A stretch of DNA of 64,000 nt from a bacterium (GTDB lineage: Bacteria > Patescibacteriota > Minisyncoccia > UBA6257 > UBA9933). Location: assembly GCA_021796335.1 (NCBI GenBank), contig JAJYHZ010000001.1:80360-144359 (forward strand), in the 5' to 3' direction. The translations under genes were made by a program, and so were the position numbers. The notes beneath the pieces were generated by a model. It saw nothing but the letters and a program-made list of their open reading frames with translations, did no database searches and had not been told where the DNA came from. Of this stretch, positions 1 through 64,000 are shown piece by piece. Positions within the stretch are counted from its first letter, which is position 1. The number at the start of each line of letters is the position of its first letter.

Positions 1-196
1 AACAGTGGCGATCGTAATTGCGATCAGCCGCTTGATCTGCAAAAAAAGTTGTTTGAATTTTTCCAAACGGCAATCCCGCTAAATACGCGGGATAAATATA
101 GCTTTTAAAATAAACAATAAAGGGGCGGAACAATCCGCCCCTATTTTATCCCTAAATTAATTTTTATCCCTTGAATTTTTCCTTGAATAAAAAAAT

Positions 197-212
197 CCCG
201 CCAATCGGCGGG
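197..212 (-). terminator. Rho-independent terminator hairpin (CCCGCC-AATC-GGCGGG) with T-run on minus strand
   Basis: perfect 6-bp GC stem directly downstream of minus-strand CDS 229..666; minus strand reads hairpin then ATTTTTTT. Confidence 0.6.
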
Positions 213-228
213 AACTTAAGAATAACCG

Positions 229-666
229 TTATCCTACGAGTATTTTCATTATTTGATTTTTATCGCTATTGATAAAACTCGAAGCGCAGCCGATAGAATA
301 CAGGCCATGGTTGTTCCGGATGGCAACTTCGCCTCCATAAGCTGCCACAATCTGGCCATAATGATATTCATATAATTTTTCTCTGCTGTAAGGTTGCCAA
401 TTCCCCTTTCGAATTTTCCCCCAGTCTCCTTTGTTGCACCTTCCCGACGAGCCAAAAGGGATTGCCTCCTCTGCTCGTTTTATTACCTCTATTTCATACA
501 AAGTAATTTGTCCTCTATAATCTGATTGTTTGTAAAAACTGTCGTAAAGAGGGCAAATTAAGAATATAAATCCGTTTTGCATTTTGTAAATTGCTCCTTC
601 TAGGCATTGTAAATAAGGGAATTGCGGCACTCTAAACTGAATTAAATCGCCGATTCCGTATTTCAT
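229..666 (-). CDS. hypothetical protein (145 aa)
   Basis: intact ORF with downstream terminator; no motif recognised. Confidence 0.45.
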   Translation of the reverse strand: MKYGIGDLIQFRVPQFPYLQCLEGAIYKMQNGFIFLICPLYDSFYKQSDYRGQITLYEIEVIKRAEEAIPFGSSGRCNKGDWGKIRKGNWQPYSREKLYEYHYGQIVAAYGGEVAIRNNHGLYSIGCASSFINSDKNQIMKILVG

Positions 667-905
667 TTTCCCTCCTTCTTATAAAATTTTATCGTTCTGT
701 ATGTAATTCAACAATTATTTAGCTCAAATTGTCAAGCATCGCGTTTTTTTAGGTATCATAAAGGCAAATCAAAATAATTTATGCGACTAAAAAAAGAGGC
801 TGTATTTATAAATTGAATTTGCCCGATAATTTTTACTTTTGACAATAAAAACTAATTAAGTTATTAATTAAACAGAAAATAAAAGAATAGAAAGGAGGGC
901 AAGAC

Positions 906-1184
906 ATGCTTAATTTTTACGAAGTGACAGTGTTTTGCTCTCATGCGAAGAGCAATACGGGTGGCAGAACGATTTTAAAAAACAATTTCCCGCGCGCCTG
1001 GTGGGAGATTAAAAAACATATTCAGGACCATAATCCGATTTTCAAAGCAGCCTCTGATTGCAATGGATGCTGCCAAGTCCGGGTAATCGTAAAAAATTTA
1101 TCCGGAGAAAGGGAAGAGGATTATGAAAAGAAATTAAAACAGTGGCTTATGCTAATGGGCTACTGTGACAAGTTCGCAAATTAA
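906..1184 (+). CDS. hypothetical small Cys-containing protein (92 aa)
   Basis: strong SD AAAGGAGGG 6 nt upstream of ATG; terminator hairpin follows at 1207..1225. Confidence 0.5.
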   Translation: MLNFYEVTVFCSHAKSNTGGRTILKNNFPRAWWEIKKHIQDHNPIFKAASDCNGCCQVRVIVKNLSGEREEDYEKKLKQWLMLMGYCDKFAN

Positions 1185-1206
1185 ATAATTAAATAAGTTC
1201 TTTATT

Positions 1207-1225
1207 GAGGGGAACGCAGCCCCTC
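1207..1225 (+). terminator. Rho-independent terminator (GAGGGG..CCCCTC + T8)
   Basis: GC stem followed by TTTTTTTT. Confidence 0.65.
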
Positions 1226-1317
1226 TTTTTTTATTTAACTTTACAAATATAAATTTATATGATAATTTATAGCCAGTTTGTTTTTAACAAGGAAGAAGAA
1301 GAGGAGGAAGAATAAAT

Positions 1318-1530
1318 ATGCTTGAAAAGCAGAGAGAAAAATCCGAGATTCCGCTGTATGCGGCGGAAATCGGTGGTATAGTCATCCGCAGAAAAGACGG
1401 CGCCTTTGTTTTTAAAAAACCGCCTCGCGGACTCGGTTTTAAGGCGGGCAACATCGTGCCGCCGGAGTGGGACATAGTACCGCTCAACGATCTCGCGCGC
1501 CGCGAGATGGAGCGGATACGACACCACTAA
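1318..1530 (+). CDS. hypothetical protein (70 aa) in a locally GC-rich segment
   Basis: SD GAGGAGGAAG upstream of ATG; coding region much more GC-rich than surroundings; preferred over the antisense ORF 1267..1617, which lacks an RBS. Confidence 0.4.
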   Translation: MLEKQREKSEIPLYAAEIGGIVIRRKDGAFVFKKPPRGLGFKAGNIVPPEWDIVPLNDLARREMERIRHH

Positions 1531-1726
1531 AAACAAAGGGGCTGGCAATCTTTGCGCCGGCTCCTTTTTGTCTCTTGTATTTTTTTTTAATTTCGAATAA
1601 AATTTTTTTTGTTTCAATAATTTAGCAAGTCGAAAAAATTTAAAGCTGAATACTAATCAAATCGGGTATTTCAAAATCGAATTGAAATTTATCCGATGCG
1701 AAAACTTAATAAGGCTGGGGGTAGAA

Positions 1727-2164
1727 ATGTCCAAAATTTCGGAGAATACGGATTTGCGAATAAAAAATCCGGTTACGAAAGAAAATAAGCAGTTTGAAAT
1801 TCCAAGGCCTGCAACTTGGGGGAAGCACCTTATAATAGATGCCTACGGAATCGACTACAAAAAATTAAAAAACTACCGCGGCATAAGAGCGCTGTTGAAA
1901 GGATTACCGGAGAAATTCAATATGCGGCCTCTTAGCGATGTGATAACAAAGAAAGTTAAGTCGGATTTCTATCCCGACTGGGGCATTTCCGGAATTATAA
2001 TGCTTTACGAAAGCCATATATCGCTTCATACTTGGCCCGAAGAAGGCTATGTGGCAATGGATCTTTATTCCTGTAAAGATTTTGACCACGAAGCCATAAT
2101 CGAATACGTAAAAAACTTCTGGGGATCAAAAAGAATGAAGGTTAAAATGGTAATCAGGGGTTAA
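1727..2164 (+). CDS. speH: S-adenosylmethionine decarboxylase proenzyme, pyruvoyl-dependent bacterial type (SpeH); alternative upstream start at 1682
   Basis: motif YESHISLHTWPEEGY matches the AdoMetDC self-cleavage (E-S) and active-site signature; GGGGG SD before ATG at 1727. Confidence 0.75.
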   Translation: MSKISENTDLRIKNPVTKENKQFEIPRPATWGKHLIIDAYGIDYKKLKNYRGIRALLKGLPEKFNMRPLSDVITKKVKSDFYPDWGISGIIMLYESHISLHTWPEEGYVAMDLYSCKDFDHEAIIEYVKNFWGSKRMKVKMVIRG

Positions 2165-2172
2165 TAAAAAAT

Positions 2173-2190
2173 AGGAACTAATTAGTTCCT
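2173..2190 (+). terminator. terminator hairpin AGGAACT-AATT-AGTTCCT + TTTTT
   Basis: perfect 7-bp stem plus T-run after speH. Confidence 0.6.
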
Positions 2191-2199
2191 ATTTTTGTG

Positions 2200-2271
2200 T
2201 GCCTCGGGAGGGAATTGAACCCCCGACGCCAGCCTCTTCAGGGCTGCGCTCTACCACTGAGCTACCGAGGC
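2200..2271 (-). tRNA. tRNA-Phe (anticodon GAA)
   Basis: reverse complement folds into a cloverleaf: acceptor GCCTCGG/CCGAGGC, D-arm GCTCAGTGGTAGAGC, anticodon loop CUGAAGA, T-loop TTCAATT; no CCA encoded. Confidence 0.9.
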
Positions 2272-2399
2272 GTTTTATTTACGATATAAAAATTATTATT
2301 GTTCAAGATATGACCTTCAATATGCTGCGCTCGTTCCGGGGCGACTTTTCAATAATATGCTATTACGGAGTCCGCCCGTAGAAAGCGAAGCTGTTTGCT

Positions 2400-2424
2400 T
2401 TCTACCCAATGAGCTACCGAGGTA
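2400..2424 (-). pseudogene. truncated tRNA-like fragment (5' half resembling tRNA-Phe: ACCTCGGTAGCTCATTGGGTAGA)
   Basis: about 24 nt nearly identical to the acceptor and D-arm of the adjacent tRNA-Phe; no matching 3' acceptor strand downstream, so it is not a complete tRNA. Confidence 0.4.
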
Positions 2425-2517
2425 ATATCAATAAATTTCAGTATATCTTAATTTTTAAAATAAGCAATTTTAAATTTACAAATCAATCTTTTTTTGTTAA
2501 GTTTTAAAAATAGAAAC

Positions 2518-2591
2518 GGTGGGCGTAGCTCAATTGGTAGAGCTCCAGTTTGTGGCACTGGAGGTTGCGGGTTCGAGCCCCGTCGCTCACC
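2518..2591 (+). tRNA. tRNA-His (anticodon GTG) with genomically encoded G-1
   Basis: acceptor GTGGGCG/CGCTCAC with extra 5' G opposite C73; anticodon loop TTGTGGC; T-loop TTCGAGC. Confidence 0.9.
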
Positions 2592-2654
2592 CATTTTCTG
2601 CCTTTGTTTTTATCCACATTTTCATTCGCGATTAACTTGCTATAATTAAAATAA

Positions 2655-3146
2655 ATGAATCTATTTGCAGGCAGTCAAACGGAACTTTTTTTAAGGCTTT
2701 TTGTCTCATTAATTTTAGGAGCGCTTATCGGCATTGAAAGAACCGTCGCTCATAAGTCGGCAGGCATCCGAACTTTCGGTTTGGTTAGTTTGGGCTCGGC
2801 GCTTTTTGTGGTGATATCCGAGATGATTAACGTTCGATACGCTGGCGTTATGTCCCCGGATCATTTGAGAATTCCTTCTCAAATCGTTGTCGGAATCGGT
2901 TTTCTTGGTGCCGGCTTGATAATTTTAAGCGAATCAAAATTAAAAGGGCTTACGACTGCCGCCGGACTTTGGGTTTGCGCGGGAATCGGTATGGCTATCG
3001 GATTGGGATTTTACGAGCTTGCGATTTTTTCCACGATTCTCGCTATATTTATTTTAGTGGGCCTCTGGTTTTTAGAGGAAAAGGTCAAAAAAATTTCTCC
3101 CAATCAGGAGAGCGATAAAAATGATTTTTCATCAAAATATAATTGA
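2655..3146 (+). CDS. mgtC: MgtC/SapB family membrane protein
   Basis: ALIGIERTVAHKSAGIRTFGLV motif and hydrophobic profile typical of the MgtC family. Confidence 0.7.
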   Translation: MNLFAGSQTELFLRLFVSLILGALIGIERTVAHKSAGIRTFGLVSLGSALFVVISEMINVRYAGVMSPDHLRIPSQIVVGIGFLGAGLIILSESKLKGLTTAAGLWVCAGIGMAIGLGFYELAIFSTILAIFILVGLWFLEEKVKKISPNQESDKNDFSSKYN

Positions 3147-3522
3147 ACTTGCCGGACAAAATGAAAACTTCAGGCAGGTTCTAAAAACCGGCCGGCATTC
3201 GCAGGTTGTTTTAATGAGTTTGCTGCCCGGAGAGGATATTGGCAATGAAGTTCATGAAACCGTTGACCAGATTTTGATTTTCGTCGAAGGGAACGGGACT
3301 GCGGAGTTTAACAGATCCGAATCCGATTTATCGGACACCGCTCCCGAACCTGTAGAACGGGTTGATTTTAAGGCGGGGGACTTGGTTTTTGTGGATGCCG
3401 GCACTTGGCATAATTTTACAAACACCGGTTCAAATCCGTTAAAACTTTATACAATATATTCTCCCGCAAATCATCCGGCTGACCGAATTCAAAAAAATAA
3501 ACCGGCTGTTGATGACGATTAA
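3121..3522 (+). CDS. cupin domain protein
   Basis: cupin-like motif (GDLVFVDAGTWHNFTNTGSNPLKLYTIYSP); overlaps the previous gene by 26 nt. Confidence 0.55.
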   Translation: MIFHQNIIELAGQNENFRQVLKTGRHSQVVLMSLLPGEDIGNEVHETVDQILIFVEGNGTAEFNRSESDLSDTAPEPVERVDFKAGDLVFVDAGTWHNFTNTGSNPLKLYTIYSPANHPADRIQKNKPAVDDD

Positions 3523-3578
3523 AGGCCGAATCGTTTATGTAATCTTTCGCTAATCATTAGTCGTTAATAACTATTCCA

Positions 3579-3776
3579 ATGACTTTATCTGTAATCGAAC
3601 TTGTGATCCTGATTTGCGGCACTCTTTTCGCTTGGTATAACTGGATTCTGGTTTTACAGAAAAAATGCACCACCTGTTCCATTGAAGTGCATGAAAATCC
3701 GTTTTTATCCAAATGTTTTTGGGGCGCCTTGTTCTTCACCGCCGCATTAATGGTTCAAATCATAGCAATGTACTGA
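3579..3776 (+). CDS. hypothetical small membrane protein
   Basis: hydrophobic 65-aa ORF. Confidence 0.3.
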   Translation: MTLSVIELVILICGTLFAWYNWILVLQKKCTTCSIEVHENPFLSKCFWGALFFTAALMVQIIAMY

Positions 3777-3785
3777 TCTAAGAGC

Positions 3786-4256
3786 ATGAATATTTCTACT
3801 CATACGCTGGTCAATCTGGCGGTTTCTTATGGTGTGGCAAAAGCCGGACACATTAATTTTAATTTTACCGATCTGATCATGCTTTTATCCACTCAACTGA
3901 TTGATATCGATCACCTGTTCTTCTCCATGACGCTTAATGCCAAAAGAAATCCGTTTAAAACCCACTTTTTTCACAAGCACTGGAAACTTATGTCGCTGTT
4001 GGCGGTTATATGTTTATTTACCCGGATCTTTTTGTTTTTCGGAATCGGCCTGATTATTCATTTCATTTTGGATTATCTGTATATTAAAATTTATAAATTG
4101 GAAAATACTATAGACGAATCGGCTGTTGAAATAATAAATAAGCCTTCGTTTTGTTTTCAGAATAAAATTTTATATAATAAAAAAGTCATACCAAGATTTG
4201 TGCTTGTGGCGGATTATAATATAAGGATTTTATCAATAATCCGAATAAAAAATTAA
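3786..4256 (+). CDS. hypothetical membrane protein
   Basis: 156-aa ORF with multiple hydrophobic segments. Confidence 0.35.
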   Translation: MNISTHTLVNLAVSYGVAKAGHINFNFTDLIMLLSTQLIDIDHLFFSMTLNAKRNPFKTHFFHKHWKLMSLLAVICLFTRIFLFFGIGLIIHFILDYLYIKIYKLENTIDESAVEIINKPSFCFQNKILYNKKVIPRFVLVADYNIRILSIIRIKN

Positions 4257-4315
4257 TAACCAGGAACTGATTGATGTTTATTAATGGGAATAATTAATAA
4301 AATAAGAGCAGCTCT

Positions 4316-6745
4316 GTGATCAATATGGAAAAACAATTTACAAAAATTTTTAAAGAGGTCGGAATCGAGGATGTTGCCGAAGTCGGCGGGAAAAATGCTT
4401 CGCTCGGCGAAATGATTCAGGATTTGATTCCGAAAGGAGTCAATGTTCCGGACGGATTTATCGTCACTGCCACTGCATATCGTTATTTTCTGAAAAAAAC
4501 CGGCCTGGATGAATTCATAAAGAAAACATTGACCGGTTTGAATACGAGAAATTTGGCAGATCTGGCAAGTCGCGCCAGGCTGGTACGCGAAAAAATAAAA
4601 AATGCCGAATTTCCTGAAGATCTAAAAAAAGAAATTATCAAAGGGTATAGAGAACTTGAGAAACGATACGGTAAAAACGCGGATGTTGCCGTCCGCTCGT
4701 CCGCGACGGCCGAAGATTTGCCGGGTGCGTCTTTTGCCGGTGAACATGAAACTTATCTAAATATCAGGGGAACCGACCAGTTGATCGAGGCCGTACGCGC
4801 CGATATGGCTTCTCTTTTCACGGATCGCGCCATTTCCTATCGCGTTGACAAAAAATTCGATCATTTGAAAGTTGCGCTTTCCGTCGGCATCCAGAAAATG
4901 GTCCGTTCTGATTTGGGATGTTCGGGTGTTATGTTTACCGTCGATACGGAGTCAGGATTTAAAGATGTTGTCCTTATAAACGGCGCCTGGGGATTGGGTG
5001 AAATGATTGTTCAGGGAGAAGTTACTCCCGATGAATTTTTGATCTTTAAACCCAATCTGAATAATTCAAAATTTCGACCGATTATCGATAAGAAACTTGG
5101 AAATAAAAACCGCAAAATGATCTATTCCGACCATACCACTCTCGGAATAAAAACAACTAAAATCATAAATACCACTCCTAAAGAAAAAGAGTCTTGGGTT
5201 CTGACCGATCAGGAAATTTTGAAACTGGCAGAGTGGGGGAAAATTATCGAAGAGCATTACTCCAAGAAAAATGGTAAATGGACTCCTATGGATACCGAAT
5301 GGGCTAAAGACGGCAAAACCGGTCAACTTTTCATAGTTCAGGCCAGACCGGAAACCGTCCAGGCCCAAAGGGATTTTTCGAAAATTAAAGAATATAATTT
5401 GCAGGAAAAAGGAAAAGAAATTACCAAGGGAACTTCCGTTGGTAACAAAATTGCTTCCGGAAAAGCGCATATTATATTTGATATCAAGCATCTAAAAGAT
5501 TTTAAGCCGGGCGAGATTTTGGTTAGTACAATGACCGATCCTAATTTTGAACCGGTTATGAAAATCGCTTCAGCCATTGTTACGGATAAAGGTGGAAGAA
5601 CGTCTCATGCCGCCATTGTTTCCCGCGAACTGGGAATTCCTTGTATCGTAGGAACTGAAAATGCCACTAAAAAAATTAAAACCGGACAAACGATTACGGT
5701 TGATGCCAGTGGCACCGAAGGAACTGTTTATGAAGGGACTCTTAAATTTAAAATTATCGAACACGACATTAAAAAACTTCCCAAGCCGAAAACAAAAATA
5801 ATGATGAATATAGCCACACCGGATACCGCTTTCGAAAAATCGTTTTTACCCAACAGCGGAGTCGGCTTGGCACGCGAGGAATTTATTATAGCTTCAAACA
5901 TCGGCATTCATCCGAAAGCTTTGATTGATTACAAAAAATTAAGAAAAGAAAATCCCGGCGGTAAGTTAATCGGCGAAATAAACAAGCGATCAGCCGGCTA
6001 TCAGGACAAAATCCAGTTTTATGTCGACAAGCTTTCTTACGGGATTGCCAAAATCGGCGCCGCTTTTTATCCGAATCCGATTATCGTCAGATTTTCTGAT
6101 TTTAAGACAAACGAATACCGCACCTTAATCGGAGGTGATTTATACGAGCCGCATGAAGAAAATCCAATGATCGGCTGGCGCGGGGCGTCCAGATATTATC
6201 ATCCAGATTTTGCCGATGCATTTGTTTTGGAACTGAAAGCTATCAGAAAAGTCCGCGAAGAAATCGGTTTGAACAATGTCGAAGTTATGATTCCGTTCTG
6301 TCGCACGGTTGAAGAAGGAAAGAAAGTGATTGAAATAATGAAAAAGAACGGCTTGGATAGAAAATCCGGAATTAAAATCAATGTTATGTGCGAAATTCCG
6401 GCTAATGTCATTCTGGCGGATAAATTCCTTGATATTTTCGACGGTATGAGCATCGGCTCGAATGATTTGACCCAATTGACAGTCGGCATTGACCGCGATG
6501 GCAATGATAAAATCAAAAAAATCACCAATGAAAAAGACGAATCCGTTAAAACCTTGATTTCCGAAGTAATCAAAAAATGCAAAGCTCGCGGCAAATATAT
6601 CGGTATCTGCGGCCAGGCTCCGAGCGATTATCCGGATTTTGCCCAATTTTTAGTTGAGCAAGGGATAGAAAGCATATCTTTAAATCCCGATACCGTCATA
6701 AAAACCACCTTGGCGGTTGTTGAACAAGAGAGGAAATTAAAATGA
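4316..6745 (+). CDS. ppsA: phosphoenolpyruvate synthase (pyruvate, water dikinase)
   Basis: 809 aa; ATP-grasp N-domain, PEP-utilising mobile domain with phospho-His motif GGRTSHAAIVSRELGIPCIVG, C-terminal TIM-barrel motif NVMCEIP. Confidence 0.85.
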   Translation: MINMEKQFTKIFKEVGIEDVAEVGGKNASLGEMIQDLIPKGVNVPDGFIVTATAYRYFLKKTGLDEFIKKTLTGLNTRNLADLASRARLVREKIKNAEFPEDLKKEIIKGYRELEKRYGKNADVAVRSSATAEDLPGASFAGEHETYLNIRGTDQLIEAVRADMASLFTDRAISYRVDKKFDHLKVALSVGIQKMVRSDLGCSGVMFTVDTESGFKDVVLINGAWGLGEMIVQGEVTPDEFLIFKPNLNNSKFRPIIDKKLGNKNRKMIYSDHTTLGIKTTKIINTTPKEKESWVLTDQEILKLAEWGKIIEEHYSKKNGKWTPMDTEWAKDGKTGQLFIVQARPETVQAQRDFSKIKEYNLQEKGKEITKGTSVGNKIASGKAHIIFDIKHLKDFKPGEILVSTMTDPNFEPVMKIASAIVTDKGGRTSHAAIVSRELGIPCIVGTENATKKIKTGQTITVDASGTEGTVYEGTLKFKIIEHDIKKLPKPKTKIMMNIATPDTAFEKSFLPNSGVGLAREEFIIASNIGIHPKALIDYKKLRKENPGGKLIGEINKRSAGYQDKIQFYVDKLSYGIAKIGAAFYPNPIIVRFSDFKTNEYRTLIGGDLYEPHEENPMIGWRGASRYYHPDFADAFVLELKAIRKVREEIGLNNVEVMIPFCRTVEEGKKVIEIMKKNGLDRKSGIKINVMCEIPANVILADKFLDIFDGMSIGSNDLTQLTVGIDRDGNDKIKKITNEKDESVKTLISEVIKKCKARGKYIGICGQAPSDYPDFAQFLVEQGIESISLNPDTVIKTTLAVVEQERKLK

Positions 6746-7389
6746 TTACGAGGATTTATATTTTCGGCGACAGCATTACTCACGGCGCGTGGGATGAGGA
6801 AATGGGCGGGTGGGCCGATCGTCTGAAAGTTTTCTTAAACAATAAATGGTCCGAAACCAATGAATATGAAGTCTATAATTTAGGAGTCGATAATAATACA
6901 GCCGAAGATCTCTTGGACAGGTTTGAATTTGAAGTTTATCAGCGCGCAACCGATTCGATCGAAGAAATCAAAAATATTTTTATTTTTGCCATCGGCATAA
7001 ATGATTCCGCTTACTTCAAAGAAAATGATTCAAATCGCATCTCTCTGGATCAGTTTCAAGAAAATATCCAATATCTGACTGCGCTTGCCAAAAAATATTC
7101 AGAAAATATTATATTCATTGGCCTTACTCCTGTAATCGAAGAAAAAGTTTCTAAGTCCTATGCCGATGATAGTATTAATTATAAGAATAAATTTATTGGG
7201 AAATATAATAATACTGTTAGATCCGTATGCGAAAAAGATAATTTGATTTTCATCGACATCTTGAAAGAATTCCAAAAATCTGATTATAAATCCTTATTGG
7301 ACGAAGATGGCCTTCACCCGAATAGTTTGGGCCATAAAAAAATAACGGAAATCGTCCAAAAAATTCTGACCCAAAACGAATTTATTTAA
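6742..7389 (+). CDS. SGNH/GDSL family hydrolase
   Basis: N-terminal IYIFGDSITHGAWD (GDS(L) block); ATGA overlap with ppsA stop. Confidence 0.65.
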   Translation: MITRIYIFGDSITHGAWDEEMGGWADRLKVFLNNKWSETNEYEVYNLGVDNNTAEDLLDRFEFEVYQRATDSIEEIKNIFIFAIGINDSAYFKENDSNRISLDQFQENIQYLTALAKKYSENIIFIGLTPVIEEKVSKSYADDSINYKNKFIGKYNNTVRSVCEKDNLIFIDILKEFQKSDYKSLLDEDGLHPNSLGHKKITEIVQKILTQNEFI

Positions 7390-7395
7390 AGCCGC

Positions 7396-7971
7396 TTGGG
7401 TAACATTTCACCACTTGAATCGTATTTATTCATGAACAATCCGGCAGATAAGGACAAATTTAATAATCTTGCCCGGCAAATGAAATCCGGGGACGACAAA
7501 GCGGCTGGGGAAATTTTCAATTATTTCAGCCCCATATTGTATCGGTTTTTCTTATCCAGAACTTTAAATAAGCAGGTATCAGAAGATCTAACTCAGGAAG
7601 TTTTTTTAAAACTTGTCTCAAAAATAGACTTATACGATGAAGGCCTAGGTAATTTTTCCGGCTGGTTATGGCAAATAGCCCGAAATTCCTTGACTGATTA
7701 TTTCCGCAGCAAAAAAGAAACGGCTTTTTCCGATTTGCCCGATCTTGAAAATATTTTTAGCCATAAAGATTCCACGGAAAAGAACATGAAAATCAAAGAT
7801 ATTATGGCTTTAACTGAAAATTTTAATGATGATGACCGGGAAATTTTTTCCTTATACTATGTTTCCGATCTATCCTATAGAGACATAGGTAAGATTACAG
7901 GAAAGACCGAAGGATCATTGCGAATCTTGATTCATCGGATGATTAAAAAAATAAAAAAAGAAATAAATTAA
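7396..7971 (+). CDS. RNA polymerase sigma-70 family (ECF-type) sigma factor
   Basis: region 2 (QEVFLKLVSKIDLYDE...WLWQIARNSLTDYFR) and region 4 HTH (LSYRDIGKITGKTEGSLRILIHRMIKKI). Confidence 0.7.
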   Translation: MGNISPLESYLFMNNPADKDKFNNLARQMKSGDDKAAGEIFNYFSPILYRFFLSRTLNKQVSEDLTQEVFLKLVSKIDLYDEGLGNFSGWLWQIARNSLTDYFRSKKETAFSDLPDLENIFSHKDSTEKNMKIKDIMALTENFNDDDREIFSLYYVSDLSYRDIGKITGKTEGSLRILIHRMIKKIKKEIN

Positions 7972-8090
7972 TCGCGTGCACGACTTTTTTAAGAAGAATC
8001 ATGCGGAAATATCGACGAAATAAATCAAAGCGTGTCTGGAAATTTAAAATCCATAAATAATTTTAAGTCTTCAGAGAAGTTATATTCGGA

Positions 8091-8816
8091 ATGAATAAAT
8101 TCTCCGAAAAATTCCATATCTTTAAAATAAAACGCCTTTTGAGGGGAATTTTTAATCCGGATAAGAAATTCATCGAAAAAAGCCGGGCGATCTTCCTGAA
8201 AGCTTTTAAAGAAAAACCGGCCTATGTAACAAATTCGCCTGTCGCTCGTAATTATTATAAATTTAAAATTGCATTTGTTTCCGTTTTGGTATTGCTATTG
8301 CTGGCCGTGACTTCTTTTGTTTATGCGGATGTTAAGAATGTCGGACCGAACCATCCCCTATATCCGCTCAAGCGTCTCTCCGAAGGAATTCAACTGGAGT
8401 TGGCTTCAAGTAAAAATAAGGCGCAGTTGAACGACATTTTTGCCAAGCGCAGATTGGAAGAAGTCAAAGAGTTAAAAGAAAATTCCGGCCAGAATCAGAA
8501 AAATGAAAATGAAATCATGAAATTAAAAAATGATTTTGTAAATGAAGTAGAAAATGAGGAAAAAATAACAAAAAACAGCCAGAATAAAATTCTGGACCTT
8601 TGCGAGATGAGCAAGGAAATAGACGGAAGCCATCCAAGCGCCCAGTGGGTCGGTTTTCAGAAACATTGCCAAAATATTAAAAATAAAATAAATAATAAAA
8701 AAGAAAATAATGGCAACAGCAGTAAGAACGGCGATAATGAGAATGGTGGCAATTATAACAGAACAAAATCGGCACATACAGTTCCAATGAATCATTTCAG
8801 GGATGCCGGCGATTAA
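8091..8816 (+). CDS. membrane protein, putative anti-sigma factor partner
   Basis: single TM helix (IAFVSVLVLLLLAVTSFVYA) and position immediately downstream of the ECF sigma gene; Asn/Lys-rich C-terminus. Confidence 0.4.
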   Translation: MNKFSEKFHIFKIKRLLRGIFNPDKKFIEKSRAIFLKAFKEKPAYVTNSPVARNYYKFKIAFVSVLVLLLLAVTSFVYADVKNVGPNHPLYPLKRLSEGIQLELASSKNKAQLNDIFAKRRLEEVKELKENSGQNQKNENEIMKLKNDFVNEVENEEKITKNSQNKILDLCEMSKEIDGSHPSAQWVGFQKHCQNIKNKINNKKENNGNSSKNGDNENGGNYNRTKSAHTVPMNHFRDAGD

Positions 8817-8846
8817 TTTCTATTAATCGCCATATCGCTAATATGC

Positions 8847-8879
8847 AAGCCCGGATTAGACCCTAGTCCGGGCTTGCAT
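8847..8879 (+). terminator. strong hairpin GCAAGCCCGGA..TCCGGGCTTGC
   Basis: 11-bp perfect stem after the 8091..8816 gene. Confidence 0.6.
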
Positions 8880-9251
8880 GTTCTAATTTACCTTTTTTTA
8901 ATTTATTAGCTTTTTTGTTGTAGAAAATCTTGAATTACGAAACTATACTTTATATCATTCCGAATCTGCCTGATTTGCCTATCGACAGGCAGGCTTGCTT
9001 GTTCCATATTAAAATTTATTTTGTGCGGGATTTTAACCTGCTTACTGATAGGTAGACGCTGAAAGCGTCAACGTTTTATTTCATTATTCAGAATGATATG
9101 AAAATGATATAAATAAGGAGTTCCGTAATTTAAAGTGGATAACCAATCAAATTTTGAGCGATCGCAAAATATTTAATTGTATTTTCTTCTTTATATTAAC
9201 TGAATTAGTATAAAACTTCTTTTATTTATAAAAATACGATACTCTAAAATT

Positions 9252-10364
9252 ATGAGAATATTAGCAATCGAAACAAGCTGCGATGAAACAGCAATTGCGT
9301 TGGTTGAAGCAAAAGGCGGCATTAATCCGCCAACCGGCAGACCGCAATTTAAAATTTTGAAAAACTTGGTCGCTTCCCAGATAAAAATCCACCGGCCGTT
9401 TGGCGGCGTTGTTCCCACTATTGCAAAGCGCGAACATCTTAAAAATTTGCCGATTTTATTGAAGAAGCTGACAACTAAAAGCCAACAGCCAAAAATTGAT
9501 TTATTAGCAGTTACGGTTGGTCCCGGTCTTGAACCTGCTCTGTGGACCGGAATTAATTTCGCCGAAGATTTGCATAAACAGTTTAAAGCCATAAGCCGCA
9601 AGCCGTCAGCCATTCTCGGGGTCAGTCATCTTGACGGTCACCTCTACAGCTTTTTGTTGCAACAAAAAGCTGCAATTTCCAATTATTTCCCGGCCATTGC
9701 ATTAATTGTTTCCGGCGGACACACAACACTTATCAAAATGGATTCGCTCACAAAAATTAAATTATTGGGCGAAACTGTTGATGATGCGGCCGGTGAAGCC
9801 TTCGACAAAGTTGCGCGTTTACTGGATCTGCCTTATCCGGGTGGCCCGGAAATTGAAAAACTGGCCAAAGAGGGGAATCCTAACGCGGTTAACTTCCCCC
9901 GTCCGATGTTGAATCAGAAAAATTACAATTTTAGCTTTTCCGGCCTAAAGACGGCGGTTTTGTATTATTTGCGTGGTCATCAAAGTGAACTGAAAAATAA
10001 CAATTATGAGCTGAAAACTGATGTCGCAGCATCATTTCAGCGAGCCGCTTTTGATGTTTTGATTAAAAAGACTTTGCGTGCCGCCCGGGAATATAAAGCA
10101 AAATCTATTTTCATTTCCGGAGGAGTGGCGGCTAATAAAGCCTTGGCAAAAGAATTTAAAAAAGAAATTCGTGATATGCGACAAGTAGCGCGCAATAAGA
10201 ATCATGTAAAAAATAAATCTCATATCTCGTGGCCCATAATTCCCATATTGCTTATTACTAAATACCCGACCGACAATGCAGCCATGATCGCCGCCGCCGC
10301 TTATATCAATTACCTGCGCAAAAAGAAATATCCGCTAAAAGCCAACGGAAATCTTAATATTTAA
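9252..10364 (+). CDS. tsaD: tRNA N6-adenosine threonylcarbamoyltransferase TsaD (Kae1/Gcp family)
   Basis: MRILAIETSCDETAIALV N-terminus, metal-binding His motifs (GVSHLDGHL, SGGHTTL), C-terminal TDNAAMIA; about 20-aa insertion before the C-terminal motif. Confidence 0.85.
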   Translation: MRILAIETSCDETAIALVEAKGGINPPTGRPQFKILKNLVASQIKIHRPFGGVVPTIAKREHLKNLPILLKKLTTKSQQPKIDLLAVTVGPGLEPALWTGINFAEDLHKQFKAISRKPSAILGVSHLDGHLYSFLLQQKAAISNYFPAIALIVSGGHTTLIKMDSLTKIKLLGETVDDAAGEAFDKVARLLDLPYPGGPEIEKLAKEGNPNAVNFPRPMLNQKNYNFSFSGLKTAVLYYLRGHQSELKNNNYELKTDVAASFQRAAFDVLIKKTLRAAREYKAKSIFISGGVAANKALAKEFKKEIRDMRQVARNKNHVKNKSHISWPIIPILLITKYPTDNAAMIAAAAYINYLRKKKYPLKANGNLNI

Positions 10365-10574
10365 GATATGTGTATTTTTCGTTTGCCAATTGAAGAATTT
10401 AAAATTATAAATATAAATCTAAACCCACGCCTTAATATTTTAAAAATTATCTAATTTTTGCGCTTCTCCATAAAGAAGCATTATTATCCGCATTTTTTCG
10501 ATCATTTTTATCCCATCCATCCTGGGTTATCTTAGATTTGCTTTATTTAACAATTCGAAATACGCTTAATAAAA

Positions 10575-11657
10575 ATGTTTTCTCGGTTTTTCCAAAAATT
10601 TGATTGGTGGTTGAATCTATCCATTTTATTTTTATTCGCAGCGAGTTTAATTAGTCTGCTAAGCGCGCAGCCGCAGCTTTTTTGGAAGCAAATCATCTGG
10701 ATTATTTTAGGTTACGCTCTGGCATATTCGATAATCGCTTTCGATTGGCGGTCTTTTATTAATTATAAGGGCGTCATTCTGGGTATTTACGGATTATCTA
10801 ATTTTCTTTTGATTGTTACTTTGGTTGTCGCGCCTAACATTAACGGGCATCGCAGCTGGATTCCGATCGGCCCTTTTCAATTTCAGGCGTCGGTTTTTGC
10901 CGCACTTGCCCTGATAATCGTACTGGCGAATTTTTTCAAAAAAAAACACGCCAGTATCGCACGAATTTCCAGCTTAGCCCAATCTTTTGTTTATTTTCTA
11001 ATACCCGCCGGATTGATTCTATTGGAGAAAGATATGGGATCGACTTTGCTGCTATTTTTGATTTGGTTTGGATTCGTTCTGGTATCCGGAATTCCATGGA
11101 AAAAATTGCTTATTTTGTTTTTAATATTCGCGGTCGTGGGAACGGGAATGTGGTTTTATTTCCTTAAAGATTATCAAAAACAAAGAGTTATTGGCTTATT
11201 TTCCCCGAATAAGGACGTTTTGGGGATTAATTATAATGTTGCTCAAGCCAAAATCGCGATAGGGTCTGCCGGAGTTTTCGGGAAGGGATTCAGGCAAGGA
11301 ACTCAGGTCCAATTGGGATTTTTGCCCGAAGCTCAGACGGATTTTATTTTTTCCGCAATTATAGAAGAGTGGGGTCTGTTGGCCGGTTTCCTTATGATAG
11401 TCGCCCTCACCTCTATTATCGTACGAATCGTTTATATAGGTATGGAAGAAAGAAATAATTTTAATCGGTTCATTTGCCTGGGAACCGCCATTTTCTTTTG
11501 TGCCAGTTTTATTTTTAATACTGGATCGAACACCGGTCTGATGCCGGTTATCGGAGTGCCGTTTCCGTTTTTAAGCTATGGCGGATCGCACTTATTTATA
11601 GAGATGATGCTGGTTGGGATGGTTCAATCCGTTAAATATCGAAAAACATATGTTTGA
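10575..11657 (+). CDS. SEDS family peptidoglycan polymerase (RodA/FtsW)
   Basis: 10-TM profile and conserved loop GSAGVFGKGFRQGTQVQLGFLPEAQTDFIFSAIIEEWG. Confidence 0.8.
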   Translation: MFSRFFQKFDWWLNLSILFLFAASLISLLSAQPQLFWKQIIWIILGYALAYSIIAFDWRSFINYKGVILGIYGLSNFLLIVTLVVAPNINGHRSWIPIGPFQFQASVFAALALIIVLANFFKKKHASIARISSLAQSFVYFLIPAGLILLEKDMGSTLLLFLIWFGFVLVSGIPWKKLLILFLIFAVVGTGMWFYFLKDYQKQRVIGLFSPNKDVLGINYNVAQAKIAIGSAGVFGKGFRQGTQVQLGFLPEAQTDFIFSAIIEEWGLLAGFLMIVALTSIIVRIVYIGMEERNNFNRFICLGTAIFFCASFIFNTGSNTGLMPVIGVPFPFLSYGGSHLFIEMMLVGMVQSVKYRKTYV

Positions 11658-12639
11658 TCTTTCAAAGAAAAAGGCGGTTGTCGTTATACTATCGGGGATA
11701 GTTTTGGCCGGCCTAATTTATTTTATCTACGAATTAAGGCCGGTTTACGGGATTTCAAAAACGGAATTTAAAATAGCCCAAGGCATGGGCATCCGGGAAA
11801 TTGCTGCCAATCTTTATTCACAGAATTTGATTCACTCAAAAACGGCGTTTGAAATTTACGGCATCTTAACGGCCAAAAGCCGGTCTCTCAAACCAGGCGA
11901 ATATATTCTAAACGGGTCGATATCGGCTTCCGATTTGATTAAAATTTTTTCCGGCGGTCCCGAAGAAATCTCTGTAATCATTAGACCGGGAATGACCTTA
12001 AAGGAAATCGATAATTTACTCTATTCTGACGGAATTATTCCTGAAAACGGACTGGAAAATTATAATCTAACAAATCTGAAAACCGAGTTTTCGTTCCTGG
12101 AAAATAATAATTTAGAAGGATTTTTGTTTCCGGATACATATAAATTTTTTCCGGCTTCCGATCCGGGCGATATTTTAAAAAAGCTTCTCAAAAATTTTCA
12201 GCAAAAAGCTTATCCGGATTTATCGCAATCAAAAAATCCTTATCAAACTTTGATTTTGGCTTCAATTTTGGAAAAGGAAATTATTGACCCGAATGAACAA
12301 AAAATAGCTGCCGGAATTCTTGAAAAAAGACTGAAAATAAATATGCCACTTCAGGTTGATTCGTCCGTTATTTACGCCGTTTGTCGGGGGAAATATTCGA
12401 ATTGTCCGCCTCTTTCCTCGTCCGACTATCAAACTAATTCGCCTTTTAACACTTATAAATTTAAAGGATTGCCGCCGGCGCCGATTTCCAATCCTGGCCT
12501 TCAGGCCATAATCGCCGCCGCCAATCCGCAAAAATCCGATTATCTGTATTATCTTTCCGATCCCAAAACTAAAAAAACAATTTTCAGCCGCACCCTTGAA
12601 GAACAAAACAAAAACCGCGTGAATTACTTAAATTTGTAA
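11650..12639 (+). CDS. mltG: endolytic murein transglycosylase MltG (YceG family); ORF track extends to 11614
   Basis: N-terminal TM helix then YceG-like domain with GLPPAPISNPG motif; ATG at 11650 overlaps the SEDS stop by 8 nt. Confidence 0.75.
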   Translation: MFDLSKKKAVVVILSGIVLAGLIYFIYELRPVYGISKTEFKIAQGMGIREIAANLYSQNLIHSKTAFEIYGILTAKSRSLKPGEYILNGSISASDLIKIFSGGPEEISVIIRPGMTLKEIDNLLYSDGIIPENGLENYNLTNLKTEFSFLENNNLEGFLFPDTYKFFPASDPGDILKKLLKNFQQKAYPDLSQSKNPYQTLILASILEKEIIDPNEQKIAAGILEKRLKINMPLQVDSSVIYAVCRGKYSNCPPLSSSDYQTNSPFNTYKFKGLPPAPISNPGLQAIIAAANPQKSDYLYYLSDPKTKKTIFSRTLEEQNKNRVNYLNL

Positions 12640-12668
12640 ATTTTTTGCCACTTTAATAAAATATAAAA

Positions 12669-13034
12669 ATGATCAAACGACTTCATTCAAATCTATTTTT
12701 GGTAAGTAATTTGAAAAACACGGCTGAATTCTATGAGAAATTGGGATTTTCTATTCAAAAAACATCAGATGCTGTCCGTATTAAAATAGGCGATTTTACC
12801 TTGGCTTTTATGGATGAAAAACAAGCCACAATCACAAACGAATCAGGTGCGAGTTTAAAAGGCTTGGGAATTTATACATATATTGAAGTTGATGATGCGG
12901 ATAAATACTATGAATTTACTAAAAATAAGAATATTCATTCCACTGAACCGAAAACTTGGCCTTGGGGAAAACGAGAATTTGTAATCAAAGACCCTGATGG
13001 ATATAAATTGGTTTTCTATTCGTCCATAAAATAA
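12669..13034 (+). CDS. VOC/glyoxalase-bleomycin resistance family protein
   Basis: 121-aa two-beta-alpha-beta-beta-beta fold signature (KLGFS...GIYTYIEVDDADKYY...REFVIKDPDGYKLVF). Confidence 0.55.
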   Translation: MIKRLHSNLFLVSNLKNTAEFYEKLGFSIQKTSDAVRIKIGDFTLAFMDEKQATITNESGASLKGLGIYTYIEVDDADKYYEFTKNKNIHSTEPKTWPWGKREFVIKDPDGYKLVFYSSIK

Positions 13035-13174
13035 AACGATCGTTATATTGGTTGTAGGCTGTTGTGGCTCGTGATATTATTATTAAAATAATTAAGAGGA
13101 GGTAAAATATGAAATGAGAGATGTAACACTTTGTTTAATATATGATTTAGATAAAGAAGAAATTAATTCTTGCC

Positions 13175-13513
13175 ATGAAAAAACGCGGTTTTGGTGCCGG
13201 TTGGTATAATGGTTATGGTGGAAAACCTGAGCCGGGCGAAACCATAATTCAGACCGCAATTCGTGAATTTAATCAGGAAAGTGGGTCTTTAACTTGGCCA
13301 GATGCTTTGGAAAAAATTGCGGAAATAAAATTTACTTTCATTGACAATCCCGACTGGGATCAGTGCGTGCACGTTTATAAAGTTCTTTGCCACGAAGGTG
13401 AACCGGAGGAAACAGAAGAAATGACATCGGAAAAATTTAAATTTTCCGAAATCCCTTGGGATAGAATGTGGCCGGCGGATCGTCACTGGATTCCCATGGT
13501 GCTCAAAGGTTAA
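13175..13513 (+). CDS. NUDIX hydrolase (3' portion; N-terminal beta-strands are encoded in another frame starting at 13114)
   Basis: Nudix box GGKPEPGETIIQTAIREFNQESG; frame-1 ORF 13114.. encodes MRDVTLCLIYDLDK, which would complete the fold. See findings. Confidence 0.55.
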   Translation: MKKRGFGAGWYNGYGGKPEPGETIIQTAIREFNQESGSLTWPDALEKIAEIKFTFIDNPDWDQCVHVYKVLCHEGEPEETEEMTSEKFKFSEIPWDRMWPADRHWIPMVLKG

Positions 13514-13706
13514 AAGGTTAAAGGTTGGGTGCATTTTAAAGGAAAGGGAGAATTGGAATCATATCACTTTGATCCTATTGAGAATTTTTAATGCGACTAA
13601 GCGAGGAGTAAAATGCAAAAAAATTTTATTTTTTCATTTTGGATGAGCAATGCCGGATAAAGAGTTTCTTTGACTCTTTAAGGAGCCGATTTCCCGACCC
13701 TTTTTT

Positions 13707-13742
13707 AATCGTATATCTTGACGATCGTCAAGATATACGATT
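13707..13742. repeat. 36-bp perfect palindrome AATCGTATATCTTGACGATCGTCAAGATATACGATT (copy 1)
   Basis: exact inverted repeat; identical copy with identical short flanks at 50642..50677. Confidence 0.9.
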
Positions 13743-13799
13743 ATTCCGAATAGTGTAATGTTTTGTTGAAAATAAAAAAATGATTTATAATTCATCACA

Positions 13800-15323
13800 A
13801 TGATCACGATCCAAAACCTTTTCGATCCGTCTAATTACTTTTTTAATATTTATGCGGTTTTCAGTTTTGTAACTGCATTGGTAGTTATTTCTTTTGGATT
13901 CTGGATTCTTTATCATAACCCTAAAGGGGAAAAAAATAGAGCATTTTTTGGGGTGACTTTTTTTCCTTTTATTTGGCAGATTTTTGAAGCTATAACTTAT
14001 TCATCCAGGAATCCCGACATTGCCTTTTTTTGGTATAAAAATTTTGCTTATACCGGCGTATTTTACATTTCTGCGGCGGTTTTCTTTTTCAGCACGGTTT
14101 GGTCGGAAAAAATATATCGAAAATCAAAAAAAATAGTCTATTTTTTTTATGGCTTTTTAACAGTGCTTGCGCTTATTAATATTTTTGACGAACATTCGGT
14201 CTTCTCCGGAGTAAGATGGCATTTTTACGGATATTATGTCGTATTTACGCCTTTGGGTATTGTATTTTTGGGGTTATGGTTTATTCCTTTAATTTGGGCT
14301 TTTTATAATTTATACGAGTCATTCAAAGAAGCCGAATCTTCTCTTGTCAAAAATCAAATCAAATTGTTAAACATAGGCCTTTTAATAGCCTATCTTGGAG
14401 TAGTTGATTATCTTCCCGCTATTATACATCAAGAGATATATACGGGAGTCGGTTATACAACAATTATTATTTTGGTATTTATGTGGGGGTACACCATTAT
14501 CCACTATCGGGTTATGGAGATAGAAACAGTAATCCATAAAACCATTTTATGGATAATAAGTTCCGTTGTCATAGTCATCCCTTTATTTTTTATAATATAC
14601 TTTTCTTTCGGTTACTTGAAAAATCTTACTGCCGGAATCGTTGCGTTAATAAGCTTGGTATTGTTTTATGTTTTTAGATGGTATAACGACACTCTTCAGC
14701 CCCGCATTAACCATTTCTTCAGAAGAAGATCATATGATTATTATGAAAATCTTGTCAGTGTGATAGAAGAAATCTCCACAAGTTTGGATTTGGAAGAAGT
14801 TCTCTATAATCTGTCAGATAGTATTTTTAAGGCTTTTTATCCCCAGTATTCCAATATTTATCTTAATACGGAAAACGGTTTCGTTTCGCATTCTGGCAAT
14901 CTTGAAAACGTAATTATTCCATATGGTACTTCCTTGTATAATTTTTTCGACGAAAGCAAAAAAGCTGTCGATATAAACGAGCTAGAAAGTCTCTCTAATC
15001 CAAATTTGAAACAAGAAATTCTGACCCTTGCAAAAAATAATAACATAGTTCTTTTTATTCCCTTTGTCCTGAAAGGAAAAGTCATCGGCCTTTTGGCTTT
15101 GGGCAAAAAATCTAATTTGAATCCATATACCATGAAAGATATGGAATTGCTCGAACAGCTGGGGATTCAGGCAAGTATTCCTCTCTATAACGCCGTTCAT
15201 CATGAAGAATTGGATAAAGCGGTTATGCTTCGGGAACAAAAACTGAAGGAACAGCTGAGAACTATTTTGGCCGACAAATCCCGGCCCCTTGACGATAAAC
15301 TAGATGAGTTTGATAGATTATAA
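13800..15323 (+). CDS. polytopic membrane protein with cytoplasmic C-terminal domain (7TM-receptor-like sensor, GAF-like tail)
   Basis: about 12 hydrophobic helices over 300 aa then a soluble about 200-aa domain; no kinase or GGDEF output recognised. Confidence 0.4.
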   Translation: MITIQNLFDPSNYFFNIYAVFSFVTALVVISFGFWILYHNPKGEKNRAFFGVTFFPFIWQIFEAITYSSRNPDIAFFWYKNFAYTGVFYISAAVFFFSTVWSEKIYRKSKKIVYFFYGFLTVLALINIFDEHSVFSGVRWHFYGYYVVFTPLGIVFLGLWFIPLIWAFYNLYESFKEAESSLVKNQIKLLNIGLLIAYLGVVDYLPAIIHQEIYTGVGYTTIIILVFMWGYTIIHYRVMEIETVIHKTILWIISSVVIVIPLFFIIYFSFGYLKNLTAGIVALISLVLFYVFRWYNDTLQPRINHFFRRRSYDYYENLVSVIEEISTSLDLEEVLYNLSDSIFKAFYPQYSNIYLNTENGFVSHSGNLENVIIPYGTSLYNFFDESKKAVDINELESLSNPNLKQEILTLAKNNNIVLFIPFVLKGKVIGLLALGKKSNLNPYTMKDMELLEQLGIQASIPLYNAVHHEELDKAVMLREQKLKEQLRTILADKSRPLDDKLDEFDRL

Positions 15324-15395
15324 ATTCAATCGCCCGAATCACTCGAAATTTTATATAAATTCAATCAAATTTCCGAAGGTTATCCACAAAACCTC

Positions 15396-15423
15396 TTGAC
15401 AATAATTTTAGGGGCGCTATTAT
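15396..15423 (+). promoter_or_regulatory. sigma70-like promoter TTGACA-16-TATTAT upstream of rpoB
   Basis: consensus -35 hexamer and near-consensus -10 with 16-nt spacer, about 250 nt upstream of rpoB. Confidence 0.5.
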
Positions 15424-15671
15424 TAAAAAATAACAAATGGAATAATCCAGCCAATAAAAAGCCGTAAAAAACTCGGAAGAGTTGTTTTTTTCTCGTCTAA
15501 ATCCACTCGCAAATAATTTTTCATTCCATTTTAAATAATTATTAAGTTACGCGGCCGCAAACTTTAAGTCGATTTTAAAACTAAATTAATAAACTTTATT
15601 GGTGTTGGTTAGCATACGCTACTCTTAGTCCTCTGACGACTAAAGACTAACGACTAATTAACTATTTCGTC

Positions 15672-18600
15672 ATGAATAAAAAATTGCCAGTCAAAGTGTT
15701 TTCATCTCATCCCGGAGCTTTTATTCAGCAGCCGTTTTTGGCAAAAATTCAGCAAGACTCATGGGATTGGTTTGTTAAAAAAGGCCTTCGGGAACTGTTT
15801 GATGAGATTTCTCCTATCAAGGATTATACCGGTAATGAAATTGAACTTTACTTTTCGGATTATTATTTTGATGAGCCTCGCTATGACGAAGAAACTTCAA
15901 GGTTAAAGGGTTTGACGTATGAAGCGCCTTTACGCGTAAAGGTAAAACTGGTTAACCATAAAAGCGGCGAAACAAAAGAACAGGAAGTCTACTTGGGCGA
16001 TTTCCCGATTATGACCAGCCGTTACACGTTTATTTTAAACGGCGTGGAAAGGGTAATGGTTTCCCAGCTTATCCGATCAAGCGGCGTTTACTTCACGTCC
16101 AATATTTCCCGTGGCCGGCAATATTTCGGTGCTAAAATTATTCCGAATCGCGGAAGCTGGCTTGAATTCGAAACCGAACAAGATGGCAATATCATCGTAA
16201 AAATCGACCGCCACAGGAAAACCCCGGTCACCGATCTTTTAAGAATTTTTAAAAAAGACGGTCATGCGCTTGATACGAATGAAAAAATTTTAAAAGAATT
16301 CACTTCTATTGATAATGGACAAATAAAATTTATCGAAGCCACCTTAAAGAAAGACTCCGCCAAGACTCCTTTGGAGTCGTATTTGGAAATTTATAAAAGA
16401 TTACGGCCCGGCGATTTAGCAACGCCTGAAAACGCCCAGAGTTTGATTGACTCCATGTTCAAAAGAGCCGATCGCTACAGCTTATCTCGCGTCGGACGGT
16501 TTAAAATAAATCAAAGGCTTGATTTGGAAAAAAAGAAGGAGCCGACTCTGTTGGATTTGGAAGATCTAATCGCGATAGTCAGAGAAATTATCCGTTTGAA
16601 CAATACGCCAAACGCCATGCCGGATGACATTGATCATTTGGGAAATCGCCGCATTCGCGCGGTCGGAGAACTGCTGCAAAGTAGGCTTTACGTTGGCTTC
16701 GCCCGAATGAGAAGGAATATTCAAGATAAAATCTCGACAACAGAATCGGAAATTTTGTCTCCGATGCAGCTAATCAACGGACGCCCGCTGGTTGCGATTA
16801 TGAGGGAATTTTTAAGCTCGTCTCAACTTTCCCAATTTATGGATCAAACCAACCCATTGGCTGAAACCGAACATAAAAGAAGGTTATCGCTTCTTGGGCC
16901 GGGCGGACTTACCCGTGAACATGCTGGTTTTGAAGTTCGCGATGTTCATCCTTCCCATTACGGAAGAATTTGTCCCGTAGAAACTCCGGAGGGGCAGGGA
17001 ATTGGCTTGGTTAATCACTTGTCGAATTACGCGCGGATTAACGAGCTTGGGTTCATGGAAACTCCGTATGCCCGGGTTAATAAAGGAAAAGTCGATTCCA
17101 AAGATGTCATTTGGATGAACGCCATTGAAGAAGAAAAATATAAAATCGCGCACGGCGGGTTAAGACTTGATGACCAACTGCATATTGTTGATAAAATTGT
17201 CGAAGCGCGCGTCAAAGGAGAACCAAGGACGATTTCGAAAGACGAAGTTGAATTTATCGATATTGCCCATAATCAGTTGGTTAGCACCGCCACTTCGCTT
17301 ATTCCGTTCTTGGAGCACGATGCCGTTAACCGCGCTCTTATGGGATCAAACATGCAAAGGCAGGCCGTTCCAACTCTTAAACCGCAAGTTCCTTTGGTTG
17401 GAACCGGCATTGAAGAAAAAATCGCTCAAGATTCCTTGCGTGTCGTAATCGCAGCCGGCGACGGCGAAATTGCCGAAGCCGATGCCAATCATATTGTATT
17501 TAAATCGAAGAGCGGCGAAACAAAAGAGCACAATCTTTATAAATTCCAAAGATCGAATCAATACTCCTGTATTTCACAAAAAATTCTGGTTAAAAAGGGA
17601 GATAAGATTAAAAAAGGAGACATTTTAGTCGATGGCCCTTCCACCGATAACGGCGCTTTGGCTCTTGGTCAAAACTTGCTTGTCGCTTTTATGTCCTGGG
17701 AAGGAGGAAATTTCGAAGATGCCATTATCCTTTCCGAAAGAGTCGTTAGAAACGACATTTTCTCGTCCATTCATATAAAGGATTTTTATGCGGATGTTCG
17801 CGATACCAAACTTGGACCCGAAATGACCACTAATGATATTCCCAATGTTTCCGAAGAAAAATTAAGAAATCTTGATGAAGAAGGCATTATTCGCGTCGGC
17901 GCCGAGGTAAAAGCGGGCGATATTCTGGTTGGTAAAGTTTCTCCAAAGGGCGAGACTGAACTGACTGCCGAAGAAAAATTGCTTCGCGCGATTTTCGAAG
18001 AAAAAGCCCGCGACGTTAAAGATACTTCGCTTGTTTTGCCGCACGGTGAAGAGGGCAGAATCATCGGAGTAAAAATATTCTCGCGCGACCACGGCGATAA
18101 ACTTGAACCTGGCGTTATTAAAAGAATTCAGATCGAAGTCGCCCAGATTAAAAAAGTTCAGGCCGGCGACAAATTAGCCGGACGGCACGGAAATAAAGGT
18201 GTTATTTCCCAGATTAGGCCGGTTGAGGATATGCCGTTTCTTGAAGACGGAACTCCGGTTGATATAATTCTTAATCCGCTGGGTGTAACATCCCGTATTA
18301 ATCTGGGACAGATTTTGGAAACTCACTTAGGACTGGCCGCCCGCAAACTCGGTTATCGTGCGGTTACTCCGGTTTTCGTCGGGGCCACCGAAGAAACAAT
18401 TAAAGAAGAATTAAAAAAAGCCGGTTATCCGGAAAACGGAAAACTTGATCTTTACGACGGCCGAACCGGCATGAAATTTCCTCAACCAATTACGGTTGGA
18501 ATCATTTACATGATGAAACTTGTTCACTTGGTTGAAGATAAAATCCATATGCGCGCAACCGGACCATACTCCTTGATTACCCAGCAGCCGCTGGGCGGTA

Positions 18601-18914
18601 AGGCGCAATTCGGAGGGCAGAGATTCGGAGAAATGGAAGTATGGGCTCTTGAAGGTTATGGCGCGGCTTATACTTTGCAGGAAATGCTGACTATCAAATC
18701 CGATGACGTTTTCGGCCGCGCTGCGACATTTGAAGATATTATCCGCGGCGAAAAAATAAAAAATCCGAATATCCCGTCTGCCTTCAATGTTTTAGTTAAT
18801 GAAATTAAAGCCATGGCGCTTGATGTTGAGGTCAACCAAAAGGAAGAGCCCAGAGAAAAACCGGCAGAAAAAATTAAAAGGGACGAAGTAGAAGAAATAA
18901 AAACTAATCGCTAA
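15672..18914 (+). CDS. rpoB: DNA-directed RNA polymerase subunit beta
   Basis: 1080 aa; conserved blocks such as GDKLAGRHGNKGVIS and NIGQILETHLG-like region. Confidence 0.95.
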   Translation: MNKKLPVKVFSSHPGAFIQQPFLAKIQQDSWDWFVKKGLRELFDEISPIKDYTGNEIELYFSDYYFDEPRYDEETSRLKGLTYEAPLRVKVKLVNHKSGETKEQEVYLGDFPIMTSRYTFILNGVERVMVSQLIRSSGVYFTSNISRGRQYFGAKIIPNRGSWLEFETEQDGNIIVKIDRHRKTPVTDLLRIFKKDGHALDTNEKILKEFTSIDNGQIKFIEATLKKDSAKTPLESYLEIYKRLRPGDLATPENAQSLIDSMFKRADRYSLSRVGRFKINQRLDLEKKKEPTLLDLEDLIAIVREIIRLNNTPNAMPDDIDHLGNRRIRAVGELLQSRLYVGFARMRRNIQDKISTTESEILSPMQLINGRPLVAIMREFLSSSQLSQFMDQTNPLAETEHKRRLSLLGPGGLTREHAGFEVRDVHPSHYGRICPVETPEGQGIGLVNHLSNYARINELGFMETPYARVNKGKVDSKDVIWMNAIEEEKYKIAHGGLRLDDQLHIVDKIVEARVKGEPRTISKDEVEFIDIAHNQLVSTATSLIPFLEHDAVNRALMGSNMQRQAVPTLKPQVPLVGTGIEEKIAQDSLRVVIAAGDGEIAEADANHIVFKSKSGETKEHNLYKFQRSNQYSCISQKILVKKGDKIKKGDILVDGPSTDNGALALGQNLLVAFMSWEGGNFEDAIILSERVVRNDIFSSIHIKDFYADVRDTKLGPEMTTNDIPNVSEEKLRNLDEEGIIRVGAEVKAGDILVGKVSPKGETELTAEEKLLRAIFEEKARDVKDTSLVLPHGEEGRIIGVKIFSRDHGDKLEPGVIKRIQIEVAQIKKVQAGDKLAGRHGNKGVISQIRPVEDMPFLEDGTPVDIILNPLGVTSRINLGQILETHLGLAARKLGYRAVTPVFVGATEETIKEELKKAGYPENGKLDLYDGRTGMKFPQPITVGIIYMMKLVHLVEDKIHMRATGPYSLITQQPLGGKAQFGGQRFGEMEVWALEGYGAAYTLQEMLTIKSDDVFGRAATFEDIIRGEKIKNPNIPSAFNVLVNEIKAMALDVEVNQKEEPREKPAEKIKRDEVEEIKTNR

Positions 18915-18921
18915 TCGCTAA

Positions 18922-21900
18922 TTGCTAAATTATTGTATGGATCTTAAATCAATAAAATTAAAAGTTGCATCGCCGGAAGAAATTCTGTCCTGGTCTCATG
19001 GAGAGGTTATCAAGCCAGAAACAATCAATTACAGGACTCAAAGGCCAGAAAAAGACGGATTATTTTCCGAACGAATTTTCGGGCCGACCAAAGACTTTGA
19101 ATGCTACTGCGGAAAATACAGAAGGGTTCGATACAAGGGTTTGGTTTGCGATCGTTGTGGAGTCGAAGTCACTCACTCCAGTGTTCGCCGTGAAAGAATG
19201 GGCCATATCAAACTGGCCGCCCCGGTTACTCACATTTGGTATTTAAAAGTTGTCCCCTCGAGAATTTCCCTATTTTTAGATATTCCGGTTCAGAAGCTTG
19301 AAAAAGTGGTTTATTACGCCGCTTACGTTGTTACTAATGTAAATGAAGAAGCCAGGAAAAGAGTTTTAAAAGAGCTGGACGAAGAATATAAAACCAAGAA
19401 AAAAGAAATCGGCGATGAAAAAGCTAAGATAAAAGAGCTTGATTCCCGGATGCATGAAATTAAAACTCTTTTAACTTCCTTAAAGGAAAATCAAATTTTG
19501 GGCGAAAGTGAATATTTCAGCCTCTCCCGCCGATTCGGCGACGTTTTTGAGGCTTCAAGCGGTGCCGAATCCGTCAAAAAGCTTTTGGAAAAAATCGATC
19601 TTAAGAAACTTTATGAATTAACTCAAAAAGAGCTGGAAGAAGTAGCTGATGAAACTAAAAAGCGAAAATTATTGCATCGCTTAAGGCTTTGCAGTTCGTT
19701 TATTAAAAATAAAATGCGTCCGGAATGGATGGTATTAGATGTTCTTCCGGTTTTGCCGCCCGAACTTCGCCCGATGGTTCCGTTAGATGGTGGGCGATAT
19801 GCCACATCCGATTTAAATGACTTATACAGAAGAGTAATCAACAGAAATAATCGGTTGAAAAAATTAATTGAATTAAGAGCTCCTGAAATCATCGTCAAAA
19901 ACGAAAAAAGAATGCTTCAGGAAGCGGTTGACGCTTTGATTGACAATTCATCCCGCGGAGCGGGAGCGGTTCAGCTTTCTTCACAAAAGAGGCCGCTTCG
20001 TTCATTGGCCGATGTATTAAAAGGAAAACAAGGACGATTTCGACAAAATCTTTTAGGTAAGCGCGTCGATTATTCCGGCCGATCCGTTATCGTTGTTGGT
20101 CCCGAACTTCAGCTCAATCAATGCGGTTTGCCGAAAAAAATGGCCTTGGAATTATTTAAGCCGTTTGTTATTAGTCGGATAATTCAGGATGGACTTGCTC
20201 ATACTATAAAAAATGCGACCCGTTTGATAGAACAAGCTCCTGCCGAAGTGTGGGCTATTCTGGAAGAAGTTATTCAGGACAAGAAAGTTCTTTTGAATCG
20301 CGCTCCGACTTTGCATCGGCTCGGTATTCAAGCATTTAGGCCGATTCTAATAGAAGAGTTGGCGATTAAGATTCCGCCGATGGTCTGTTCCGCTTTCAAT
20401 GCGGACTTTGATGGCGATCAAATGGCGGTTCACGTTCCGCTTTCCGAAGAAGCTCAAAACGAAGCGGAAGAACTTATGCTTTCCAGTCGCAATATCTTAA
20501 AACCGGCAGACGGCAATCCTATTGCGGTTCCGACGCAGGACATCGTTTTAGGCGCTTATTTCCTGACTAAGATTATCGACGATGCTAAAGGGGCCGGCAA
20601 AGCATATTCTTCAATCGATGAAGCGATGCTTGCTCATGCCTGGGAATTTGTCGATGTCAATGCTCCGATTAAAATAAAGTTGGAAAATCAGAAAGAATTA
20701 GTTGAAACCAGTATCGGCAGATTGATTTTTAATCAAGTTCTTCCAGATGAAATCGGTTTTGTGAATGATGTCATGAACAAAAAAAATCTGCAGAAACTGG
20801 TTGCCAGGATAATTTCCGAATTCGGAACGAATAATACCTGGAAAATTCTCGACGCCATTAAAACATTGGGATTCAGATATTCTACCATCTCAGGTATCAG
20901 TTTCAGCATGGGCGATTTGGTCTTGCCGAAAGAGAAGAAAGAAATCGTTGCCGAAGCCGAAAAAGAAATTGCGACAATCGAACAGCAGTTTGAAGAGGGT
21001 TTATTGACTGATGCGGAGCGAAGACAAAAGGTAATTCTTGTTTGGGAAAAAACAAAAGAAAACATCGCAAAATTCGTCCCAGGCGCCTTGAAAACAACGG
21101 GCAAGTTTAATTCTGCTTTGGATATCATCGAATCGGGAGCACGCGGTTCCTGGACTCAGGCCGTTCAGATTTTGGGCATGAAGGGTTTGGTGCAGAACCC
21201 TCGCGGCGAGACCATCGAAATTCCGGTCAAGTCTTCTTATAAAGAAGGCATGAGTGTTTTGGAATTCTTTATCGATACTCATAGCGCTAGAAAAGGTCTG
21301 ACCGATACCGCTCTAAAAACCGCGTCCGCCGGCTATTTAACTAGAAGATTGGTTGATGTCGCTCAAGACATTATTATCCGCGAAGACGACTGCCATACAA
21401 CCGAAGGGATTGAAGTTTACCGTGCTGACGGCGACGAATACGGCTATCAATTCGCCACTAGAATTTACAGTCGTACCGCTGCCGAAGATGTTAAAGCTGG
21501 CAATAAAATTTTGGCGAGAGCCGGAGAATTGATTGACAAAGAAAGCGCTGAAGCAATCGGTAAAGAACCAAAAATTGACATGATTAAAGTCCGTTCGCCG
21601 TTGCGTTGCAAAACCTTATACGGAGTCTGCTCGAAATGTTATGGCCTTGATTTGGGACGGGGCAATTTAATCAAAACTGGCGAAGCTGTTGGCGTTGTCG
21701 CTGCCCAGTCTATAGGCGAACCGGGAACTCAGCTCACTCTGAGAACCTTCCATCAGGGCGGTATTGCTGGCGTCGATATCACGCACGGTTTGCCGCGTGT
21801 TGAAGAAATATTCGAAACCCGGACCCCGAAGGGTAAGGCGATTTTAGCCGAAGATGACGGAGTTATTGAAGACATCGAAGAAAAAGATAACTTGAAAATC

Positions 21901-22530
21901 ATTAAGCTCAAAGTCCAAAAAAACAAGAAAGCTAAAATAATTGAGTATATTATTTCGCGCAGCATCAGGATTTTCGTAAAAATTAACGATAAAGTTTCCA
22001 AGGGAGATCAGCTTTGCGAGGGAAGTCTCGACCTTTACGAATTATTCGAATACCGCGGCAAAGAAGCTGTTGAAAGATATGCGATTAATGAAATTCAAAA
22101 AATTTACGTTCCGGAAGGAAATACAATTAACGACAAACATATTGAAATTATAGTAAGGCAGATGTTTTCCAGGGTTATCGTTAAAGATGCGGGGGATACC
22201 GAATTTGTCGTCGGAGAAGTTCTTGAAAAATCAAAATTCCTTGAAGTAAACCGCCGGATTAAATCTCAAGGCAAGAGACCGGCAAAAGCGAAACAGCTTT
22301 TGGTAGGAATTACCCGTGCTTCTCTTTCGACGGAAAGCTTCTTGTCGTCGGCGTCTTTCCAGGAAACCAATCGTGTTTTGGTCAGTGCGGCTACCGAAGG
22401 GAAAGAAGATCAACTTCGCGGACTCAAAGAAAACGTTATTATCGGCAAATTGATTCCTGCCGGAACCGGCTATGGCGAATCAAGATATGTCGATATTAAG
22501 GGAGAAGATACTGATGAATCCGGCGAGTAA
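18922..22530 (+). CDS. rpoC: DNA-directed RNA polymerase subunit beta'
   Basis: 1202 aa; zinc motif [23 protein letters not shown], catalytic [12 protein letters not shown], downstream of rpoB. Confidence 0.95.
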
Positions 22531-22646
22531 ATGATATTAAATCGGTTCTTTGGCGGATTTTTGAACAGAAGACTTAATTACCGGATGATTCGAAAATCTA
22601 TCGCAGGGTTGACTCAGTATTAAATTTTTAGTAAAAATAAAACACG

Positions 22647-23084
22647 ATGGATAAGGAAAAAAACGAAAAAAATTACGAAATAGGATATTTAGCTAGAAAC
22701 GAACACGACGCCGCCGAAATTAAAAATCTTTTAAGCGGTTATAAGGCTGTTATTCTTCAAGATGAGCCTGCCAAGAAAATAAAATTGGCCTATCCCATTA
22801 AAAAAGAATTATACGCCCATTTCGGTTTTATTTGGTTTTCGATGGATGCTGCGATGGTCAACGAATTCAGCAAGCAATTAAAACTGAATTCCAAGATTTT
22901 GCGGTTTATCGTCATTAATTTGACCAAAGAAATGCAGATTGATAGGTCTACGGAAAAGAAAAATGGAAGGCCGATCACGGGCAAGCCGAAAATAAAATCC
23001 GCGGAATCGCCTAAAAAACAGGGCAATTTCGAATTGATTAATAACGAATTATTGGAGAAAAAATTGGAAGAAATCCTAAAATAA
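22647..23084 (+). CDS. rpsF: 30S ribosomal protein S6 (with C-terminal extension)
   Basis: S6-like N-terminal 100 aa and conserved rpsF-ssb-rpsR gene order. Confidence 0.65.
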   Translation: MDKEKNEKNYEIGYLARNEHDAAEIKNLLSGYKAVILQDEPAKKIKLAYPIKKELYAHFGFIWFSMDAAMVNEFSKQLKLNSKILRFIVINLTKEMQIDRSTEKKNGRPITGKPKIKSAESPKKQGNFELINNELLEKKLEEILK

Positions 23085-23166
23085 TCCCAATCTGCTAATT
23101 TTATCCGAATGATACGAATTCTGATTTGTAGCTTCGGATACTATTCATTGATTTGGATTATATAAT

Positions 23167-23619
23167 ATGAATCTAAACAAAGTGTTTATTTTAGGAAGAG
23201 TTACGGCGGATCCCCAGGTGAGAAGCACGCCGACGGGGCAGCAAGTGGCCAATTTCAGTATTGCGACTAATCGTGTTTGGAATGATCGCAGCGGATCCCG
23301 TCAGGAAGAAACCGAATATCACAACGTCGTTGTTTGGGGGAGACAGGCTGAAATTGCATCTCAATTTTTGTCAAAAGGTAGTCTTATTCTAGTTGAAGGA
23401 AGATTAAAAACAAGATCATGGGAAAATCAGCAGGGGCAAAAGCAAAAAACCACCGAAATAATTTGCGAGAGACTGCAGCTGGGACCGCGCTCCGCTTCCG
23501 CGGGATTTGCGAAAGACAAACAGCCGATCGATCAGACCGGCATTTCCCCAAAAGAAGAAGCTCTTCCGGAAATAAATATTGATGACGAAGAAATTAAACC
23601 GGAAGATTTGCCTTTTTAA
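23167..23619 (+). CDS. ssb: single-stranded DNA-binding protein
   Basis: OB-fold motifs (FILGRVTADPQVRST...HNVVVWGRQAE...LVEGRL) and acidic C-terminal tail ending DLPF. Confidence 0.9.
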   Translation: MNLNKVFILGRVTADPQVRSTPTGQQVANFSIATNRVWNDRSGSRQEETEYHNVVVWGRQAEIASQFLSKGSLILVEGRLKTRSWENQQGQKQKTTEIICERLQLGPRSASAGFAKDKQPIDQTGISPKEEALPEINIDDEEIKPEDLPF

Positions 23620-23624
23620 AAATC

Positions 23625-23716
23625 AGAATTTAGAATATAGAATTTAGAATATAGGGATTAATTATATTAATTTATTTCTCCTAAATCCTAAATCCTAAAT
23701 CCTAAATCCTAAACAA
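23625..23716. repeat. short tandem repeats: (GAATTTAGAATATA)x2 then (CCTAAAT)x4 in the ssb-rpsR intergenic region
   Basis: direct reading of sequence. Confidence 0.85.
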
Positions 23717-23917
23717 ATGCAGCAATGTTTTTTCTGTTCCCAAAATTTAAAATATATCGACTATAAAGATGTTGACTTATTGAAGCGCTTCGTATCCTCT
23801 CAGGGCAAAATTATTGATCCCAGACATACAAGCACCTGTTCAAAGCATCAAAGAATGCTCGCAACCGCCGTTAAACGGTCCCGCATTATGGGCCTCCTTC
23901 CATTTGTCAGAAAATAA
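23717..23917 (+). CDS. rpsR: 30S ribosomal protein S18
   Basis: [34 protein letters not shown] signature. Confidence 0.9.
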
Positions 23918-23972
23918 AAACGCAATCCAAATCTACGATTTTATATTCGGAACATTCGGATAAATTAGTAGA

Positions 23973-24887
23973 TTGGGATTATTTAAGTTGACTTTATATA
24001 CCCAAAAAGATTCTAATATCCGAAAAACCTGGTTCTTGGTTTCAATTTTTTTGATTGTCGTAATCGGAATCGGCTGGCTATTTGCTCAAATCTATAATAG
24101 CCCGGGCATTTTATATTTTGCCGTTATTTTCAGCATAATAATGAATTTTATTTCATATTGGTATTCCGACAAGATTGTTTTGAAATTGAATCGCGCAATT
24201 CCGCTTGAGAAAAAAGACAATCCCGACTTATATAATATCGTTGAAAACTTATCCATAACCGCCGGTTTGCCGACGCCGAAAATTTATTTAGTCCAAGAAG
24301 CTCAGCCGAACGCGTTTGCCACCGGTCGTGACCCGAAACATGCGGTTGTAGCCGTTACATCCGGTTTATTGCAAAGATTAAATAAAACCGAACTTGAGGG
24401 CGTACTCAGCCATGAACTTTCTCATATAGGTAATCGCGATATTTTATTGTCCAGCGTTATCGTGGTTTTAGTAGGCTTTATCGCCATCCTTTCCGATATA
24501 TTTCTGCGCTCGACTTTCTGGGGCGGACTCGGGAGGCGGGATGATCGCAACAATACCGGCGGACTTTTTATTTTAATCGGTCTAGTTTTAGCGATTTTAG
24601 CTCCAATTGCGGCAACTCTAATCCAACTGGCGATTTCTAGAAAAAGGGAGTTCTTAGCGGACGCTTCCGGAGCTCTTTTAACGCGTTATCCAGAAGGTCT
24701 TATAAGCGCTTTAGAAAAAATTTCTGCAGCCGATATTCCGATGTCCGTTGCTAACAACAGCACCAGTCATCTGTGGCTTGATAATCCTTTTAAGGGGCAG
24801 AAAAAAGCTTCCTGGATTTCTAAATTATTCATGACTCATCCGCCTATAGAGGATCGCATAAAAGCTCTGGAAGGATTAAAAGTGTAA
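23973..24887 (+). CDS. htpX: M48 family zinc metalloprotease HtpX (TTG start per ORF track)
   Basis: HELSH zinc motif (SHELSHIGNRD), four TM segments, C-terminal MTHPPIEDRI. Confidence 0.8.
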   Translation: MGLFKLTLYTQKDSNIRKTWFLVSIFLIVVIGIGWLFAQIYNSPGILYFAVIFSIIMNFISYWYSDKIVLKLNRAIPLEKKDNPDLYNIVENLSITAGLPTPKIYLVQEAQPNAFATGRDPKHAVVAVTSGLLQRLNKTELEGVLSHELSHIGNRDILLSSVIVVLVGFIAILSDIFLRSTFWGGLGRRDDRNNTGGLFILIGLVLAILAPIAATLIQLAISRKREFLADASGALLTRYPEGLISALEKISAADIPMSVANNSTSHLWLDNPFKGQKKASWISKLFMTHPPIEDRIKALEGLKV

Positions 24888-24906
24888 AAATTTCCACTAA
24901 TAAAAA

Positions 24907-24926
24907 CCTTGCATATAGTTGCAAGG
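24907..24926 (+). terminator. terminator hairpin CCTTGCA-TATAGT-TGCAAGG
   Basis: 7-bp stem followed by TTTGT after htpX. Confidence 0.5.
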
Positions 24927-24964
24927 TTTGTCAATTTTATGTATGATTGTTCCAATAAATTTTT

Positions 24965-25597
24965 ATGAAAAGCCAATCGGAATCACATAATTTGAAAATG
25001 GAAATCATAAGATTGCGGAAATTATTATCCGAACAAGAAAAAGAAATCGTCGCTTTGCGTCTTATCGCCGATTATGATTTTTTAACCGGTCTTTATAATC
25101 GTCAGGGATTTGTGAGAGAAGCTGAAAAATTCTTAAATTCTCTTAAAACTGCGCATAGGATCAGGCGCAAACACGGCGTTTTCAATAATATTTCTTTTAT
25201 TTTCATAGACTTGGATGATTTGAAAACTGTCAATGATTTGTACGGCCATAAATACGGCGACCAGATGATTAAAATGTCCGCCGAAGTTTTTAAAAGCAAC
25301 TTAAGAGACCTGGACGTAATCGGCCGTTGGGGCGGCGACGAATTTATAATCGCTTTGATTGACGCCGAAGAAGAAGACGCCGTTAAAATCGCCAGAAAAA
25401 TCCAGTCAAAATTATCTGAAATACGCATCAAATCAATCAAACAAAAAATTACCGCTAGTTTCGGAATTATTTCGGTTAAAAGCAAATATAGGAAAGATAT
25501 TTACAACCTCTATGAATTAATTGAAAAAGCCGACATGGCCATGTATGTTGCCAAAAAAGAAAATAAAAAGAATTGCGTTACTTCCTTTAATCAATAA
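24965..25597 (+). CDS. GGDEF domain diguanylate cyclase with N-terminal coiled coil
   Basis: RWGGDEFIIAL active-site motif; DLDDLKTVNDLYGH upstream block. Confidence 0.8.
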   Translation: MKSQSESHNLKMEIIRLRKLLSEQEKEIVALRLIADYDFLTGLYNRQGFVREAEKFLNSLKTAHRIRRKHGVFNNISFIFIDLDDLKTVNDLYGHKYGDQMIKMSAEVFKSNLRDLDVIGRWGGDEFIIALIDAEEEDAVKIARKIQSKLSEIRIKSIKQKITASFGIISVKSKYRKDIYNLYELIEKADMAMYVAKKENKKNCVTSFNQ

Positions 25598-25604
25598 ATA
25601 AAAT

Positions 25605-25784
25605 ATGGAACAAATATTTAAAGAAAAACCAGATGGAATAGAAAAAGAATTTGAAGAAATCGCTAAAGAAAAAGTCATGAATGATCCGCTTTACGATGAT
25701 TTGACGCAAGAGCAAAAAGAACAATTGATTCAAGGTGAATTGGCAAAAATAAAAGAACTCCGGAAGAAGACAAAGGATAATTAA
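25605..25784 (+). CDS. small charged helical protein (59 aa), not in ORF track (below cutoff)
   Basis: ATG 8 nt after the GGDEF stop; Lys/Glu-rich helical sequence MEQIFKEKPDGIEKEF...; the opposite-strand ORF 25587..25790 is poly-Phe low complexity and less plausible. Confidence 0.4.
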   Translation: MEQIFKEKPDGIEKEFEEIAKEKVMNDPLYDDLTQEQKEQLIQGELAKIKELRKKTKDN

Positions 25785-25874
25785 ACCCATTAAAGAATAA
25801 TAGCTCCCCGGGGGGCTTCACCCCTCCTTTTCATTGCAAATAAGCCCCTTCTAAATTAGAATAAAATTGCATTT

Positions 25875-25964
25875 GGAGGCGTCGCATAGTGGCCGAGTGC
25901 GCTCGCTTGGAAAGCGGGTAAGGGGTAAAACCCTTCGTGAGTTCGAATCTCACCGCCTCCGCCA
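25875..25964 (+). tRNA. tRNA-Ser (anticodon GGA), CCA encoded
   Basis: acceptor GGAGGCG/CGCCTCC, anticodon loop TTGGAAA, long variable arm, T-loop TTCGAAT, 3' GCCA. Confidence 0.9.
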
Positions 25965-27461
25965 AGTTTTACATTCAGCGAAATTGAAAGATGTTGCCTC
26001 GGCGCAAAGCGCCTCGGCATGGTATTTTTCCGCAATTTTGAAGGCATTTTTGAAATCCAAAACCAAAGTGCGGTCGGCAATGCGGAAGTTCGAACCAATC
26101 TTTTTGAGAAAATCCCGAATCCTTTCGGGATTTTCTTGTTGAGCGTATTTTTCGGCTTGGTTGGCATCTTTTAGAAAGGCAATGGCAAGTTCGAACCGAT
26201 TATTGCTCTTGCGCCCAAAAGCGGTAATTTTTTCTTCCAAATTTTTTTTGGCGAGAATGAGCTTGTGCTTTTTAGCGGTATATTCCGCTTGCGACAAGTT
26301 GCCGTCCAGTTGTAAATCAAGCAAGCGATCAAGTTTTGTTTCTATTTCTACAAGCTCATTTCTCGCTTTTTGGGCGAAAGAGCTTTCCGCTTGGGCAATT
26401 TTCATTTTTTCGTTTTCAAAATAGTTGATTGAAGCGTTTGCCCAAGCGGAAGACAAAGAAACTTTTTTGATTTCCTCTTTTATTTGAGAAGTGATGGCGT
26501 CCTCTCTCACATATCTCTGCGAACAAGGATTCTTCCGTTTGGTACACCGCAAGTAGTTATGACCTTTTTGCGTTTCGGTGGTAATGAAACAACCACATTC
26601 TCCACAACGGAAAAATCCTCTAAAAATGTATGGTTTGAGTTTTGGCGATTTCGGTTTGCTCTTGTTCGCCATTACTTCTTGAACGGAATCAAAAAGTTTC
26701 TTTGTGATAATCGGTTCATGCTTTCCGTCATACAATTCGCCGTTATATTCAATCATTCCGTAATAGATTTTATTCTTGAGCATATACTGATAATTTGAGA
26801 CGGAAAGCATTTTGCCTTTCTTGCCAACCAAGCCCAAGGAATTGATAATCTTTCGGATTTGAGCGAGGGGGTATTCGCCAGTCGCATACATTTCAAAAGC
26901 CCGCTTGATATACTTTGCTTTTTCCTTATCAACAATAATTTTTCTTTGGTTTTTATCGTTCACATAACCCAGTGGCGCCCAAGCGGGCCATATTCCATTT
27001 CGCAATTTCTGGCGAATACCCCTCTTTATATTTTCCGAAAGATTATCCACATAATATTTTGATTGCCCAAAAGCGATAGACAACATAAATTTTCCTTGCG
27101 GTGTCGGATCAAACCAAAAAGTAGGAAATTTTAGCGTGGTTATTTTTCCAGTATCCACCAAGTAAATTATTCTCCCGCCGTCTATGGAATTGCGAGCCAA
27201 TCTATCGGGGTGCCACGCTAAAATTCCCTCGGCTTCATTTTTCTCTATGCTTGCCACCATTTCGTTAAAAATCTCTCGCCCCGGCTCTTTGGCGGTTTTA
27301 CTTTCCACAAATTCACGGACGATATTTAGTCCCTCTTTTTTGGCATATTCCCGCAACTCAAACATTTGTGCCTCAATACTCAAAACCTGCCTTTCGGGTT
27401 CGTCCGTGGATTTGCGGGCATAGAGAAAAATCTTTTTGGTTTGTAAATTTATATTATCCAT
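25950..27461 (-). CDS. large serine recombinase (resolvase/invertase catalytic domain + recombinase domain + zinc ribbon)
   Basis: N-terminal YARKSTDE...QVLSIEAQ catalytic-Ser region, central recombinase domain, CGECGCF...LRCTKRK zinc ribbon; 503 aa; last 5 codons overlap tRNA-Ser. Confidence 0.85.
   Translation of the reverse strand: MDNINLQTKKIFLYARKSTDEPERQVLSIEAQMFELREYAKKEGLNIVREFVESKTAKEPGREIFNEMVASIEKNEAEGILAWHPDRLARNSIDGGRIIYLVDTGKITTLKFPTFWFDPTPQGKFMLSIAFGQSKYYVDNLSENIKRGIRQKLRNGIWPAWAPLGYVNDKNQRKIIVDKEKAKYIKRAFEMYATGEYPLAQIRKIINSLGLVGKKGKMLSVSNYQYMLKNKIYYGMIEYNGELYDGKHEPIITKKLFDSVQEVMANKSKPKSPKLKPYIFRGFFRCGECGCFITTETQKGHNYLRCTKRKNPCSQRYVREDAITSQIKEEIKKVSLSSAWANASINYFENEKMKIAQAESSFAQKARNELVEIETKLDRLLDLQLDGNLSQAEYTAKKHKLILAKKNLEEKITAFGRKSNNRFELAIAFLKDANQAEKYAQQENPERIRDFLKKIGSNFRIADRTLVLDFKNAFKIAEKYHAEALCAEATSFNFAECKTWRRR
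25962..26091 (+). repeat. R1 copy A (130 bp), abutting the tRNA-Ser 3' end; encodes the recombinase C-terminal about 43 aa
   Basis: 100% identical to the reverse complement of 27577..27706. Confidence 0.9.
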
Positions 27462-27576
27462 ATTGTTTTGAAATTAGTTTTTGGGCAATCAAAGAAAAAT
27501 ACGCTCAACCTTTCGCCAAGGGCGAAAGAAAAAAGATTGGTTCTGAAAACTTCGTTTTCTCTGCACTGTCGTGCAG

Positions 27577-27706
27577 GAACTTCCGCATTGCCGACCGCAC
27601 TTTGGTTTTGGATTTCAAAAATGCCTTCAAAATTGCGGAAAAATACCATGCCGAGGCGCTTTGCGCCGAGGCAACATCTTTCAATTTCGCTGAATGTAAA
27701 ACTTGG
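27577..27706 (-). repeat. R1 copy B (inverted, 130 bp), contiguous with inverted R2
   Basis: exact reverse complement of 25962..26091; read on + strand it re-encodes ...FRIADRTLVLDFKNAFKIAEKYHAEALCAEATSFNFAECKTWR, continuing into R2 as CFLDEVRTFFEQNSE*. Confidence 0.9.
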
Positions 27707-27865
27707 CGGTGTTTTTTGGACGAAGTTCGAACATTTTTTGAGCAAAACTCCGAATGATTGCGCGCTTCGCGCGCAAAACCGAAACGCTCGGGCGGGTAAA
27801 AAGGAAGGGGGTTGGGGGGAAGGAATTTTTGCCCGCCCTCGCTTTCCGCCGCCGCCGAATTTCGT
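27703..27865 (-). repeat. R2 copy (inverted, 163 bp, GC-rich) carrying a dyad-symmetric site GGGCGGGCAAAAA..(poly-C/mirror)..TTTTTACCCGCCC
   Basis: exact reverse complement of 29843..30005. Confidence 0.9.
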
Positions 27866-27975
27866 ATTTTGCTTTGCAAAATGCGCCGCCAAAATTGGAG
27901 TTGTGTTTGCCCCGCCCGCCCGTGCGCACACAACATTTTTTCTCCCTTTGTTTTGCTTGCTAAACATCATTTTAT

Positions 27976-28026
27976 TTGGTAGTATAAAAATACAGATAAT
28001 AACCTTGTATACTACAATACTACCAA
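27976..28026 (+). promoter_or_regulatory. candidate promoter/operator for the XRE gene: 10-bp inverted repeat TTGGTAGTAT-N31-ATACTACCAA overlapping TTGCTA-17-TAGTAT
   Basis: read from sequence just upstream of ATG 28039. Confidence 0.4.
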
Positions 28027-28038
28027 AACTTTATTTAT

Positions 28039-28245
28039 ATGACAAGTGGAAAAACAATAAGTGAAAATATAAAAAGATTACGCAATAAACTTGGTCTAAC
28101 GCAAGACGATTTAGCCAAGAAAGCGGATATTAAATACACTACGCTTATGAAGGTCGAAAGTGGAACAGTTAATAAGCCGAGCGTTCAAACTATGGCGAAT
28201 ATCGCCAAAGCGTTGGGCGTTTCGATTGAGGATTTAATAAAATAA
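28039..28245 (+). CDS. XRE-family (Cro/C1-type) helix-turn-helix transcriptional regulator
   Basis: IKRLRNKLGLTQDDLAKKADIKYTTLMKVESG HTH_3 signature; 68 aa. Confidence 0.85.
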   Translation: MTSGKTISENIKRLRNKLGLTQDDLAKKADIKYTTLMKVESGTVNKPSVQTMANIAKALGVSIEDLIK

Positions 28246-28249
28246 AACT

Positions 28250-28660
28250 ATGGAAAACGAAACAAACAATAAGGCACACGATTTTATTAAAGGAGAAGTT
28301 TTGAAAATGGAGCGCAATTCATTTTTCGTGCGCATGATTGCTGCCGCTTTAGCTTATGCGGGTATAAGCTATTGGCTTAATGCAATTCGTGCCGATGCAT
28401 CTTTGTGGTTTGTTTGGGTTTTGATCATTATTCAATTTGCCCTGTATTTTTCTATTTTTATTATGGGTTATAGGCGTGCAATAGTTTCAGGATTCAACAA
28501 AAATTTGAGTTTAATAGTTTTTATAGCTCTTGCCATTCTTGGAAGAGTAAATGATTGGGAATTGGCGGTTATTCCTCTAACAGTTATCATAATGCTAATT
28601 ATTTCGGCAAAAGCTAAAAATGTTTCTGATAACAGCAAACATTTATTACCACAAAAATAA
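28250..28660 (+). CDS. hypothetical 4-TM membrane protein (136 aa)
   Basis: starts 5 nt after the XRE stop; four hydrophobic helices. Confidence 0.5.
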   Translation: MENETNNKAHDFIKGEVLKMERNSFFVRMIAAALAYAGISYWLNAIRADASLWFVWVLIIIQFALYFSIFIMGYRRAIVSGFNKNLSLIVFIALAILGRVNDWELAVIPLTVIIMLIISAKAKNVSDNSKHLLPQK

Positions 28661-28671
28661 TTTTAAAAAAT

Positions 28672-29382
28672 ATGGGAATTTTTAATTGGTTGTCTAGCAA
28701 TAAAACACAATCCACTAATAAGGACAAAATTACCGCCAAGCAAGTTTTAGATTTTTCTAAAACTTACGAGGAATTAAAACCATATTTTGCTCTCTTTGTG
28801 CATTTCTTTAAATCTATATTGGATAGTGAAAATGAAATTGAGCAGGCGGTAAAAGAAATTCAGTCCAAAACACAGCAAAATCTAAAAGAAGACCAGTTAT
28901 TCAAGGAGTTATGGATTTTACGCTATGTTTGTTTGCATATATGGTTTTTCGATCTCAAACCACCAAAAAATAAAACAGAATTATCCGATGAACTTTTGGT
29001 TATCAATAGCGCGCTTAAAAGTGTTTTGAAAGAAAAGAATAAATTAGATTATTTACCTTGGCTTAAAAATGGTCTGCCTGAATTTGCTGACGGTGAATTA
29101 AACTTTAATAGTCTGAAAAATTTTAGAAAAAATTTTTCAGACAAACTGACAGATAAAATCCCGCATATTGCGTTTGATTGCACAGAGGGGCGATTGGGCG
29201 GAGAATTACACGATTTTGTTATTGAGTTGGTCATGACAACAATTCAAGAAGATCAAAAAGTTTTCAGTATGAGCGATAATAAGACACTAACAGAGGAAGA
29301 AACAAAAAATATCAAAAATGTAATTGCAGAAATGAGCGACGCTAGACATAAAGCGGCGGAAGATTTTATAAATTCTCTATGA
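28672..29382 (+). CDS. hypothetical protein (236 aa), no recognisable domain
   Basis: intact ORF co-oriented in the cargo cassette. Confidence 0.5.
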   Translation: MGIFNWLSSNKTQSTNKDKITAKQVLDFSKTYEELKPYFALFVHFFKSILDSENEIEQAVKEIQSKTQQNLKEDQLFKELWILRYVCLHIWFFDLKPPKNKTELSDELLVINSALKSVLKEKNKLDYLPWLKNGLPEFADGELNFNSLKNFRKNFSDKLTDKIPHIAFDCTEGRLGGELHDFVIELVMTTIQEDQKVFSMSDNKTLTEEETKNIKNVIAEMSDARHKAAEDFINSL

Positions 29383-29816
29383 ATGATTATTTTCAAATCA
29401 TTTTTTCTGCTCTAACTTTACTCGGTGTCGGCGGCATTGTCGGCGGGTATATAACGTTTTTGCTTGATAAAAAGAAAGAGTTGGAATTTAAGCAATTAGA
29501 GCAGAAAGAAAAAAGATATAAATCCTGCCTTTTATACATGGATGTTTATTTTGAGCCGAAAAATATCAAATATCTTTCAAGTCGCCAACCAGATATTGAT
29601 AACGCCCAAGATGTCATAGAATATTTAAAAGCTGAATATCACGAAATGTTGCTTTATGCTTCAAAGGATGTAATTTTATCAGTAAAGGCATTTATCAATG
29701 ATCCGACCAGAGAAAATTTTTTGAAGACTGTTTTGAACATGAGGCAGGATTTATGGGTTAAGAAAAATGATTTAGAATTAGATAGTATTCGGATTGATTT
29801 TAAAAGAAAGAATTAA
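29379..29816 (+). CDS. hypothetical protein with N-terminal TM anchor (145 aa)
   Basis: ATGA overlap with the upstream gene; perfect 9-bp hairpin terminator GTGCCAGTT-TTC-AACTGGCAC follows at 29826..29848. Confidence 0.5.
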   Translation: MNDYFQIIFSALTLLGVGGIVGGYITFLLDKKKELEFKQLEQKEKRYKSCLLYMDVYFEPKNIKYLSSRQPDIDNAQDVIEYLKAEYHEMLLYASKDVILSVKAFINDPTRENFLKTVLNMRQDLWVKKNDLELDSIRIDFKRKN

Positions 29817-29842
29817 AGGCGGCGTGCCAGTTTTCAACTGGC

Positions 29843-30005
29843 ACGAAATTCGGCGGCGGCGGAAAGCGAGGGCGGGCAAAAATTCCTTCCCCCCAACCCC
29901 CTTCCTTTTTACCCGCCCGAGCGTTTCGGTTTTGCGCGCGAAGCGCGCAATCATTCGGAGTTTTGCTCAAAAAATGTTCGAACTTCGTCCAAAAAACACC
30001 GCCAA
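29843..30005 (+). repeat. R2 copy (+ orientation, 163 bp) ending in core-like CACCGCCAA
   Basis: exact inverted match to 27703..27865. Confidence 0.9.
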
Positions 30006-30107
30006 TAGTTTTGGAAAATGAGCAAGTAAAAGTCCTTATTTTACGGCACATTTTAAAAACGAAATTTACAAAAACCACTGAACCCCGAAGGGATTCGAAC
30101 TGAGACT

Positions 30108-30506
30108 ATGAACGACGAAATTCAAAAGATAATAAAGAAGAGCACTTTTAGAGTTGAAGAAGGCAGATTTGTGTATGCTCAAGTTTTAAATGCTCCGAGC
30201 GTAGACAAACACTTCATGGTAAGTAAAGATGCCGATGAAGTCACCGTAGTTACAAAAGAAGAGAATCTGCCAGAATTAGATATCAAAGAACGCAATAAAG
30301 ATTTTTATCGCTTGATTGCGCTAAATGTATCAATACCGTTCTACTCTGTTGGATTCCTAGCAACCATCAGCCAAGCAATAGCTGAACAAGGCATGAATAT
30401 TCTCATCGTATCTACCTATTCGAAGGATTATATTATGGTTAAGGATGATAAGTTGGAAAAAGCAAAGTCGGTCTTGATGGGACTCGGTTTTAAAGAAATC
30501 GGTTAG
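30108..30506 (+). CDS. ACT domain-containing protein
   Basis: C-terminal beta-alpha-beta-beta-alpha-beta-like segment GFLATISQAIAEQGMNILIVSTYSKDYIMV typical of ACT regulatory domains. Confidence 0.45.
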   Translation: MNDEIQKIIKKSTFRVEEGRFVYAQVLNAPSVDKHFMVSKDADEVTVVTKEENLPELDIKERNKDFYRLIALNVSIPFYSVGFLATISQAIAEQGMNILIVSTYSKDYIMVKDDKLEKAKSVLMGLGFKEIG

Positions 30507-30627
30507 TTTGATATAGCGGATTACAACGGATTATAGCGGTAATTAGCAAATCTTTTGAGCAAATTTTGGAATATCAAAATAAGCAGGATTTTCTTTGTAG
30601 ATTCTTCGCAAGTTCCGTATAATTTTA

Positions 30628-31020
30628 TCAACACGATAGAATGAAAACGCCCGTACTGGTTCTAACTTCGGGACATCGCCTCCGCCAATTTTTACTTTTT
30701 GTGAAATCGTAAGGAATTGCCTCGGCGCAAAGCGCCTCGGCATGATATTTTTCCGCAATTTTGAAGGCATTTTTGAAATCCAAAACCAAAGTGCGGTTGG
30801 TAATGCGGAAGTTTGAAAAACACCGCAGAATGAGATTTTGAGCGTACACACGCTTAATTTCTTTTTTATCTATCACGTTTTCCACAAGTTCTAACCTCCT
30901 GTGAATATGATTTATTTCTTTTGATATTTTTCCCATCACTAAAATTAACTTTTCAAGCAAGCACTGAATATTTTGTTTTGAAACGTAAATGGCTGTATAA
31001 TAAAAACAAATGTATAGCAA
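30628..31020 (-). pseudogene. remnant ORF containing a recombinase C-terminal fragment (RTLVLDFKNAFKIAEKYHAEALCAEA)
   Basis: 130-aa ORF whose middle matches the last about 40 aa of the serine recombinase; no catalytic domain. Confidence 0.5.
30676..30820 (+). repeat. diverged third R1 copy preceded by the 12-nt tRNA-Ser 3' duplicate CGCCTCCGCCAA (attR-like or remnant)
   Basis: about 98-bp near-identical core (30716..30813) to R1, with 2 mismatches; tRNA-proximal 40 bp diverged. Confidence 0.8.
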
Positions 31021-31032
31021 AAATTAATTAAT

Positions 31033-32037
31033 ATGAGAAAAGCAATTATTATTATTATAATTGTGATAGTTGTTGCTCTAATATTTATTATAGTTAAACA
31101 GAATTCCAGAATTAATTCACAAATTTCCAACTCCGCATCCACTGCAGCGAACAATGTTTCTTCGTCGACAAATAACATTCCTTCATCTTCTGTGGGTAAA
31201 ACCGAAGAAAAAACTCTAAACTTCCAGGGATTGGAAAGATATTACCTTATCCATTTTCCTTCCGGATTTGATCCAAACAAAACTTATCCCTTGGTTTTAT
31301 CCCTTCATGGCGGCGGCGGTAATCCGGCGGAATTTGAAACAAAAATGGGCTTCGACGCTTTAGCTGATCAGAGCGGCTATATTGTAGTTTATCCGGCTGG
31401 AACTGGCAGAACAAAATTACTGACATGGAATCCGGAAACCCATATTCAGGTTTATGCGTCCGAACATAACATTGACGATGTCGGTTTTATTAAAACATTG
31501 GTTCAACAGTTGGAAAAAGGCCAAAAAATAAATACTAATAGGATCTACATCGTGGGATATTCCAATGGCGCCATGATGACTCAGAGGATAGCTTCCACGT
31601 ATCCGGATATTTTTGCCGCAGCCGTTTCCGTGGCCGGAACAATCGGAGGTAGAGCAAACGTCAATGCGCCACTAAAAACTATCCAAAAACCGGCAGACCC
31701 GTTCTCATTTATGGAAATTCACGGCATGCAGGATAAAACAGTCAATTATTACGGCGGGCAGACTTCGCCCAGCATATTTTTCAACCAGTCAAACCGGATT
31801 GATCTTTCGGTAGCCGACACAATCAAGTTTTGGACCGATGCCGACGGATGCGCATCTGCCGCTCCGATTGTGACAAAAACTTCGGATTATACAAAAGATT
31901 TTTACGATAAATGCAAAAACGGGACAAACGTCACTCTCTATTCATTGAAAAATGCTACACACGATTCCATTTGGTCCGATCCGGCCGATATCTCGCAGAT
32001 CATCTGGAATTTTCTGAATAATCATATTCGTGGTTAA
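31033..32037 (+). CDS. secreted/membrane-anchored alpha/beta hydrolase (esterase, PHB-depolymerase-like family)
   Basis: N-terminal TM, HGGGG oxyanion region, GYSNGA nucleophile elbow. Confidence 0.6.
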   Translation: MRKAIIIIIIVIVVALIFIIVKQNSRINSQISNSASTAANNVSSSTNNIPSSSVGKTEEKTLNFQGLERYYLIHFPSGFDPNKTYPLVLSLHGGGGNPAEFETKMGFDALADQSGYIVVYPAGTGRTKLLTWNPETHIQVYASEHNIDDVGFIKTLVQQLEKGQKINTNRIYIVGYSNGAMMTQRIASTYPDIFAAAVSVAGTIGGRANVNAPLKTIQKPADPFSFMEIHGMQDKTVNYYGGQTSPSIFFNQSNRIDLSVADTIKFWTDADGCASAAPIVTKTSDYTKDFYDKCKNGTNVTLYSLKNATHDSIWSDPADISQIIWNFLNNHIRG

Positions 32038-32048
32038 ATCATTAAAAA

Positions 32049-32405
32049 ATGAAAAAAATTAAAAACCTGAACGAATATCAAAAACTGGCGAAAACGACTG
32101 CTAAAAAGTTTAAAAATAGAGATCTTGAAATTATGACATGGGGATTGGGAATTACGGGAGAAGCTGGGGATATTGCCGGGTGTATTAAAAAAACTATTGC
32201 CCACAACAATGATCAGACAGCCGGTATAAGGGAAAATGTCGGTGACACTCTTTGGTATGCGGCAATGATATGTAATTATTATAACTGGGATTTCGATGAT
32301 ATTTTGAAAGAAAATATTCAAAAACTTAGACAAAGACATCCCAGAGGATTTACCATCAAAACTGCCCGTCGGAAGGGGACAAGAATAGATTGGAACGAAA
32401 AATGA
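32049..32405 (+). CDS. MazG-like nucleotide pyrophosphohydrolase
   Basis: EAGDIAGCIKK...VGDTLWYAAMICNYYNWDFDDIL pattern of the MazG/HisE-like all-alpha NTP-PPase family. Confidence 0.55.
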   Translation: MKKIKNLNEYQKLAKTTAKKFKNRDLEIMTWGLGITGEAGDIAGCIKKTIAHNNDQTAGIRENVGDTLWYAAMICNYYNWDFDDILKENIQKLRQRHPRGFTIKTARRKGTRIDWNEK

Positions 32406-32438
32406 AATTTGTTATTCCCATTAAATTAAATAGAAAAC

Positions 32439-32879
32439 ATGGAAAACAACATTGAAAATGAATCATATAAAAAACTTAAAAAATTAATTGAATTAGCCGT
32501 ATTAAATACCGGTGAAAGTTGGGATGCTATTGATGAAGAATTGCCGCAATGCGCCAATGATGAATCATTTTTAAATTGGGCAAGATTAAATTTAAATAAT
32601 GAAAATTCCGGATTACGTGATCTATCCGCCACCGTTTTGGAAAAATCAAATTGCAACCTGGTTGACGAGAATATTAAAAATCTTGAAGTATTAATGAACG
32701 AAGACGACGAAAATCCCTATCCTAGCTTCAGGGCTGCCTGCGCTCTGGCATCACGATATCCCGATAAGAGAATAAAAGCGATTGACAATGAAATCCTTGC
32801 CAGGTTAAATGAATTTATTTCCGATACCAGCGTCGGCGATATTGCCAAAAAATACATAAATAAAATTAAACCCAAGTGA
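32439..32879 (+). CDS. hypothetical protein (146 aa)
   Basis: intact ORF, acidic, no motif. Confidence 0.4.
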   Translation: MENNIENESYKKLKKLIELAVLNTGESWDAIDEELPQCANDESFLNWARLNLNNENSGLRDLSATVLEKSNCNLVDENIKNLEVLMNEDDENPYPSFRAACALASRYPDKRIKAIDNEILARLNEFISDTSVGDIAKKYINKIKPK

Positions 32880-32937
32880 AATTTTTCTGGAAAAATCATA
32901 AATTGTAAAAAGGATACCCATTTGGTATCCTTTTCAA

Positions 32938-33711
32938 ATGTCATCCAAAACCCAGATAAAAAGCATTACTTTTTTATTTGTTTTATGGCTTATTATGGCC
33001 GCTTTGGGATTATTCCAATATAAATTCATTTCTCAATCATTCGTATCCCTTCTTGCGAGAATTCTGATATTCGTTACCTCGGGATTTTATCTTTTGATAT
33101 CTTATATCGGCAGAAAAAATATTTGGATTGCAATTTTTGCCTTGATTCTCATTATTTTTAATCCGTTTTATTCTATAATGGTCTTTAATCCGCTTGCCTT
33201 AAAAATTGCGTACATCCTGATTGCCTTAATTTCCGCGGGATTTATAATAGGCTATTACAACTCTTATCACAAGGGAGTTTTATTTGAGGAGTTCGTCGCC
33301 GAACGTTTTCCGGACGGCATCTGGACTATAGTTGACAGGACAAAAGATTCTACCAAAAAACTCGGCCGCAGGGTTGAGTCAGACCAGAATCCCGATTTTA
33401 TATTCCGGCACAATACGGCGGACAAAAAAATCGCGGTTGAATGCAAGTTTCGTTCTTATTTTTATAAAAACGGAATTGAAATTTTAAAAAATCAATTGGA
33501 AAATTATAAAAATTTTTCACAAAAAGAAAACATTCCCGTGCTTATTGCTGTTGGAATCGGGAATAGTCCCAAAAGTCCGAACAGATTTTTTATTATTCCC
33601 CTAGAGAAAGCCGAAAATTTGCTTGATCCGGTTTCCGGAGCAATCCCTAAATCAAAATTAAAAGAATTTGAAATCGATTCAAAGAAAGAATTCGTGAAAC
33701 CGGAAATTTAG
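32938..33711 (+). CDS. membrane-anchored PD-(D/E)xK nuclease-like protein
   Basis: four N-terminal TM helices then a soluble domain with PDFIF...(10)...AVECKFR, a canonical PD-x(n)-ExK arrangement. Confidence 0.45.
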   Translation: MSSKTQIKSITFLFVLWLIMAALGLFQYKFISQSFVSLLARILIFVTSGFYLLISYIGRKNIWIAIFALILIIFNPFYSIMVFNPLALKIAYILIALISAGFIIGYYNSYHKGVLFEEFVAERFPDGIWTIVDRTKDSTKKLGRRVESDQNPDFIFRHNTADKKIAVECKFRSYFYKNGIEILKNQLENYKNFSQKENIPVLIAVGIGNSPKSPNRFFIIPLEKAENLLDPVSGAIPKSKLKEFEIDSKKEFVKPEI

Positions 33712-33780
33712 TTTAGGGAAAATCGGTATCAGTAAAATCCTTAATTTTATTAATTGTATTAGATAATACTCTAATTAAAT

Positions 33781-33960
33781 TTAACTGGAGATGATTTAAA
33801 ATAAAAAGCCGCATAGCGGCTTTATAAATGGAAGTCTTAGCTCTCTCCATCGGAGAGAGCCGGGGATTACTTCCACTCTAACCGGAAAGATTCCTGTACC
33901 CCGTAGGGAATCTCTCCAAACATAAAAATTCAAGGTGCTGTTACTGTAATTTTATCAAGC
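33781..33960 (+). promoter_or_regulatory. hairpin-rich leader upstream of pheS (possible cis-regulatory RNA)
   Basis: consecutive perfect stems: GCCGC-ATA-GCGGC, GGAAGT..(GCTCTCTC-CATCG-GAGAGAGC)..ACTTCC, GATTCC-N12-GGAATC. Confidence 0.3.
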
Positions 33961-33989
33961 GCAATTAAATTATCAAGAACTGAAAAATT

Positions 33990-35171
33990 TTGCGATTATT
34001 CGGAAATTATGATAAATTATTCACTAATATGCCTCAGAATATTATTGTAAATAAAGACGAAGAAATCCGCCTGAAAAAAGAACTTGAAAAACGGAATGAT
34101 TTCGAAGCCTTAAGGATTAAAAGGTATTTAAATATGCCCGATTTGTCGCGAACTGAAGATAGTCCCATCCATGAGATCGTTCAACGAATAATCGCTCATC
34201 CCTATTTCAATGGCCTGGATATTATTCAGACTCCGGAAATCGTTCCGGCCAATATTAGTTTCGATTTATTTGATTTTCCCGCTGATCATCCGGCTCGCAG
34301 CAAATCCGACACCTATTACATTGATGATAAAAATATCTTGCGCACCCACACAACCGTAATGTGGTATTATTACTTGCGGGAAAATGACATCAAGAATCGC
34401 GTCGCGAACAATCAGCCTGTCGGCTGTTTCAGTTTCGGCAAGGTCTACCGCAAAGATGAAATTGATCGGCGCCACATGAACGTTTTTCATCAAATTGACG
34501 GATGGTATCTTTCTCCGAAGCCGCTGAAAACCATAACCCAGAAAGATTTGGAAGATGCGCTTGGAAATATTGCGTCTGCGGTATTCGGTCCGAACGTTAA
34601 ATATCGCCTCAATAATGATACGTTTCCGTACACAGATCCTTCTCTTGAAATGGAAGTCGAAATCGGCGGAAGATGGGTCGAAGTTGTCGGTTGTGGAGTT
34701 GTTAAAGGCAGCGTTTTGGAAAAACTCGGCGTGGATTCCAAAAATTACACCGGCTGGGCGTTCGGTTTCGGGCTGGAAAGATTGGCTATTAGCAGTATGG
34801 ATTTGCCCGATATCAGATTACTGTGGTCAGAAGATCCGCGCGTTACCAAACAGCTTAAACTCGGAAAGAAATTTGTTGAAGTCAGCAAATATCCGCCGAT
34901 TACTCGCGATATTTCTTTTGTCGTTGATAGTGATTTCATACCGAACGATTATTTTGATTTAATCCGCGAAATCGGAGGAAATTTGGTTGAGCAGGTAGAG
35001 CTTTTAGATAAATATGAAAATAAGGAAAAGTTTGGCCCTGGAAAAATAAGTTATACCTACAGAATTGTCTACAGAAGTCCAGAACGAACCCTTAAGTCGG
35101 AAGAAGTGGATCCGCTGCAGGAAAATTTATATAAGCAAACGGGGAAAGTTTACAACGCGCAAATCAGGTAA
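33990..35171 (+). CDS. pheS: phenylalanine--tRNA ligase, monomeric type: PheS catalytic core fused to a C-terminal FDX-ACB anticodon-binding domain
   Basis: class II motifs (FRPSYFPFTEPS-like, GWAFGFGLERL) plus C-terminal RDISFVVDSDF...GKISYTYRIVYRSPERTLKSEEV resembling the PheT/mitochondrial FDX-ACB domain; no pheT follows. Confidence 0.8.
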   Translation: MRLFGNYDKLFTNMPQNIIVNKDEEIRLKKELEKRNDFEALRIKRYLNMPDLSRTEDSPIHEIVQRIIAHPYFNGLDIIQTPEIVPANISFDLFDFPADHPARSKSDTYYIDDKNILRTHTTVMWYYYLRENDIKNRVANNQPVGCFSFGKVYRKDEIDRRHMNVFHQIDGWYLSPKPLKTITQKDLEDALGNIASAVFGPNVKYRLNNDTFPYTDPSLEMEVEIGGRWVEVVGCGVVKGSVLEKLGVDSKNYTGWAFGFGLERLAISSMDLPDIRLLWSEDPRVTKQLKLGKKFVEVSKYPPITRDISFVVDSDFIPNDYFDLIREIGGNLVEQVELLDKYENKEKFGPGKISYTYRIVYRSPERTLKSEEVDPLQENLYKQTGKVYNAQIR

Positions 35172-35282
35172 ATAATCGTCCCAAGTTGATTATCAGGGAA
35201 AAAATAATTCGGAACGCGGCAATTTACATTTAAATTTAAAGAATTCAAATTTAAATGTAAAAACTGTTGTTCTATTATCAGG

Positions 35283-35648
35283 ATGTCTGAAGAATCATTA
35301 GGCCCAATTTCGGATACAAATTCCAATCAGGAAAAAGAAGATGCGCTTGAAGAAGTTTTGAAAGGCGTGAATACCGGTCTAGCGCAGGCAAAAACAAAGC
35401 TTGTCGATTTGAAAGCCATTCTGCTCAATCTTTTGGAATCGAACCTTTTCGCTTCGGAAGCCACTTATTACGAAAATTACGGGGAAGCCATTGAAAATAT
35501 TGAAAAAAATATCGAAAGAACGGAAAAAATTATAAGCGATATGGAAACCGTAAAATCGAAACTGGAGGTATCTGTAGAAGAATTGAAAAAGCTTAATGGA
35601 GAGATGGTTAATCTTCTCGATCAGTATAAATCCGGACAAGCGCGATGA
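35283..35648 (+). CDS. hypothetical coiled-coil protein (121 aa)
   Basis: intact ORF. Confidence 0.4.
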   Translation: MSEESLGPISDTNSNQEKEDALEEVLKGVNTGLAQAKTKLVDLKAILLNLLESNLFASEATYYENYGEAIENIEKNIERTEKIISDMETVKSKLEVSVEELKKLNGEMVNLLDQYKSGQAR

Positions 35649-36106
35649 TAAACACTCCGCATCTTTTGGCCGGAGCCGCTATTGGCTCCGAAATTCATAA
35701 TCCCTGGATTGTCGCAATTGCAGCCATAATTTCTCATTTTATTTTAGATTCAGTTCCTCATGCCGAATATAACATAGATGGAGTTAAAGACGGTAAAATA
35801 GACAAGCGGTTTATAAAAGATTTTGTCAAAATTTTACTTGATTTATTTTTCGGGTTGACTTTAATAGTGTTGTTTGCGTACAAATCTCCTTATTTCAATT
35901 ATATTATTGAGGGCGCTTTATTCGGAATTTTTCCCGATTTTTTGCTTTTTATCACCTATATTTTCCCGCTGAAATTATTGAAAACTATCGCCGAATTCCA
36001 TTACAAAATTCACTGGTTTTTGGGGAAAAAGATTTCAGGAAATATTTTGGTAATGAGTCAGGTGATTTTCTCTGCTGTATTTATATTGCTTTTAATCGAA
36101 CATTAA
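35645..36106 (+). CDS. hypothetical membrane protein (153 aa)
   Basis: ATGA overlap; 4-5 hydrophobic helices. Confidence 0.4.
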   Translation: MINTPHLLAGAAIGSEIHNPWIVAIAAIISHFILDSVPHAEYNIDGVKDGKIDKRFIKDFVKILLDLFFGLTLIVLFAYKSPYFNYIIEGALFGIFPDFLLFITYIFPLKLLKTIAEFHYKIHWFLGKKISGNILVMSQVIFSAVFILLLIEH

Positions 36107-37149
36107 GGATGAAAGAAAAATGCCACGGCAATTATTATATAAGCCGTCAAAAGTTGGGCTCCTTCCAGCCAATTGCTTTCGCCGTCTTCTACAATCAAAT
36201 TGGCGATCATAACCGAAAGGACAATCGCTATAAGCTCAAACGGGTTGAATATAAGGCTCATCTGATTTCTAAAAAACAAACTTACCAAAACCAATATCGG
36301 AGCGATTAAAATCGCGATTTGGGTCGCCGACCCTATTGAAATTTGCAGGGCCAAGTCCATCCTGTTTTTAACTGCCATTGTTATCGCTGAGACATGCTCT
36401 GCGGCATTTCCGATTATCGCCACAAAAATAACACCGATAAAAAGCTCGGTCCATCCCAGATTTTTAACTACCGGTTCGATTGATCCCACTAGGATTTCGC
36501 TCATCCAGGCGACAGCTATAGTTGAAGCCAAGAGAATAATAATGCTTTTAGTTTTACTCCACTTAACTTCCGTTTTGCCAACTTCTTCAACATATAAATG
36601 TTTGTGAGTCTTCAGTGAAAACAAAATATTTCCGATATAAATTATTATCAATAAAATCGAGACCACGATACTTAATTCTTCAATAATTCTGCTTCCCGCA
36701 GTCGGCGCAGTTTGCAGAAAAATCGCTGGAATTACTAATGCGATGACAGTTAAAAGCAATGTGGATGCGCTTGCCATCGCGGCTGTTCTATTAAATTCCT
36801 GCTTTTTAAACTTTATGCCGCCCACAAACATTGCCGTTCCCAAAACCAAAAGAAGGTTCCCAATAATGGATCCGGTGATGGATGCTTTTACAACCTGAAT
36901 CAGTCCTGCTCTTATAGCAAAAATACTGATAATCAATTCCGTGGCATTTCCGAATGTCGCGCTCAAAAGTCCGCCAAAAGCCGGACCGCTATATGTGGCT
37001 AGTTCATCGGTTGCTTCGCCGATATATTTAGCCAGAGGAACGATAGAGAGAGCCGATATAAAAAATATTAAAAGAGGGGAAAGGTGCAAATAATTTGCGA
37101 TTAATGCCGCTGGAATAAAAATCAAAAATCCGGAAAATAATTTATCCAT
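36103..37149 (-). CDS. Ca2+/H+ antiporter (CaCA family, ChaA/Cax-like)
   Basis: two alpha-repeat motifs GNATELIISIFA and GNAAEHVSAITMA; 11 TM. Confidence 0.75.
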   Translation of the reverse strand: MDKLFSGFLIFIPAALIANYLHLSPLLIFFISALSIVPLAKYIGEATDELATYSGPAFGGLLSATFGNATELIISIFAIRAGLIQVVKASITGSIIGNLLLVLGTAMFVGGIKFKKQEFNRTAAMASASTLLLTVIALVIPAIFLQTAPTAGSRIIEELSIVVSILLIIIYIGNILFSLKTHKHLYVEEVGKTEVKWSKTKSIIILLASTIAVAWMSEILVGSIEPVVKNLGWTELFIGVIFVAIIGNAAEHVSAITMAVKNRMDLALQISIGSATQIAILIAPILVLVSLFFRNQMSLIFNPFELIAIVLSVMIANLIVEDGESNWLEGAQLLTAYIIIAVAFFFHP

Positions 37150-37168
37150 TGCTGTAATTCTGGTTGGC

Positions 37169-37576
37169 TTAATATAATTTTACTTTTCCCTCATTATCCA
37201 ATATTAATAATTCGGTTTCAATTGAAAGTTGTGGAAAACTTTTTTGAATAATTTCTTTAGCTTTTGCAAGTTCGTTTCCATGAAACTTAATTTCTTCTTT
37301 GGATGAACCGAATTCCTTACTGCCGCCATAAGCTCCGCAATCAATATGATTTGTTAGAATAATTTTTTGTGAATTGTGTAATTTCATTGAAATTCTGATA
37401 TTTTCCAAAAGTGCGGTTCGGTCTTCTTCTTCCAGCGGAGAGGTTAAATTTTTACTTGATCCGGCAATTTCAATCAAATCAAAATCGCCGTATTTATCGC
37501 GTAAAAGAGGAAGCGCTTGCGGCCAAAATCGGTAATCAATGCACGACAAAACGATTGACAAATCATTTTTCCCCAT
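37169..37576 (-). CDS. miniature beta-carbonic anhydrase-like protein (135 aa)
   Basis: CIDYR and HIDCGAYGG resemble the beta-CA zinc-ligand motifs CxDxR / HxxCG, but the protein is about 65 aa shorter than typical beta-CAs. Confidence 0.4.
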   Translation of the reverse strand: MGKNDLSIVLSCIDYRFWPQALPLLRDKYGDFDLIEIAGSSKNLTSPLEEEDRTALLENIRISMKLHNSQKIILTNHIDCGAYGGSKEFGSSKEEIKFHGNELAKAKEIIQKSFPQLSIETELLILDNEGKVKLY

Positions 37577-37620
37577 TGAAAAATCTTAACAAAAAATGCT
37601 AATATTTTAAATAATTTAAG

Positions 37621-37692
37621 GGCCGCGTAGCCAAGTGGTAAGGCGAGAGTCTGCAAAACTCTTATGCGTGAGTTCAATTCTCACCGCGGCCT
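37621..37692 (+). tRNA. tRNA-Cys (anticodon GCA)
   Basis: acceptor GGCCGCG/CGCGGCC, anticodon loop CTGCAAA, T-loop TTCAATT. Confidence 0.85.
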
Positions 37693-37739
37693 CAAAACTA
37701 ACTGACTAATGATTAACTAATCGGTTATTTGAATACTAT

Positions 37740-37825
37740 GCCCGGGTGGTGAAATGGTATACACGAAGGACTTAAAATCCTTTGCTCGAAAGGGCGTGTG
37801 GGTTCGAGTCCCACCCCGGGCACCA
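37740..37825 (+). tRNA. tRNA-Leu (anticodon TAA), long variable arm, CCA encoded
   Basis: acceptor GCCCGGG/CCCGGGC, anticodon loop CTTAAAA, T-loop TTCGAGT. Confidence 0.85.
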
Positions 37826-37934
37826 CAATCAAACTTTCAGGAATTTTCCCGACCGATTCGGCCGCGCGAAGCGCGCCGTCAGTCCCGCTCGAAAAAGGTT
37901 CGGATTTTATCAAACAAACATACTGTTCACTGTT

Positions 37935-38537
37935 ATGAAATATGAATTTATAGCCGTAGATATTCAAAATGAATTTGCTGCTAAGGGCGGAAAGTTTTAT
38001 TCTCCTAAACCCTCAATTGTATTTCTTAATAAAACTTTATTCCCATTTTTCAAAAAGCACACTATTAAAATAAACGAGATAATTTCTGATTATCGTCAAC
38101 CAAGGCCTGGCGATGGCGGTGATGGTTGTTATCCGGGTGAATGGGGTTATCAGTCCTTAATTCCCGATAATTTAAGGAAATCGCTTTGGATTAAATGTAT
38201 GAACTCGCCGATTTGGATCAGAAAATATATCGGAATCAAAAGTAAAAAACCGGGTCTGCCATATCCTGATTCAAATGCATTTGGGAAGTGGATAGAAAAG
38301 AACATCGGAAAACCAAATGAAATAATCCCGGTTATTTTTGGATTAACCATTGATTGTTGTGTTTTATCAGTTATTCAAGAATTTAAATGGAGAGGTTTTA
38401 AGTCAATAATAATAAAAGAAGCTATTGATCATGCGAGTGGTAAAGAAAAGGATAAAAATGCAGTCTTAAATAAAACCGCAATAAATTGGTGGGCAAAGGT
38501 AATGAAATGGAATGAATTTATTAAAACCATAAAATAA
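37935..38537 (+). CDS. isochorismatase-family hydrolase (cysteine hydrolase); ORF-track start 37782 overlaps the tRNA and is rejected
   Basis: N-terminal IAVDIQNEF (D-x-Q-N-x-F) and GLTIDCCV catalytic Cys context. Confidence 0.55.
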   Translation: MKYEFIAVDIQNEFAAKGGKFYSPKPSIVFLNKTLFPFFKKHTIKINEIISDYRQPRPGDGGDGCYPGEWGYQSLIPDNLRKSLWIKCMNSPIWIRKYIGIKSKKPGLPYPDSNAFGKWIEKNIGKPNEIIPVIFGLTIDCCVLSVIQEFKWRGFKSIIIKEAIDHASGKEKDKNAVLNKTAINWWAKVMKWNEFIKTIK

Positions 38538-38545
38538 AAAAAGAG

Positions 38546-38896
38546 CTACCTAGCTCTTTTTTTATTTTTCTTCTTGCTTTCAATGAGTAATTTTTCAATT
38601 TTCCCGGCTTCTTCTGGACCGTAATCAATTTCAAATCTTATTTGGGGCAAAGTATTTATGCGAATTTTTTTCATTAATAAATACTGAATTTGATTTCGAT
38701 TTTTACCCAAGTATTTTAAAATGTCTGGAGCTTTTTCCGAAGGAATCAGGCTGAATTTCACTTTTGCGGTTTTATATTCTTTGTCGGACTCAACTCCGGT
38801 AATTGTCACCAACGCGTCAAACTCAAATTCTTTTAGTAGTATTTTTGAAAGTTCTTCTCGTATCAAACTTTCTAAACGTTCTTTTTTGTATGCCAT
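38546..38896 (-). CDS. rbfA: ribosome-binding factor A
   Basis: KH-like RbfA sequence (ERLESLIREELSKIL...VTITGVE...KTAKVKFSL) directly downstream of infB. Confidence 0.85.
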   Translation of the reverse strand: MAYKKERLESLIREELSKILLKEFEFDALVTITGVESDKEYKTAKVKFSLIPSEKAPDILKYLGKNRNQIQYLLMKKIRINTLPQIRFEIDYGPEEAGKIEKLLIESKKKNKKRAR

Positions 38897-38952
38897 ATTT
38901 GTTTACTATCACGCATGATAGTACGCTAAATTTAAATTTGGGTTTTTTGAAT

Positions 38953-40407
38953 TTATCTGTAGTACAAAAGATGATCGCCGATTTCGATTACATTTCCGGA
39001 TTCAACTAATATTCCGCATTCATTCGGAGAATTTACCTGCAAAACTTCTTGTTTGCCTTGTCTGAGATTCGCTATTCTCGCTGATCCGATTCCTTCTCCG
39101 TCCCTGATTATTTTTATGGGAATATTTACTTTTATAAAGCCGTTTAAAACTTTTCCGCCTATTAGTTGGGTTTTGCCTTTATGACTGAATTTCGCCAAAA
39201 TTTCCACTTCGCCCAACGGCGCCGGTTTTTCAATGGCTTTCATTTCATCTTCAATGGATTTAACTAATTCGTAAATTATTTTACTTGTGATGATTTTAAT
39301 GTCCTGGGATTTTGCCAAATTTTCCGCTGCTTTATTAGGCTTGTTATTAAATCCGATTATAATTGCTCCATTTGTTGCTGCCCCTTTTACGTCTCCGTCA
39401 GTTATTTCTCCGACTGATTCTGATAAGATATTTATTCTGACTGCTTCTTGCGGGAGGTTTTTAATGATGCTGACCATAGCTTCCAATGACCCGCTGACAT
39501 CAGCCTTCATAATAAGATTTAAAGACGGTCTTTTGTCTGCCGGCTCGATTCCAGTCATTTTTCTGATCCGGGTTTGTTCTTTGGTTTGCGCAATAATCGG
39601 TTCGATATCTCCGGAAGTGAATTCTTCGCCAATCTCCGGTAAAGTGTCAAAACCTAAAATCAAAGCAGGGGATGAAGGAATAAGTTGATTTACCCGTTCT
39701 CCCGCGAAATTTTCTAGCACTTTTACTTTTCCGCAGGCATGCGGGGTTGAAATATATTTTCCGGATTTCAAAATCCCGTCCTTTAATATCCCGATTGCGG
39801 TTATTCCTCTTCTGCTGTCCAATTTCGCCTCTATTATTATTCCTTTCGCGTCCGCTTGCGTATCGTAAGTTAGATTTTCCAAATCAGCCGCCAAAATTAT
39901 TAAATCCAGCAGCTCGTTTACGCCGTTTCCTTGCTTGGCGGAAATTTGCTGCCAGCTTATATTGCCTCCGAACCCCTCAAGATAAACTTCATTTTGCATT
40001 AAATCGTTTTTTGTTTTTTCAACATCCGCATTGGGTTTGTCGACTTTGTTGATTGCAACAATAAAAGGAGTTTTTGTTTCCTTTAAAATCTGGATTGATT
40101 CTTTTGTCTGCGGCTGTACGCCGTCATCTGCTGCAACGATTAAAATCGCTAAATCTGCAACCTGAGCTCCGCGCGCGCGCATTTTTGAAAACGCTTCATG
40201 TCCGGGAGTATCTATAAAGGTAATTATTTTCCCGTTGTGAAAAATTTCATAAGCTCCGATTGACTGGGTGATTCCTCCTGCTTCGCGAGCCGCCACATTT
40301 GTTTTTTTAATGTAATCCAAAAGAGTGGTCTTTCCATGGTCAACATGGCCCATCACAACTACAACAGGCGAACGCGGTAACAATTTTTTTTCTTGTGTTT
40401 CTGCCAT
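38953..40407 (-). CDS. infB: translation initiation factor IF-2, minimal form (484 aa) lacking the N-terminal domains
   Basis: G-domain begins at residue 17 (VVVMGHVDHGKTTLLD), NKVD G4 motif, C-terminal beta-barrels. Confidence 0.9.
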   Translation of the reverse strand: MAETQEKKLLPRSPVVVVMGHVDHGKTTLLDYIKKTNVAAREAGGITQSIGAYEIFHNGKIITFIDTPGHEAFSKMRARGAQVADLAILIVAADDGVQPQTKESIQILKETKTPFIVAINKVDKPNADVEKTKNDLMQNEVYLEGFGGNISWQQISAKQGNGVNELLDLIILAADLENLTYDTQADAKGIIIEAKLDSRRGITAIGILKDGILKSGKYISTPHACGKVKVLENFAGERVNQLIPSSPALILGFDTLPEIGEEFTSGDIEPIIAQTKEQTRIRKMTGIEPADKRPSLNLIMKADVSGSLEAMVSIIKNLPQEAVRINILSESVGEITDGDVKGAATNGAIIIGFNNKPNKAAENLAKSQDIKIITSKIIYELVKSIEDEMKAIEKPAPLGEVEILAKFSHKGKTQLIGGKVLNGFIKVNIPIKIIRDGEGIGSARIANLRQGKQEVLQVNSPNECGILVESGNVIEIGDHLLYYR

Positions 40408-40510
40408 AAGATAAGTAAATTAAATGCCCAAAGTTGTACTTTGGACTTCGATATTATAAACTTAGCAAAGAAATTAAAAATAATCAATCATTTTTTGTAA
40501 AGGAGGAAAG

Positions 40511-40714
40511 TTGAAAAAGAAATACGAAAATATAATTTATACTGACGGGACGAAAGGGAAAATTCGTTTAAGCGACGGGTTTGATGTAAAAAATCCCACA
40601 TATCCGTGGTTTTGTAAGATATGCGGAAAAGAATATCCGGAGGTTGAAGTATGTTGCGGCCAAATAACAGTGACCGCAGCGCCTCCGTATATCAGCATGG
40701 AATATATGTGGTAA
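40511..40714 (+). CDS. zinc-ribbon small protein (67 aa, TTG start)
   Basis: AGGAGG SD; CKICGK...CCGQ cysteine pairs. Confidence 0.4.
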   Translation: MKKKYENIIYTDGTKGKIRLSDGFDVKNPTYPWFCKICGKEYPEVEVCCGQITVTAAPPYISMEYMW

Positions 40715-40737
40715 TTAAGACGCAAAGGAGGGAGATT

Positions 40738-40875
40738 ATGGAAAGCGGAGAAGAGGATGGTATTGTCATTGAAGGAGAAGAAATATCGGGTGACGAATTT
40801 CAGGATAATGATTTTCTCCTGAAAAAACCTTTAACAACGCCAATAATTCCGCCGCCTGGCTGTGTTTTTATTTAA
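40738..40875 (+). CDS. small acidic protein (45 aa)
   Basis: strong SD AAAGGAGGGAG before ATG; terminator hairpin follows. Confidence 0.4.
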   Translation: MESGEEDGIVIEGEEISGDEFQDNDFLLKKPLTTPIIPPPGCVFI

Positions 40876-40889
40876 GAAATTAATTTAAT

Positions 40890-40908
40890 GGGAGCCTTAT
40901 AGGCTCCC
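40890..40908 (+). terminator. terminator GGGAGCC-TTAT-AGGCTCCC
   Basis: 8-bp perfect stem plus T-rich tail. Confidence 0.6.
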
Positions 40909-40926
40909 ATTCTTTTCTCCCAAATT

Positions 40927-41436
40927 CTAATTACCAATTACTGCTAATTGTTTTATAAACCTCTTCGCCATTACAATATCGTAATCAGGTCTTGAAAGCA
41001 GTTCTAATTTATGTTCAACAACTCCCTTTAAAATAGAATTTAATTCCGGATTGTCAGCCGCATGAATTATATTTCCGTTCCCCGTGTAAATCGCCAAATG
41101 GCCGATATAGATTTTTCTTCCCGGAAATAATTTATGATGATAATGTCCTTTTGTTCCTTCAAAAAATAAAATATCTCCGGGCTGAATTTGATCAGCAGGA
41201 ATTTCTTCTCCTAATTCCGAAGCTGCTTGCAAGATAGAAGAGCGGGGAATTTCGATTCCGATTTGTTTAAATAAATATTGCGAGAAAGAAGAGCAGTCAA
41301 AACCATCCGGTTTTTCGCCGTTGTCTGCTTGGTTGTAGGCTCCATATTTATATGGGGTGCCAATAAAACTTCGTGCAATTTCAACTAATCTTTTAACTTT
41401 TTCTTCTTTATTTGTAATTTGGGTTCCTTGTAGCAT
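40927..41436 (-). CDS. NlpC/P60 family cell-wall peptidase
   Basis: catalytic Cys context GFDCSSFSQYLF and downstream His (IYIGHLAIYTG). Confidence 0.7.
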   Translation of the reverse strand: MLQGTQITNKEEKVKRLVEIARSFIGTPYKYGAYNQADNGEKPDGFDCSSFSQYLFKQIGIEIPRSSILQAASELGEEIPADQIQPGDILFFEGTKGHYHHKLFPGRKIYIGHLAIYTGNGNIIHAADNPELNSILKGVVEHKLELLSRPDYDIVMAKRFIKQLAVIGN

Positions 41437-42130
41437 GGAAACTTTGATTATTAGAATTTGGAAATTCCTGGATAAAATTTAGAGCATTTTCATTTTTTAA
41501 TTCTTCTAAAACCTCTTTTAGAATTTTGTGGACCCGTTTTATGTAAATTTTATCATAATTTCCGGTTTGGCGCGGATTAACTGATTTATTATTTAAATAA
41601 TAACCGCAACCGTCAATGTCAAAACTTTGCCCCTTTGAATGCGAACTTCCTTCCAAAGCAAGCTTGCCCCGGCTGATTAGATCCTTCTGATATTCCCTGC
41701 TTATTAAAAGGTTGGTAATCGCCAATTTGATTTCTTCAGGCAGATTTTCAGCGCGCATTTTTTCTCTCCATCTTTGGCCGACTTTCTTTAATAATAAGGC
41801 TGTTTCTTTCGGCAAATACGGCTGCCACTCCGTAAACTCGTCGCTTTCCAGCCTCATTATTAATTTTAAATTTTCATCGGAATTGATTTCAACTAAATTA
41901 CCGTTATTTATATCCGAAATAATTTGATTTAAATTTTCATAAGCAGGCGAATTAACCCACCAATTTTTTTCATTTTCAACATCACTCTTTATTGAATTAA
42001 AATCCTGCTCCTTAGCTTTTTTGTTCGAAGTAAAAAGCAAATCCTTCAAAAGATTTTTATCTTCTTCGTTTGAAAGGGAAATTAGAGTGCCTTCCAGAAA
42101 TTTCTTTTTAATTTCATCGCTTTTATTCAT
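41408..42130 (-). CDS. hypothetical protein (240 aa)
   Basis: intact ORF overlapping the NlpC/P60 gene by 29 nt (likely co-transcribed). Confidence 0.4.
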   Translation of the reverse strand: MNKSDEIKKKFLEGTLISLSNEEDKNLLKDLLFTSNKKAKEQDFNSIKSDVENEKNWWVNSPAYENLNQIISDINNGNLVEINSDENLKLIMRLESDEFTEWQPYLPKETALLLKKVGQRWREKMRAENLPEEIKLAITNLLISREYQKDLISRGKLALEGSSHSKGQSFDIDGCGYYLNNKSVNPRQTGNYDKIYIKRVHKILKEVLEELKNENALNFIQEFPNSNNQSFHATRNPNYK

Positions 42131-42222
42131 TAATGTGATTGTATTTCATTTCTTTATTTAAAATCAAACCGAATTAGAAAGTTAAGGGTTTACAAAAAGC
42201 AGATATTTGTTTACTATAAGTA

Positions 42223-42296
<74 letters not shown>

Positions 42297-42310
42297 CATT
42301 TTTTTAAATA

Positions 42311-42332
42311 AAATCCGCGCGCATGCGGATTT
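42311..42332. terminator. hairpin AAATCCGC-GCGCAT-GCGGATTT between the two CAT tRNAs
   Basis: 8-bp stem flanked by T-runs on both strands. Confidence 0.5.
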
Positions 42333-42380
42333 TATTTTCTTGAAAATTATTTAATTTTTAAGCTATACTTTTTCAAACGC

Positions 42381-42452
42381 GTCGGCGTAGCTCAGTGGTA
42401 GAGCGAGGGACTCATAAACCCTAGGCCGGAGGTCCGATTCCTCCCGCCGACA
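42381..42452 (+). tRNA. second tRNA with CAT anticodon (elongator Met or Ile2/lysidine type)
   Basis: acceptor GTCGGCG/CGCCGAC, anticodon loop CTCATAA, unusual T-loop TCCGATT. Confidence 0.75.
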
Positions 42453-42507
42453 CACTTGTTATAAAAACTGCCCCACCGAAATGGCAGGGCAGAAGAAATA
42501 TTTGAGA

Positions 42508-43002
42508 TTAGTGGTCCCAAACGGGAATTGCCTTTTCAAACAGTTTGAATAAGTCTCTCGCATATTTCGAGAGATTATCTGAATTCAGATCGTAATCTCC
42601 CTTGAGATAACGATCTAGGATTTTGAGATCAAAAGCCGCGCTCTTAAGATACTTTGATGCAAGGGGGTGGAAATTCCCTTCGGAAAGAAGGCAAAGGGTA
42701 TGCAGGGTTAGCCCGTAGTCTTCCAAACGCCAAACAGGGCCAGCCAGAGACATTAAGGCATAGTGTATAACCTTAGTCTTATTGGGTTCCGGCGTTTCTT
42801 CCTCTTCAATAACAGTAGCAAGAGTATCGCCTAGAACTCTGATTGGGTAATCACGCTCGGAATTAAACGAATTAAGTATTTTATCATTTTCCGCCTTGAC
42901 AGCTTCGCGGAAAAAAATATTATCTATCATAACTCCGATTACCGGCCAATTTGAATAAAGCATAAATAAAACTTCTCCCGGTTCATAAGGTTTTCTTTTC
43001 AA
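42508..43002 (-). CDS. hypothetical protein (164 aa)
   Basis: intact ORF. Confidence 0.4.
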   Translation of the reverse strand: MKRKPYEPGEVLFMLYSNWPVIGVMIDNIFFREAVKAENDKILNSFNSERDYPIRVLGDTLATVIEEEETPEPNKTKVIHYALMSLAGPVWRLEDYGLTLHTLCLLSEGNFHPLASKYLKSAAFDLKILDRYLKGDYDLNSDNLSKYARDLFKLFEKAIPVWDH

Positions 43003-43118
43003 TTCTCACCTCCAAGGTATATTTTAAATATAATGCTCTGAGTCTATTTAAATATCAATTTTTGAATTAGTCAATGGATTGAAAATTCAGAAAAAATAAC
43101 CTAAACTATTCAGTAATC

Positions 43119-44360
43119 ATGCGCCAATCACAATTATTTACAAAAACAAAAAGAGAAGCTCCAAAAGACGAAGAATCAATTAATGCGCAACTTCTTATTC
43201 GCGCTGGTTATGTTGATAAGTTAATGGCAGGTGTTTACACTTTTTTGCCTCTTGGTTTCCGCGTTTTAAAAAAAATTGAAAAAATAATTCGCGAAGAAAT
43301 GGAAAATTTGGGTGGTCAAGAAATTTTAATGCCAGCCCTTCAATCAAAGTCAAACTGGGAAACAACCGGCCGATGGGATGCTTTAGATTCTTTAATTAAA
43401 TTCACAACCTTTTACACTAAAAATGAATATGCTCTTGGTCCAACTCATGAAGAAATAGTTTCTCCCTTAATGAAAAAATTTATTCTTTCTTATAAAGATT
43501 TGCCGACCGCAGTTTTCCAAATACAGGACAAATTTAGAGACGAAAAGCGAGCTAAATCCGGACTTTTGCGTGGCCGCGAATTTATTATGAAAGATTTGTA
43601 TTCTTTCCATAAAAATTCTGAAGATTTAGATAGATATTACGAAAAATCAAAAAAAGTTTATGCAAATATTTTTAAAAAAGTGGGATTGGGCAAAATTACT
43701 TTTTTAACATTTGCTTCTGGCGGAACATTTTCAAAATATTCCCATGAATTTCAGACATTAACTCTAGCCGGAGAAGATATTATTTACATTTGCGAAAAAT
43801 GCAATGTTGCAATTAATAAAGAAATTATTAACGAACAAAACTCCTGTCCTCAATGCGGTGCAAAAGATTTAAAAGAAGAAAAAGCAGTTGAAGTCGGAAA
43901 CATTTTTAAGCTCAACACTAAATATTCCAAACCATTTAATTTGGTTTATAAAGACGAAAAAGGAACCGAACAAGATGTGATTATGGGTTGTTATGGAATT
44001 GGGTTAAGTCGTTTAATGGGAGCGATCGTTGAAGCTCTTCATGACGAAAGAGGAATTATTTGGCCTGGATCAGTTGCTCCATTTAAAGTTCATTTGCTTA
44101 GCTTGAAATCGCAAAATTCGAAAGTTAAGGTATTTGCTGAAAAAATTTACAAAGATTTACAGAAAGAAGGAATTGAGGTACTATTTGATGATCGAGATGA
44201 AGTCACTATTGGCGAGAAATTTGCAGATAGCGATTTGATTGGAATTCCATATAGAGCGGTTATAAGCGATAAAACAGGAACTAAAATTGAACTTAAAAAA
44301 CGTAGCGAAAGCAAAACGAAGTTAATAACTGGAAAAGACTTGATTAAATTCTTAAAATAA
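43119..44360 (+). CDS. proS: proline--tRNA ligase, short form without editing (INS) domain
   Basis: N-terminus MRQSQLFTKTKREAPKDEESINAQLLIRAGYVDKLMAGVYTFLPLGFRVL closely parallels bacterial ProRS; class II motifs; 413 aa. Confidence 0.8.
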   Translation: MRQSQLFTKTKREAPKDEESINAQLLIRAGYVDKLMAGVYTFLPLGFRVLKKIEKIIREEMENLGGQEILMPALQSKSNWETTGRWDALDSLIKFTTFYTKNEYALGPTHEEIVSPLMKKFILSYKDLPTAVFQIQDKFRDEKRAKSGLLRGREFIMKDLYSFHKNSEDLDRYYEKSKKVYANIFKKVGLGKITFLTFASGGTFSKYSHEFQTLTLAGEDIIYICEKCNVAINKEIINEQNSCPQCGAKDLKEEKAVEVGNIFKLNTKYSKPFNLVYKDEKGTEQDVIMGCYGIGLSRLMGAIVEALHDERGIIWPGSVAPFKVHLLSLKSQNSKVKVFAEKIYKDLQKEGIEVLFDDRDEVTIGEKFADSDLIGIPYRAVISDKTGTKIELKKRSESKTKLITGKDLIKFLK

Positions 44361-44405
44361 AGTTAAGTTGAGCTTATTAACTCAACTAAAATTTAAGTTG
44401 CTAAA

Positions 44406-45443
44406 ATGTTAAATTATTTCAAAAAAGATATTGGAATTGATTTAGGCACTGCCAACTCTCTTCTATATATAAAGGAAAGGGGGATTGTCATCAGCGAACC
44501 TTCCATTGCGGCTATTAATAATAAAACCGGCCAGATCGTTGCCATCGGCGAAGATGCCAAAAAAATGCTTGGCCGCACTCCCGCACACATTTCCGTAATC
44601 AAGCCGCTGGTAAACGGAGTTATTTCCGATTTTGAAATGACTCAAGAAATGCTGCGTCATTTTTTGAAAAAAATTAACGACAATAAATTTTTTAACTATT
44701 ATCGCGCGGTTGTCGGCGTTCCTCCGAACCTTACCGAAGTTGAAAGAAAATCTGTCGAAGATGCCGTTATTAATGCCGGAGCTGCTAAGGCGTTTTTAGT
44801 GGAAGAGCCCGTTGCCGCCGCATTGGGCGCCCGTCTCCCCATTAGTGAGGCGATTGCCACCATGGTTGTCGATATCGGAGGAGGTACAACAGATATAGCC
44901 ATTATTTCCATGAACGGATCGGTTATCAGCAAAAGCTTGAAGGTTGCCGGCGATAAATTTAACGATGACATTGTCCGTTTCATTCGCGACGAATTCAAAT
45001 TATTAATCGGCGAGCCCACTGCCGAAGAATTGAAAAAAGCGGTCGGGTCGGCTATTCCTTTGGAAGAAAGATTAGAATTGCCTATTCGCGGCCGCGACAT
45101 GGGAACCGGTTTGCCTAGGGAAATTATTGTAAAAAACACCCAGATTCGCGCAGCTATTAGCAGATCATTGCGCTTGATCGTGGATGCAATTAAAGAAGTT
45201 ATCGAAAAAACTCCGCCTGAACTGGTCGGAGATATTTACAGGCGCGGAATTTATATTTGCGGAGGAGGGAGCTTGTTGCGAGGAATTGACCAATTAGTTG
45301 AAAAAGAAGTTCTAGTCCCGGTTAATGTTATTGAAGAGCCGCTGACTGCCGTTGTTCGCGGCACCGGGGTTATTGCCGAAGATATTGAAAATTATTCTCA
45401 GCTTTTTGCCACATCTCTTAAGCCGCTTGATATTAGCATTTGA
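44406..45443 (+). CDS. mreB: rod shape-determining protein MreB
   Basis: actin-fold phosphate motifs IGIDLGTANS and DIGGGTTDIA. Confidence 0.9.
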   Translation: MLNYFKKDIGIDLGTANSLLYIKERGIVISEPSIAAINNKTGQIVAIGEDAKKMLGRTPAHISVIKPLVNGVISDFEMTQEMLRHFLKKINDNKFFNYYRAVVGVPPNLTEVERKSVEDAVINAGAAKAFLVEEPVAAALGARLPISEAIATMVVDIGGGTTDIAIISMNGSVISKSLKVAGDKFNDDIVRFIRDEFKLLIGEPTAEELKKAVGSAIPLEERLELPIRGRDMGTGLPREIIVKNTQIRAAISRSLRLIVDAIKEVIEKTPPELVGDIYRRGIYICGGGSLLRGIDQLVEKEVLVPVNVIEEPLTAVVRGTGVIAEDIENYSQLFATSLKPLDISI

Positions 45444-45517
45444 ATCAGCTAATATCGAATGGCTTATGACTTATGGCAAATTCGCTTTTTTATTGGCTAT
45501 TTGCGGTTAGTTAAATT

Positions 45518-46195
45518 ATGAAAAAATCCTGGTTGGCAATCTTATTAGTCATTGTCTCCGTAATTATTATTTTTGGAACCACCTTTTTCTTTGATAAGAA
45601 TATTTTTGCCGCTCCGCTTAACATTATTCGAAATTATTCGCAGTCAGATCTTCTTCAGGAAAACGCCGACCTTAAAATGGAAAATGAAAACTTAAAAGCG
45701 CAAATTCAAAAAAATCAAGTTTTTTGCGCTTCGGAAAATAACCAAAATTCTAGCGCTATAATTGCACGGGTATATTCTACTTATCCGTTTAATTTTAAAA
45801 ATACTGTAACGATTAATAAAGGAAGCAAACAGGGAATAAATAAAGGAATGATTGCATACTGGGGCGACAATATTTTAATAGGTCAGGTTACGGATGTTTA
45901 TGATGATTATTCAGTCATTAAAACCGTTTTCGATCCAAATTGGCAACTGCCCGTAAAAATCGGCAATGATAAGATTAATGGATTATTCAAAGGAGGCAAT
46001 ACGCCTAAAATTACTTTAATTGAAAAACCGATTAATTCCGGAGATCCTGTTTTTACGGCTTCCAGCGATTTTCCGCTTGATTTGAAAATAGGGGAAATTC
46101 AAAATATAAAACAATCCGCCGGAGGCGTATTTGAAGAAGCGACTATAAAAACCCCTTATAACTTTAATGAGATTGAGGATATTTTTGTAAAATAA
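45518..46195 (+). CDS. mreC: rod shape-determining protein MreC
   Basis: N-terminal TM, coiled coil, C-terminal beta-domain; immediately after mreB. Confidence 0.6.
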   Translation: MKKSWLAILLVIVSVIIIFGTTFFFDKNIFAAPLNIIRNYSQSDLLQENADLKMENENLKAQIQKNQVFCASENNQNSSAIIARVYSTYPFNFKNTVTINKGSKQGINKGMIAYWGDNILIGQVTDVYDDYSVIKTVFDPNWQLPVKIGNDKINGLFKGGNTPKITLIEKPINSGDPVFTASSDFPLDLKIGEIQNIKQSAGGVFEEATIKTPYNFNEIEDIFVK

Positions 46196-46199
46196 AAAT

Positions 46200-46232
46200 C
46201 CGGCACTCCATCTGAAACAGACAAAGTGCCGG
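46200..46232. terminator. bidirectional terminator CCGGCACT...AGTGCCGG
   Basis: 8-bp stem between convergent genes mreC (+) and 46233..46736 (-). Confidence 0.55.
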
Positions 46233-46736
46233 TTAAAAAATTTCGTACCTCGCACGAATTTCCTCCGCCTCCTTTGGAGTGATATAGGAATTTTGAGCAT
46301 CGCCGTTTGAACCAACTTTTATTAGATGCGGTTCATACGGGAGTTTAACACTCATGAAAATTGCTTTGCCGCGAATTTTCTGATCGGTAAGTAAATCAGA
46401 AAAATAATCATCAAGAAATCTCTCGATTTTTTCCGCTTCTCCCCAAAACGGAAAATGCAGGGCAAGCAGGACATCATTTTGATGGATCGAATTAAGTAGA
46501 ATTGAGAGGACTATTTTTTGATTCTTATGGACTAATGCCGCGGGAGAAAATCGAGATGATCTTATAAATCTTTCTGTATCCACTCTCTTTAAAATAGGAT
46601 TTATCTGGCTGACTACTCTTTTTCGGATGTCTTGGTAAAGCTGTTGACTGACCTGAATTAATCCGCTTCCTTGTGATGGGAGTAGATATTGTTGATTATC
46701 GTCTCTTAAATTTATTCTTCGTTCTACTATAAACAA
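46233..46736 (-). CDS. hypothetical protein (167 aa)
   Basis: intact ORF. Confidence 0.4.
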   Translation of the reverse strand: MFIVERRINLRDDNQQYLLPSQGSGLIQVSQQLYQDIRKRVVSQINPILKRVDTERFIRSSRFSPAALVHKNQKIVLSILLNSIHQNDVLLALHFPFWGEAEKIERFLDDYFSDLLTDQKIRGKAIFMSVKLPYEPHLIKVGSNGDAQNSYITPKEAEEIRARYEIF

Positions 46737-46872
46737 TTCGTGCCACCTCCTTTCTGCTTTTTGTTTAATAGGTAAACTGCTACTTTATTAATAAAGTAAT
46801 CGCGTACAGCTGTCAAAGAAGATTTTGGGATAACATGTTGATAAAATAGCTTATTTCCAGGAGTTTTTAGGC

Positions 46873-46900
46873 TTGACAAATATATTCATATAATTATACT
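46873..46900 (+). promoter_or_regulatory. rRNA operon promoter TTGACA-16-TATACT
   Basis: consensus -35 and good -10 about 290 nt upstream of the 23S 5' end; no 16S gene between it and the 23S. Confidence 0.5.
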
Positions 46901-47189
46901 TAATCCTATGATAACTGTTGTAAAACGGAAGCGCGGATAAATCGGCAAATTTCGTGTTGGCCGGTTGTCCGCCACGAGGCGGATTTTTGTTTCTAAAAGA
47001 AACAACCCCGAGTAAAATCAAAGGGTTAATCCAAAATCAAAAACTGAAACGATAGTATTGACAGAATCATTGAAAATTTAATATTTATTCCATGCATAAC
47101 ATAAAATGTATGTGTGGAAGTCAACAATCATAACAAAATACAAATAAGAATTTTGTTTTCTGGGTAAAATAATCCCAAAAGAGGATTTC

Positions 47190-50365
<3,176 letters not shown>

Positions 50366-50467
50366 AAAATTTTCTTTTGGGTCTTTTACCCGGAAAGCAA
50401 AATTCTTATTTGTTTAGGTTTATCCAATACATAATTTATTATGCTGTTGGATTAAAATTTTCGTTTA

Positions 50468-50582
50468 CCGGTGTTTAACTCGGGTGTGGCCCACTGCTTC
50501 CCATTTCGAACAGAATAGTGAAAGCGCTTGAGCCTCATGATACTAACTGCTTCGGCGGTTGGGAAAGTAGGGTACGCCGGTA
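50468..50582 (+). rRNA. 5S ribosomal RNA
   Basis: CCCATTTCGAACAGAATAGTGAAA...GGGAAAGTAGG 5S-like blocks, about 115 nt, about 100 nt after the 23S. Confidence 0.8.
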
Positions 50583-50641
50583 TGCGAAAGTTTTAATCTG
50601 ATGCAAAAATCCTCAAACGGGAATTTTGTATTTTTGTTTTT

Positions 50642-50677
50642 AATCGTATATCTTGACGATCGTCAAGATATACGATT
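50642..50677. repeat. 36-bp perfect palindrome (copy 2), 60 nt after the 5S
   Basis: identical to 13707..13742 including 4-5 nt of flank on each side. Confidence 0.9.
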
Positions 50678-50980
50678 ATTTAATTAATCTATAAACCCCA
50701 GGTGTAACCGGGGCGTGCCATATAATTGATTTCAATCTCCATAATAATACTTTATGCTGCGAACAAATTTATATAATTTAGATAAAATAATTCATTAATT
50801 ATCACAGAATAGCCGGCGATAAAGCCGGCAAAAACAATGCCATCGGACGGTCAGTCTGATGGCCGTTTACTTTAACAAGGAAAAAACCAAGAGAAATATA
50901 AATCCTGTTGTTAACGGGACTTTTTTAATTTAGAAATATTTTTTATACTTATATAAATTTGCAATTTTCAATCTGCAATC

Positions 50981-52042
50981 TTGCAATTAAAAATCATGGA
51001 AAAAAGAAAAATAAAGCAAATTATTTTTGGAATCGTCTTTATAATTACTATTATTTTGATTATTGCCGGAATATACTTTTTACTGTTCCGTTCCGGTCCA
51101 AGCTGCTTTAATAATTATCAGGATCAGGGCGAAACCGGCATAGATTGCGGCGGTCCCTGCGCTCCGTGCGAAATTAAAAATGCACAATCTCTGGAGGCAA
51201 CTCAAATCGGCCAGTTGTCGGGCGGACCAGATAAAACTGTTTTGGTTTTCCAGATAACAAACCCAAATAATTTGGTTGGTGTCGGCGATTTTACTTATAC
51301 TTTGGATATTTATGACAAATCAAATAATAGTAAAATAAACTCAACCTTCGATCATTCTTTTATCTATCCGAGTGAAGTAAAGTATCTGATTAAAGTTGTT
51401 GATATCGATTCAAGCAAGATCGGAAAAGTTAATATTAATTTTGAAAACTTGAATTGGCAGCTTGCGGGCGATTTTAAAGAACCAGATGTTGTTTCTAAAA
51501 ATTTCCAGACCGATATTTACAATTCTCAGGAAAATACAATTCCATCCGCCGACTTTACCCGTGATTTGTTTATTGGCATAAAAGGAAGCGATGTTACTGA
51601 TCTTCAGGCCTATTTAAAAAAACAGGGATTTTACAATGGCAGTACATCAACTTCATTCACTTACGCCTTAAAATCCGCATTAATTAAATACCAAAAAGCT
51701 AAATCGCTTAAGCCTGCCAATGGTTATTTTGGGGGAGTCACCAGAAATTATATGAATACACAAATTGATTCAGTGCGAAACTCTATTTCCAGTACTGCCG
51801 ATATCTATCCAATTACAATTAGCGGCGTTGCAAAAAATAACGATGTCGTTTCAGCTTCAAAATCAATTGTTAGCGGCTTGATTTTCAGCGATTCCGGAAC
51901 CTTGATTGGCGCTTCCCAAACCGAACTGGATAATATTAATCCCGCAGAAGAAATTTCATTTAAATTAGTTTTTCCGAATACGATTAATATTCAGGCAGTT
52001 AATCAAAATCTTACCAAAGTTTACATAGATTCAATCCGCTGA
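50981..52042 (+). CDS. secreted protein with peptidoglycan-binding domain
   Basis: N-terminal TM/signal anchor; DLQAYLKKQGFYNGSTSTSFTYALKSALIKYQKAKSLKPANGYFG matches the PG_binding_1 pattern. Confidence 0.5.
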   Translation: MQLKIMEKRKIKQIIFGIVFIITIILIIAGIYFLLFRSGPSCFNNYQDQGETGIDCGGPCAPCEIKNAQSLEATQIGQLSGGPDKTVLVFQITNPNNLVGVGDFTYTLDIYDKSNNSKINSTFDHSFIYPSEVKYLIKVVDIDSSKIGKVNINFENLNWQLAGDFKEPDVVSKNFQTDIYNSQENTIPSADFTRDLFIGIKGSDVTDLQAYLKKQGFYNGSTSTSFTYALKSALIKYQKAKSLKPANGYFGGVTRNYMNTQIDSVRNSISSTADIYPITISGVAKNNDVVSASKSIVSGLIFSDSGTLIGASQTELDNINPAEEISFKLVFPNTINIQAVNQNLTKVYIDSIR

Positions 52043-52112
52043 TTGACTTTTATTCGACAAATAATTATTCTCTTAAAAGCACAAATTTCTATTTTGCAAG
52101 GAGGAGAAATTA

Positions 52113-52454
52113 ATGCTGTTCGATCCGTTTGAAATTCCTCAAAGGATGTATGATCTTCTGAAGAAGGGATTGGGGATAGAAACTCCGGCTGGAAATATGG
52201 ATTATATCGATCCTGGTAAAACAGATGGGGCAAAGGGAATTTTACTTTTGTCGGGCATTGGAATAAATATGCCCGAAATAAGGATATGTGAAATCGAGGA
52301 TCTTAAAACCATAGACTACTCGATTCGCATAACTGTGATAAAAGGGCGCATAAATTTTTATAAAATAAAAAATACGCCCCTATCCATCGCAGTGGAAGAG
52401 GTTTTTAATGGTCTTATTCAATCAACAATGGGGAAACCCGAAAGAATAAAATAG
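52113..52454 (+). CDS. hypothetical protein (113 aa)
   Basis: SD AAGGAGGAG before ATG. Confidence 0.45.
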   Translation: MLFDPFEIPQRMYDLLKKGLGIETPAGNMDYIDPGKTDGAKGILLLSGIGINMPEIRICEIEDLKTIDYSIRITVIKGRINFYKIKNTPLSIAVEEVFNGLIQSTMGKPERIK

Positions 52455-52588
52455 TTTTTCTGAAGTATTTCCGGGGCCATTCAGGCCCCTTTTATTTGCC
52501 CTAAAAGATTTTTCTGTTATATTGTATTTATTCTTAATAATTTTCTGGATTACAAACTCTAATTTCCTAATCACCAATAACTATTTTT

Positions 52589-54769
52589 ATGAATGATATT
52601 TTTAACGGACCCTATGACCCCAAGTCCGTTGAAGAAAAAATTTATAAGCAATGGGAAGAATCCGGCTATTTTAATCCGGATAATTTACCGACTAAAAAAT
52701 CTGCTAAGCCGTTCACAATAATTATGCCTCCGCCGAATGCTAATGGCTCTCTTCATCTTGGCCACGTTATTCCGATTACCTTGGAAGATATAATGATTCG
52801 CTATAAAAGAATGAAAGGGTTTAAAACTTTGTGGCTTCCAGGTGCTGACCACGCGGGTTTTGAAACTCAGGTTGTCTACGAAAAAAAATTGGAAAAAGAA
52901 GGACGAAGCAGATTTAAAATTCACCCTGAGCAGCTTTGGCAGGAAATTTGGGATTTCACTCAACACAATAAGAAAACAATGGAAAATCAAGTACGCCGGC
53001 TTGGCGCTTCCTGTGATTGGTCAAGGGAAAAATTTACGCTTGATCCCGATATTATTTCCAAAACGCAAGATACTTTTATTCAAATGCACAAAGACGGCTT
53101 GATTTATCGCGGCGAGCGCTTGGTAAATTGGTGCACAAAGCATCAAACCGGACTTTCAGATTTAGAAGTTAATTATGAAACAAGAAAGGATCCGTTGTAT
53201 TATATAAAATATGGGCCATTTACATTAGCTACGGTAAGACCGGAAACAAAGTTCGGCGATACCGCATTAGCTGTTAACTCGAAAGATAAAAGATATAAAA
53301 AATATATTGGGAAAGAATTTGAGGTAGAAAGCATTATTGGAAAGACAAAAATAAAAGTTATTGGAGATGATGCTATCGACCCTAAATTTGGAACTGGTGT
53401 AGTTAAGGTTACTCCTGCTCATGATCAAACAGATTTCGAAATTTGGCAAAGACATAAGGATGAAATTCCCGGTCCGAGGGAAATCATAAATAAGTTTGGT
53501 AAAATGGATTTAATAAGGCACTTTCCCGACAGCGACGAAGCGAAAAAATATGAAGGTCTGAAAATTAATGAGGCAAGGAAATTGATTGTGGAAGACATGC
53601 AAAAAAGAGGTTTAATCGAAAAAATTGATAATACTTATGAGCATGAAGTTGGTGTTTGTTATAAATGCGGGACCATAATAGAACCGCGATTAATGGCGCA
53701 ATGGTTTGTGAAAATGAAACCATTGGCAAGACCGGCTATAGACATTGTCAAAAAAAACAAAATCAAATTTATTCCGGTCAGATTAAAAAAAATCTATTTT
53801 CACTGGCTTAAAAATATTCGAGACTGGAATATTTCCCGTCAAATTGTTTGGGGCATTCAAATTCCCGCCTGGCAATGCCAGGAATGCGGCGAATGGATAA
53901 TTTTGAAAGAAAAACCTTTAAAATGCTCAAAATGTAAAACGTCTAAAATCGAAAGAGATCCCGAAGTATTCGATACATGGTTTTCTTCTGGTCAATGGCC
54001 ATTTTTAACTCTTGGATATCCGAATGAAAAGGATTACAAAAATTTTTATCCAACCAGCGTAATGGAAACTGCGGCGGATATTTTGCCATTTTGGGTTATG
54101 AGAATGATAGTTATCGGATTATACCGCACAAAAAAAATCCCATTTAGACATGTTTATTTCAATGGCTTAATTCGTGATAAGAAGGGGCAAAAAATGTCTA
54201 AATCAAAAGGAAATGTTGTAAATCCTTTAGATATTATCGAATTATATGGAACAGACGCTTTGCGAATGAGTGTGATAATAGGCAATACTCCCGGCAACGA
54301 TTTGAATTTTTTCGAAGATAAAGTCAGGGGATACAGAAACTTCGCCAATAAAATCTGGCAGGCCAGCCGCTTTGTTTTAATGAACGCAGAGACTTTTAAA
54401 TATTCCACGAGTTTGTCGAAGAAAATAAAAATGACTGCTTCCGATAGAAAGAGATTAAAGGAGCTAGAATCTCTAAAGAAAAAAGTTACAAAACAAATGG
54501 ATACATTTAAATTCCATTTGGCTGCCGAAGAACTTTACCATTATTTTTGGCACACTTTTGCGGATAAAATAATTGAAGAAAATAAAAATCGCTTAAAAGA
54601 AGAAACAATGAAGAGTGCAGAAGATCGCACAGCTGCTCAATATTTGCTTTTACAAATTTTAACTGAATCAATTAAATTACTTCATCCATTTATGCCTTTT
54701 ATTACAGAAGAAATTTATCAGAATCTGCCGACTAAAGGAATGGAATTTCTGATGGTTAACAAATGGTAA
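52589..54769 (+). CDS. valS: valine--tRNA ligase, short form (726 aa)
   Basis: HIGH region PPPNANGSLHLGH (ValRS-type PPPN), KMSKSKGN, DTWFSSGQWPF. Confidence 0.7.
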   Translation: MNDIFNGPYDPKSVEEKIYKQWEESGYFNPDNLPTKKSAKPFTIIMPPPNANGSLHLGHVIPITLEDIMIRYKRMKGFKTLWLPGADHAGFETQVVYEKKLEKEGRSRFKIHPEQLWQEIWDFTQHNKKTMENQVRRLGASCDWSREKFTLDPDIISKTQDTFIQMHKDGLIYRGERLVNWCTKHQTGLSDLEVNYETRKDPLYYIKYGPFTLATVRPETKFGDTALAVNSKDKRYKKYIGKEFEVESIIGKTKIKVIGDDAIDPKFGTGVVKVTPAHDQTDFEIWQRHKDEIPGPREIINKFGKMDLIRHFPDSDEAKKYEGLKINEARKLIVEDMQKRGLIEKIDNTYEHEVGVCYKCGTIIEPRLMAQWFVKMKPLARPAIDIVKKNKIKFIPVRLKKIYFHWLKNIRDWNISRQIVWGIQIPAWQCQECGEWIILKEKPLKCSKCKTSKIERDPEVFDTWFSSGQWPFLTLGYPNEKDYKNFYPTSVMETAADILPFWVMRMIVIGLYRTKKIPFRHVYFNGLIRDKKGQKMSKSKGNVVNPLDIIELYGTDALRMSVIIGNTPGNDLNFFEDKVRGYRNFANKIWQASRFVLMNAETFKYSTSLSKKIKMTASDRKRLKELESLKKKVTKQMDTFKFHLAAEELYHYFWHTFADKIIEENKNRLKEETMKSAEDRTAAQYLLLQILTESIKLLHPFMPFITEEIYQNLPTKGMEFLMVNKW

Positions 54770-54856
54770 TAAAAATTGATTTATTTTTGGAAATTGCCAA
54801 GATATAAATTGCAGGTTATAATTATATAAATATCTTACTTTTTAAAGGAGGATGAG

Positions 54857-55003
54857 GTGTTGATTGATTATTCTTTTTTCGCAGTTATTTTAAATTTATA
54901 TAATTGGGAATTATGGAGCTGGAATCATTTAGCGCTTATGAGCGCTGCAATTATTGCGGTTGCAGTACTGATAACAATTATAATGTTTTTCATTAAATCT
55001 TAA
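54857..55003 (+). CDS. small hydrophobic protein (48 aa, GTG start), not in ORF track
   Basis: SD AAAGGAGGATGAGG 4 nt before GTG; single TM-like segment; terminator hairpin CCCCGTATTTACGGGG follows. Confidence 0.35.
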   Translation: MLIDYSFFAVILNLYNWELWSWNHLALMSAAIIAVAVLITIIMFFIKS

Positions 55004-55069
55004 TTTATCTCCAACCCCGTATTTACGGGGATTTCTTTTTAAACGAAACAATATATTATATTTTATAAT

Positions 55070-55750
55070 ATGCAGGCCATAATTTTAGCCGCGGGCAAAG
55101 GAATAAGAATGCGGCCTTTAACTAAAAATGTTCCGAAACCGATGCTAAAAATTGATAATCGGCCTATTTTAGAACATACGATTAACGCCCTTCCCGAAGA
55201 AATCAATGAAATTATCATTGTTATAGGATATCTGGGCAATAAAATTAAAAATTATTTTGGTAAAAAATATAAAAACAGGAGAATTAAATATGTTGTCCAA
55301 AAAGATTTGAATGGCAGCGGTGAGGCGCTCTGGTGCGCCAAAAAATATTTAAAGGGAAAATTTCTGATTTTAGCAGCGGATGATTTGTATTATAAAAACG
55401 ATTTACGAAAATTAATTAAATATAATCTGGCGATCCTGGCCCACAGAGCGAAAAATGCCAGTCGGTTCGGAGTCTTAAAAGTTGATAAAAATAGAAACTT
55501 AAGGAGTTTTGAGGAAAAGCCTCAGGGGGTTAAAAATAAACTAGTAAATACGGGTGTGTATATGATGGACAAAAGAATTTTTAATTATGATTTAATAAAA
55601 GTGAGAGAAGAATTTCTTCTTCCGCAAACCATTTTTGAAATGTCAAAAGATTTTCCAATAAAAATAGTAAAAGCCGAAAAATGGTTTCCCATTGGCTATC
55701 CGGAAGATCTAAAAAGGGCTGATAAAATTATAGGCAAATTCAGAAACTGA
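55070..55750 (+). CDS. sugar-phosphate nucleotidyltransferase
   Basis: N-terminal ILAAGKGIRMRPLT (GxGxR) nucleotidyltransferase signature. Confidence 0.7.
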   Translation: MQAIILAAGKGIRMRPLTKNVPKPMLKIDNRPILEHTINALPEEINEIIIVIGYLGNKIKNYFGKKYKNRRIKYVVQKDLNGSGEALWCAKKYLKGKFLILAADDLYYKNDLRKLIKYNLAILAHRAKNASRFGVLKVDKNRNLRSFEEKPQGVKNKLVNTGVYMMDKRIFNYDLIKVREEFLLPQTIFEMSKDFPIKIVKAEKWFPIGYPEDLKRADKIIGKFRN

Positions 55751-55904
55751 TTTTTTGCGAAAAAATTATTAAACAATTATAATTTTACTATTGGGTTATA
55801 TTGTGTCATCCTGAATTTGTGCACTCTATAATGACACGCCAAGCGTGACTATTGCTGAGTTTTAGGATTTAAAGATTCCGAAATGAATTCTGAATGAAAA
55901 AGCT

Positions 55905-56627
55905 ATGAAAAAAATTATTTCATTTAACTGGAAAATGATGCCCTTGACGCAGAAAGAGGCGAATGATTTATTATCTGTTATCAGTACTGATAACAGTGTT
56001 ATAATATTCCCGCCTTTTGTTTATTTATCAGAAATTGCCGGCCTTAAAGATAAGACCAAAATTAAATTAGGCGCACAGGATGTCTTTTATAAAAATAAAG
56101 GCGCCTATACGGGGGAAATTTCTCCTAAAATACTGAAGAATCTAGGAGTCGATTATGTAATTATCGGCCATTCAGAAAGGCGGAGATACTTCGGTGAAAC
56201 GGACGAAATAATAAATAAAAAAATAAGAGCCGCGCTAAAAAATAAATTAAAAGTTATTTTATGTGTGGGTGAGGATTTATCAATCCGTAAAAAAGGCCAG
56301 AAGGCAGTTGAACAATTTATTGGTAATCAATTAAAAGATGATTTAAAGAATGTTCCTCGTAACTCCGCGCTAATCGCGGCCTATGAGCCAATCTGGGCAA
56401 TCGGAACAGGGCATAATGATACGCCAGCTGATGCAGTTAAAATTTCGAGATTTATTAAACAGCTAATAACCAAAAACTATAAACTAAAAACTATGGTTTT
56501 ATATGGCGGTTCCGTCGATGGTAAAAATATTATAAAATTTATAAATCATCCGGAGATTGACGGCGCTTTGATCGGCCACGCCAGCGTGGATAAAAAAGAA
56601 GTTAAAAAAATAATATCTCAAATCTAA
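55905..56627 (+). CDS. tpiA: triosephosphate isomerase
   Basis: IIGHSERR and AYEPIWAIGTG catalytic motifs. Confidence 0.9.
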   Translation: MKKIISFNWKMMPLTQKEANDLLSVISTDNSVIIFPPFVYLSEIAGLKDKTKIKLGAQDVFYKNKGAYTGEISPKILKNLGVDYVIIGHSERRRYFGETDEIINKKIRAALKNKLKVILCVGEDLSIRKKGQKAVEQFIGNQLKDDLKNVPRNSALIAAYEPIWAIGTGHNDTPADAVKISRFIKQLITKNYKLKTMVLYGGSVDGKNIIKFINHPEIDGALIGHASVDKKEVKKIISQI

Positions 56628-56653
56628 TTACTAATTACTAATAACTTTTTTCT

Positions 56654-57208
56654 ATGAATTCATTCGACATCTCCGTTTTTAATTTTTTTTATCAGTTTAC
56701 AAGTACAAAAATCATTGGTTATCTAAGTATTTTTTTTGCCGAGTATTTTCCGTTTATAATCGGCTTTATTTTAATAATTCTTATAATTAAAACGAAAGAT
56801 TGGCGTCAGAGGTTTTATTTTTTTTCATTTACGGCGCTTTCGGCTCTTCTGGGAAGGGGAATTATCGCCGAAACAATCAGAACCTTTTATGATAGGTTGC
56901 GGCCATTTGTGGTTCTGCACCTTACTCCATTGATAAATGTGCCGCCTACCGAGCCGTCTTTCCCTTCGGGTCATGCCACGTTTTATTTCGCTCTGGTTTT
57001 GCCGGCATTCTATATCAGTAAAAAATGGGGATGGATATTTTTAATTTCCGCAATTTTTATAAGCATTGCCAGAATTGCGGTAGGAGTGCATTGGCCGACC
57101 GATATTTTGGCCGGTGCCGCAATCGGATATTTAAGTTCTTTGTTTATTAAACGCATTTTACCTGAAACCAAAAAAAATAGCCCCATCACATCCGGCGACG
57201 GGGCATAA
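56654..57208 (+). CDS. PAP2 family phosphatase (undecaprenyl-diphosphatase-like)
   Basis: KxxxxxxRP / PSGH / SRxxxxxHxxxD motifs (RLRPF, SFPSGHAT, ARIAVGVHWPTD). Confidence 0.75.
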   Translation: MNSFDISVFNFFYQFTSTKIIGYLSIFFAEYFPFIIGFILIILIIKTKDWRQRFYFFSFTALSALLGRGIIAETIRTFYDRLRPFVVLHLTPLINVPPTEPSFPSGHATFYFALVLPAFYISKKWGWIFLISAIFISIARIAVGVHWPTDILAGAAIGYLSSLFIKRILPETKKNSPITSGDGA

Positions 57209-57238
57209 GCGATTTTCCCCCTTCTCATTTATCCCTCC

Positions 57239-57490
57239 TTACGCGGCAGCCTTTTTCTGGTGTTTTCTGATAATTTCCGCAATTCGATCTTTTGCAACGT
57301 TCCGTGCCGTCATTCTTTCATAGACTTCTTCCAGAAGTCCCCGTATTTCGGCGCGATCCGTTGCGGACAGGGACAGTCGTTTTAGGTCCAGAATTTCTAA
57401 AAGCTGCTTTTCAGAGTCGGAGGAAGGAGGAGAAGCTTCTTTTTTCCACAGTGCATAAAGGAAATCCGATAAAGCCGATTCCTTTATCAT
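57239..57490 (-). CDS. hypothetical protein (83 aa)
   Basis: intact ORF. Confidence 0.35.
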   Translation of the reverse strand: MIKESALSDFLYALWKKEASPPSSDSEKQLLEILDLKRLSLSATDRAEIRGLLEEVYERMTARNVAKDRIAEIIRKHQKKAAA

Positions 57491-57600
57491 ATAATCTACC
57501 CCCTTTCTTTTACATATTTGAGATTAAATCCTGCTAACATAAATTATATCAGGTTTTTTAAAATTTGCCAGTCATATTTAATTTGGTAAAATTAATGTAA

Positions 57601-57879
57601 ATGACAGCCTTGAAAGATAAAATCAAACAGGACGGATCGGAAATAAGAAAAGAGCTTAGAAGCAAAACCCTGGGATATATCGGAACGGCCCTTGGTCTAG
57701 TCGCGGGTTTGGCCTGGAATCAAGCCGTCCAATCTTTTATTCAGAAATATTTTCCGATGGATAAACATGGCGTTTTGGCGCAATTTGTCTATGCCATAGG
57801 AGTTACCTTTATTATTGTAATCGTGCTCTATCTTTTAACCAAATTTTTAACCCAAAAAGGAGATGAGAATCAAGACTAA
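57601..57879 (+). CDS. hypothetical small membrane protein (92 aa)
   Basis: two hydrophobic helices. Confidence 0.4.
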   Translation: MTALKDKIKQDGSEIRKELRSKTLGYIGTALGLVAGLAWNQAVQSFIQKYFPMDKHGVLAQFVYAIGVTFIIVIVLYLLTKFLTQKGDENQD

Positions 57880-57887
57880 AATAAACA

Positions 57888-58109
57888 ATGCGCATTTACG
57901 TAAAAGTCAAAACAAATTCAAAAAAGGAAACAATTGAAAAAATTGATGATTCAACTTTTACTGTTCGCGTCAAAGAGCCGCCGTTTGAGGGAAAAGCCAA
58001 TAGGGCGATTATAAAATTAATCGCTGAATATTTCGGCGTGCCGCAATCAAGGGTTTCAATAATAATCGGTCATACTTCCGGTAATAAAATAATTGAGATT
58101 GGCGATTAA
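57888..58109 (+). CDS. DUF167 (YggU/UPF0235) family protein
   Basis: MRIYVKVKTNSKKETIEK...FEGKANRAIIKLIAEYFGV pattern. Confidence 0.6.
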   Translation: MRIYVKVKTNSKKETIEKIDDSTFTVRVKEPPFEGKANRAIIKLIAEYFGVPQSRVSIIIGHTSGNKIIEIGD

Positions 58110-58882
58110 ACGAACTTAAGCCAGCGGAAAACCGAAGAAAGGACGAATATCAAAGCTCCGGATAAAATAAACAGCGGTCCGGGAGTTAGATTAAGCGTAT
58201 AAGAAAGATAAGTCCCGGAAATTGCGGAAATAACTCCGAAAACAACGCTCCAAACCATAAATTCGGACAAGCTTTTTGATACGTTTTTCGCCGAAGCAGC
58301 CGGGATTATCACAAGCGCTCCCATGAGCAATGCTCCCACAAACCTGATTCCTATGGCGACAGCAACCGCAAAAATAAATAAATAAACGAAATCCAATTTT
58401 TTGTTGTCAATGCCGACGGAATGCGAAAGCTCGTCCGAAACCATATTCAAGGCAAGTTTTTTATAAATAATCAAAATCGCAACAAGTAGAATTAATGAAA
58501 AAATAATCGAAATAATCGACTGTGAAATTGTAATAGTCGAAATATCTCCGAACATTGCTTCTAATAAATCCTGCTGAGGAATCAAAAGCACTCCCAGTGC
58601 CAGGCTCGACGTGAAAAAAATCCCAACCAAGGCGTCAATCGGAACCCTGGTTCTGTATTTCAAAAACCAAATTCCCGTTATCGCCATAAAGAGAAAAATA
58701 AAAGCTCCGATAAAAGGATCAAAGTGCAATAAAATTCCGATCGCCAAACCGGGCAATGCCACATGTGAAAGGGCGTCGCCGACCAAAGACATTCTTTTTA
58801 GCACGACAAAGCTACCTAGCAGGCTCGCGCTGATTGAAACAAATATTGCGGTTATTAGTACTAGCAAAAAATGTGTTTCCAT
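58106..58882 (-). CDS. metal (Zn/Mn) ABC transporter permease
   Basis: ABC-3 family topology and conserved DALSHVALPG region. Confidence 0.7.
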   Translation of the reverse strand: METHFLLVLITAIFVSISASLLGSFVVLKRMSLVGDALSHVALPGLAIGILLHFDPFIGAFIFLFMAITGIWFLKYRTRVPIDALVGIFFTSSLALGVLLIPQQDLLEAMFGDISTITISQSIISIIFSLILLVAILIIYKKLALNMVSDELSHSVGIDNKKLDFVYLFIFAVAVAIGIRFVGALLMGALVIIPAASAKNVSKSLSEFMVWSVVFGVISAISGTYLSYTLNLTPGPLFILSGALIFVLSSVFRWLKFV

Positions 58883-58943
58883 TTCGAATTTGAATTTAAT
58901 ATTTAAGATTTAGGGAACTTACTCTAATTTTATATCTTATATT

Positions 58944-59633
58944 CTACTGGTGTTCATGACGATAAAATTTCTTTGGCTCTCCGTAAAGATTGTGCAGCGT
59001 TTCGTCGTTTAAAATTTCTTCCGGTTTTCCCATACAGATATTCTGATGGTTCAGGCACATGACTTTGCTCGCATATTGGTAAATAACGTTCAATTCGTGG
59101 GAAATTAAAATGACGGTTATTTTTAATTTTTCCTGCAAATGGGCGAGAACTTTATAAATTGATTCCTGTCCGTAAATGTCGACGTTCGCTGTCGGTTCGT
59201 CGAATAATAAAATATCCGGATCGCCCAAAAGCGTCCAGCCGATCAAAAGCCTTTGCCTCTGGCCGAGAGAAACTTCTCCCAGGCCCATTTTCAATATTTT
59301 TTTATCGAGTTGGATGAATTTCAGAATTTCATCGATTTTTTGATTCGTTATCGTTTTTGGCTGCAGCTTTAAAAATTCTTCAACAGTCAGAGGAATGTGC
59401 TTTTCCACCTCGAGTCTTTGCGGCGCATATCCGATTCGCATATTGGGAGCCCAATGGATTTCGCCATTATAAGGCAATAGCCCTAAAAGCGCCTTAAATA
59501 ATGTCGTTTTGCCGGCGCCGTTTGGGCCGATTATGGCTAAAACCTCCCCTTGTTCGACATTGAAACTGACATCCTGAATGATGGAATCATTGTCGATTTT
59601 TACATTTAAGTTTTTTACCTCAAGAACGTTCAT
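58944..59633 (-). CDS. metal ABC transporter ATP-binding protein
   Basis: Walker A GPNGAGKTTL, signature-like VSLGQRQRL, Walker B LLFDEPT. Confidence 0.8.
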   Translation of the reverse strand: MNVLEVKNLNVKIDNDSIIQDVSFNVEQGEVLAIIGPNGAGKTTLFKALLGLLPYNGEIHWAPNMRIGYAPQRLEVEKHIPLTVEEFLKLQPKTITNQKIDEILKFIQLDKKILKMGLGEVSLGQRQRLLIGWTLLGDPDILLFDEPTANVDIYGQESIYKVLAHLQEKLKITVILISHELNVIYQYASKVMCLNHQNICMGKPEEILNDETLHNLYGEPKKFYRHEHQ

Positions 59634-59716
59634 TTGGAAGAATTATAAATTATTTTTAAAAACAAATAAAATAAGTAAGTTTTAAATTTATTTTCAACTG
59701 ATATATAATAAACACT

Positions 59717-60754
59717 ATGGAATATTCATTACTTGCTATACTTGCAATAATTTTAATTGTTTTAATTGCCGGAATAATCTGGATTCGCAATTCCGTGAAA
59801 TCGAAAGAAGATTCGCAATCAATGTTTTTGCTTCAAAACCAAATTAATGAGTTGTCGCGGGTTTTAGATACGAAAATGGGGGAGTCTACGGAATTTTTAA
59901 TGCATCAATCTGCTGAAAGCCGGAAAATCATCCAGGAGGTCACGGAAAAACTGGTTCGGCTGGATGAAACCAATAAACAAGTGGTTAACTTCGCCGATCA
60001 GCTTAAAAATCTTCAGGATATTTTAAAAAATCCGAAACAACGCGGAATTTTGGGTGAATATTATCTGGAAACCGTTTTAAAAAATGTTTTACCTCCTAAA
60101 AGTTTTCAGATGCAGTATCCGTTTAAAAATGGTGAGATTGTAGACGCTGCTGTTTTTGTCGGCGGCAAAGTCATTCCGGTTGATTCCAAATTCAGTCTGG
60201 AAAATTATAATCGCTTACTGGAAATCCGCGACGATCAAGAAAGAAAAAAAATTGAAGATTCGCTTCGCAATGATTTAAAGAACCGTATTGATGAAACCTC
60301 TAAATATATCCGTCCGGATGAAGACACGGTTGAGTTTGCTTTCATGTTTATTCCATCCGAAGCGCTTTATTATGATTTATTGATCAATAAAGTCGGTTCA
60401 ATTTCCAGTCGCGATTTGATTGAATACGCCACTCGCGACAAAAAGGTTATCATTGTTTCTCCGACATCTTTCTTGGCCTATCTTCAAACAGTTCTGCAAG
60501 GATTAAAAGCGATGCAGATTGAAGAATCCGCTAAAGAAATCAGAAAGCGGGTGGAAGATTTAGGAAAGCACCTTTTGAACTTTGATGCTTATATGAAAAA
60601 ATTGGGAACCCATTTAGGCACCACCGTAAATATGTACAATAGCGCCTCCAAAGAGCTTGGAAAAATCGATAAAGATGTCTTAAAAATCAGCGGAGATGCC
60701 GCTGGGATAGAACCAATATCAATCGATAAACCGCAAGAAGATTTATTTGACTAA
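59717..60754 (+). CDS. rmuC: DNA recombination protein RmuC
   Basis: N-terminal TM, long coiled coil, conserved C-terminal RmuC domain (FMFIPSEALYYDLL...PTSFLAYLQTV). Confidence 0.6.
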   Translation: MEYSLLAILAIILIVLIAGIIWIRNSVKSKEDSQSMFLLQNQINELSRVLDTKMGESTEFLMHQSAESRKIIQEVTEKLVRLDETNKQVVNFADQLKNLQDILKNPKQRGILGEYYLETVLKNVLPPKSFQMQYPFKNGEIVDAAVFVGGKVIPVDSKFSLENYNRLLEIRDDQERKKIEDSLRNDLKNRIDETSKYIRPDEDTVEFAFMFIPSEALYYDLLINKVGSISSRDLIEYATRDKKVIIVSPTSFLAYLQTVLQGLKAMQIEESAKEIRKRVEDLGKHLLNFDAYMKKLGTHLGTTVNMYNSASKELGKIDKDVLKISGDAAGIEPISIDKPQEDLFD

Positions 60755-60819
60755 ATCTCTTATAATTGGTATATTTTAGGCAGAATAATTATAATTCTAT
60801 ATAAAGGGGGAAATTAAAA

Positions 60820-61110
60820 ATGGGGTGTCGAATAATCCAGGTTGCTGTTCCTGACACAGATCGCTTTACTCTCAGACTTCCAAAAGGTTCAAAGATTTTG
60901 ACTCTGCAGAAGAATAAAAAGAATGAACCGAGGTTATTTATTCTTCGGTCTGAAGGGACCGTATCGATTGAAGAAAGGAATTTTATTCTGGTCCCAACGG
61001 GGAGTTTCATAAATGAAATGGCCGAGGAGCTAAAATACGTTGGCACTTTTCTGTCAGAGGGCGGCAGGTTTAACGGCCCATTCTTTTATCATATTTTTGA
61101 AATAAAGTAA
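60820..61110 (+). CDS. hypothetical protein (96 aa)
   Basis: SD AAAGGGGGAAA before ATG. Confidence 0.4.
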   Translation: MGCRIIQVAVPDTDRFTLRLPKGSKILTLQKNKKNEPRLFILRSEGTVSIEERNFILVPTGSFINEMAEELKYVGTFLSEGGRFNGPFFYHIFEIK

Positions 61111-61269
61111 TGGCTAAAATAAAATGGGCGAGCCTAAAAAACGAGGCTTCCGACAGCAAGGCCGGCCGCTAGCGCTGCGGCACAGGGGTGGGTAAAACCG
61201 CCCCTTTTTATTATTGACAAAATAAACAAAAGTACTTAACATTTCATACAGCTTTTAACTATTTAAGAA

Positions 61270-61641
61270 ATGGAGGAATTTAGAGGAGTGAGTAAACAAA
61301 TTACAGTGGCAGGAAATTTTGATAACGGCGGTGACGTAACGTTCGAAATAACGTCAGCGTGCTTGACTTGTCCGGCATTCTTAATTTGCCATGAAGACAA
61401 GAAGGGGGCGGCCATAAAAAGCAATGGTGAAAAGGGGATGGTCGACAAAAACAGTTTTAACATTGTTGTCCGAATCCTTTTTGAACTGTTGATAAACGCC
61501 CTTGTGAATTATCATATCATGGCCGATTTTATGGCTGCGGTGCTTCCCGAGTTAAAATCGATGCGCCAGGAATTAATGCGGAGTTTTGAACTCAATGCAA
61601 CGGTCAGCCGCAGGCAGTACCGCATTCTTAAAACGCTCTGA
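61270..61641 (+). CDS. hypothetical protein (123 aa)
   Basis: promoter-like TTGACA-17-TAACAT upstream; terminator GCCGCTC-GTAC-GAGCGGC + T-run downstream. Confidence 0.4.
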   Translation: MEEFRGVSKQITVAGNFDNGGDVTFEITSACLTCPAFLICHEDKKGAAIKSNGEKGMVDKNSFNIVVRILFELLINALVNYHIMADFMAAVLPELKSMRQELMRSFELNATVSRRQYRILKTL

Positions 61642-61657
61642 TAATTTCCTCTTAATG

Positions 61658-61686
61658 GGCCGCTCGTACGAGCGGCCTTTTCTTTT
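61658..61686 (+). terminator. terminator hairpin GGCCGCTCGTACGAGCGGCC + TTTTCTTTTT
   Basis: palindromic GC stem and T-run. Confidence 0.65.
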
Positions 61687-61850
61687 TATTGACGAAAATA
61701 TCCATTCTTGCTAATTTTAAATTATTATTCTCAAGGTCAGCACACTTGAACCGTTAATACTAATATACAAATGCATATTAATGAAACAAATAATATGAAT
61801 TCGTTGCCATTCGTATCATTAATAAAATTAGTAGATTATTATTATTTATT

Positions 61851-62138
61851 ATGCAAATAAAACCATTATCAAATCGGGTTTTTATTGAACCGGTGGAAGA
61901 AGAAAAAACCACTAAATCGGGAATTTTAATTCCTGAAACAGCCGAAAACAAGCCGGTAAAAGGAAAAGTGTTCGCAATCGGAAACGGCAAGCTGAACGAA
62001 AAAAGCGAACGAATCCCCATGTCCGTGAAAGTTGGCGATATTGTTTTATTTAAAAAATACGGACCGGATGAAATTGAAATCGAAGGTAAAAAATATCTTG
62101 TCGGCGATGAAGAAGATATACTTGCCATTCTTGAATAA
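61851..62138 (+). CDS. groES: co-chaperonin GroES
   Basis: MQIKPLSNRVFIEPVEEEKTTKSGILIP mobile-loop region; precedes groEL. Confidence 0.9.
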   Translation: MQIKPLSNRVFIEPVEEEKTTKSGILIPETAENKPVKGKVFAIGNGKLNEKSERIPMSVKVGDIVLFKKYGPDEIEIEGKKYLVGDEEDILAILE

Positions 62139-63917
<1,779 letters not shown>

Positions 63918-64000
63918 CCTACAAATGCCACTCCCAAACATGGGCTTGGGAAAATTTTTGCTTTATTCGTATGTTTATGCGATCACATAAATACACAATA

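Follow-up and report, generated by a model that had tools for sequence, protein, structure and literature searches.

The window, by which we mean the whole 64,000-nucleotide stretch of DNA that was analysed, contains a tRNA-Ser(GGA) gene found by both ARAGORN and Rfam and, on the opposite strand, a gene for a large serine recombinase (integrase) whose stop codon (25950–25952) falls within the tRNA gene, 15 nt in from its 3′ end (Table 1). PF00239 (Resolvase), PF07508 (Recombinase) and PF13408 (Zn_ribbon_recom) all score above the Pfam cutoffs, and the full domain set of a large serine recombinase (catalytic domain, DBD1 and zinc-ribbon DBD2) is present. The translation shows the YARKS motif and, beyond residue 332, a long helical insert; only the catalytic domain resembles solved structures in sequence. 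A complete attachment site separates the integrase gene from a divergent XRE gene that opens a cargo module, and the three open reading frames that follow in the window copy gave no family match and no match to a defence family.

Table 1 Features at the tRNA-Ser locus (positions in the window)
Feature	Position	Strand	Remarks
tRNA-Ser(GGA)	25875–25964	+	attB-derived left arm; T-loop GTTCGAA 25941–25947, 11 nt ahead of core
Crossover core CCGC at attL	25959–25962	+	Acceptor-stem CC, discriminator G73, C74; following CA(A) from element
R1, P′ arm of attL	25959–26091	+	Also encodes last ~44 integrase codons
Large serine recombinase (integrase)	25950–27461	−	503 aa in integrated state; tail ...TWRRR* from tRNA antisense strand
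u, integrase 5′ leader/promoter region	27462–27576	−	Two small hairpins and degenerate extension of integrase C-terminal duplication (27494–27576)
Internal complete attP, inverted	27577–27865	−	R1′ 27577–27709, core TTGGCGG 27703–27709, R2′ 27703–27865
Cargo module	27866–29842	+	XRE/C-protein-like regulator 28039–28245, then ORFs 28250–28660, 28672–29382, 29379–29816
R2, P arm of attR	29843–30005	+	Ends in core CCGCCAA 29999–30005; GTTCGAA 29976–29982, 16 nt ahead of core
Host DNA right of element, original tRNA trailer	30003–30542	+	Includes ACT-domain gene 30108–30506
Decayed second copy of related element	30543–30983	−	R2′-like fragment, core junction, type-b R1, integrase remnant, leader piece

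Repeats and assembly of the locus

Two inverted pairs, R1/R1′ (133 nt) and R2/R2′ (163 nt), are each 100% identical, were reproduced by BLAST and overlap in the 7-nt core CCGCCAA/TTGGCGG. The core recurs at 25959 and 29999, marking the element ends, and the tRNA-Ser at attL is predicted to be intact. A direct copy of R1 (25951–26094/30674–30817; 144 nt, 90% identity) lies farther right, with CGCCTCCGCCAA ahead of it at 30671–30682. Beyond these, megablast self-comparison of the 64-kb window returned a single repeat of such size, a 44-nt palindrome pair, and an origin of the repeats by chance is excluded. The element has the same GC content as the window (38.2% against 38.4%), and the GC-rich part is the R2 block only (peak 52.7%), with a GC-rich hairpin module at 29871–29919. 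These results agree with a preliminary description of a 503-aa recombinase ending inside the tRNA-Ser(GGA) gene, an exact inverted pair of a GC-rich 163-bp R2 and an otherwise non-repetitive sequence; R1 is likewise inverted and exact as described there, at a length of 133 rather than 130 nt.

Each junction is reproduced by independent assemblies of the same population: the tRNA–R1–integrase 3′ end in L085, the integrase 5′ end–R1′–R2′–XRE segment in L172 (window positions 27105–28530 at 100% identity) and the cargo–R2–ACT gene segment in L082. The window is metagenome-derived, and a collapsed or chimeric contig, assembled from repeats common to strains in the metagenome, would fit the observations that contigs of this population break at the repeats (L081 begins precisely at 29843, and 25964 is where L084 and L086 stop) and that L083 joins the 38% GC genome to 62% GC DNA via the element. 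Such an artefact, which the preliminary description had raised against its own reading, is hardly credible, given the reproduced junctions, the diverged homology that extends past the perfect arms (27494–27576) and that an artefact would not make, and the recurrence of the layout in most of ~170 related loci from independent assemblies, on contigs of up to 775 kb whose NODE_ and k141/k127 name styles indicate different assemblers. Three alternative arrangements (L083, L175 and L008) may themselves be assembly-graph artefacts.

Attachment sites and the exchangeable integrase tail

Junction alignments of 20 loci resolve attL as tRNA, CCGC and R1, attR as R2, CCGC and host-specific DNA, and the internal R2–core–R1 block as a complete inverted attP. 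The arms match the expected B–O–P′ (attL), P–O–P′ (internal site) and P–O–B′ (attR), host homology stops at CCGC with host-specific sequence beyond, and the internal copy is exactly the P arm, core and P′ arm of the sites split at both element ends. This match bears out the proposal of a tRNA-Ser-targeted integrative element with a retained internal attP; an internal inverted attP-like copy, offered in the preliminary description as one of two topologies, is supported as a family trait.

Across loci, the spacing between the GTTCGAA motif and the core is consistently 11 nt in the tRNA and 16 nt in R2. Serine-integrase attP and attB are defined by a DBD2 motif whose position in attB is ~5 bp nearer the centre than it is in attP (PMC11722253), and the 5 bp greater distance in R2 than in the tRNA therefore corresponds to canonical attP/attB geometry, compared on the left arms only because B′ is host-specific. 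The TTCG/CGAA symmetry around the core points to its first CC as the candidate crossover dinucleotide. Among the loci examined, the tRNA is joined to R1 in every case and to R2′ in none, and polarity therefore exists. The integrase 3′ end adjoins a tRNA gene in 108 of ~122 informative loci, tRNA-Ser with all four anticodons and rarely tRNA-Asp, -Trp or -Gln. A search of JGI metagenomes for an empty tRNA-Ser site with the exact attB pattern gave 0 matches, and a closed circle was recovered for none of the populations.

Integration at the tRNA-Ser(GGA) 3′ end would be a conservative recombination of attP with attB, with the crossover inside the 4-nt core CCGC. Use of the attP beside the integrase 3′ end would yield attL (tRNA–core–R1), the internal inverted attP and attR (R2–core–host), and the element would restore the CCA end of the tRNA. 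The region 25959–30002 is very probably an intact integrated copy of a ~4 kb mobile element inserted by a large serine integrase, and this copy was probably active recently.

The native integrase reading frame runs on across attP into R2, giving a protein of ~519 aa with the conserved tail CFLDEVRTFFEQNPE. Among 40 close integrase homologues, 10 show this attP-type junction, in which R2 follows the integrase, as do 7 loci, and integrase–attP junction contigs exist in other populations. The tail codons vary mainly at the third position (entropy 0.40/0.24/0.77 in 47 arms), a pattern that indicates coding constraint on the tail. Integration would replace the last ~16 integrase residues with residues encoded by the antisense strand of the tRNA, and we infer that the integrase is silent in the integrated orientation, where it is antisense to tRNA read-through and carries an altered tail. 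No directionality factor was recognisable in the element, and such factors share no common signature; the sole other gene conserved across the family encodes a 64–72 aa XRE protein.

About 0.5 kb right of the intact element lies the decayed second copy, made up of an R2′-like fragment (30543–30572), a junction with core (30671–30682), a type-b R1 (30682–30817), integrase codons ~400–503 (30676–30951; 47% identity) and a piece similar to the integrase 5′ leader (30970–30983). The diverged third R1 copy of the preliminary description is thereby recovered, and the 12-nt stretch read there as a tRNA duplicate may instead be an attP-type junction rather than an old attL, since GTTCTAA stands 16 nt from its CCGC, the P-type spacing. 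The presence of this copy, together with arrays of alternating modules in three loci (L027, L087, L099), would accord with a genome-specific origin in which the internal R2′–R1′ block is the junction left by a decayed head-to-head second element. That origin is very improbable: the internal block here is 100% identical to both ends, and the reading is contradicted by the same block at the same position and with the same boundaries in ~80 loci of unrelated hosts, including relatives at 60% integrase identity. A tandem integration with a degraded older copy, the other topology considered before, hence holds for the degraded copy and does not explain the internal repeats.

Mobility, cargo and orientation across the family

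The related loci come mostly from many lineages of Patescibacteria, with 60%-identical relatives in Elusimicrobia. Relatives are encoded in no fewer than 538 species-level genomes and no fewer than 572 metagenome contigs; viral contigs almost completely lack the element. Parts of the element are 90–100% identical between genomes whose flanks cannot be aligned, and the element occupies different tRNA-Ser isoacceptor genes, which together is strong evidence for mobility. Relatives with the same recombinase and repeats had been expected to weaken the case for mobility; they have the opposite effect. The integrase has a dN/dS of ~0.1 at dS 0.25–0.5, and the nearest non-self relative of the host RpoB is only 81–82% identical. 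Sequence comparison across the family shows the target, anatomy and boundaries of the sites as well as horizontal spread, cargo turnover and conserved architecture. Apparently undescribed so far, the family is very widespread among the tiny-genome Patescibacteria.

Between the R2 arms, the small XRE regulator comes first and variable genes follow. In relatives the cargo consists mostly of defence genes and comprises restriction–modification (R-M), GmrSD, AAA_13 or radical-SAM genes besides XRE, and unrelated cargo is carried by integrases 95–97% identical at the nucleotide level; the cargo is swappable and, across the family, mostly anti-phage. No conserved replication gene is present among the loci.

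The arms measure 133 nt plus 107–460 nt across loci. Of 58 distinct loci, 36 have two R1 copies that differ from each other by at most 3 mismatches; in the other 22 the pair is clearly diverged or mosaic, which shows that the arms need not be perfectly identical. Between loci, the mean pairwise difference per 10-nt bin ranges from ~2% to ~30%. The simplest explanation for the lasting similarity of the long arms is gene conversion or homologous recombination, and the arms would also provide homology for cargo exchange between elements.

The element can be described as two modules, the integrase flanked by P′ arms (R1) and the cargo flanked by P arms (R2); an R2-type arm adjoins the integrase 5′ side in 80 loci. 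We predict a circular intermediate, and as the modules are bounded by inverted arms, the free circle would have to carry two identical, inverted attP sites. Our favoured but unproven reading is that the retained attP is a second functional attP that doubles as the integrase/XRE control region. Two identical attP sites predict equal integrase orientations, yet the integrase 3′ end faces the tRNA in ~96% of loci, and selection or regulation must be invoked. One reliable locus (L101) used the other attP, with the order tRNA–R1–u–int–R1′–R2′–cargo.

The same orientations bear on a programmed inversion switch, in which the recombinase would act mainly as an invertase, as in Gin/Hin/Cin systems or the yeast 2-micron plasmid, flipping the integrase and/or cargo segment, with integration into the tRNA secondary. 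Each segment lies between inverted copies of the recombinase's own site, both orientations of the cargo (L041, L043, L087) and of the integrase (L101) are found, and in one same-population contig (L175) the right host flank continues into the cargo at its XRE end. Inverting the integrase segment would bring back the conserved native tail and so toggle the integrase C-terminus. We nevertheless consider a switch unlikely. Orientation is heavily skewed (~96% for the integrase, ~90% for the cargo), the cargo genes are unidirectional with their own leader gene and alternative gene sets are absent, and the join in L175 crosses the 163-nt repeat at k=141. The serine integrases studied so far, moreover, synapse two attP sites without recombining them (PMC11722253).

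Alternatively, after natural transformation the inverted attP could act within a single DNA strand as a splint. R2′ would pair with R2 and R1 with R1′, aligning the element ends on the internal copy, and host flap nucleases and ligase would close a precise single-stranded circle that becomes a double-stranded circle with two attP sites. A splint would account for (i) the obligatory inversion of the internal copy, (ii) arms far above the 40–50 bp an integrase needs, (iii) the frequent arm homogenisation, through heteroduplex repair, (iv) the hairpin modules in both orientations, (v) the failure to find a directionality factor and (vi) near-identical copies in many lineages without known conjugation systems; the scarcity of the element in viral contigs also fits. 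This scheme is entirely inferential, the arms are imperfect in 38% of loci, and ordinary excision and integration explain the conserved integrase tail and attP geometry equally well; we regard it as improbable. Unlikely, too, is the broader proposal that the inverted attP with long arms is an adaptation to single-stranded horizontal transfer, for instance by natural transformation, and a splint for precise, recombinase-independent circularisation. In that proposal the arm hairpins would be strand-independent priming sites, and the exchange of the integrase tail would take the place of a directionality factor by setting the direction of the reaction or switching it off.

Comparison with known systems

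With the large serine integrases of phages and ICEs (A118/LI, phiC31, Bxb1, SPbeta SprA), the element shares a three-domain recombinase, a short common core, an outer motif shifted by 5 bp between attP and attB, an integrase gene beside attP and conservative site-specific integration. It differs from them in its target, a tRNA 3′ end of the sort that tyrosine integrases, and not serine integrases, typically use, in its size of ~4–10 kb without phage or conjugation genes, in the second inverted attP, in the integrase reading frame across attP and in the lack of a recognisable directionality factor. SCCmec-type cassettes (CcrAB/CcrC) are similarly driven by large serine recombinases, non-conjugative, inserted into a conserved gene at its 3′ end, and highly variable in cargo. 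CcrB is the best NCBIfam match of the integrase, at 103.5 bits against a cutoff of 900, and the element, with one recombinase gene and a tRNA rather than rlmH as target, does not belong to this group; we know of no internal inverted attP in SCC.

In SSV-type archaeal integrases, which are tyrosine recombinases, attP lies inside the integrase gene, and integration splits the gene in two. Integration alters the integrase reading frame here as well; the enzyme is a serine integrase, and just its final ~16 codons are exchanged. The yeast 2-micron plasmid encodes the tyrosine recombinase Flp, whose target sites are identical, along with genes for replication and partition, and its isomers are equimolar; like the predicted circle of the element, the plasmid has two long inverted repeats with a recombinase target and two unique segments. 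The element is set apart from a plasmid of this type by its large serine recombinase, the lack of a conserved replication gene, orientations of ~96:4 and ~90:10 and copies that are integrated in the chromosome. Hin, Gin and Cin are small serine recombinases with a C-terminal HTH that act on ~26 bp inverted sites around an invertible segment that carries a promoter or alternative genes. With its 503-aa large serine recombinase, arms of 133–460 nt and unidirectional cargo with its own leader gene, the element does not fit that class.

A cassette between two inverted attP sites has been engineered in the MiMIC/RMCE landing pads for phiC31 cassette exchange (10.1101/2020.08.13.249656), and searches of the literature yielded no natural counterpart. 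Pipolins encode a primer-independent PolB (PMC11551731), and tycheposons, many of which carry replication genes, use tyrosine integrases almost exclusively (10.1101/2020.12.28.424599). None of either group has been described with an internal inverted attP; they resemble the element in being small and tRNA-targeted and in combining a mobility module with an exchangeable defence or cargo module.

Attachment sites and integrity of the element

Searches for tRNAs, Pfam domains and repeats located every part named in the preliminary description, that is, the tRNA-Ser gene, the 503-aa recombinase ending in it, the inverted repeats and a diverged third copy of the P′ arm repeat, R1. Comparison of the region with itself (BLAST, megablast) recovered two perfect inverted pairs and the direct copy at 90% identity. 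We consider it highly probable that the element and its architecture are as described. The integrase stop codon lies 15 nt within the 3′ end of tRNA-Ser(gga), and the R1 pair overlaps the pair of P arm repeats, R2, in the heptamer CCGCCAA/TTGGCGG. Megablast self-comparison of the whole window yielded no further repeat of such size except a 44-nt near-perfect palindrome (TTTTTAATCGTATATCTTGACGATCGTCAAGATATACGATTA...) that occurs twice, identically, at sites 37 kb apart in intergenic-looking DNA.

Features of the element and its surroundings (window positions)
Feature	Position	Details	Source
tRNA-Ser(gga)	25875-25964		ARAGORN/Rfam
Large serine recombinase (integrase)	25950-27461	503 aa; strand opposite to tRNA; three domains	Pfam
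R1, perfect inverted pair	25959-26091 / 27577-27709	133 nt	Repeat search, BLAST
R2, perfect inverted pair	27703-27865 / 29843-30005	163 nt	Repeat search, BLAST
Third R1 copy	30674-30817	Direct, 90%	
Diverged integrase C-terminal homology	27494-27576	Continues inverted R1	tblastn
Open frame antisense to integrase start	27462-27757	+ strand	
GC-rich hairpin module	27789-27837 / 29871-29919	49 nt	
Cargo-end hairpins	27866-27893 / 29815-29842	Outside perfect R2 arms	
Cargo ORFs beyond the XRE gene	28250-29816	136, 236 and 145 aa	
Decayed, internally deleted related element	30543-30983		
Palindrome pair	13702-13745 / 50637-50680	44 nt	Megablast

We aligned the three junctions from 20 loci with the core as anchor. 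The left junction, attL, reads tRNA...CT, CCGCCAA, R1; the internal site reads R2...AAAAAACA, CCGCCAA, R1; and attR reads R2...ACA, CCGC, followed by host-specific sequence (CAA, CAG or CAT if the host encodes CCA, else TGT, ATG, AGA, AAT etc.). Because the sequence after CCGC at attR is host-specific, strand exchange is placed within CCGC, which comprises the last two acceptor-stem bases, the discriminator G73 and C74; the CA(A) with which the tRNA is completed comes from the element. The internal R2-core-R1 block, previously likened to a retained attP, consists of exactly P arm, core and P′ arm and is an attP, inverted relative to the element ends. It is conserved across loci, which excludes its origin as debris of a tandem integration.

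In the tRNA, 11 nt separate the T-loop heptamer GTTCGAA from the core; in R2, the distance between GTTCGAA(C) and the core is 16 nt. This displacement of 5 bp matches the published hallmark by which half-sites of serine integrases are told apart, the outer motif of attP being shifted outward by 5 bp relative to that of attB (PMC11722253). The R1 side has a related TTTCG motif at a distance of 16 nt, and symmetry then puts the centre of the site at the first CC of CCGC. We propose CC as the crossover dinucleotide; its non-palindromic sequence fits the tRNA always being joined to R1 and never to R2′ (primes denote inverted copies).

An assembly artefact is excluded as the source of this layout. 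The inverted R1 runs on for ~80 nt as diverged integrase C-terminal homology with an indel, and an assembler cannot create colinear diverged homology beside a perfect repeat. The junctions were also recovered in other assemblies of the same population: L085 reproduces the tRNA-R1-integrase 3′ end, L082 the cargo-R2-right flank and L172 the integrase 5′ end, its leader/promoter region u, R1′, R2′ and XRE, with 100% identity over 27105-28530. Broken contigs stop at repeat edges (L081 begins at 29843; L084 and L086 finish at 25964).

One contig (L083, ERZ27233565 k141_1385758, positions 12740-13904) leads from tRNA-Ser(gga)-R1 of the window genome into u and the integrase, nucleotide-identical to the window, and then into tRNA-Ser(gct) and DNA of 62% GC (window genome, 38% GC). 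We dropped it as proof of inversion of the integrase segment because this continuation makes it probably a cross-genome chimera. Most likely, the chimera formed at an identical element carried by a high-GC organism that was present in the sample too, which would suggest very recent sharing of the element with that organism; the alternative is a rearrangement via the internal attP. The loci L008/L096 show the same pattern, and L175 hints at flipped cargo, but the 163-nt repeat that it crosses is longer than the assembly k-mer of 141; all of these were kept out of the evidence. The element breaks metagenome assemblies and, as in L083, can chimerise them.

Orientation and the integrase tail

Junctions were counted across all ~170 related loci. 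The integrase 3′ end adjoins a tRNA in 108 loci (Ser-gga, -gct, -tga and -cga; two Asp-gtc, one Trp-cca, Gln), an R2-type arm in 7 and an unclear partner in 7, and the 5′ side adjoins an R2-type arm in 80 loci and a tRNA in 6. The observed ratio of integrase orientations is ~96:4. One locus, L101, has the reversed arrangement tRNA-R1-u-int-R1′-R2′-cargo, which cannot be put down to assembly ambiguity because the contig spans 543 kb and the R1 copies are only 86% identical. Its layout is that predicted for integration via the second attP; therefore, both attPs are usable. An invertase-type switch is nevertheless disfavoured: the orientations are skewed (the cargo lies as in the window in ~90% of loci and is flipped in L041, L043 and L087), the cargo genes are unidirectional, and studied serine integrases synapse two attPs yet do not recombine them (PMC11722253).

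Four integrases 80–96% identical to that of the window (L103, L106, L108, L130) are located at tRNA-Asp(gtc), tRNA-Trp(cca) and tRNA-Gln(ttg). The core is CCGCCA at the Asp and Trp sites, as at tRNA-Ser, and CAGCCA at the Gln site (L130), and all four loci have a GTTCGAATCC-type T-loop.

The integrase gene itself crosses the attachment site. Among 40 close homologues, 30 read into antisense tRNA (...WRR[GED]RDSNPR..., variable length) and 10 end in ...WRCFLDEVRTFFEQNPE and a stop codon, read from R2. Over the 15 tail codons of 47 distinct P arms, variability falls mostly at the third position (entropy 0.40/0.24/0.77), which indicates that the tail is under protein-level selection. The native integrase is ~519 aa long and is encoded when attP follows the integrase, as it would be in a circle, in the alternative orientation or in an array; integration into the tRNA swaps this tail, in the window for RRR and a stop. 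Integration likewise alters the integrase gene of SSV-type archaeal elements, but there the gene is split. We know of no description of a serine integrase ORF that crosses attP.

A frame antisense to the integrase start, considered as the source of a possible small protein, is open through u, R1′ and the core into R2′ in 29/29 loci and codes for a degenerate version of the integrase C-terminus together with the conserved tail. Downstream of the integrase start codon, the frame in the window has no ATG, GTG or TTG from which translation could begin. Two small hairpins (GAAAACttcGTTTTC, CTGCACtgtcGTGCAG) also lie within u of the window; at the peptide level this segment divides into two haplotypes across loci, which may preserve the hairpins.

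From these data we infer a pathway in which a circle with two inverted attPs would integrate into tRNA-Ser through the attP at the integrase 3′ end. In the integrated orientation the integrase, antisense to tRNA read-through and carrying a foreign tail, would be off; the spare attP, situated in the divergent integrase/XRE control region, would stay a potential second attP, and the arms would mediate exchange of modules. Silencing of the integrase is supported by L004, L016 and L031, where free tRNA-Ser genes lie 1–8 kb from intact internal attPs and no rearrangement has occurred. Any specific function of the spare attP is doubtful. Speculatively, once DNA has been taken up by transformation, the inverted copy could act as a splint that closes a single strand into a precise circle, for which the folded single-stranded attP of CTX phage is the nearest precedent known to us.

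Long arms and exchange of cargo

The two R1 copies within a locus differ by at most 3 mismatches in 36/58 distinct loci, and mean pairwise differences between loci range from ~2% to ~30% per 10-nt bin; by this sequence pattern, the copies show concerted evolution. The pairs are diverged or mosaic in the other 22/58 loci; in L022, for example, the P′ arm belongs to type b at attL and to type d at the internal site. At least four R1 sequence types occur. R2 arms vary from ~107 to 460 nt and optionally contain the hairpin module (GGGCGGG stem, C-rich loop), whose copies are 92–100% identical in 36 of ~170 loci and always paired within R2 arms, at a distance and orientation to the core that vary between loci. 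A search of 25500-31200 against Rfam (E up to 1) matched nothing but the tRNA; the GC-rich R2 block therefore belongs to no known RNA family. The arms are far longer than the 40–50 bp needed by the integrase. Most simply, they are explained by gene conversion or homologous recombination acting between the two attP regions, which would also yield the observed arrays of alternating modules, cargo swapping and rare flips.

Cargo between the R2 arms opens with an XRE protein of 64–72 aa in 19/22 loci, whose PADLOC matches include restriction-modification “control protein” models. It is followed by unrelated gene sets of 1.6–7.9 kb, in relatives encoding a C5 methylase with NgoPII endonuclease, type III Mod with Res, Eco57I-like enzymes, AAA_13 ATPases, a GmrSD/Mrr_N/Schlafen protein or a radical-SAM protein. 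Integrases 95–97% identical at the nucleotide level accompany cargo lacking detectable similarity; therefore, modules have been exchanged. The common NgoPII cargo has diverged roughly as far as its integrases.

The three cargo ORFs of the window match no Pfam or PADLOC/NCBIfam family above threshold. The 236-aa ORF has marginal matches (PtuA, E 0.005; HAD, 17.6 bits vs a cutoff of 228), and its predicted fold, an all-helical bundle (pLDDT 79), has no significant PDB match. Close homologues, with small ORFs of like size on either side, occur outside these elements in other Patescibacteria (L176); a homologue with 46% identity lies in a phage-like region (L178).

Several further arrangements were observed. 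Alternating arrays (cargo-integrase-cargo or integrase-cargo-integrase) with attP-type junctions occur in L027, L087 and L099, and L092 and L160 have a second integrase, 54–59% identical, a few kb away. Both cargo ends of the window carry a hairpin of different sequence followed by the same GCCGCC, as if a structure had been conserved and its stem exchanged. Promoter and terminator scans gave counts equal to the shuffled expectation and were uninformative.

Distribution, novelty and an earlier occupant

At least 538 species-representative genomes encode relatives of the integrase, as do at least 572 metagenome contigs from JGI. Identities of 90–97% extend to MAGs labelled Paceibacterota, Saccharibacteria, Gracilibacteria, Moraniibacteriota, Andersenbacteria, Kuenenbacteria, Magasanikbacteria, Peribacteria and others, with relatives of ~60% identity in Elusimicrobia and a few odd, unconfirmed MAG labels (Gammaproteobacteria and similar). 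The window host is of Paceibacteria type, near Ca. Wolfebacteria, with its nearest non-self RpoB 81–82% identical. In related loci, identity to the window is 80–100% for R1, u and the 50 nt of R2 next to the core, and the chromosomal flanks are unalignable; nearly all sufficiently long loci share the order R2′ - cargo - R2.core.R1 - u - integrase - R1′.core′ - tRNA′. Database searches returned no record of the exact 503-aa integrase or of the ORF across the internal site, JGI metagenomes 0 matches to the exact empty-site (attB) pattern, and PDB sequences matches to the integrase catalytic domain only. Viral contigs gave a single distant match, which argues that the element is not a phage.

The element is a serine-integrase integrative element and not categorically new; it groups conceptually with SCC, pipolins and tycheposons, likewise small cargo-shuttling integrative elements. 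Full-text literature searches retrieved neither this family nor any serine-integrase element from nature that has a second, inverted attP; cassettes with dual inverted attPs turned up only as engineered phiC31 landing pads. A large survey of large serine recombinases (PMC10083194) mentions neither tRNA targets nor these phyla. Two features have not been described for serine integrases: (i) the conserved second inverted attP and (ii) an integrase ORF that crosses attP, so that its C-terminus is rewritten on integration. Both touch the question of how directionality and silencing are achieved when no directionality factor can be recognised. Patescibacteria (the candidate phyla radiation) make up a large part of bacterial diversity; very few of their mobile elements have been described, and genetic tools for them are almost lacking. 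The family looks like a major channel for the flow of restriction-modification and other defence genes between their lineages, and attP and attB are defined closely enough to try the integrase as an integration tool in these organisms, with any tRNA-Ser 3′ end as target.

The decayed element next to the intact one retains an R2′-like fragment, a core junction, a type-b R1, integrase codons ~400–503 (47% identity) and a fragment of the integrase leader. Its left arm has GTTCTAA 16 nt from CCGC, a P-type spacing, yet shares CGCCT (5 extra bases) with the tRNA; therefore, the junction is ambiguous between an attL and an attP origin. This remnant shows that the neighbourhood was occupied by an element previously.

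Follow-up and report, generated by a model that had tools for sequence, protein, structure and literature searches.

The window analysed here, a 64,000-nt stretch of bacterial DNA, contains an intact tRNA-Ser(GGA) gene, whose 5′ GGAGGCG pairs with its 3′ CGCCTCC, and a recombinase gene that runs into it from the opposite strand. The stop codon of the recombinase is the reverse complement of TCA at 25950–25952, inside the tRNA gene (25875–25964), confirming the preliminary description, which had read the open reading frame (ORF) into the tRNA with the ending ...KTWRRR*. Two pairs of inverted repeats, R1 and R2, accompany these genes. The features are as follows, with the assignment of attachment (att) sites and their arms being putative:

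25875–25964, + strand: tRNA-Ser(GGA), the candidate integration target; its T-arm and 3′ acceptor strand would form the B arm of attL (ARAGORN; Rfam tRNA, 52 bits)
25959–25965, no strand: attL core CCGCCAA, with the crossover predicted inside CCG, at about tRNA positions 72–73
25950–27461, − strand: large serine recombinase (LSR) in its integrated form, 503 aa, ending ...AECKTWRRR* (Pfam, Foldseek)
25959–26091, − strand: R1a, combining the att-site P′ arm with recombinase codons ~459–503, predicted to form a β-hairpin and a helix (repeat pair I2, translation, structure model)
27462–27576, − strand: U, a conserved 115-nt stretch upstream of the recombinase, presumed promoter and leader
27577–27709, + strand: R1b, the inverted copy of R1a and P′ arm of an internal attP (pair I2)
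27703–27709, no strand: TTGGCGG, the core of the inverted attP, which is internal and intact
27710–27757, + strand: codons of the probable native C-terminal tail, CFLDEVRTFFEQNSE* (codon test, predicted terminal helix, 5-bp shift of TTCGAAC relative to the tRNA arm)
27703–27865, + strand: R2a, comprising the P arm, the tail codons and GC-rich hairpins, which in the attP form would serve as the 3′ UTR of the recombinase (pair I1, fold)
27866–29842, + strand: cargo segment, with an HTH/XRE regulator at 28039–28245 and three further genes
29843–30005, − strand: R2b, the inverted copy of R2a and P arm of attR (pair I1)
29999–30005, no strand: attR core CCGCCAA, with host DNA (X) from ~30006
30628–31020, − strand: a second, degenerate element remnant with an R2-like arm (Y), R1c and a short recombinase-like ORF fragment

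The two R1 copies are 133 nt long and 100% complementary, and the two R2 copies are 163 nt long, 100% identical and inverted (repeat search); perfect repeats of these lengths within 64 kb are not chance. The sequence CCGCCAA is the only one common to the tRNA–R1, R2–R1 and R2–X junctions, and its invariant part narrows to CGG when loci are compared. The final ~44 recombinase codons lie within R1a (25959–26091), and the inverted R1–R2 copy encodes the same C-terminus again with another ending, as a plus-strand ORF at 27368–27757 that continues from R1b into R2a and finishes ...AECKTWRCFLDEVRTFFEQNSE*; both arrangements had been proposed before and are borne out here. The initial ~23 nt of the tail codons at 27710–27757, which contain GTTCGAAC, double as the putative P arm. 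In the degenerate remnant, arm Y consists of GTTCTAAC, 15 nt and CCGCCAA, and R1c (30674–30817) is a third, direct copy of R1 that is 90% identical to R1a (repeat family D1). An Rfam search over 25000–32000 matched the tRNA alone, with R1 and R2 matching no RNA family; promoter and terminator scans gave no excess over shuffles, and the R2 fold is unexceptional (z = −1.0). The cargo genes at 28250–28660, 28672–29382 and 29379–29816 had no Pfam match; in related elements, this slot is occupied by restriction-modification or defence-like cargo.

By its domains and its fold, the product of 25950–27461 is an LSR. Pfam places PF00239 (Resolvase), the N-terminal catalytic domain that holds the nucleophilic serine, over residues 12–157 (E = 1.5e-20) and also matches PF07508 (Recombinase, DBD1) and PF13408 (Zn_ribbon_recom, DBD2), and Y14, R16, K17, S18 and T19 are invariant among 36 recombinase homologues. 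The structure model has long helices at 338–385 and 391–441 between the zinc-ribbon strands, as expected for the coiled coil inserted in DBD2 of LSRs, followed by a C-terminal β-hairpin, and a Foldseek comparison with the PDB retrieves SPbeta Int (9y66/9dxh, E = 3e-17 to 1e-15), Bxb1 (9iu2, 6e-14), PhiC31 (9tep, 6e-12) and LI Int (4kis, 1e-11). A look-up of the exact protein returned no record. The 503-aa integrated form retains all domains and about 97% of the gene length; just the last ~15 codons are displaced, and the native tail is replaced here by RR*, read from the antisense strand of the tRNA.

Several features of related loci bear on how this arrangement arose. Genome and metagenome collections yielded more than 1,100 related stretches. 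About 165 related loci were compared, and 149 could be classified (resolved 3′ junction, raw classification). First, the position of the junction is constant: the recombinase 3′ end adjoins a tRNA in at least 109 of the 149 classifiable loci, always as ..TGG CGG at the boundary, and the targets are mostly tRNA-Ser with any anticodon, along with some tRNA-Gln, tRNA-Asp and tRNA-Trp. Second, the layout is conserved, with an inverted R1 and P arm upstream of the recombinase in 69 of these loci and diverged P arms in about 15 more. Third, the distal R2 junction, examined in 15 loci, meets locus-specific DNA, often a terminator-like hairpin, and shares with the tRNA end only (x)GCGG or CGG, 3–7 nt overall; in sequence, it looks as an attR would be expected to look. 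Fourth, the distance from the core to the start of the TTCGAAC motif is 11 nt in the tRNA arm but 16 nt in the P arm, in agreement with the rule for LSRs that the DBD2 motif lies 5 bp nearer the centre in attB-type than in attP-type arms (PMC11722253). A crossover at the TTCGAA palindrome itself was rejected as well, since at every locus the part of the acceptor 3′ strand that runs from the T-loop to CCA is host-specific.

The repeats have a history of their own. The inverted R1 repeat keeps a length of 133–134 nt and fixed boundaries even in clades that are only 61–65% identical, and the position and boundaries of R1b are the same in all clades. Copies of R1 within one locus have a median identity of 99.2%, compared with about 66% between loci, which indicates that this 134-bp inverted repeat evolves in concert. 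Among the first 80 loci, most have an adjoining stretch U that is 84–96% identical.

We consider it likely, from this comparison of sequences, that an LSR-mobilised integrative element of ~4 kb (about 25962–30001) has its left end here, with attP lying across the 3′ end of the recombinase gene. The tRNA–R1a junction would then be attL and the junction of R2b with host terminator DNA would be attR, and R1b–R2a appears to be a complete, conserved and inverted attP that precedes the recombinase by about 115 nt.

The tail encoded at this internal site differs in kind from the tails found at tRNAs. Across related loci, the attP copy always encodes a conserved tail, CFLDEVRTFFEQNP, with the pattern C-F-L-x-[ED]-V-R-T-F-F-[ED]-[QE]-N-P, and the full-length recombinase ends ...KTWRCFLDEVRTFFEQNSE. 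By contrast, integrated ORFs enter the tRNA at the same ..W-R codon, in at least 109 of the 149 loci, and then continue for 2 to about 70 residues into tails that vary in sequence (R[GED]RDSNPR... type); these tRNA-derived tails are variable junk. The preliminary description had placed the att core inside the recombinase coding sequence, with recombination rewriting the tail, and the shared point of entry agrees with this. In the conserved tail, the third-codon-position entropy is 1.17 bits versus 0.43 and 0.40 bits, and the synonymous share of differences is 0.39 in frame versus 0.07 and 0.035 in the other frames. The constraint includes codons 9–14, beyond the ~23-nt half-site, and the tail is predicted as a helix at 498–513 (pLDDT 79–90 in the structure model). 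The attP-encoded tail thus appears to be under purifying selection at the protein level and, since it is also the predicted final helix, is probably the native C-terminus. Comparison of tails among homologues, suggested earlier as a way to recognize an incidental overlap from the lack of any conserved extension, therefore found an extension that is both conserved and selected as protein.

Taken as an integrative element, the locus suggests the following mechanism. R1 would combine the P′ arm with the last ~44 shared codons, and the start of R2 would combine the P arm with the final 15 native codons, followed by hairpins. Integration would cross over at the extreme 3′ end of the tRNA (CCG/CCA), leaving the tRNA intact, and would re-join the recombinase ORF to antisense tRNA sequence with loss of the native terminal helix, giving RR* here. 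With the spare attP, the recombinase segment would be flanked by inverted R1s and the cargo segment by inverted R2s, and an excised circle would carry two inverted attP sites separating two invertible segments. The change of tail may attenuate the recombinase or alter its directionality after integration, as has been considered for IntP and IntX of Mx8, and the spare inverted attP may allow the gene to regain its native end, whether through inversion or because the element integrates at its other site. By this analogy, we infer that the overlap could act as a functional ‘switch’. It is conceivable, if doubtful, that all of this amounts to a self-contained device for directionality and rescue built from a single LSR: the last helix would be exchanged at each recombination, with full-length protein made from the circle or the flipped state and truncated protein after integration; the spare attP would make a flip-flop of two segments, arranged like the 2-micron plasmid, that restores the native end without excision; and the two together would underlie the spread across most CPR lineages and several tRNA types. 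We know of no LSR that recombines attL × attP, or attP × attP, efficiently.

Another reading is that the overlap is incidental: the element is compact, its att site and the end of the ORF share sequence by chance, and the recombinase can do without the tail, whose exchange has no regulatory meaning. This fits the dominance of integrated copies with arbitrary tRNA-derived tails, which are otherwise intact, but it is harder to square with protein-level purifying selection on the tail, codons 9–14 included, with the confident prediction of the tail as a terminal helix and with the retention, in every clade, of a spare copy of the arm that encodes it. We regard this reading as possible but on the whole unlikely.

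The orientation of the segments was assessed across loci. In state 1, by far the commonest among classified loci, the truncated recombinase abuts the tRNA; in state 2, the recombinase segment lies the opposite way. The predominance of state 1 also fits a tail that is unimportant once the element is integrated. State 2 was counted only where the R1 copies had diverged or host flanks were present on both sides, and three loci qualify without assembly ambiguity: L108, on a 543-kb contig with R1 copies 86% identical, L095, at a tRNA-Gln, and L081. U adjoins an inverted R1 copy in both states. The cargo segment in another locus, L043, is inverted relative to the window, and thus both orientations of each segment are observed among relatives. 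The length of R1 (133 nt) is near a common assembly k-mer size, 141, which makes contigs that start inside the upstream R1 untrustworthy for orientation; six such loci (L082–L087), which encode the conserved tail, were set aside as unreliable in orientation and at risk of being chimeric. A contig from the same host, L088, has its recombinase on the opposite strand and looked like an inversion in situ; it was rejected as a chimera joined through R1, as it runs into a tRNA-Ser(GCT) and ~60% GC DNA of another organism, whereas the host here has 38% GC. The earlier proposal that either integration or inversion rewrites the tail therefore holds at the level of the family, in which L108, L095 and L081 differ from the majority; the single same-host case of an apparent flip within one population is chimeric.

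These orientations bear on another alternative, in which the recombinase segment is a cassette that often flips in situ between the R1 copies, by the action of the LSR or RecA, from a truncated form convergent with the tRNA to a full-length form co-directional with it and having its own terminator. Both orientations do occur among relatives (L108, L095 and L081 versus the majority), as does a flipped cargo (L043), and concerted evolution of the repeats requires ongoing exchange between the copies. However, no locus showed both orientations within one population, L088 being chimeric, integration through the other attP could equally give state 2, and the repeats in state-2 loci are diverged (86%), which argues against frequent flipping there. 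Frequent flipping is thus a tentative option that we think rather improbable.

It is very unlikely that the ORF at 27368–27757 is a separate gene for a small protein with the C-terminal module of the recombinase. Its frame is open for 129 codons and the conserved R1 and tail sequence makes up its last 58 residues, but it has no Pfam match, begins with GTG and, over its initial ~70 codons, crosses U and sequence antisense to the recombinase 5′ end; its conservation is fully explained by R1 and R2 serving as an att site and as the 3′ end of the recombinase gene. The suggestion that R1b–R2a is an assembly artefact, arising from duplication or fold-back at the repeat or from mixed reads of integrated and excised forms, draws on the perfect identity and adjacency of the repeats, the closeness of R1 to k = 141 and the chimeric join through R1 in L088, but is largely refuted and extremely improbable, given the same layout in more than 80 loci from independent assemblies (SPAdes, MEGAHIT and others) on contigs of up to several hundred kilobases, the constant position and boundaries of the repeat, and the divergence of the R1 copies, which fall below 93% identity in 16 of 82 loci and are only 75–92% identical in several, impossible for a duplication made by an assembler. 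Two independent contigs from the same host, L090 on the attL side and L093 on the attR side, match the window at 99.8–100%. The 134-bp inverted repeat does break short-read assemblies and produce chimeric joins, a concern for the quality of metagenome-assembled genomes.

For the probable integrative element, the predicted empty site is the tRNA-Ser followed directly by TAGTTTTGG. A search of metagenome contigs for the empty attB of this host (CACCGCCTCCGCCAATAGTTTTGGAAAATG) gave 0 hits, and an excised circle was likewise not found for this host; for this locus, mobility is therefore deduced from comparison rather than observed. Recombinases that are 90–97% identical occur in many CPR/Patescibacteria classes, and essentially identical element DNA is present in 38% GC and ~60% GC hosts from one sample. 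The same design is seen in hundreds of ultra-small (CPR) bacterial genomes. IMG/VR contains one distant match (58% identity), which suggests that the element is not typically phage-borne.

Among CPR/Patescibacteria, this family of integrative elements at tRNA 3′ ends is highly conserved and very widely distributed. Its spread, tRNA targeting and restriction-modification or defence-like cargo make it a candidate vehicle of gene flow in these bacteria, for which hardly any genetics exists, and it might also serve as a genetic tool there. Our search of the literature on LSRs, CPR or tRNA-Ser elements, or an attP inside a serine integrase gene, found no description of the family, and a preprint on tycheposons mentions LSRs only in passing. 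If the exchange of tails does alter activity, LSR directionality or stability would be set by the recombinase rewriting its own gene and not by a separate recombination directionality factor (RDF), which would bear on the self-regulation of minimal elements and on the design of LSR tools.

In domains and fold, the recombinase is like the phage LSRs Bxb1, PhiC31, SPbeta and LI/A118, and the predicted att sites resemble theirs in being short and quasi-palindromic, with a crossover on the scale of 2 nt and a 5-bp shift of the motif. To our knowledge, attB sites of LSRs lie mostly inside protein-coding genes and their attP sites do not lie inside the integrase ORF. Unlike these phages, the element appears to target tRNA 3′ ends, across several isoacceptors and tRNA types, and to carry a second, inverted attP; no RDF candidate was identified for it, whereas in SPbeta Int RDFs act in the region of the coiled-coil hinge. 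It also departs from classical tRNA-targeting islands, which have a tyrosine integrase and repeat the 3′ segment of the tRNA directly at their far end, in having a serine-type recombinase and a far junction that shares just 3–7 nt with the tRNA end.

Invertible systems offer a second set of parallels. In Salmonella, the hin gene sits inside its own invertible segment. Similar to the Mu G segment with Gin, to Hin and to shufflons, the recombination site here lies in a coding sequence, and inversion would attach a different C-terminal end. Those systems, however, use small serine invertases with a C-terminal HTH or the tyrosine recombinase Rci with sites of ~26 bp, and change tail fibres or pilins rather than the recombinase, whereas here we find a 503-aa LSR and inverted repeats of 133 and 163 nt. 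The yeast 2-micron plasmid is circular; its recombination sites lie in two long inverted repeats, which separate two unique segments that each occur in either orientation. The free form that we infer for the element would have the same geometry as this FLP/FRT system; unlike it, FLP being a tyrosine recombinase and the plasmid a replicating one whose flipping drives copy-number amplification, the element has no evident replication gene, and its circle is a prediction.

Finally, recombination within an integrase gene has precedents among tyrosine recombinases. The ‘suicidal’ integrases of the SSV type, from archaeal viruses and plasmids, have the att site within the integrase gene, in a compact module whose integration alters the gene (PMC8371274). 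The att site within the recombinase gene is common to both, but the SSV-type genes are split into two large fragments, inactivated and reported to be exclusive to archaea, and about 97% of the gene is kept here.

The target of the myxophage Mx8 is the 3′ end of a tRNA gene. As in Mx8 (and Mx9), the predicted attP core lies within the integrase ORF, and integration would create a new C-terminus. The element is nonetheless not a member of the Mx8 family: its recombinase is of the serine and not the tyrosine type, only the last ~15 residues would be exchanged where Mx8 replaces a large C-terminal part, and it is a 4-kb element with an inverted spare attP, which the 50-kb phage lacks. In Mx8, the attP inside the IntP coding sequence yields a gene with a new 3′ end, IntX, upon integration, and this change has been read as a means of regulating integrase activity (PMC6070905).

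The recombinase gene of the window, its tRNA, the repeats R1 and R2 and the four attachment-type junctions are as follows.

25875–25964, + strand, tRNA-Ser(GGA) (tRNA prediction and Rfam match)
25950–27461, − strand, recombinase open reading frame of 503 aa ending ...AECKTWRRR* (translation)
25959–26091 and 27577–27709, repeat copies R1a and R1b, an inverted pair of 133 nt, 100% complementary (repeat finder)
27703–27865 and 29843–30005, repeat copies R2a and R2b, an inverted pair of 163 nt, 100% complementary (repeat finder)
30674–30817, R1c, a direct copy of R1a, 90% identical (repeat finder)
25959–25965, core of the tRNA|R1a junction
27703–27709, core of the R2a|R1b junction, inverted
29999–30005, core of the R2b|X junction, X being the host DNA beyond the element
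about 30684–30690, core of the Y|R1c junction, Y being an R2-like arm

The 503-aa protein carries Resolvase, Recombinase and Zn_ribbon_recom domains (Pfam), which make it a large serine recombinase (LSR). The stop codon of its gene corresponds, on the opposite strand, to a TCA within tRNA-Ser(GGA), and the core, CCGCCAA, is common to all four junctions. A preliminary description had proposed two alternative recombinase endings that depend on the junction, and all its sequence statements are correct: the gene ends ...AECKTWRRR* at the tRNA, whereas the + strand reading of R1b into R2a encodes ...AECKTWRCFLDEVRTFFEQNSE*. Its structural claim also stands strongly, in that the att core lies within the recombinase open reading frame and the tail is exchanged by recombination; the integrative/excisive switch that it read into this arrangement is kept here as a conditional proposal.

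Searching a single genome from each species yielded at least 538 encoding stretches, which spread over many Patescibacteria/CPR classes and include a clade of 61–65% identity in Elusimicrobia; a metagenome scan added 572. We mapped R1, R2, the tRNAs and U, the 115-nt region upstream of the recombinase, on 80 genome loci. Of 165 loci drawn from genomes, metagenomes and look-ups, 149 could be classified at both junctions. The standard layout, followed in the reading direction of the recombinase, runs from host DNA through R2, 1.6–5 kb of cargo, inverted R2, inverted R1, U, recombinase and R1 to antisense tRNA. The target in most loci is tRNA-Ser of any anticodon. A 70–74% identical clade (L048, L051, L062, L064 and L095) uses tRNA-Gln, and some 95–96% identical recombinases sit at the 3′ ends of tRNA-Asp (L110 and L113) or tRNA-Trp (L115). 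The apparent target is therefore a generic T-arm combined with a ...CCG(CCA) end, not tRNA-Ser specifically.

In two loci (L082, 2350–9860; L094, 283–5558), the cargo opens with a small HTH gene of the same type as the window's, and behind it lie genes of restriction-modification or defence-like type (PLD-SNF2 helicase, MmeI/Eco57I-type methyltransferase, AAA_13, N6_N4 and D12 methyltransferases, AAA_15/21). The intergenic region common to the HTH gene of the window and the recombinase contains, immediately before the HTH gene (27975–28030), an operator-like palindrome, TTGGTAGTAT...ATACTACAATACTACCAA, which the HTH regulator may bind.

Judged by the layout of the related loci, the element in the window extends from about 25962 to 30001, with R1a as part of attL, R2b as part of attR, and R1b|R2a as a complete attP, inverted, inside the element. 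This spare inverted attP is conserved. Across 15 loci, the flanks of the distal R2 junction are locus-specific, often with a terminator-like hairpin, and share only (x)GCGG or CGG with the other junctions, which identifies this junction as attR and places the crossover near tRNA positions 72–73. The acceptor strand of the tRNA is host-specific at every locus, and the tRNA retains its own copy. Outward from the core, the consensus arms read TGGCGG-AGAGGGAGGGA-TTCGAAC on the tRNA side and TGGCGG-TGTTTTTTGGACGAAG-TTCGAAC in the P arm (the R2 side), so that the outer motif TTCGAAC is 5 bp farther from the core in the P arm; attP-type and attB-type LSR half-sites differ by such a shift (PMC11722253). 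In the P′ arm, with which R1 begins, the outer motif is degenerate (CGAAAT).

R1 occurs as two main alleles (for example, L001 versus L007, and R1a versus R1c), which differ chiefly in ~35 nt of the P′ arm beside the core, ...TCTTTCAATTTCGCTGAATGTAAAACT versus ...TCTTACGATTTCACAAAAAGTGAAAAT; some loci (L008, L023 and L108) have different alleles upstream and downstream. A degenerate second att-like site (30583–31020), just past an ACT-domain gene (30108–30506), consists of Y, the core, R1c and a short recombinase-like fragment; Y resembles R2, with GTTCTAAC and then 15 nt before the core. The site may be what is left of an earlier element copy that has decayed, or may belong to a tandem array at the same tRNA gene.

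Which ending is native can be judged from the relatives. A protein search returned thousands, and the best 120, 60–94% identical to the query, fall into two C-terminal classes after a common ..W-R. Tails of the first class vary around R[GEDV]RDSNPR..., which is what the T-arm DNA of a tRNA encodes when read antisense; those of the second are conserved as CFLDEVRTFFEQNP, with variants including CLLDEIRTFFEQNP and SFRDEVRTYFAQHP. Among 45 distinct P-arm tails, codons 9–14, which fall past the likely protein-binding half-site, have an entropy of 1.17 bits at third positions versus 0.43 and 0.40 bits at the first two, and the synonymous share of codon differences is 39% in the recombinase frame versus 7% and 3.5% in the two alternative frames. 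In the predicted structure of a full-length homolog, P0020 (mean pLDDT 82), which matches the solved structures of the SPbeta, Bxb1, PhiC31 and LI integrases, the coiled coil is followed by a helix, a beta-hairpin, a second helix and, as the tail, a terminal helix (498–513). Together, codon-position variability, synonymous share and the predicted helix identify the CFLDEVRTFFEQNP tail as the native, selected C-terminus. Integration severs the gene where its last helix begins.

The R1 inverted repeat is 133–134 nt long in all clades, with its inner boundary always in GTTC|GAAC of the KIGSN codons and its outer boundary always at the core. Median identity is 99.2% for the two copies of one locus (at least 97% in 60 of 82 loci) and ~66% for copies taken from different loci (only 3% of these pairs reach 97%); in sixteen loci the two copies are <93% identical, frequently because two alleles are mixed. 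The constant boundaries, this identity pattern and the diverged-copy loci rule out an assembly artefact as the source of the repeat, and show ongoing exchange between the two R1 copies of a locus. The repeat finder also gave two identical copies, 37 kb apart (13702–13745 and 50637–50680), of a 44-nt sequence unrelated to the element, TTTTTAATCGTATATCTTGACGATCGTCAAGATATACGATTATT, with a perfect palindrome of 38 nt at its centre.

Most loci are in state 1, in which the recombinase runs on into the tRNA, with the inverted attP located upstream (69 loci, and about 15 with diverged P arms). State 2, where the tRNA precedes the recombinase and the gene ends in R1|R2, keeping its native tail, occurs without assembly ambiguity in three: L108 (543-kb contig; R1 copies 86% identical), L095 (tRNA-Gln; host genes upstream) and L081 (diverged upstream R1). 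The two states share an unchanged block, from inverted R1 through U and recombinase to R1, and differ by an exchange of its flanks alone. The cargo segment also occurs in either orientation, its HTH end beside attR in L043 versus beside the internal attP in the window; both segments have been inverted during the history of the element family. The recombinase is flanked by attP at either end in L094, L106 and L018, and L159 has an extra complete R1|R2 site past the cargo, oriented like the recombinase. In L008 (5667–7589), the recombinase segment lies between inverted tRNA-Ser(GGA) genes, one on each side, identical over the first 60 nt past the core, with unequal R1 copies next to them (89% and 99% identical to window R1), an arrangement that is beyond the reach of conservative recombination within a single copy.

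Two contigs from other samples of the window's host, L090 and L093, match its attL and attR sides. A further contig, L088 (10911–13904, sample ERZ27233565), was rejected as a flipped state because it is a chimera, fusing 38% GC host with a ~60% GC organism through R1 and running into tRNA-Ser(GCT) and ~60% GC DNA. It indicates that two very different hosts in one sample carry recombinase segments that are nearly identical (1,778 nt, 99.7%), and it shows that the 134-nt repeat produces mis-joins in k141 assemblies. The contigs L082–L087, which start within the upstream R1, were excluded from orientation inference.

We propose that the excised form would be a circle in which two inverted attP sites divide the recombinase segment from the cargo segment. 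Integration through one attP would give state 1 and through the other state 2; alternatively, inversion would interconvert the two states. The truncated recombinase may differ in activity from the full-length form, by analogy with Mx8, whose attP is internal to int and in which the properties of the prophage form are changed (PMC6070905). SSV-type suicidal integrases are a related precedent (PMC8371274). Both of these are tyrosine recombinases, whereas the enzyme of this element is a serine recombinase. In the SPbeta integrase, the RDF acts at the DBD2 region beside the coiled-coil hinge (PMC11722253); speculatively, a terminal helix near this hinge could affect directionality. In the literature we found no LSR whose own gene contains its attP, no LSR element at tRNA-Ser in CPR bacteria and no inverted spare attP of this kind, and IMG/VR contained only one relative, a distant one. 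Placement of att within an integrase is itself already known; what appears to be new here is its occurrence in a serine recombinase, together with an added inverted second site.

Follow-up and report, generated by a model that had tools for sequence, protein, structure and literature searches.

In serine-recombinase cores, the two half-sites abut a 2-bp overlap. The invertases Hin, Gin, Cin and Pin are proteins of about 190 aa with a C-terminal HTH that act on 26-bp sites with a 2-bp core, together with a Fis-bound enhancer. Tn4451 and Tn5397 are small transposons that carry a large serine recombinase (LSR; TnpX and TndX), excise as circles with no separate RDF, and use GA-centred targets. Two further systems employ tyrosine recombinases: the yeast 2-micron plasmid, in which FLP acts on FRT targets within 599-bp inverted repeats, and the SSV1-type integrases, whose attP lies within the int gene and whose gene is split on integration. 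Patescibacteria have tiny genomes, few recognised mobile elements and very few genetic tools. In Prochlorococcus, the cargo elements known as tycheposons reside at tRNA genes; the passages of that study on their recombinases describe most with tyrosine recombinases and a minority that encode an LSR (10.1101/2020.12.28.424599).

We analysed a 64,000-nt stretch (the window) of contig JAJYHZ010000001.1 from a member of the Patescibacteriota, in which a first-pass annotation had proposed an invertible four-gene segment between GC-rich repeats (R2). The R2 repeats hold no self-contained inversion site; very probably they supply the P' arm, with its flank, to the attachment site of an integrative element of ∼4.05 kb (25959-30005), and the target is the 3' end of a tRNA-Ser(GGA) gene. 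The LSR of the element has the same domain set as phage and ICE LSRs (A118/LI, phiC31, Bxb1, SPbeta SprA). As in those systems, attP and attB have no more than a short core in common, attL and attR are hybrid, and the presumed zinc-ribbon motif is 5 bp nearer the centre in attB. Unlike them, this LSR is less than 30% identical to any LSR among PLSDB plasmids and phage records, its crossover lies inside the integrase coding sequence, it inserts at the conserved 3' half of a tRNA-Ser (or tRNA-Gln) gene, and a second, inverted attP is retained. The attP x attB reaction of LSRs is unidirectional and is reversed by an RDF; no RDF candidate was recognised in the element.

The likeness to the 2-micron plasmid is in the overall design: two long identical inverted repeats, each with a recombinase target, separate a unique segment that encodes the recombinase from a second unique segment, and the architecture is conserved as the sequence diverges. 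The differences are a serine recombinase, a bacterial host, residence in a tRNA gene, strongly unequal isomers, a circle that is so far conjectural, and no recognised replication or partition genes. As with Hin and Gin, a serine recombinase gene adjoins a segment bracketed by inverted sites, but here the sole recombinase is a 503-aa integrase, the sites are of the att type and the repeats are 163-420 nt long; the dyad does not form two ∼12-bp half-sites around a 2-bp core at the boundary of the repeat, and its arms, 23 nt apart, lie inside the repeat. As for SSV1, the crossover lies within the gene, so that insertion at a tRNA gene changes the reading frame of the integrase; the exchange here is confined to the last ∼15 codons and does not split the gene. 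Tn4451 and Tn5397 are earlier examples of LSRs that pair their sites less strictly, and differ from this element in its tRNA-gene target and long inverted repeats. With tycheposons it shares small size, cargo, tRNA-gene integration and tandem accretion; the passages on "serine recombinase" in that study contain no inverted internal attP or repeat-bracketed modules, a comparison that is incomplete (10.1101/2020.12.28.424599).

Two pairs of perfect inverted repeats

The two R2 copies are 163 nt long, 100% complementary and 1977 nt apart, which is far beyond chance. They bracket four plus-strand ORFs (28039-28245, 28250-28660, 28672-29382 and 29379-29816), and both the repeat and the gene set agree with the first-pass annotation. 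GC content is 54.6% in R2 and 62% in its hairpin part, compared with 38.4% in the window and 33.4% in the cargo; the foreign origin that had been proposed for the segment is accepted, as part of an integrative element in a tRNA-Ser gene. Contiguous with R2a is a second repeat, R1b, a perfect reverse complement of R1a at the 3' end of the neighbouring serine recombinase gene, which the tRNA-Ser gene abuts (Table 1). Repeat, recombinase gene and tRNA gene had all been overlooked. R2a and R2b bracket the cargo as inverted repeats, and R1a and R1b bracket the LSR gene. The further, 90% identical R1 copy (R1c) would mark an earlier accretion at the same site.

Table 1. Positions of the features of the element and its surroundings in the window.
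Feature	Position	Strand	Description and evidence
tRNA-Ser(GGA), intact	25875..25964	+	Site of integration; its 3' half (acceptor/T-arm) forms the attB B' arm; ARAGORN; Rfam tRNA 52 bits
LSR, 503 aa	25950..27461	-	Pfam Resolvase, Recombinase, Zn_ribbon_recom; phrog_95 integrase 4e-80
attL crossover core CCGCCAA (reverse complement of TTGGCGG)	25959..25965	-	Junction alignment J1; same junction in ∼60 relatives
R1a	25959..26091	-	Last ∼42 LSR codons; putative P arm of att site, attL side; 100% inverted repeat with 27577-27709
X, LSR upstream spacer	27462..27576	-	Kept in relatives; blastn module map
R1b	27577..27709	+	Non-coding inverted copy of LSR 3' end; putative P arm of internal attP
Internal attP core TTGGCGG (R1-core-R2)	27703..27709	+	J2
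R2a	27703..27865	+	Putative P' arm (TTCGAA motif 19 nt from centre) plus two hairpins
GC-rich UUCG-loop hairpin TTGCGCGC-TTCG-GCGCGCAA	27758..27776	+	Copy at 29932-29950
Dyad of the first-pass annotation, 49 nt, GGGCGGGTAAAAAGGAAGGGGGTTGGGGGGAAGGAATTTTTGCCCGCCC	27790..27838	+	13-bp stem, 23-nt invariant G-rich loop; copy at 29870-29918 (-)
hpB palindrome ATTTTGCTTTGCAAAAT, then GCGCCGCC	27866..27882	+	Marks HTH end of cargo
HTH_3 (Cro/C1, RM-controller-like) regulator	28039..28245	+	Pfam; PADLOC control protein; family backbone gene
Three cargo ORFs: 136 aa (hydrophobic middle, from sequence only), 236 aa, 145 aa	28250..29816	+	No significant family match
hpA hairpin GCCAGTTTTCAACTGGC	29826..29842	+	Marks distal cargo end
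R2b	29843..30005	-	Putative attR P' arm and hairpins; dyad copy 29870-29918, UUCG hairpin copy 29932-29950
attR crossover core	29999..30005	-	J3; host-side B arm ending in CCAAAACTA, followed by TTGGCGG
R1c	30674..30817	-	Relic of older LSR 3' end, 90% to R1; core 30682-30688; decayed P'-like arm

Each R2 copy contains two hairpins. The UUCG hairpin immediately follows the stop codon that ends the attP-type reading frame of the LSR. The dyad has no further copy in the window, where shuffled sequences predict 0 matches. Among relatives with near-identical LSRs, the dyad stems are swapped for unrelated yet complementary sequences around an invariant loop, and 4/15 and 6/17 pairs show compensatory changes in relatives whose LSRs are at least 95% identical. 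With covarying stems and an invariant loop, the dyad therefore behaves as a hairpin and not as a pair of protein half-sites. It is best read as a structural hairpin, possibly a terminator, an insulator or another nucleic-acid signal. Rfam searches (gathering threshold over the whole window; E≤1 over 27400-30200) found nothing in R2.

Attachment sites and the point of crossover

The crossover maps to TGGCGG at the outer edge of R2, at four junctions in the window and ∼90 in relatives. J2 (R1-TTGGCGG-R2) equals the left half of J1 (R1, core, reverse-complemented tRNA-Ser) joined to the right half of J3 (host DNA, core, R2). In ∼90 R1-anchored junctions of relatives, the other side is either an R2-type arm or the tRNA-Ser 3' half, always at TTGGCGG, and the B arms are unrelated from locus to locus. 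The shared core narrows from TTGGCGG to TGGCGG because its first base follows the left arm. These junctions indicate that integration left attL (tRNA plus R1a) at 25959 and attR (R2b plus host DNA) at 30005, and that an inverted, intact second attP (R1b-core-R2a, 27577-27865) is kept inside the element, where the LSR gene and the HTH-cargo operon diverge. TTGGCGG is repeated in direct orientation at the two ends of the island. The attL core takes in the final two acceptor-stem nucleotides, G73, CCA and a further A, and the locus has the layout of a tRNA island, with an intact tRNA-Ser(GGA) at one end overlapping the LSR stop codon.

Across ∼100 junctions, the distance between the inferred GC centre and the start of the TTCGAA motif is 19 nt for R2 arms, as against 14 nt for tRNA arms. 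This difference equals the 5-bp inward shift described for LSR sites, where the zinc-ribbon motif is 5 bp nearer the centre in attB than in attP (PMC3783163). An exact-match scan of JGI metagenomes for the reconstructed empty attB of this strain (containing CACCGCCTCCGCCAATAGTTTTGG) gave 0 matches, and the only contigs of this strain that reach the insertion site (L001, L085) both carry the element.

The recombinase and the cargo

The first-pass annotation had suspected a serine recombinase, and a 503-aa LSR is indeed encoded 240 nt from R2a, with its recombination sites carried by the repeats. The protein combines a Resolvase domain (PF00239, 1.5e-20, residues 12-157, motif YARKST), a Recombinase domain (PF07508, 7.8e-17) and a zinc ribbon (PF13408, 1.6e-09); where a coiled-coil insertion into the zinc-ribbon domain would be a further mark of LSRs, residues ∼340-440 look helical and heptad-like by eye. 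Its stop codon falls within the tRNA gene, and two arginines followed by the stop replace the native tail (CFLDEVRTFFEQNSE). The C-termini of homologues diverge after WR into either CFLDEVRTFFEQN (read-through into R2) or RGRDSNPR (translated tRNA T-arm). An exact protein look-up returned no record of this LSR, and matches in the PDB were limited to the N-terminal domain. IMG/VR holds one distant LSR (58%) and neither the dyad nor the attP pattern; the element is therefore not catalogued as viral.

The HTH gene keeps its position in 28/33 elements. The other three cargo proteins had no significant match in PADLOC, PHROGs or NCBIfam; elsewhere in the family the cargo consists mostly of restriction-modification systems. 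No replication genes were recognised in this cargo, nor among the 25 commonest of the 72 Pfam families matched by 101 cargo ORFs of relatives. Promoter and terminator consensus scans were at background level.

Relatives and the orientation of the cargo

At least 500 LSR matches were confirmed in each of two collections. LSRs with more than 90% amino-acid identity occur in MAGs labelled as many Patescibacteria lineages. More than 100 loci share the layout R2-cargo-R2'R1'-LSR-R1-tRNA, with LSR identities as low as 60%; fully resolved examples number 44 and include the spacer X ahead of the LSR, and ∼40 more are truncated at a contig end but consistent with it. The layout extends to LSRs of 60-75% identity, to Elusimicrobiota and to a tRNA-Gln-targeting subclade. 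The repeats are 97-100% identical within one element and strongly different between elements. The 3' end of the LSR gene faces the tRNA gene in ∼70 loci, as compared with ∼3 in which the tRNA is upstream (L043, L109, L154). Literature searches found no published description of such an element in the library that they covered. The element design is conserved, is widespread in ultra-small Patescibacteria, usually carries restriction-modification genes and is apparently undescribed.

In contigs L087-L091, the LSR module lies between attP-type sites, with no flanking host DNA. These contigs fit a circle with two attP copies, and could also be tandem identical copies. Tandem arrays are present in L031 and L179 and explain many of the attP-type LSR tails, and we rejected the idea that all such tails derive from free circles. 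A candidate flipped-LSR isomer (L086) was also rejected, as its upstream tRNA-Ser has neither the TGGCGG core nor an R1 copy. Two loci (L012, L104) carry tRNA-Ser on both sides and were treated as possibly chimeric.

Inverted sites around the cargo make its inversion, which the first-pass annotation had proposed, structurally possible. In relatives the cargo has the canonical orientation in ∼20-28 elements versus 1-2 flipped (L047, L134). Opposite junctions occur between contigs (L097 versus L001 and L094; L087 versus L088), where the repeat (163-400 nt) exceeds the assembly k (≤141). We rejected same-population contigs (L097, L088) as evidence of inversion; they hold no orientation information, and the gaps in the assembly graph are the same either way. 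In one contig (L102) the assembler demonstrably mis-traversed the repeats, leaving a chimeric palindrome whose terminal inverted repeat measures 1966 nt. No mis-oriented junctions, which are conceivable with a palindromic GC overlap, were found in 1.9 Mb of loci.

Discussion

Complete inverted sites that are perfectly conserved, core included, in every relative could serve a programmed switch, in which the LSR would recombine the internal attP with attR and with attL at TTGGCGG and flip either the cargo or the LSR gene in order to alter expression; transcription of the cargo operon might then run on into the LSR gene, for instance, or the native LSR tail be restored. Concerted evolution of the repeat copies, the palindromic GC inferred as the central dinucleotide and the two flipped arrangements agree with such a switch. 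However, the orientation bias in relatives is unlike that of a freely reversible switch, mis-oriented junctions are lacking throughout the loci surveyed, and the promoter region of the cargo lies inside the segment, so that flipping would not uncouple it; moreover, known LSRs reject attP x attR and attP x attL (PMC3783163). Programmed inversion is an unlikely explanation. Alternatively, the internal attP might serve chiefly as an operator, bound by the LSR in the promoter region between the divergent LSR and HTH genes, the repeats being a by-product that has no role in recombination. The parallel would be res for Tn3 resolvase, and the position at a fixed distance between the two divergent genes is kept in all relatives. 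An operator would not need perfect repeats of 134 and 160-420 nt with a fixed inner edge, though, and the core precedes the LSR and HTH start codons by ∼240 and ∼330 nt, respectively; the promoter scans were uninformative. We regard a mainly regulatory role as quite improbable.

The mechanism first proposed for this locus, in which the arms GGGCGGGCAAAAA and TTTTTACCCGCCC of the dyad are hix/gix-like half-sites where a serine invertase flips the cargo, draws on the presence of one dyad in each R2, in inverted orientation, and of an adjacent serine recombinase gene. It is already contradicted on present evidence and can hardly be correct: exchange maps to TGGCGG, 87 nt away at the outer end of R2, and the 13-nt arms, described as a typical serine-recombinase layout, are split by a spacer of 23 nt, not 2. 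In relatives with at least 95% identical LSRs the arms are replaced by unrelated complementary sequences, the orientation of the dyad relative to the core varies between R2 types, and the enzyme is a 503-aa integrase-type LSR and not an invertase of ∼190 aa. Assemblers do mis-traverse such repeats (L102), and the repeats might on that ground be an artefact of mis-joined integrated and excised forms. Real reads are nonetheless required at the unique junctions between X and R1b, R2a and hpB, and hpA and R2b, and the same layout recurs in more than 40 independent assemblies, among them 0.4-1 Mb contigs and a contig with long-read-style naming (L050), making an artefact extremely improbable.

We favour the integrative element. 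As the junctions show, the LSR recombined the element attP (R1-TGGCGG-R2) with the tRNA-Ser(GGA) 3' end as attB. The free form would be a circle with two inverted attP copies, one of which is consumed at integration. Two equivalent attP copies on such a circle lead one to expect both integration polarities, and the strong bias in which end of the LSR gene faces the tRNA counts against this. Recombination between the perfect repeats, most likely of the RecA type and possibly LSR-mediated at the core, would keep the copies identical, and the same recombination could occasionally flip the cargo or the LSR segment, with one orientation strongly preferred. Since canonical LSRs do not pair attP with attL, attR or attP, flipping driven by the enzyme would be unusual. 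A more far-reaching model makes the element a bacterial serine-recombinase counterpart of the 2-micron plasmid: small two-attP circles, with isomers flipped by the LSR or host recombination, that dock reversibly into any tRNA-Ser through its universal T-arm/CCA end. We put this forward as a doubtful, if conceivable, extension. If true, 2-micron-like circles would constitute a broad-host shuttle for restriction-modification systems across Patescibacteria and Elusimicrobiota.

The current serine-integrase model does not account for a family-wide inverted attP within the element, for a crossover in the integrase coding sequence or for two repeat pairs that evolve in concert, and the family makes unusual site pairing or 2-micron-like isomerisation open to concrete tests. 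As the repeats break or mis-join short-read assemblies, as in L102, the orientation and context of such islands in MAGs are not trustworthy without long reads. An LSR that targets the conserved tRNA-Ser 3' end is a candidate genetic tool for Patescibacteria, and the spread of this LSR suggests a very active, broad-range shuttle that moves mainly restriction-modification systems.

Boundaries of the element and position of the crossover

The minus-strand ORF that overlaps the tRNA-Ser gene was identified as a large serine recombinase (LSR) because it carries Resolvase, Recombinase and zinc-ribbon domains, and PHROGs groups it with integrases. Its 3' end is one copy of a repeat, R1, whose second copy, R1b, is joined directly to the GC-rich repeat R2a, the two overlapping by TTGGCGG. 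The repeats noted in the first-pass annotation were confirmed: R2a and R2b form a perfect inverted repeat of 163 nt per arm with 1977 nt between them, enclose a cargo of four ORFs all on the plus strand, are GC-rich (54.6% vs 38.4% window-wide) and each contain a 49-nt dyad. No further copy of the dyad occurs within the window.

Coordinates of the element and of other features in the window
Feature	Position	Strand	Description
Element	25959-30005		~4.05 kb
tRNA-Ser(GGA)	25875-25964		intact gene; contains LSR stop codon
LSR ORF	25950-27461	minus	503 aa
R1, LSR copy	25959-26091		3' end of LSR ORF
R1b	27577-27709		exact reverse complement of 25959-26091
R2a	27703-27865
R2b	29843-30005
Dyads	27790-27838; 29870-29918		in R2a; in R2b
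Palindromes just inside R2	27866-27890; 29818-29842
ACT-domain gene region	30006-30673
T-arm-like hairpin	30080-30096		just upstream of ACT-domain gene
R1c	30674-30817		90% identical to R1b; core at 30682-30688
ORF at R1c	30628-31020	minus
36-nt palindrome	13707-13742; 50642-50677		identical over 44 nt (13702-13745; 50637-50680)
23S rRNA match	47183-50269		3087 nt

Four junctions in the window were aligned at TTGGCGG: J1 (R1, core, reverse complement of tRNA-Ser), J2 (R1, core, R2), J3 (host DNA, core, R2) and J4 (R1c, core, decayed arm). The left half of J1 and the right half of J3 together give J2 exactly, and J2 relates to J1 and J3 as attP does to attL and attR. Across ~90 R1-anchored junctions of related loci, either an R2-type arm or the tRNA-Ser 3' half follows R1, with the core TTGGCGG in all. 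The first base of the 7-mer varies with the host arm at attR sites in other genomes; the exchanged identity is therefore TGGCGG, whose centre we infer to be GC. TTCGAA starts 19 nt from this centre in R2 arms vs 14 nt in tRNA arms, which matches the inward shift by 5 bp that the zinc-ribbon motif was reported to show in attB when compared with attP (Rutherford et al., PMC3783163). Homologous LSRs split after ...WR into two C-terminal tails, CFLDEVRTFFEQN (read-through into R2) and RGRDSNPR... (translated tRNA T-arm), which places the crossover within the integrase gene. The element therefore extends from 25959 to 30005.

The dyad had been proposed as the crossover site, but exchange maps 87 nt away from it, at the outer end of R2. 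In its behaviour the dyad is a hairpin and not a pair of protein half-sites, with covarying stems and an invariant G-rich loop (GGAAG5TTG6AAGG, G6TTTG6 or GGAGGGGTCTGGGGAGG). Among relatives three stem types surround this loop, with compensatory changes in 4/15 and 6/17 pairs; 93-94% of cells are paired, and sliding the partner column lowers this to 40-62%. Dyad orientation relative to the core is not constant across R2 types, and no Rfam family matched the dyad. The R2 type of the window has a dyad lacking a U-tract, and the third stem type resembles an intrinsic terminator.

R1c is what remains of an earlier LSR 3' end with its own TTGGCGG, and its ORF encodes a decayed attP-type tail (…NWRRRCPEVRT…). 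The adjoining ACT-domain gene region may therefore be leftover cargo of an earlier insertion and not native flank. The T-arm-like hairpin there (GAACCCCGAAGGGATTC, with GGGATTCGAAC inside) may be part of a tRNA 3' half that was displaced.

Elsewhere in the window, the perfect 36-nt palindrome AATCGTATATCTTGACGATCGTCAAGATATACGATT occurs twice, the second copy just past the 5S rRNA gene. The 23S rRNA match exceeds its 2925-position model, which suggests one or more insertions, as are frequently reported for Patescibacteria.

Module layout in related loci

Written with the LSR on the plus strand, the modules run in the order [host-core-R2]-cargo-[R2'-core'-R1']-X-LSR-[R1-core-tRNA'], X being the spacer upstream of the LSR. 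This order was fully resolved in 44 loci; ~40 more are consistent but cut at a contig end. Loci with 60-75% LSR identity still show it, as do Elusimicrobiota and a tRNA-Gln-targeting subclade. The R2 inner edge is conserved (...CCGAATTTCGT), and beyond it lie two different palindromes, hpB at the end with the HTH regulator gene and hpA at the distal end, each followed by GCGCC(A/G)CC; thus the inverted repeat resumes beyond a 17-nt heterologous hairpin. The palindromes (hpB, ATTTTGCwwwGCAAAAT; hpA, GCCAGTT…AACTGGC with covarying stems) hold equivalent positions in 20+ loci. Two elements can also stand in tandem at a single tRNA (L031, 1-8733; L179, 700-11700). There the incoming element used the attL of the resident as attB; this joined the R1-core of the upstream LSR to the R2 of its neighbour and so gave that LSR a tail of the attP type.

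R1 pairs (133-134 nt) are mostly 100% identical and R2 pairs (156-423 nt) 97-100% identical inside one element, while both diverge widely from element to element. Such concerted evolution implies that the copies continue to recombine or undergo gene conversion. Under canonical LSR rules attP does not pair with attL, attR or another attP, which leaves homologous recombination by the host as the default agent. The data show that an LSR-type integration took place at the 3' end of tRNA-Ser and that the internal inverted attP is conserved. Excision by attL x attR would release a circle of ~4.04 kb in which attP is present twice, in inverted orientation. On contigs L087-L091, attP-type sites flank the LSR module on both sides with no host flank, an arrangement that fits such a circle but also tandem identical copies.

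Orientation of the cargo

The cargo had been proposed as a candidate invertible segment. Geometry allows inversion of the cargo and of the LSR segment, but one orientation dominates, which does not support a freely flipping switch. In 28/33 distinct elements the HTH gene stands at the cargo end proximal to the internal attP, divergent from the LSR, and in 1-2 it is distal; by the hpA/hpB markers, 20-21 elements are canonical vs 1 flipped (L047), and a second marker type gives one further flip (L134). The cargo has thus probably inverted during evolution. Nearly all integration has gone through the attP copy at the LSR 3' end: this end faces the tRNA in ~70 loci, and the tRNA lies upstream in ~3 (L043, L109, L154). 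No mis-oriented junctions were found in the related loci scanned.

Two pairs considered as showing both orientations, L097 vs L001 (the window's own population) and L087 vs L088 (100% identity), are uninformative, as the repeats exceed the assembler k-mer. L102 (1-9172), whose 1966-nt terminal inverted repeat places a complete LSR module to either side of a single cargo, is demonstrably a palindromic assembly chimera produced by the element's repeats, a warning on MAG context around such islands. In L012, identical to L104 (9667-11589), inverted identical tRNA-Ser(GGA) genes lie on both sides of an LSR module without R2 or cargo; either the internal attP recombined with a second tRNA-Ser gene or the assembly is chimeric.

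Relation to known elements, distribution and cargo

In enzyme and att logic the element follows the large serine integrases. The literature searched gave no description combining its four features: <30% identity to characterised LSRs, a crossover that falls in the integrase gene, the T-arm/CCA end of a tRNA as target, and two conserved inverted-repeat pairs, which result from the internal inverted attP. Its nearest architectural analogue we take to be the 2-micron plasmid, from which it differs in enzyme class and in that no replication genes were recognised in the cargo.

LSR homologues number in the thousands, with at least 538 confirmed matches among GTDB species genomes and at least 572 in JGI metagenomes. 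LSRs >90% identical lie at tRNA-Ser genes with anticodons GCT, GGA, TGA and CGA (loci L005-L178). Many matches exceed 90% amino-acid identity, their MAGs bearing the labels of many different Patescibacteria lineages, and relatives occur in Elusimicrobiota (60% identity), which implies very recent and broad horizontal spread. The window's cargo comprises the HTH gene, which is restriction-modification-controller-like, and three proteins without a significant match to any family. Among 101 cargo ORFs of 31 relatives, DNA methyltransferases, type I/II/III restriction subunits and related ATPases lead the Pfam families by frequency, which points to a family that mainly shuttles restriction-modification systems.

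Follow-up and report, generated by a model that had tools for sequence, protein, structure and literature searches.

Four tightly packed genes at positions 28039-29816 of the window (the whole 64,000-nt stretch of patescibacterial DNA analysed here) constitute a co-conserved operon. They occupy the exchangeable, invertible cargo slot of a ~4-kb element that is very common in CPR bacteria. The genes are accessory cargo of a large serine recombinase (LSR) element that lies at the 3′ end of a tRNA-Ser gene. Two segments lie side by side in the element, A-LSR-A′ and B-cargo-B′, and inverted repeats delimit both of them. Recombination of attL x attR would regenerate an attP, and an intact copy of that attP, in inverted orientation, stands at the central A′·B joint. 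Nothing else in the locus is as unusual as this combination of inverted repeats and an internal attP, which was absent from the first-pass annotation. Because the slot usually carries restriction-modification (R-M) and other anti-phage genes, the operon is a credible candidate for a new defence system, though not a proven one. We put at roughly one half the probability that this LSR-element cargo is an XRE-timed membrane module, with defence against phages or other MGEs as its preferred function.

Architecture of the element

All four open reading frames lie on the forward strand. They encode an XRE/Cro-C1-type HTH regulator of 68 aa (28039-28245), a small polytopic membrane protein of 136 aa (28250-28660), a soluble all-alpha protein of 236 aa (P236, 28672-29382) and a 145-aa protein with an N-terminal TM helix (P145, 29379-29816). 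The close spacing agrees with the tight four-gene operon of the first-pass annotation; the 11-nt gap and the 4-nt overlap that it listed are borne out, whilst the first gap is 4 nt and not 5. Its placement of the operon on a mobile element is also correct, as a 503-aa LSR is encoded on the reverse strand at 25950-27461, beside a tRNA-Ser(gga) gene at 25875-25964 on the forward strand (ARAGORN, Rfam and junction alignment). The LSR contains the Pfam domains Resolvase (1.5e-20), Recombinase (7.8e-17) and Zn_ribbon_recom (1.6e-09), and belongs to the phrog_95 integrases of PHROGs (4e-80).

Perfect 133-nt inverted repeats (A) enclose the recombinase gene. The outer arm (25959-26091, forward) starts with the core CCGCCAA at 25959-25965, which is the attL crossover region, and the inner arm (27577-27709, reverse), 100% complementary to it, lies ~115 nt upstream of the recombinase start. 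The final ~45 codons of the LSR sit within repeat A, and the 3′ end of the tRNA-Ser gene (…CGCCTCCGCCA) is both the attB-derived half of attL and the provider of the recombinase gene's stop codon region. A second pair of perfect inverted repeats (B, 163 nt) encloses the operon exactly. The left arm (27703-27865, forward) is GC-rich and hairpin-rich, and the right arm (29843-30005, reverse) is 100% complementary to it and ends in the core CCGCCAA at 29999-30005, which is attR. Both B arms show the same GC-rich hairpin sequence when read outward from the bay interior (fold z = -3.5 for the arm as read at the bay's other end). A structured RNA or tRNA-like gene was considered for these GC-rich repeats and rejected, Rfam giving no match.

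The three junctions are therefore attL (tRNA-Ser/A), attR (B/flank) and an internal attP-like site at the A·B junction (27680-27730, reverse; core TTGGCGG at 27703-27709). The internal site is inverted relative to attL and attR, and joining the left half of attR to the right half of attL gives its reverse complement. In the junction alignment, site 1 (attL) reads tRNA…cgcctCCGCCAAgttttac, the reverse complement of site 2 (internal A·B) reads …aaaacaCCGCCAAgttttac and site 3 (attR) reads …aaaacaCCGCCAAtagttttgg. attL and attR share only the short core CCGCCAA, at the CCA end of the tRNA-Ser gene, and their halves recombine to attP. Because the 3′ end of the LSR gene contains attP, the C-terminus of the recombinase changes with the junction, ending either in …WRRR* or in …WRCFLDEVRTFFEQNSE*.

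Given the inverted attP at the A′·B joint, the excised circle would carry one pair of ~296-nt inverted repeats, each copy holding an attP, and these would divide the circle in two, one half with the LSR and the other with the cargo. The excised circle was not recovered and no recombination directionality factor (RDF) was recognisable. The empty attB, sought via the flanking ACT gene, was likewise not recovered: of the two ACT-bearing contigs, L115 stops within the element at the inner edge of its B arm, and L013 stops in the XRE gene. Downstream of attR, a 90% copy of repeat A, also labelled A′, lies at 30674-30817 on the forward strand after a 14-nt fragment of a tRNA-Ser 3′ end; it is probably the relic attL of an earlier element.

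A widespread recombinase family with a variable cargo bay

The JGI metagenomes contain at least 572 related LSR loci, and the cluster at 90% identity has 444 members that span Harrison-, Shapiro- and Pacebacteria. Of 57 loci that could be assessed, 53 have a tRNA gene at the 3′ end of the LSR, a tRNA-Ser in 49 of them. An A inverted-repeat pair was seen in 57 of the 80 sibling loci. The same double inverted-repeat layout recurs on an independent 399-kb JGI contig (L003) and in L018, L019 and L021.

An assembly artefact, with the inverted repeats and orientation variants being fold-back chimeras or arbitrary path choices and the operon sitting in a static island cluster, is a very improbable explanation. 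In its favour, many related contigs break at the arms, and those of the window match each other at 100% and exceed the usual assembler k-mers in length. However, the layout is repeated on independent metagenome contigs, some with imperfect arms, and is therefore no artefact of assembly; identities are 95% for A and 99% for B in L003, 86% in L040, 82% in L058 and 80% in L083. Moreover, the arms diverge between elements and co-evolve within them (median identity 98.5% within an element versus 90.2% between elements), and the A arm preserves the LSR reading frame.

The cargo bay is met in both orientations among related contigs. L018, arranged when reversed as tRNA-Ser/A-LSR-A′B-(inverted cassette), is 100% DNA-identical to L021, which has the orientation of the window. 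In L040 it is the LSR segment that is flipped, and L083 carries tandem cargo. Where short-read contigs with perfect arms differ in orientation, the assembler may have chosen the wrong path. Where the bay does invert, homologous recombination between the long identical arms would be the most likely route. Recombinase-mediated cassette exchange and integron-like capture were also considered for the bay and are not advanced, because neither reproduced the observed arm polarity.

The B-bounded bay begins with an XRE gene and its content varies between siblings. When bays were classified individually, restriction-modification or defence was the most frequent content. The restriction endonucleases (REases) are EcoRV-, DpnI-, ScaI-, R.Pab1- and DpnII-like and the methyltransferases (MTases) are of the D12 and N6_N4 types. 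Other bays hold an AAA_15/OLD-like (OLD/Gabija-like) ATPase, or a ThsB_TIR protein together with a membrane protein. The bay is not exclusively defensive, since an ABC transporter (L063), a P-type ATPase (L058) and a peptidase S51 (L075) are found in it; a PsbP-like protein is further non-defence content. Neither P236 nor P145 occurs in any of the 80 sibling recombinase loci, in keeping with the status of mobile cargo.

In CPR bacteria this element appears to be a main vehicle of R-M and other defence genes. These bacteria (the Patescibacteria) are a large, mostly uncultured share of bacterial diversity, whose mobile elements and immunity are little known. With its single variable bay, so common a mini-element lends itself to a clean guilt-by-association search for new defence systems, in which the P236/P145 cassette is the first candidate. 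The family also supplies compact serine integrases whose att sites, at tRNA-Ser 3′ ends, can be read straight from sequence. What a serine integrase element gains from dual inverted attP sites, concerted arm evolution and inversion isomers is a testable question.

The regulator and the three downstream proteins

The XRE protein matches Pfam HTH_3 (1.8e-15) and, in PADLOC, HTH_VI (1e-11) and Control_protein (7e-11), resembling the controller (C) proteins; NCBIfam gives weak matches to the HipB, MqsA and PezA types. The control region occupies 27866-28038 on the forward strand, and its first ~30 nt are a conserved block. A putative promoter, read by eye, consists of TTGCTA (27957-27962), a 17-nt spacer and TGgTAGTAT (27977-27985), and the plus-strand promoter of the operon scores under the threshold of the promoter scan. 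The 10-bp inverted repeat reported by the first-pass annotation is present, with the predicted operator half-sites TTGGTAGTAT (27976-27985) and ATACTACCAA (28017-28026) separated by 31 nt; an additional ATACTAC lies at 28009-28015. The palindrome is kept wherever the same type of XRE occurs (L003, L034) and is swapped where the XRE differs (L017). As its conservation tracks the XRE type, and not the cargo, it is more than a chance repeat. The locus shows a controller-type HTH and a predicted palindromic operator at its own putative promoter, as in C-protein R-M systems. XRE genes also come first in bays with other cargo in sibling elements, and in L034 the same XRE and operator precede unrelated cargo, which marks the regulator as a generic controller and not a dedicated antitoxin.

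The first-pass annotation found no recognisable domain in the three downstream proteins, and this holds: none has a significant family in Pfam, PADLOC, PHROGs or NCBIfam, no nuclease or MTase domain was detected (Pfam, PADLOC, NCBIfam) and no homology to housekeeping families surfaced. Against PADLOC-DB v2, which includes Kiwa, Zorya, Thoeris, Gabija and CBASS effectors, the best non-XRE matches had E = 0.005-0.08, none of them significant, and P236, P145 and the TM protein have no sequence link to any known defence protein. PDB sequence-profile searches with P236, P145 and a 161-aa partner protein of related cassettes found no match, and fold searches with P236 and P145 returned generic helical bundles and nothing specific. 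Partner proteins in related cassettes were without a match in PADLOC or other domain libraries, and the P236 and P145 families were not found in IMG/VR viral contigs.

Hydropathy places three to four TM segments in the 136-aa protein, close to the four claimed earlier, and one N-terminal TM segment in the 145-aa protein. The ORF of the former may start at ATG 28307, after AAGGAG, which would give 117 aa. Its gene is the variable position of the cassette, other TM proteins taking its place in L003 and L016-L021.

P236 is the conserved core of the cassette. It has no TM segment by hydropathy, is modelled as seven helices (AF2 pLDDT 79.8) and carries the invariant motif CTEGRLGGELHDF. We found 104 homologues, and a profile search of 1.84 billion cluster representatives points to a closed family with only 47 clusters at 50% identity. 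The only informative fusions in that search are N-terminal TM domains (P0043, P0081, P0245), small polytopic membrane domains that recur, and one FtsK/SpoIIIE-like P-loop domain (P0061). An HD-domain reading of its 'ELHDF' motif was dropped, there being no fold match to a known catalytic domain.

The N-terminal TM helix of P145 runs on into a bundle of helices, and the protein carries the invariant motif NIKYLSSR. It is extremely conserved across phyla and its gene always sits in a tRNA or MGE hot spot. Searching the word index a second time with the P145 profile brought no further remote relatives. Among single-pass TM defence effectors, Csx28, the Cas13b accessory protein that forms an octameric membrane pore, combines an N-terminal TM helix with a C-terminal helical (HEPN-derived) domain in ~145-180 aa. 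P145 had no PDB profile match to support homology with Csx28, hhalign against the 8xMP protein gave a probability of 0.3%, and there is no CRISPR locus near the operon.

Every close relative (L013-L021) has P236 and P145 together and preserves their 4-nt overlap, which answers the question of co-conservation raised by the first-pass annotation. Downstream partners of P236 alternate between related cassettes: in L001 and L003 it is paired with the 161-aa protein, which bears an RNAACH (Rx4H) motif. Reading that partner as a HEPN protein is a motif-level lead only, domain and PDB searches lending it no support. P145 relatives are also found without P236, alone or with other partners (L110-L114), and a two-protein complex is therefore not obligatory. 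P236 in turn occurs without any LSR in L001, L005, L006 and L009.

Proposed function, alternatives and known systems

We propose that the XRE protein autoregulates the promoter overlapped by its operator, in the manner of an R-M controller protein, and would thereby time expression of the membrane module. Soluble P236 would dock on the small polytopic membrane protein, as its recurrent natural fusions to membrane domains suggest, and would work with single-pass P145, in which the helical bundle, an ectodomain or endodomain, is extremely conserved. P236 may be the conserved sensor or adaptor and the downstream gene an exchangeable effector, P145 here and the RNAACH protein in L001 and L003. The preferred function would be defence against phages or MGEs at the membrane, by abortive infection or exclusion. 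The first-pass annotation had likened the operon to anti-phage or toxin-antitoxin (TA) modules; the mostly known defence genes in the sibling slots speak for that likeness, whilst the function itself, defence or TA, is only suggested through guilt by association. A broader proposal is tentative and somewhat doubtful. It holds that P236 with an exchangeable partner on a membrane protein is an undescribed CPR anti-phage or anti-MGE system, and that its vehicles are undescribed 'flip-flop' LSR elements, which are ~4 kb long, bear two inverted attP sites and shuttle interchangeable defence cassettes between the tRNA-Ser genes of distantly related Patescibacteria.

It is unlikely, though worth serious weight, that the operon is ordinary adaptive cargo, namely a non-defence accessory membrane module for envelope, transport or host-interaction functions. 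Episymbiont attachment, stress tolerance and ion handling are examples of such roles. The transporter, P-type ATPase and PsbP-like protein of sibling bays would fit it, as would the repeated fusion of P236 to polytopic membrane domains and the lack of a nuclease, NTPase or other typical defence domain (Pfam, PADLOC). Against it stand the finding of R-M or defence genes as the commonest content of individually classified bays, the extreme cross-phylum conservation of P145 at tRNA/MGE hot spots, and the pairing of a conserved gene with exchangeable downstream partners, a pattern typical of defence systems.

A TA or addiction module, in which the XRE would be antitoxin and repressor and one of the membrane proteins a toxin that stabilises the integrated element, is improbable. 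XRE HTH proteins are common antitoxins (compare the weak HipB, MqsA and PezA matches), small membrane toxins exist, and the arrangement is tight with probable autoregulation. However, the unrelated cargo behind the same XRE and operator in L034 tells against it, XREs precede R-M cargos in siblings and are C-protein-like there, three further genes exceed the needs of a type II pair, and the TM gene beside the XRE is the least conserved position; a dedicated, co-varying antitoxin-toxin pair of type II was not found. Still less probable is a core element function, in which the cassette would act in the excised 4-kb circle's replication, partition, transfer or excision directionality. In size P236 is comparable with known LSR RDFs (phiC31 gp3, Bxb1 gp47), no RDF was otherwise recognised in the element, and the P-loop fusion of P0061 would suit such a role. 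This is opposed by the complete absence of P236 and P145 from the 80 sibling LSR elements, by the four loci in which P236 has no LSR, and by the membrane fusions, which would be odd for an RDF or Rep protein.

As to known systems, the element resembles LSR elements and prophages (phiC31, Bxb1, SPbeta SprA, SCCmec CcrAB, Tn4451 TnpX) in its three-domain LSR, short att core, insertion at the 3′ end of a defined gene and cargo beside the recombinase. It differs from them in being just ~4 kb, in targeting tRNA-Ser 3′ ends, in having attP within the LSR gene 3′ end with a second inverted intact attP inside a ~296-nt inverted repeat, and in its lack of a recognised RDF. A literature search for LSR or tRNA-Ser elements of this kind in CPR/Patescibacteria found no description. 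With C-protein type II R-M cassettes the operon shares a small leading XRE and a palindromic operator over its own putative promoter, and XRE-headed sibling bays do hold REase and MTase genes; the operon, however, has neither and encodes membrane and all-alpha proteins. P4-like satellites, pipolins and tycheposons likewise combine a conserved backbone, one variable defence-enriched slot and tRNA insertion, but here a lone LSR gene makes up the backbone, the hosts belong to the CPR bacteria and the slot is invertible and lies between long inverted repeats, not core genes.

The inferred circle is closest in layout to flip-flop genomes of the yeast 2-micron plasmid or chloroplast type, with one long inverted-repeat pair that contains the recombinase target and divides two unique halves, inversion isomers and arms evolving in concert. 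In contrast to these, the recombinase is a serine integrase, for which canonical rules forbid attP x attP, and the element is mostly seen integrated. An amplification role for the layout would be pure speculation. Lastly, the locus differs from invertons, shufflons and Hin/Gin/Cin switches, whose short IRs flank a promoter or alternative gene ends and whose inversion alters expression or the protein. Here the whole operon and its promoter lie inside 163-nt arms, the recombinase is an LSR and not a small invertase, and the junction alters the LSR C-terminus only.

Architecture of the tRNA-Ser element

The large serine recombinase (LSR) gene beside the four-gene operon (503 aa, 25950-27461, minus strand) has its stop codon within the 3′ end of a tRNA-Ser(gga) gene (25875-25964). 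Self-comparison revealed two perfect inverted-repeat pairs sharing a common boundary. Pair A (133 nt, 100% identity; 25959-26091 and 27577-27709) flanks the LSR gene, the last ~45 codons of which are contained in an A arm, whilst pair B (163 nt, 100%; 27703-27865 and 29843-30005) flanks the operon and its promoter, bounding a cargo slot, hereafter the bay. Alignment of the junctions, …tctcaccgcctCCGCCAAgttttacattc (tRNA|A) at site 1, …tccaaaaaacaCCGCCAAgttttacattc (B|A) on the reverse complement of site 2 and …tccaaaaaacaCCGCCAAtagttttgg (B|flank) at site 3, identifies sites 1 and 3 as attL and attR of an element with attP B′·A. Judged by its sequence, site 2 is an intact, inverted attP copy in mid-element. 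The excised circle would be ~4.05 kb, with one ~296-nt inverted-repeat pair, an LSR half of 1485 nt and a cargo half of 1977 nt. It is highly probable that the operon is accessory cargo of an LSR element at tRNA-Ser, built from inverted repeats and holding two attP sites. Carriage on a mobile element, proposed in the first-pass annotation, is borne out by the LSR, the tRNA-Ser junctions, the att sites and the variable bay of sibling loci.

The LSR C-terminus varies with the junction. At attL it ends …KTWRRR, the stop coming from the tRNA-Ser 3′ end (25950-25964), and at any A-B joint (internal attP, excised form or flipped segment; 27700-27757) it ends …KTWRCFLDEVRTFFEQNSE, which could constitute an integration-state-dependent switch. 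A 90% copy of A with a 14-nt tRNA-Ser 3′ fragment, probably the relic attL of an earlier element, lies 670 nt past attR (30674-30817), with an ACT_7-domain gene (30108-30506) in between. The rRNA operon of the window (23S and 5S genes, 47183-50582; no 16S in an Rfam scan of the whole window) appears unlinked.

Independent loci and orientation isomers

Both repeat pairs recur, their arms less than perfect (95% for A, 99% for B), in L003, a 399-kb JGI contig with tRNA-Ser(gga) whose LSR, XRE regulator and P236 (the 236-aa operon protein) are 95%, 87% and 86% identical to those of the window. The window LSR belongs to a 90%-identity cluster whose 444 members carry annotations from Harrisonbacteria, Shapirobacteria, Pacebacteria and ‘Patescibacteria group’. 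A metagenome scan with it returned at least 572 relatives, 80 of which were fetched as sibling loci for the following statistics. In 53/57 assessable loci a tRNA adjoins the 3′ end of the LSR; 49 are tRNA-Ser, covering all four anticodons, the remainder being Asp, Trp and Gln. The A-type pair occurs in 57/80 loci, and median arm identity is higher within elements (98.5%) than between them (90.2%), pointing to concerted evolution. The sibling bays, bounded by B-type arms, measure 1.8-4.4 kb and lie upstream of the LSR.

Read in reverse, locus L018 has the arrangement tRNA-Ser(tga)|A-LSR-A′·B-(cassette inverted)-B′; the window orientation is found in L019 and L021, the DNA of L018 and L021 being 100% identical. 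The XRE gene is divergent from the LSR in 27/80 loci; in 5/80 it lies at the distal end and points towards the LSR. In L040 the LSR segment is flipped relative to the tRNA. Perfect arms exceed assembler k-mers, so orientation in short-read contigs may reflect path choice. However, such confusion is ruled out where the arms have diverged, to 80% identity in L083 (tandem cargo) and to 86% in L040, and it is most improbable that the repeats and orientation variants are an assembly artefact. Canonical LSR reactions recombine attP with attB, or attL with attR with an RDF; given these rules and the long identical arms, homologous recombination between arms is the most likely cause of bay inversion.

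Some relatives have multi-bay arrays: L091 (1337-6503) reads A′B-cargo-B′A-LSR-attL, with another XRE upstream, and in L017 (3380-6610) the B arm separates the P236/P145 cassette from a type III R-M system that has an HTH of its own. In L035 (4667-6589) two complete inverted tRNA-Ser(gga) genes flank the LSR segment, with no cargo bay between (219-nt inverted repeat, 93%).

The operon, its proteins and their control

All four ORFs were recovered where first annotated: an XRE/Cro-type HTH protein (68 aa, 28039-28245; Pfam HTH_3, 1.8e-15), a 136-aa protein (28250-28660), P236 (28672-29382) and the 145-aa P145 (29379-29816), with 3-4, zero and a single N-terminal TM segment, respectively, by hydropathy for the last three. 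The reported 11-nt gap and 4-nt overlap stand, whereas the first gap is 4 nt, not 5. The three downstream proteins were said to lack recognisable domains, and indeed gave no significant match in Pfam, PADLOC, PHROGs or NCBIfam; the operon matches no PADLOC system, and the likeness to Csx28 is a lead rather than membership.

P236 has 104 homologues (32-92% identity), mainly from CPR MAGs and on contigs of 1-5 kb, and an exhaustive profile search of 1.84 billion clusters put the family at only 47 clusters at 50% identity. Its AF2 model is a seven-helix all-alpha fold with a disordered N-terminus (pLDDT 79.8, pTM 0.77), the invariant residues being concentrated in CTEGRLGGELHDF. Four relatives (P0043, P0081, P0082, P0245) carry a small polytopic membrane domain fused at the N-terminus, and one of these domains is the TM protein of 111 aa whose gene lies upstream in L017; one relative has an FtsK/SpoIIIE P-loop fusion. 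P145 has 398-458 homologues; identity is 70% or more among the matches listed, whose sources are CPR, Omnitrophota, Margulisiibacteriota and even a Methanobacteriaceae MAG. The protein is modelled as a TM helix leading into a helical bundle (pLDDT 84.1). Neither family was found in IMG/VR, and a literature search returned no description of them or of such CPR elements. A near-perfect 32-nt palindrome (28/32 positions pair) inside the P236 CDS (29111-29142) is kept in L013-L021.

The suggested search for co-occurrence found the P236-P145 pair, 4-nt overlap included, conserved across L013-L021, where the upstream membrane genes differ (136 aa; 188 aa; 111 + 198 aa). The gene after P236 is a different one in L001-L004, L023 and L024, where it encodes a soluble protein of 161 aa bearing an RNAACH (Rx4H) motif. 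P145 relatives also stand alone beside tRNA genes in L110-L112, and the relative in L113 is accompanied by an HExxH membrane protein, another LSR and a protein of 172 aa. The Rx4H motifs of proteins neighbouring P236 or P145 relatives (RNAACH, L003:8742-9224; RNNIVH, L113:1301-2296) are reminiscent of HEPN RNases at motif level, with zero library matches.

Both halves of the 10-bp inverted repeat claimed as operator are present (TTGGTAGTAT / ATACTACCAA; 27976-27985 and 28017-28026). This candidate operator and flanking promoter-like sequence are kept where the XRE type is shared, in L003 and L034, despite the unrelated cargo of L034; in L017, where XRE identity is only 48%, both are replaced. 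Since they track XRE type and not cargo, XRE plus operator behave as a portable bay controller, which on sequence would fit the logic of a C-protein better than that of a cognate antitoxin. The best PADLOC matches of the XRE protein are HTH_VI (1e-11) and the R-M ‘Control_protein’ (7e-11); the controller is like R-M C-proteins, but the operon itself is not an R-M system.

The plus-strand promoter (TTGCTA-17-TGgTAGTAT) is our own reading and falls below the promoter-scan threshold. The scan reports a minus-strand mirror inside the operator palindrome (28017-28045; TTGTCA-17-TAGTAT with TG), facing repeat B and the LSR gene. Some 30 nt at the left edge of the bay, directly next to the B arm (27866-27895; ATTTTGCTTTGCAAAATGCGCCGCCAAAA) and holding a further core copy CCGCCAA (27886), are conserved in the window, L003, L017 and L034 whatever the XRE type. 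The B arm on the plus strand at the right-hand bay end folds stably (z = -3.5) and matched no Rfam family; as the arms are reverse complements, each shows the same sequence read outward from inside the bay.

Bay cargo and candidate function

Sibling bays are also XRE-headed, and P236 and P145 occur in 0/80 of them. Their cargo includes EcoRV REase, D12 MTase and DUF5655 (L047); D12 MTase with an AAA_15/OLD/Gabija-like ATPase (L031); two MTases with HARE-HTH or NucS-like proteins (L036, L052); a DpnII/MboI-like REase (L048); and D12 MTase (L109). DpnI, ScaI and R.Pab1 REases were detected among 51 sibling cargo proteins scanned jointly, not tied to single loci. Other bays hold an ABC transporter (L063), a P-loop protein with peptidase S51 (L075), a PsbP-like protein (L034) and a P-type ATPase, which an 894-aa ORF in L058 most likely encodes. 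On this survey the bay is enriched in defence, R-M above all, yet is not exclusively defensive.

We favour, at a probability of about 0.4, a membrane-acting defence or exclusion module, in which P236 would be the conserved component docked at the membrane and the gene downstream an exchangeable effector. An ordinary membrane accessory function, for a slot of such mixed content, is a less likely but serious alternative. The anti-phage or TA-like character first proposed holds in part: the slot is defence-enriched in siblings, but the XRE and operator also head the unrelated L034 cargo, and an addiction or TA module is unlikely. A core function of the element, such as RDF or transfer, is more doubtful still for a cassette found in none of the siblings. 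By recombinase domain and att logic, the backbone belongs to the LSR integrative elements. We would class the locus among defence-carrying integrative elements, unusual for its flip-flop layout with dual attP and for a cargo system that is uncharacterised.

In the L045 bay, a ThsB-type TIR protein (ThsB_TIR) is paired with an ‘octameric membrane protein’ (Pfam 8xMP) and with two membrane proteins that contain zinc ribbons (L045:1818-2705). This may represent a further defence cassette with membrane effectors, likewise uncharacterised.
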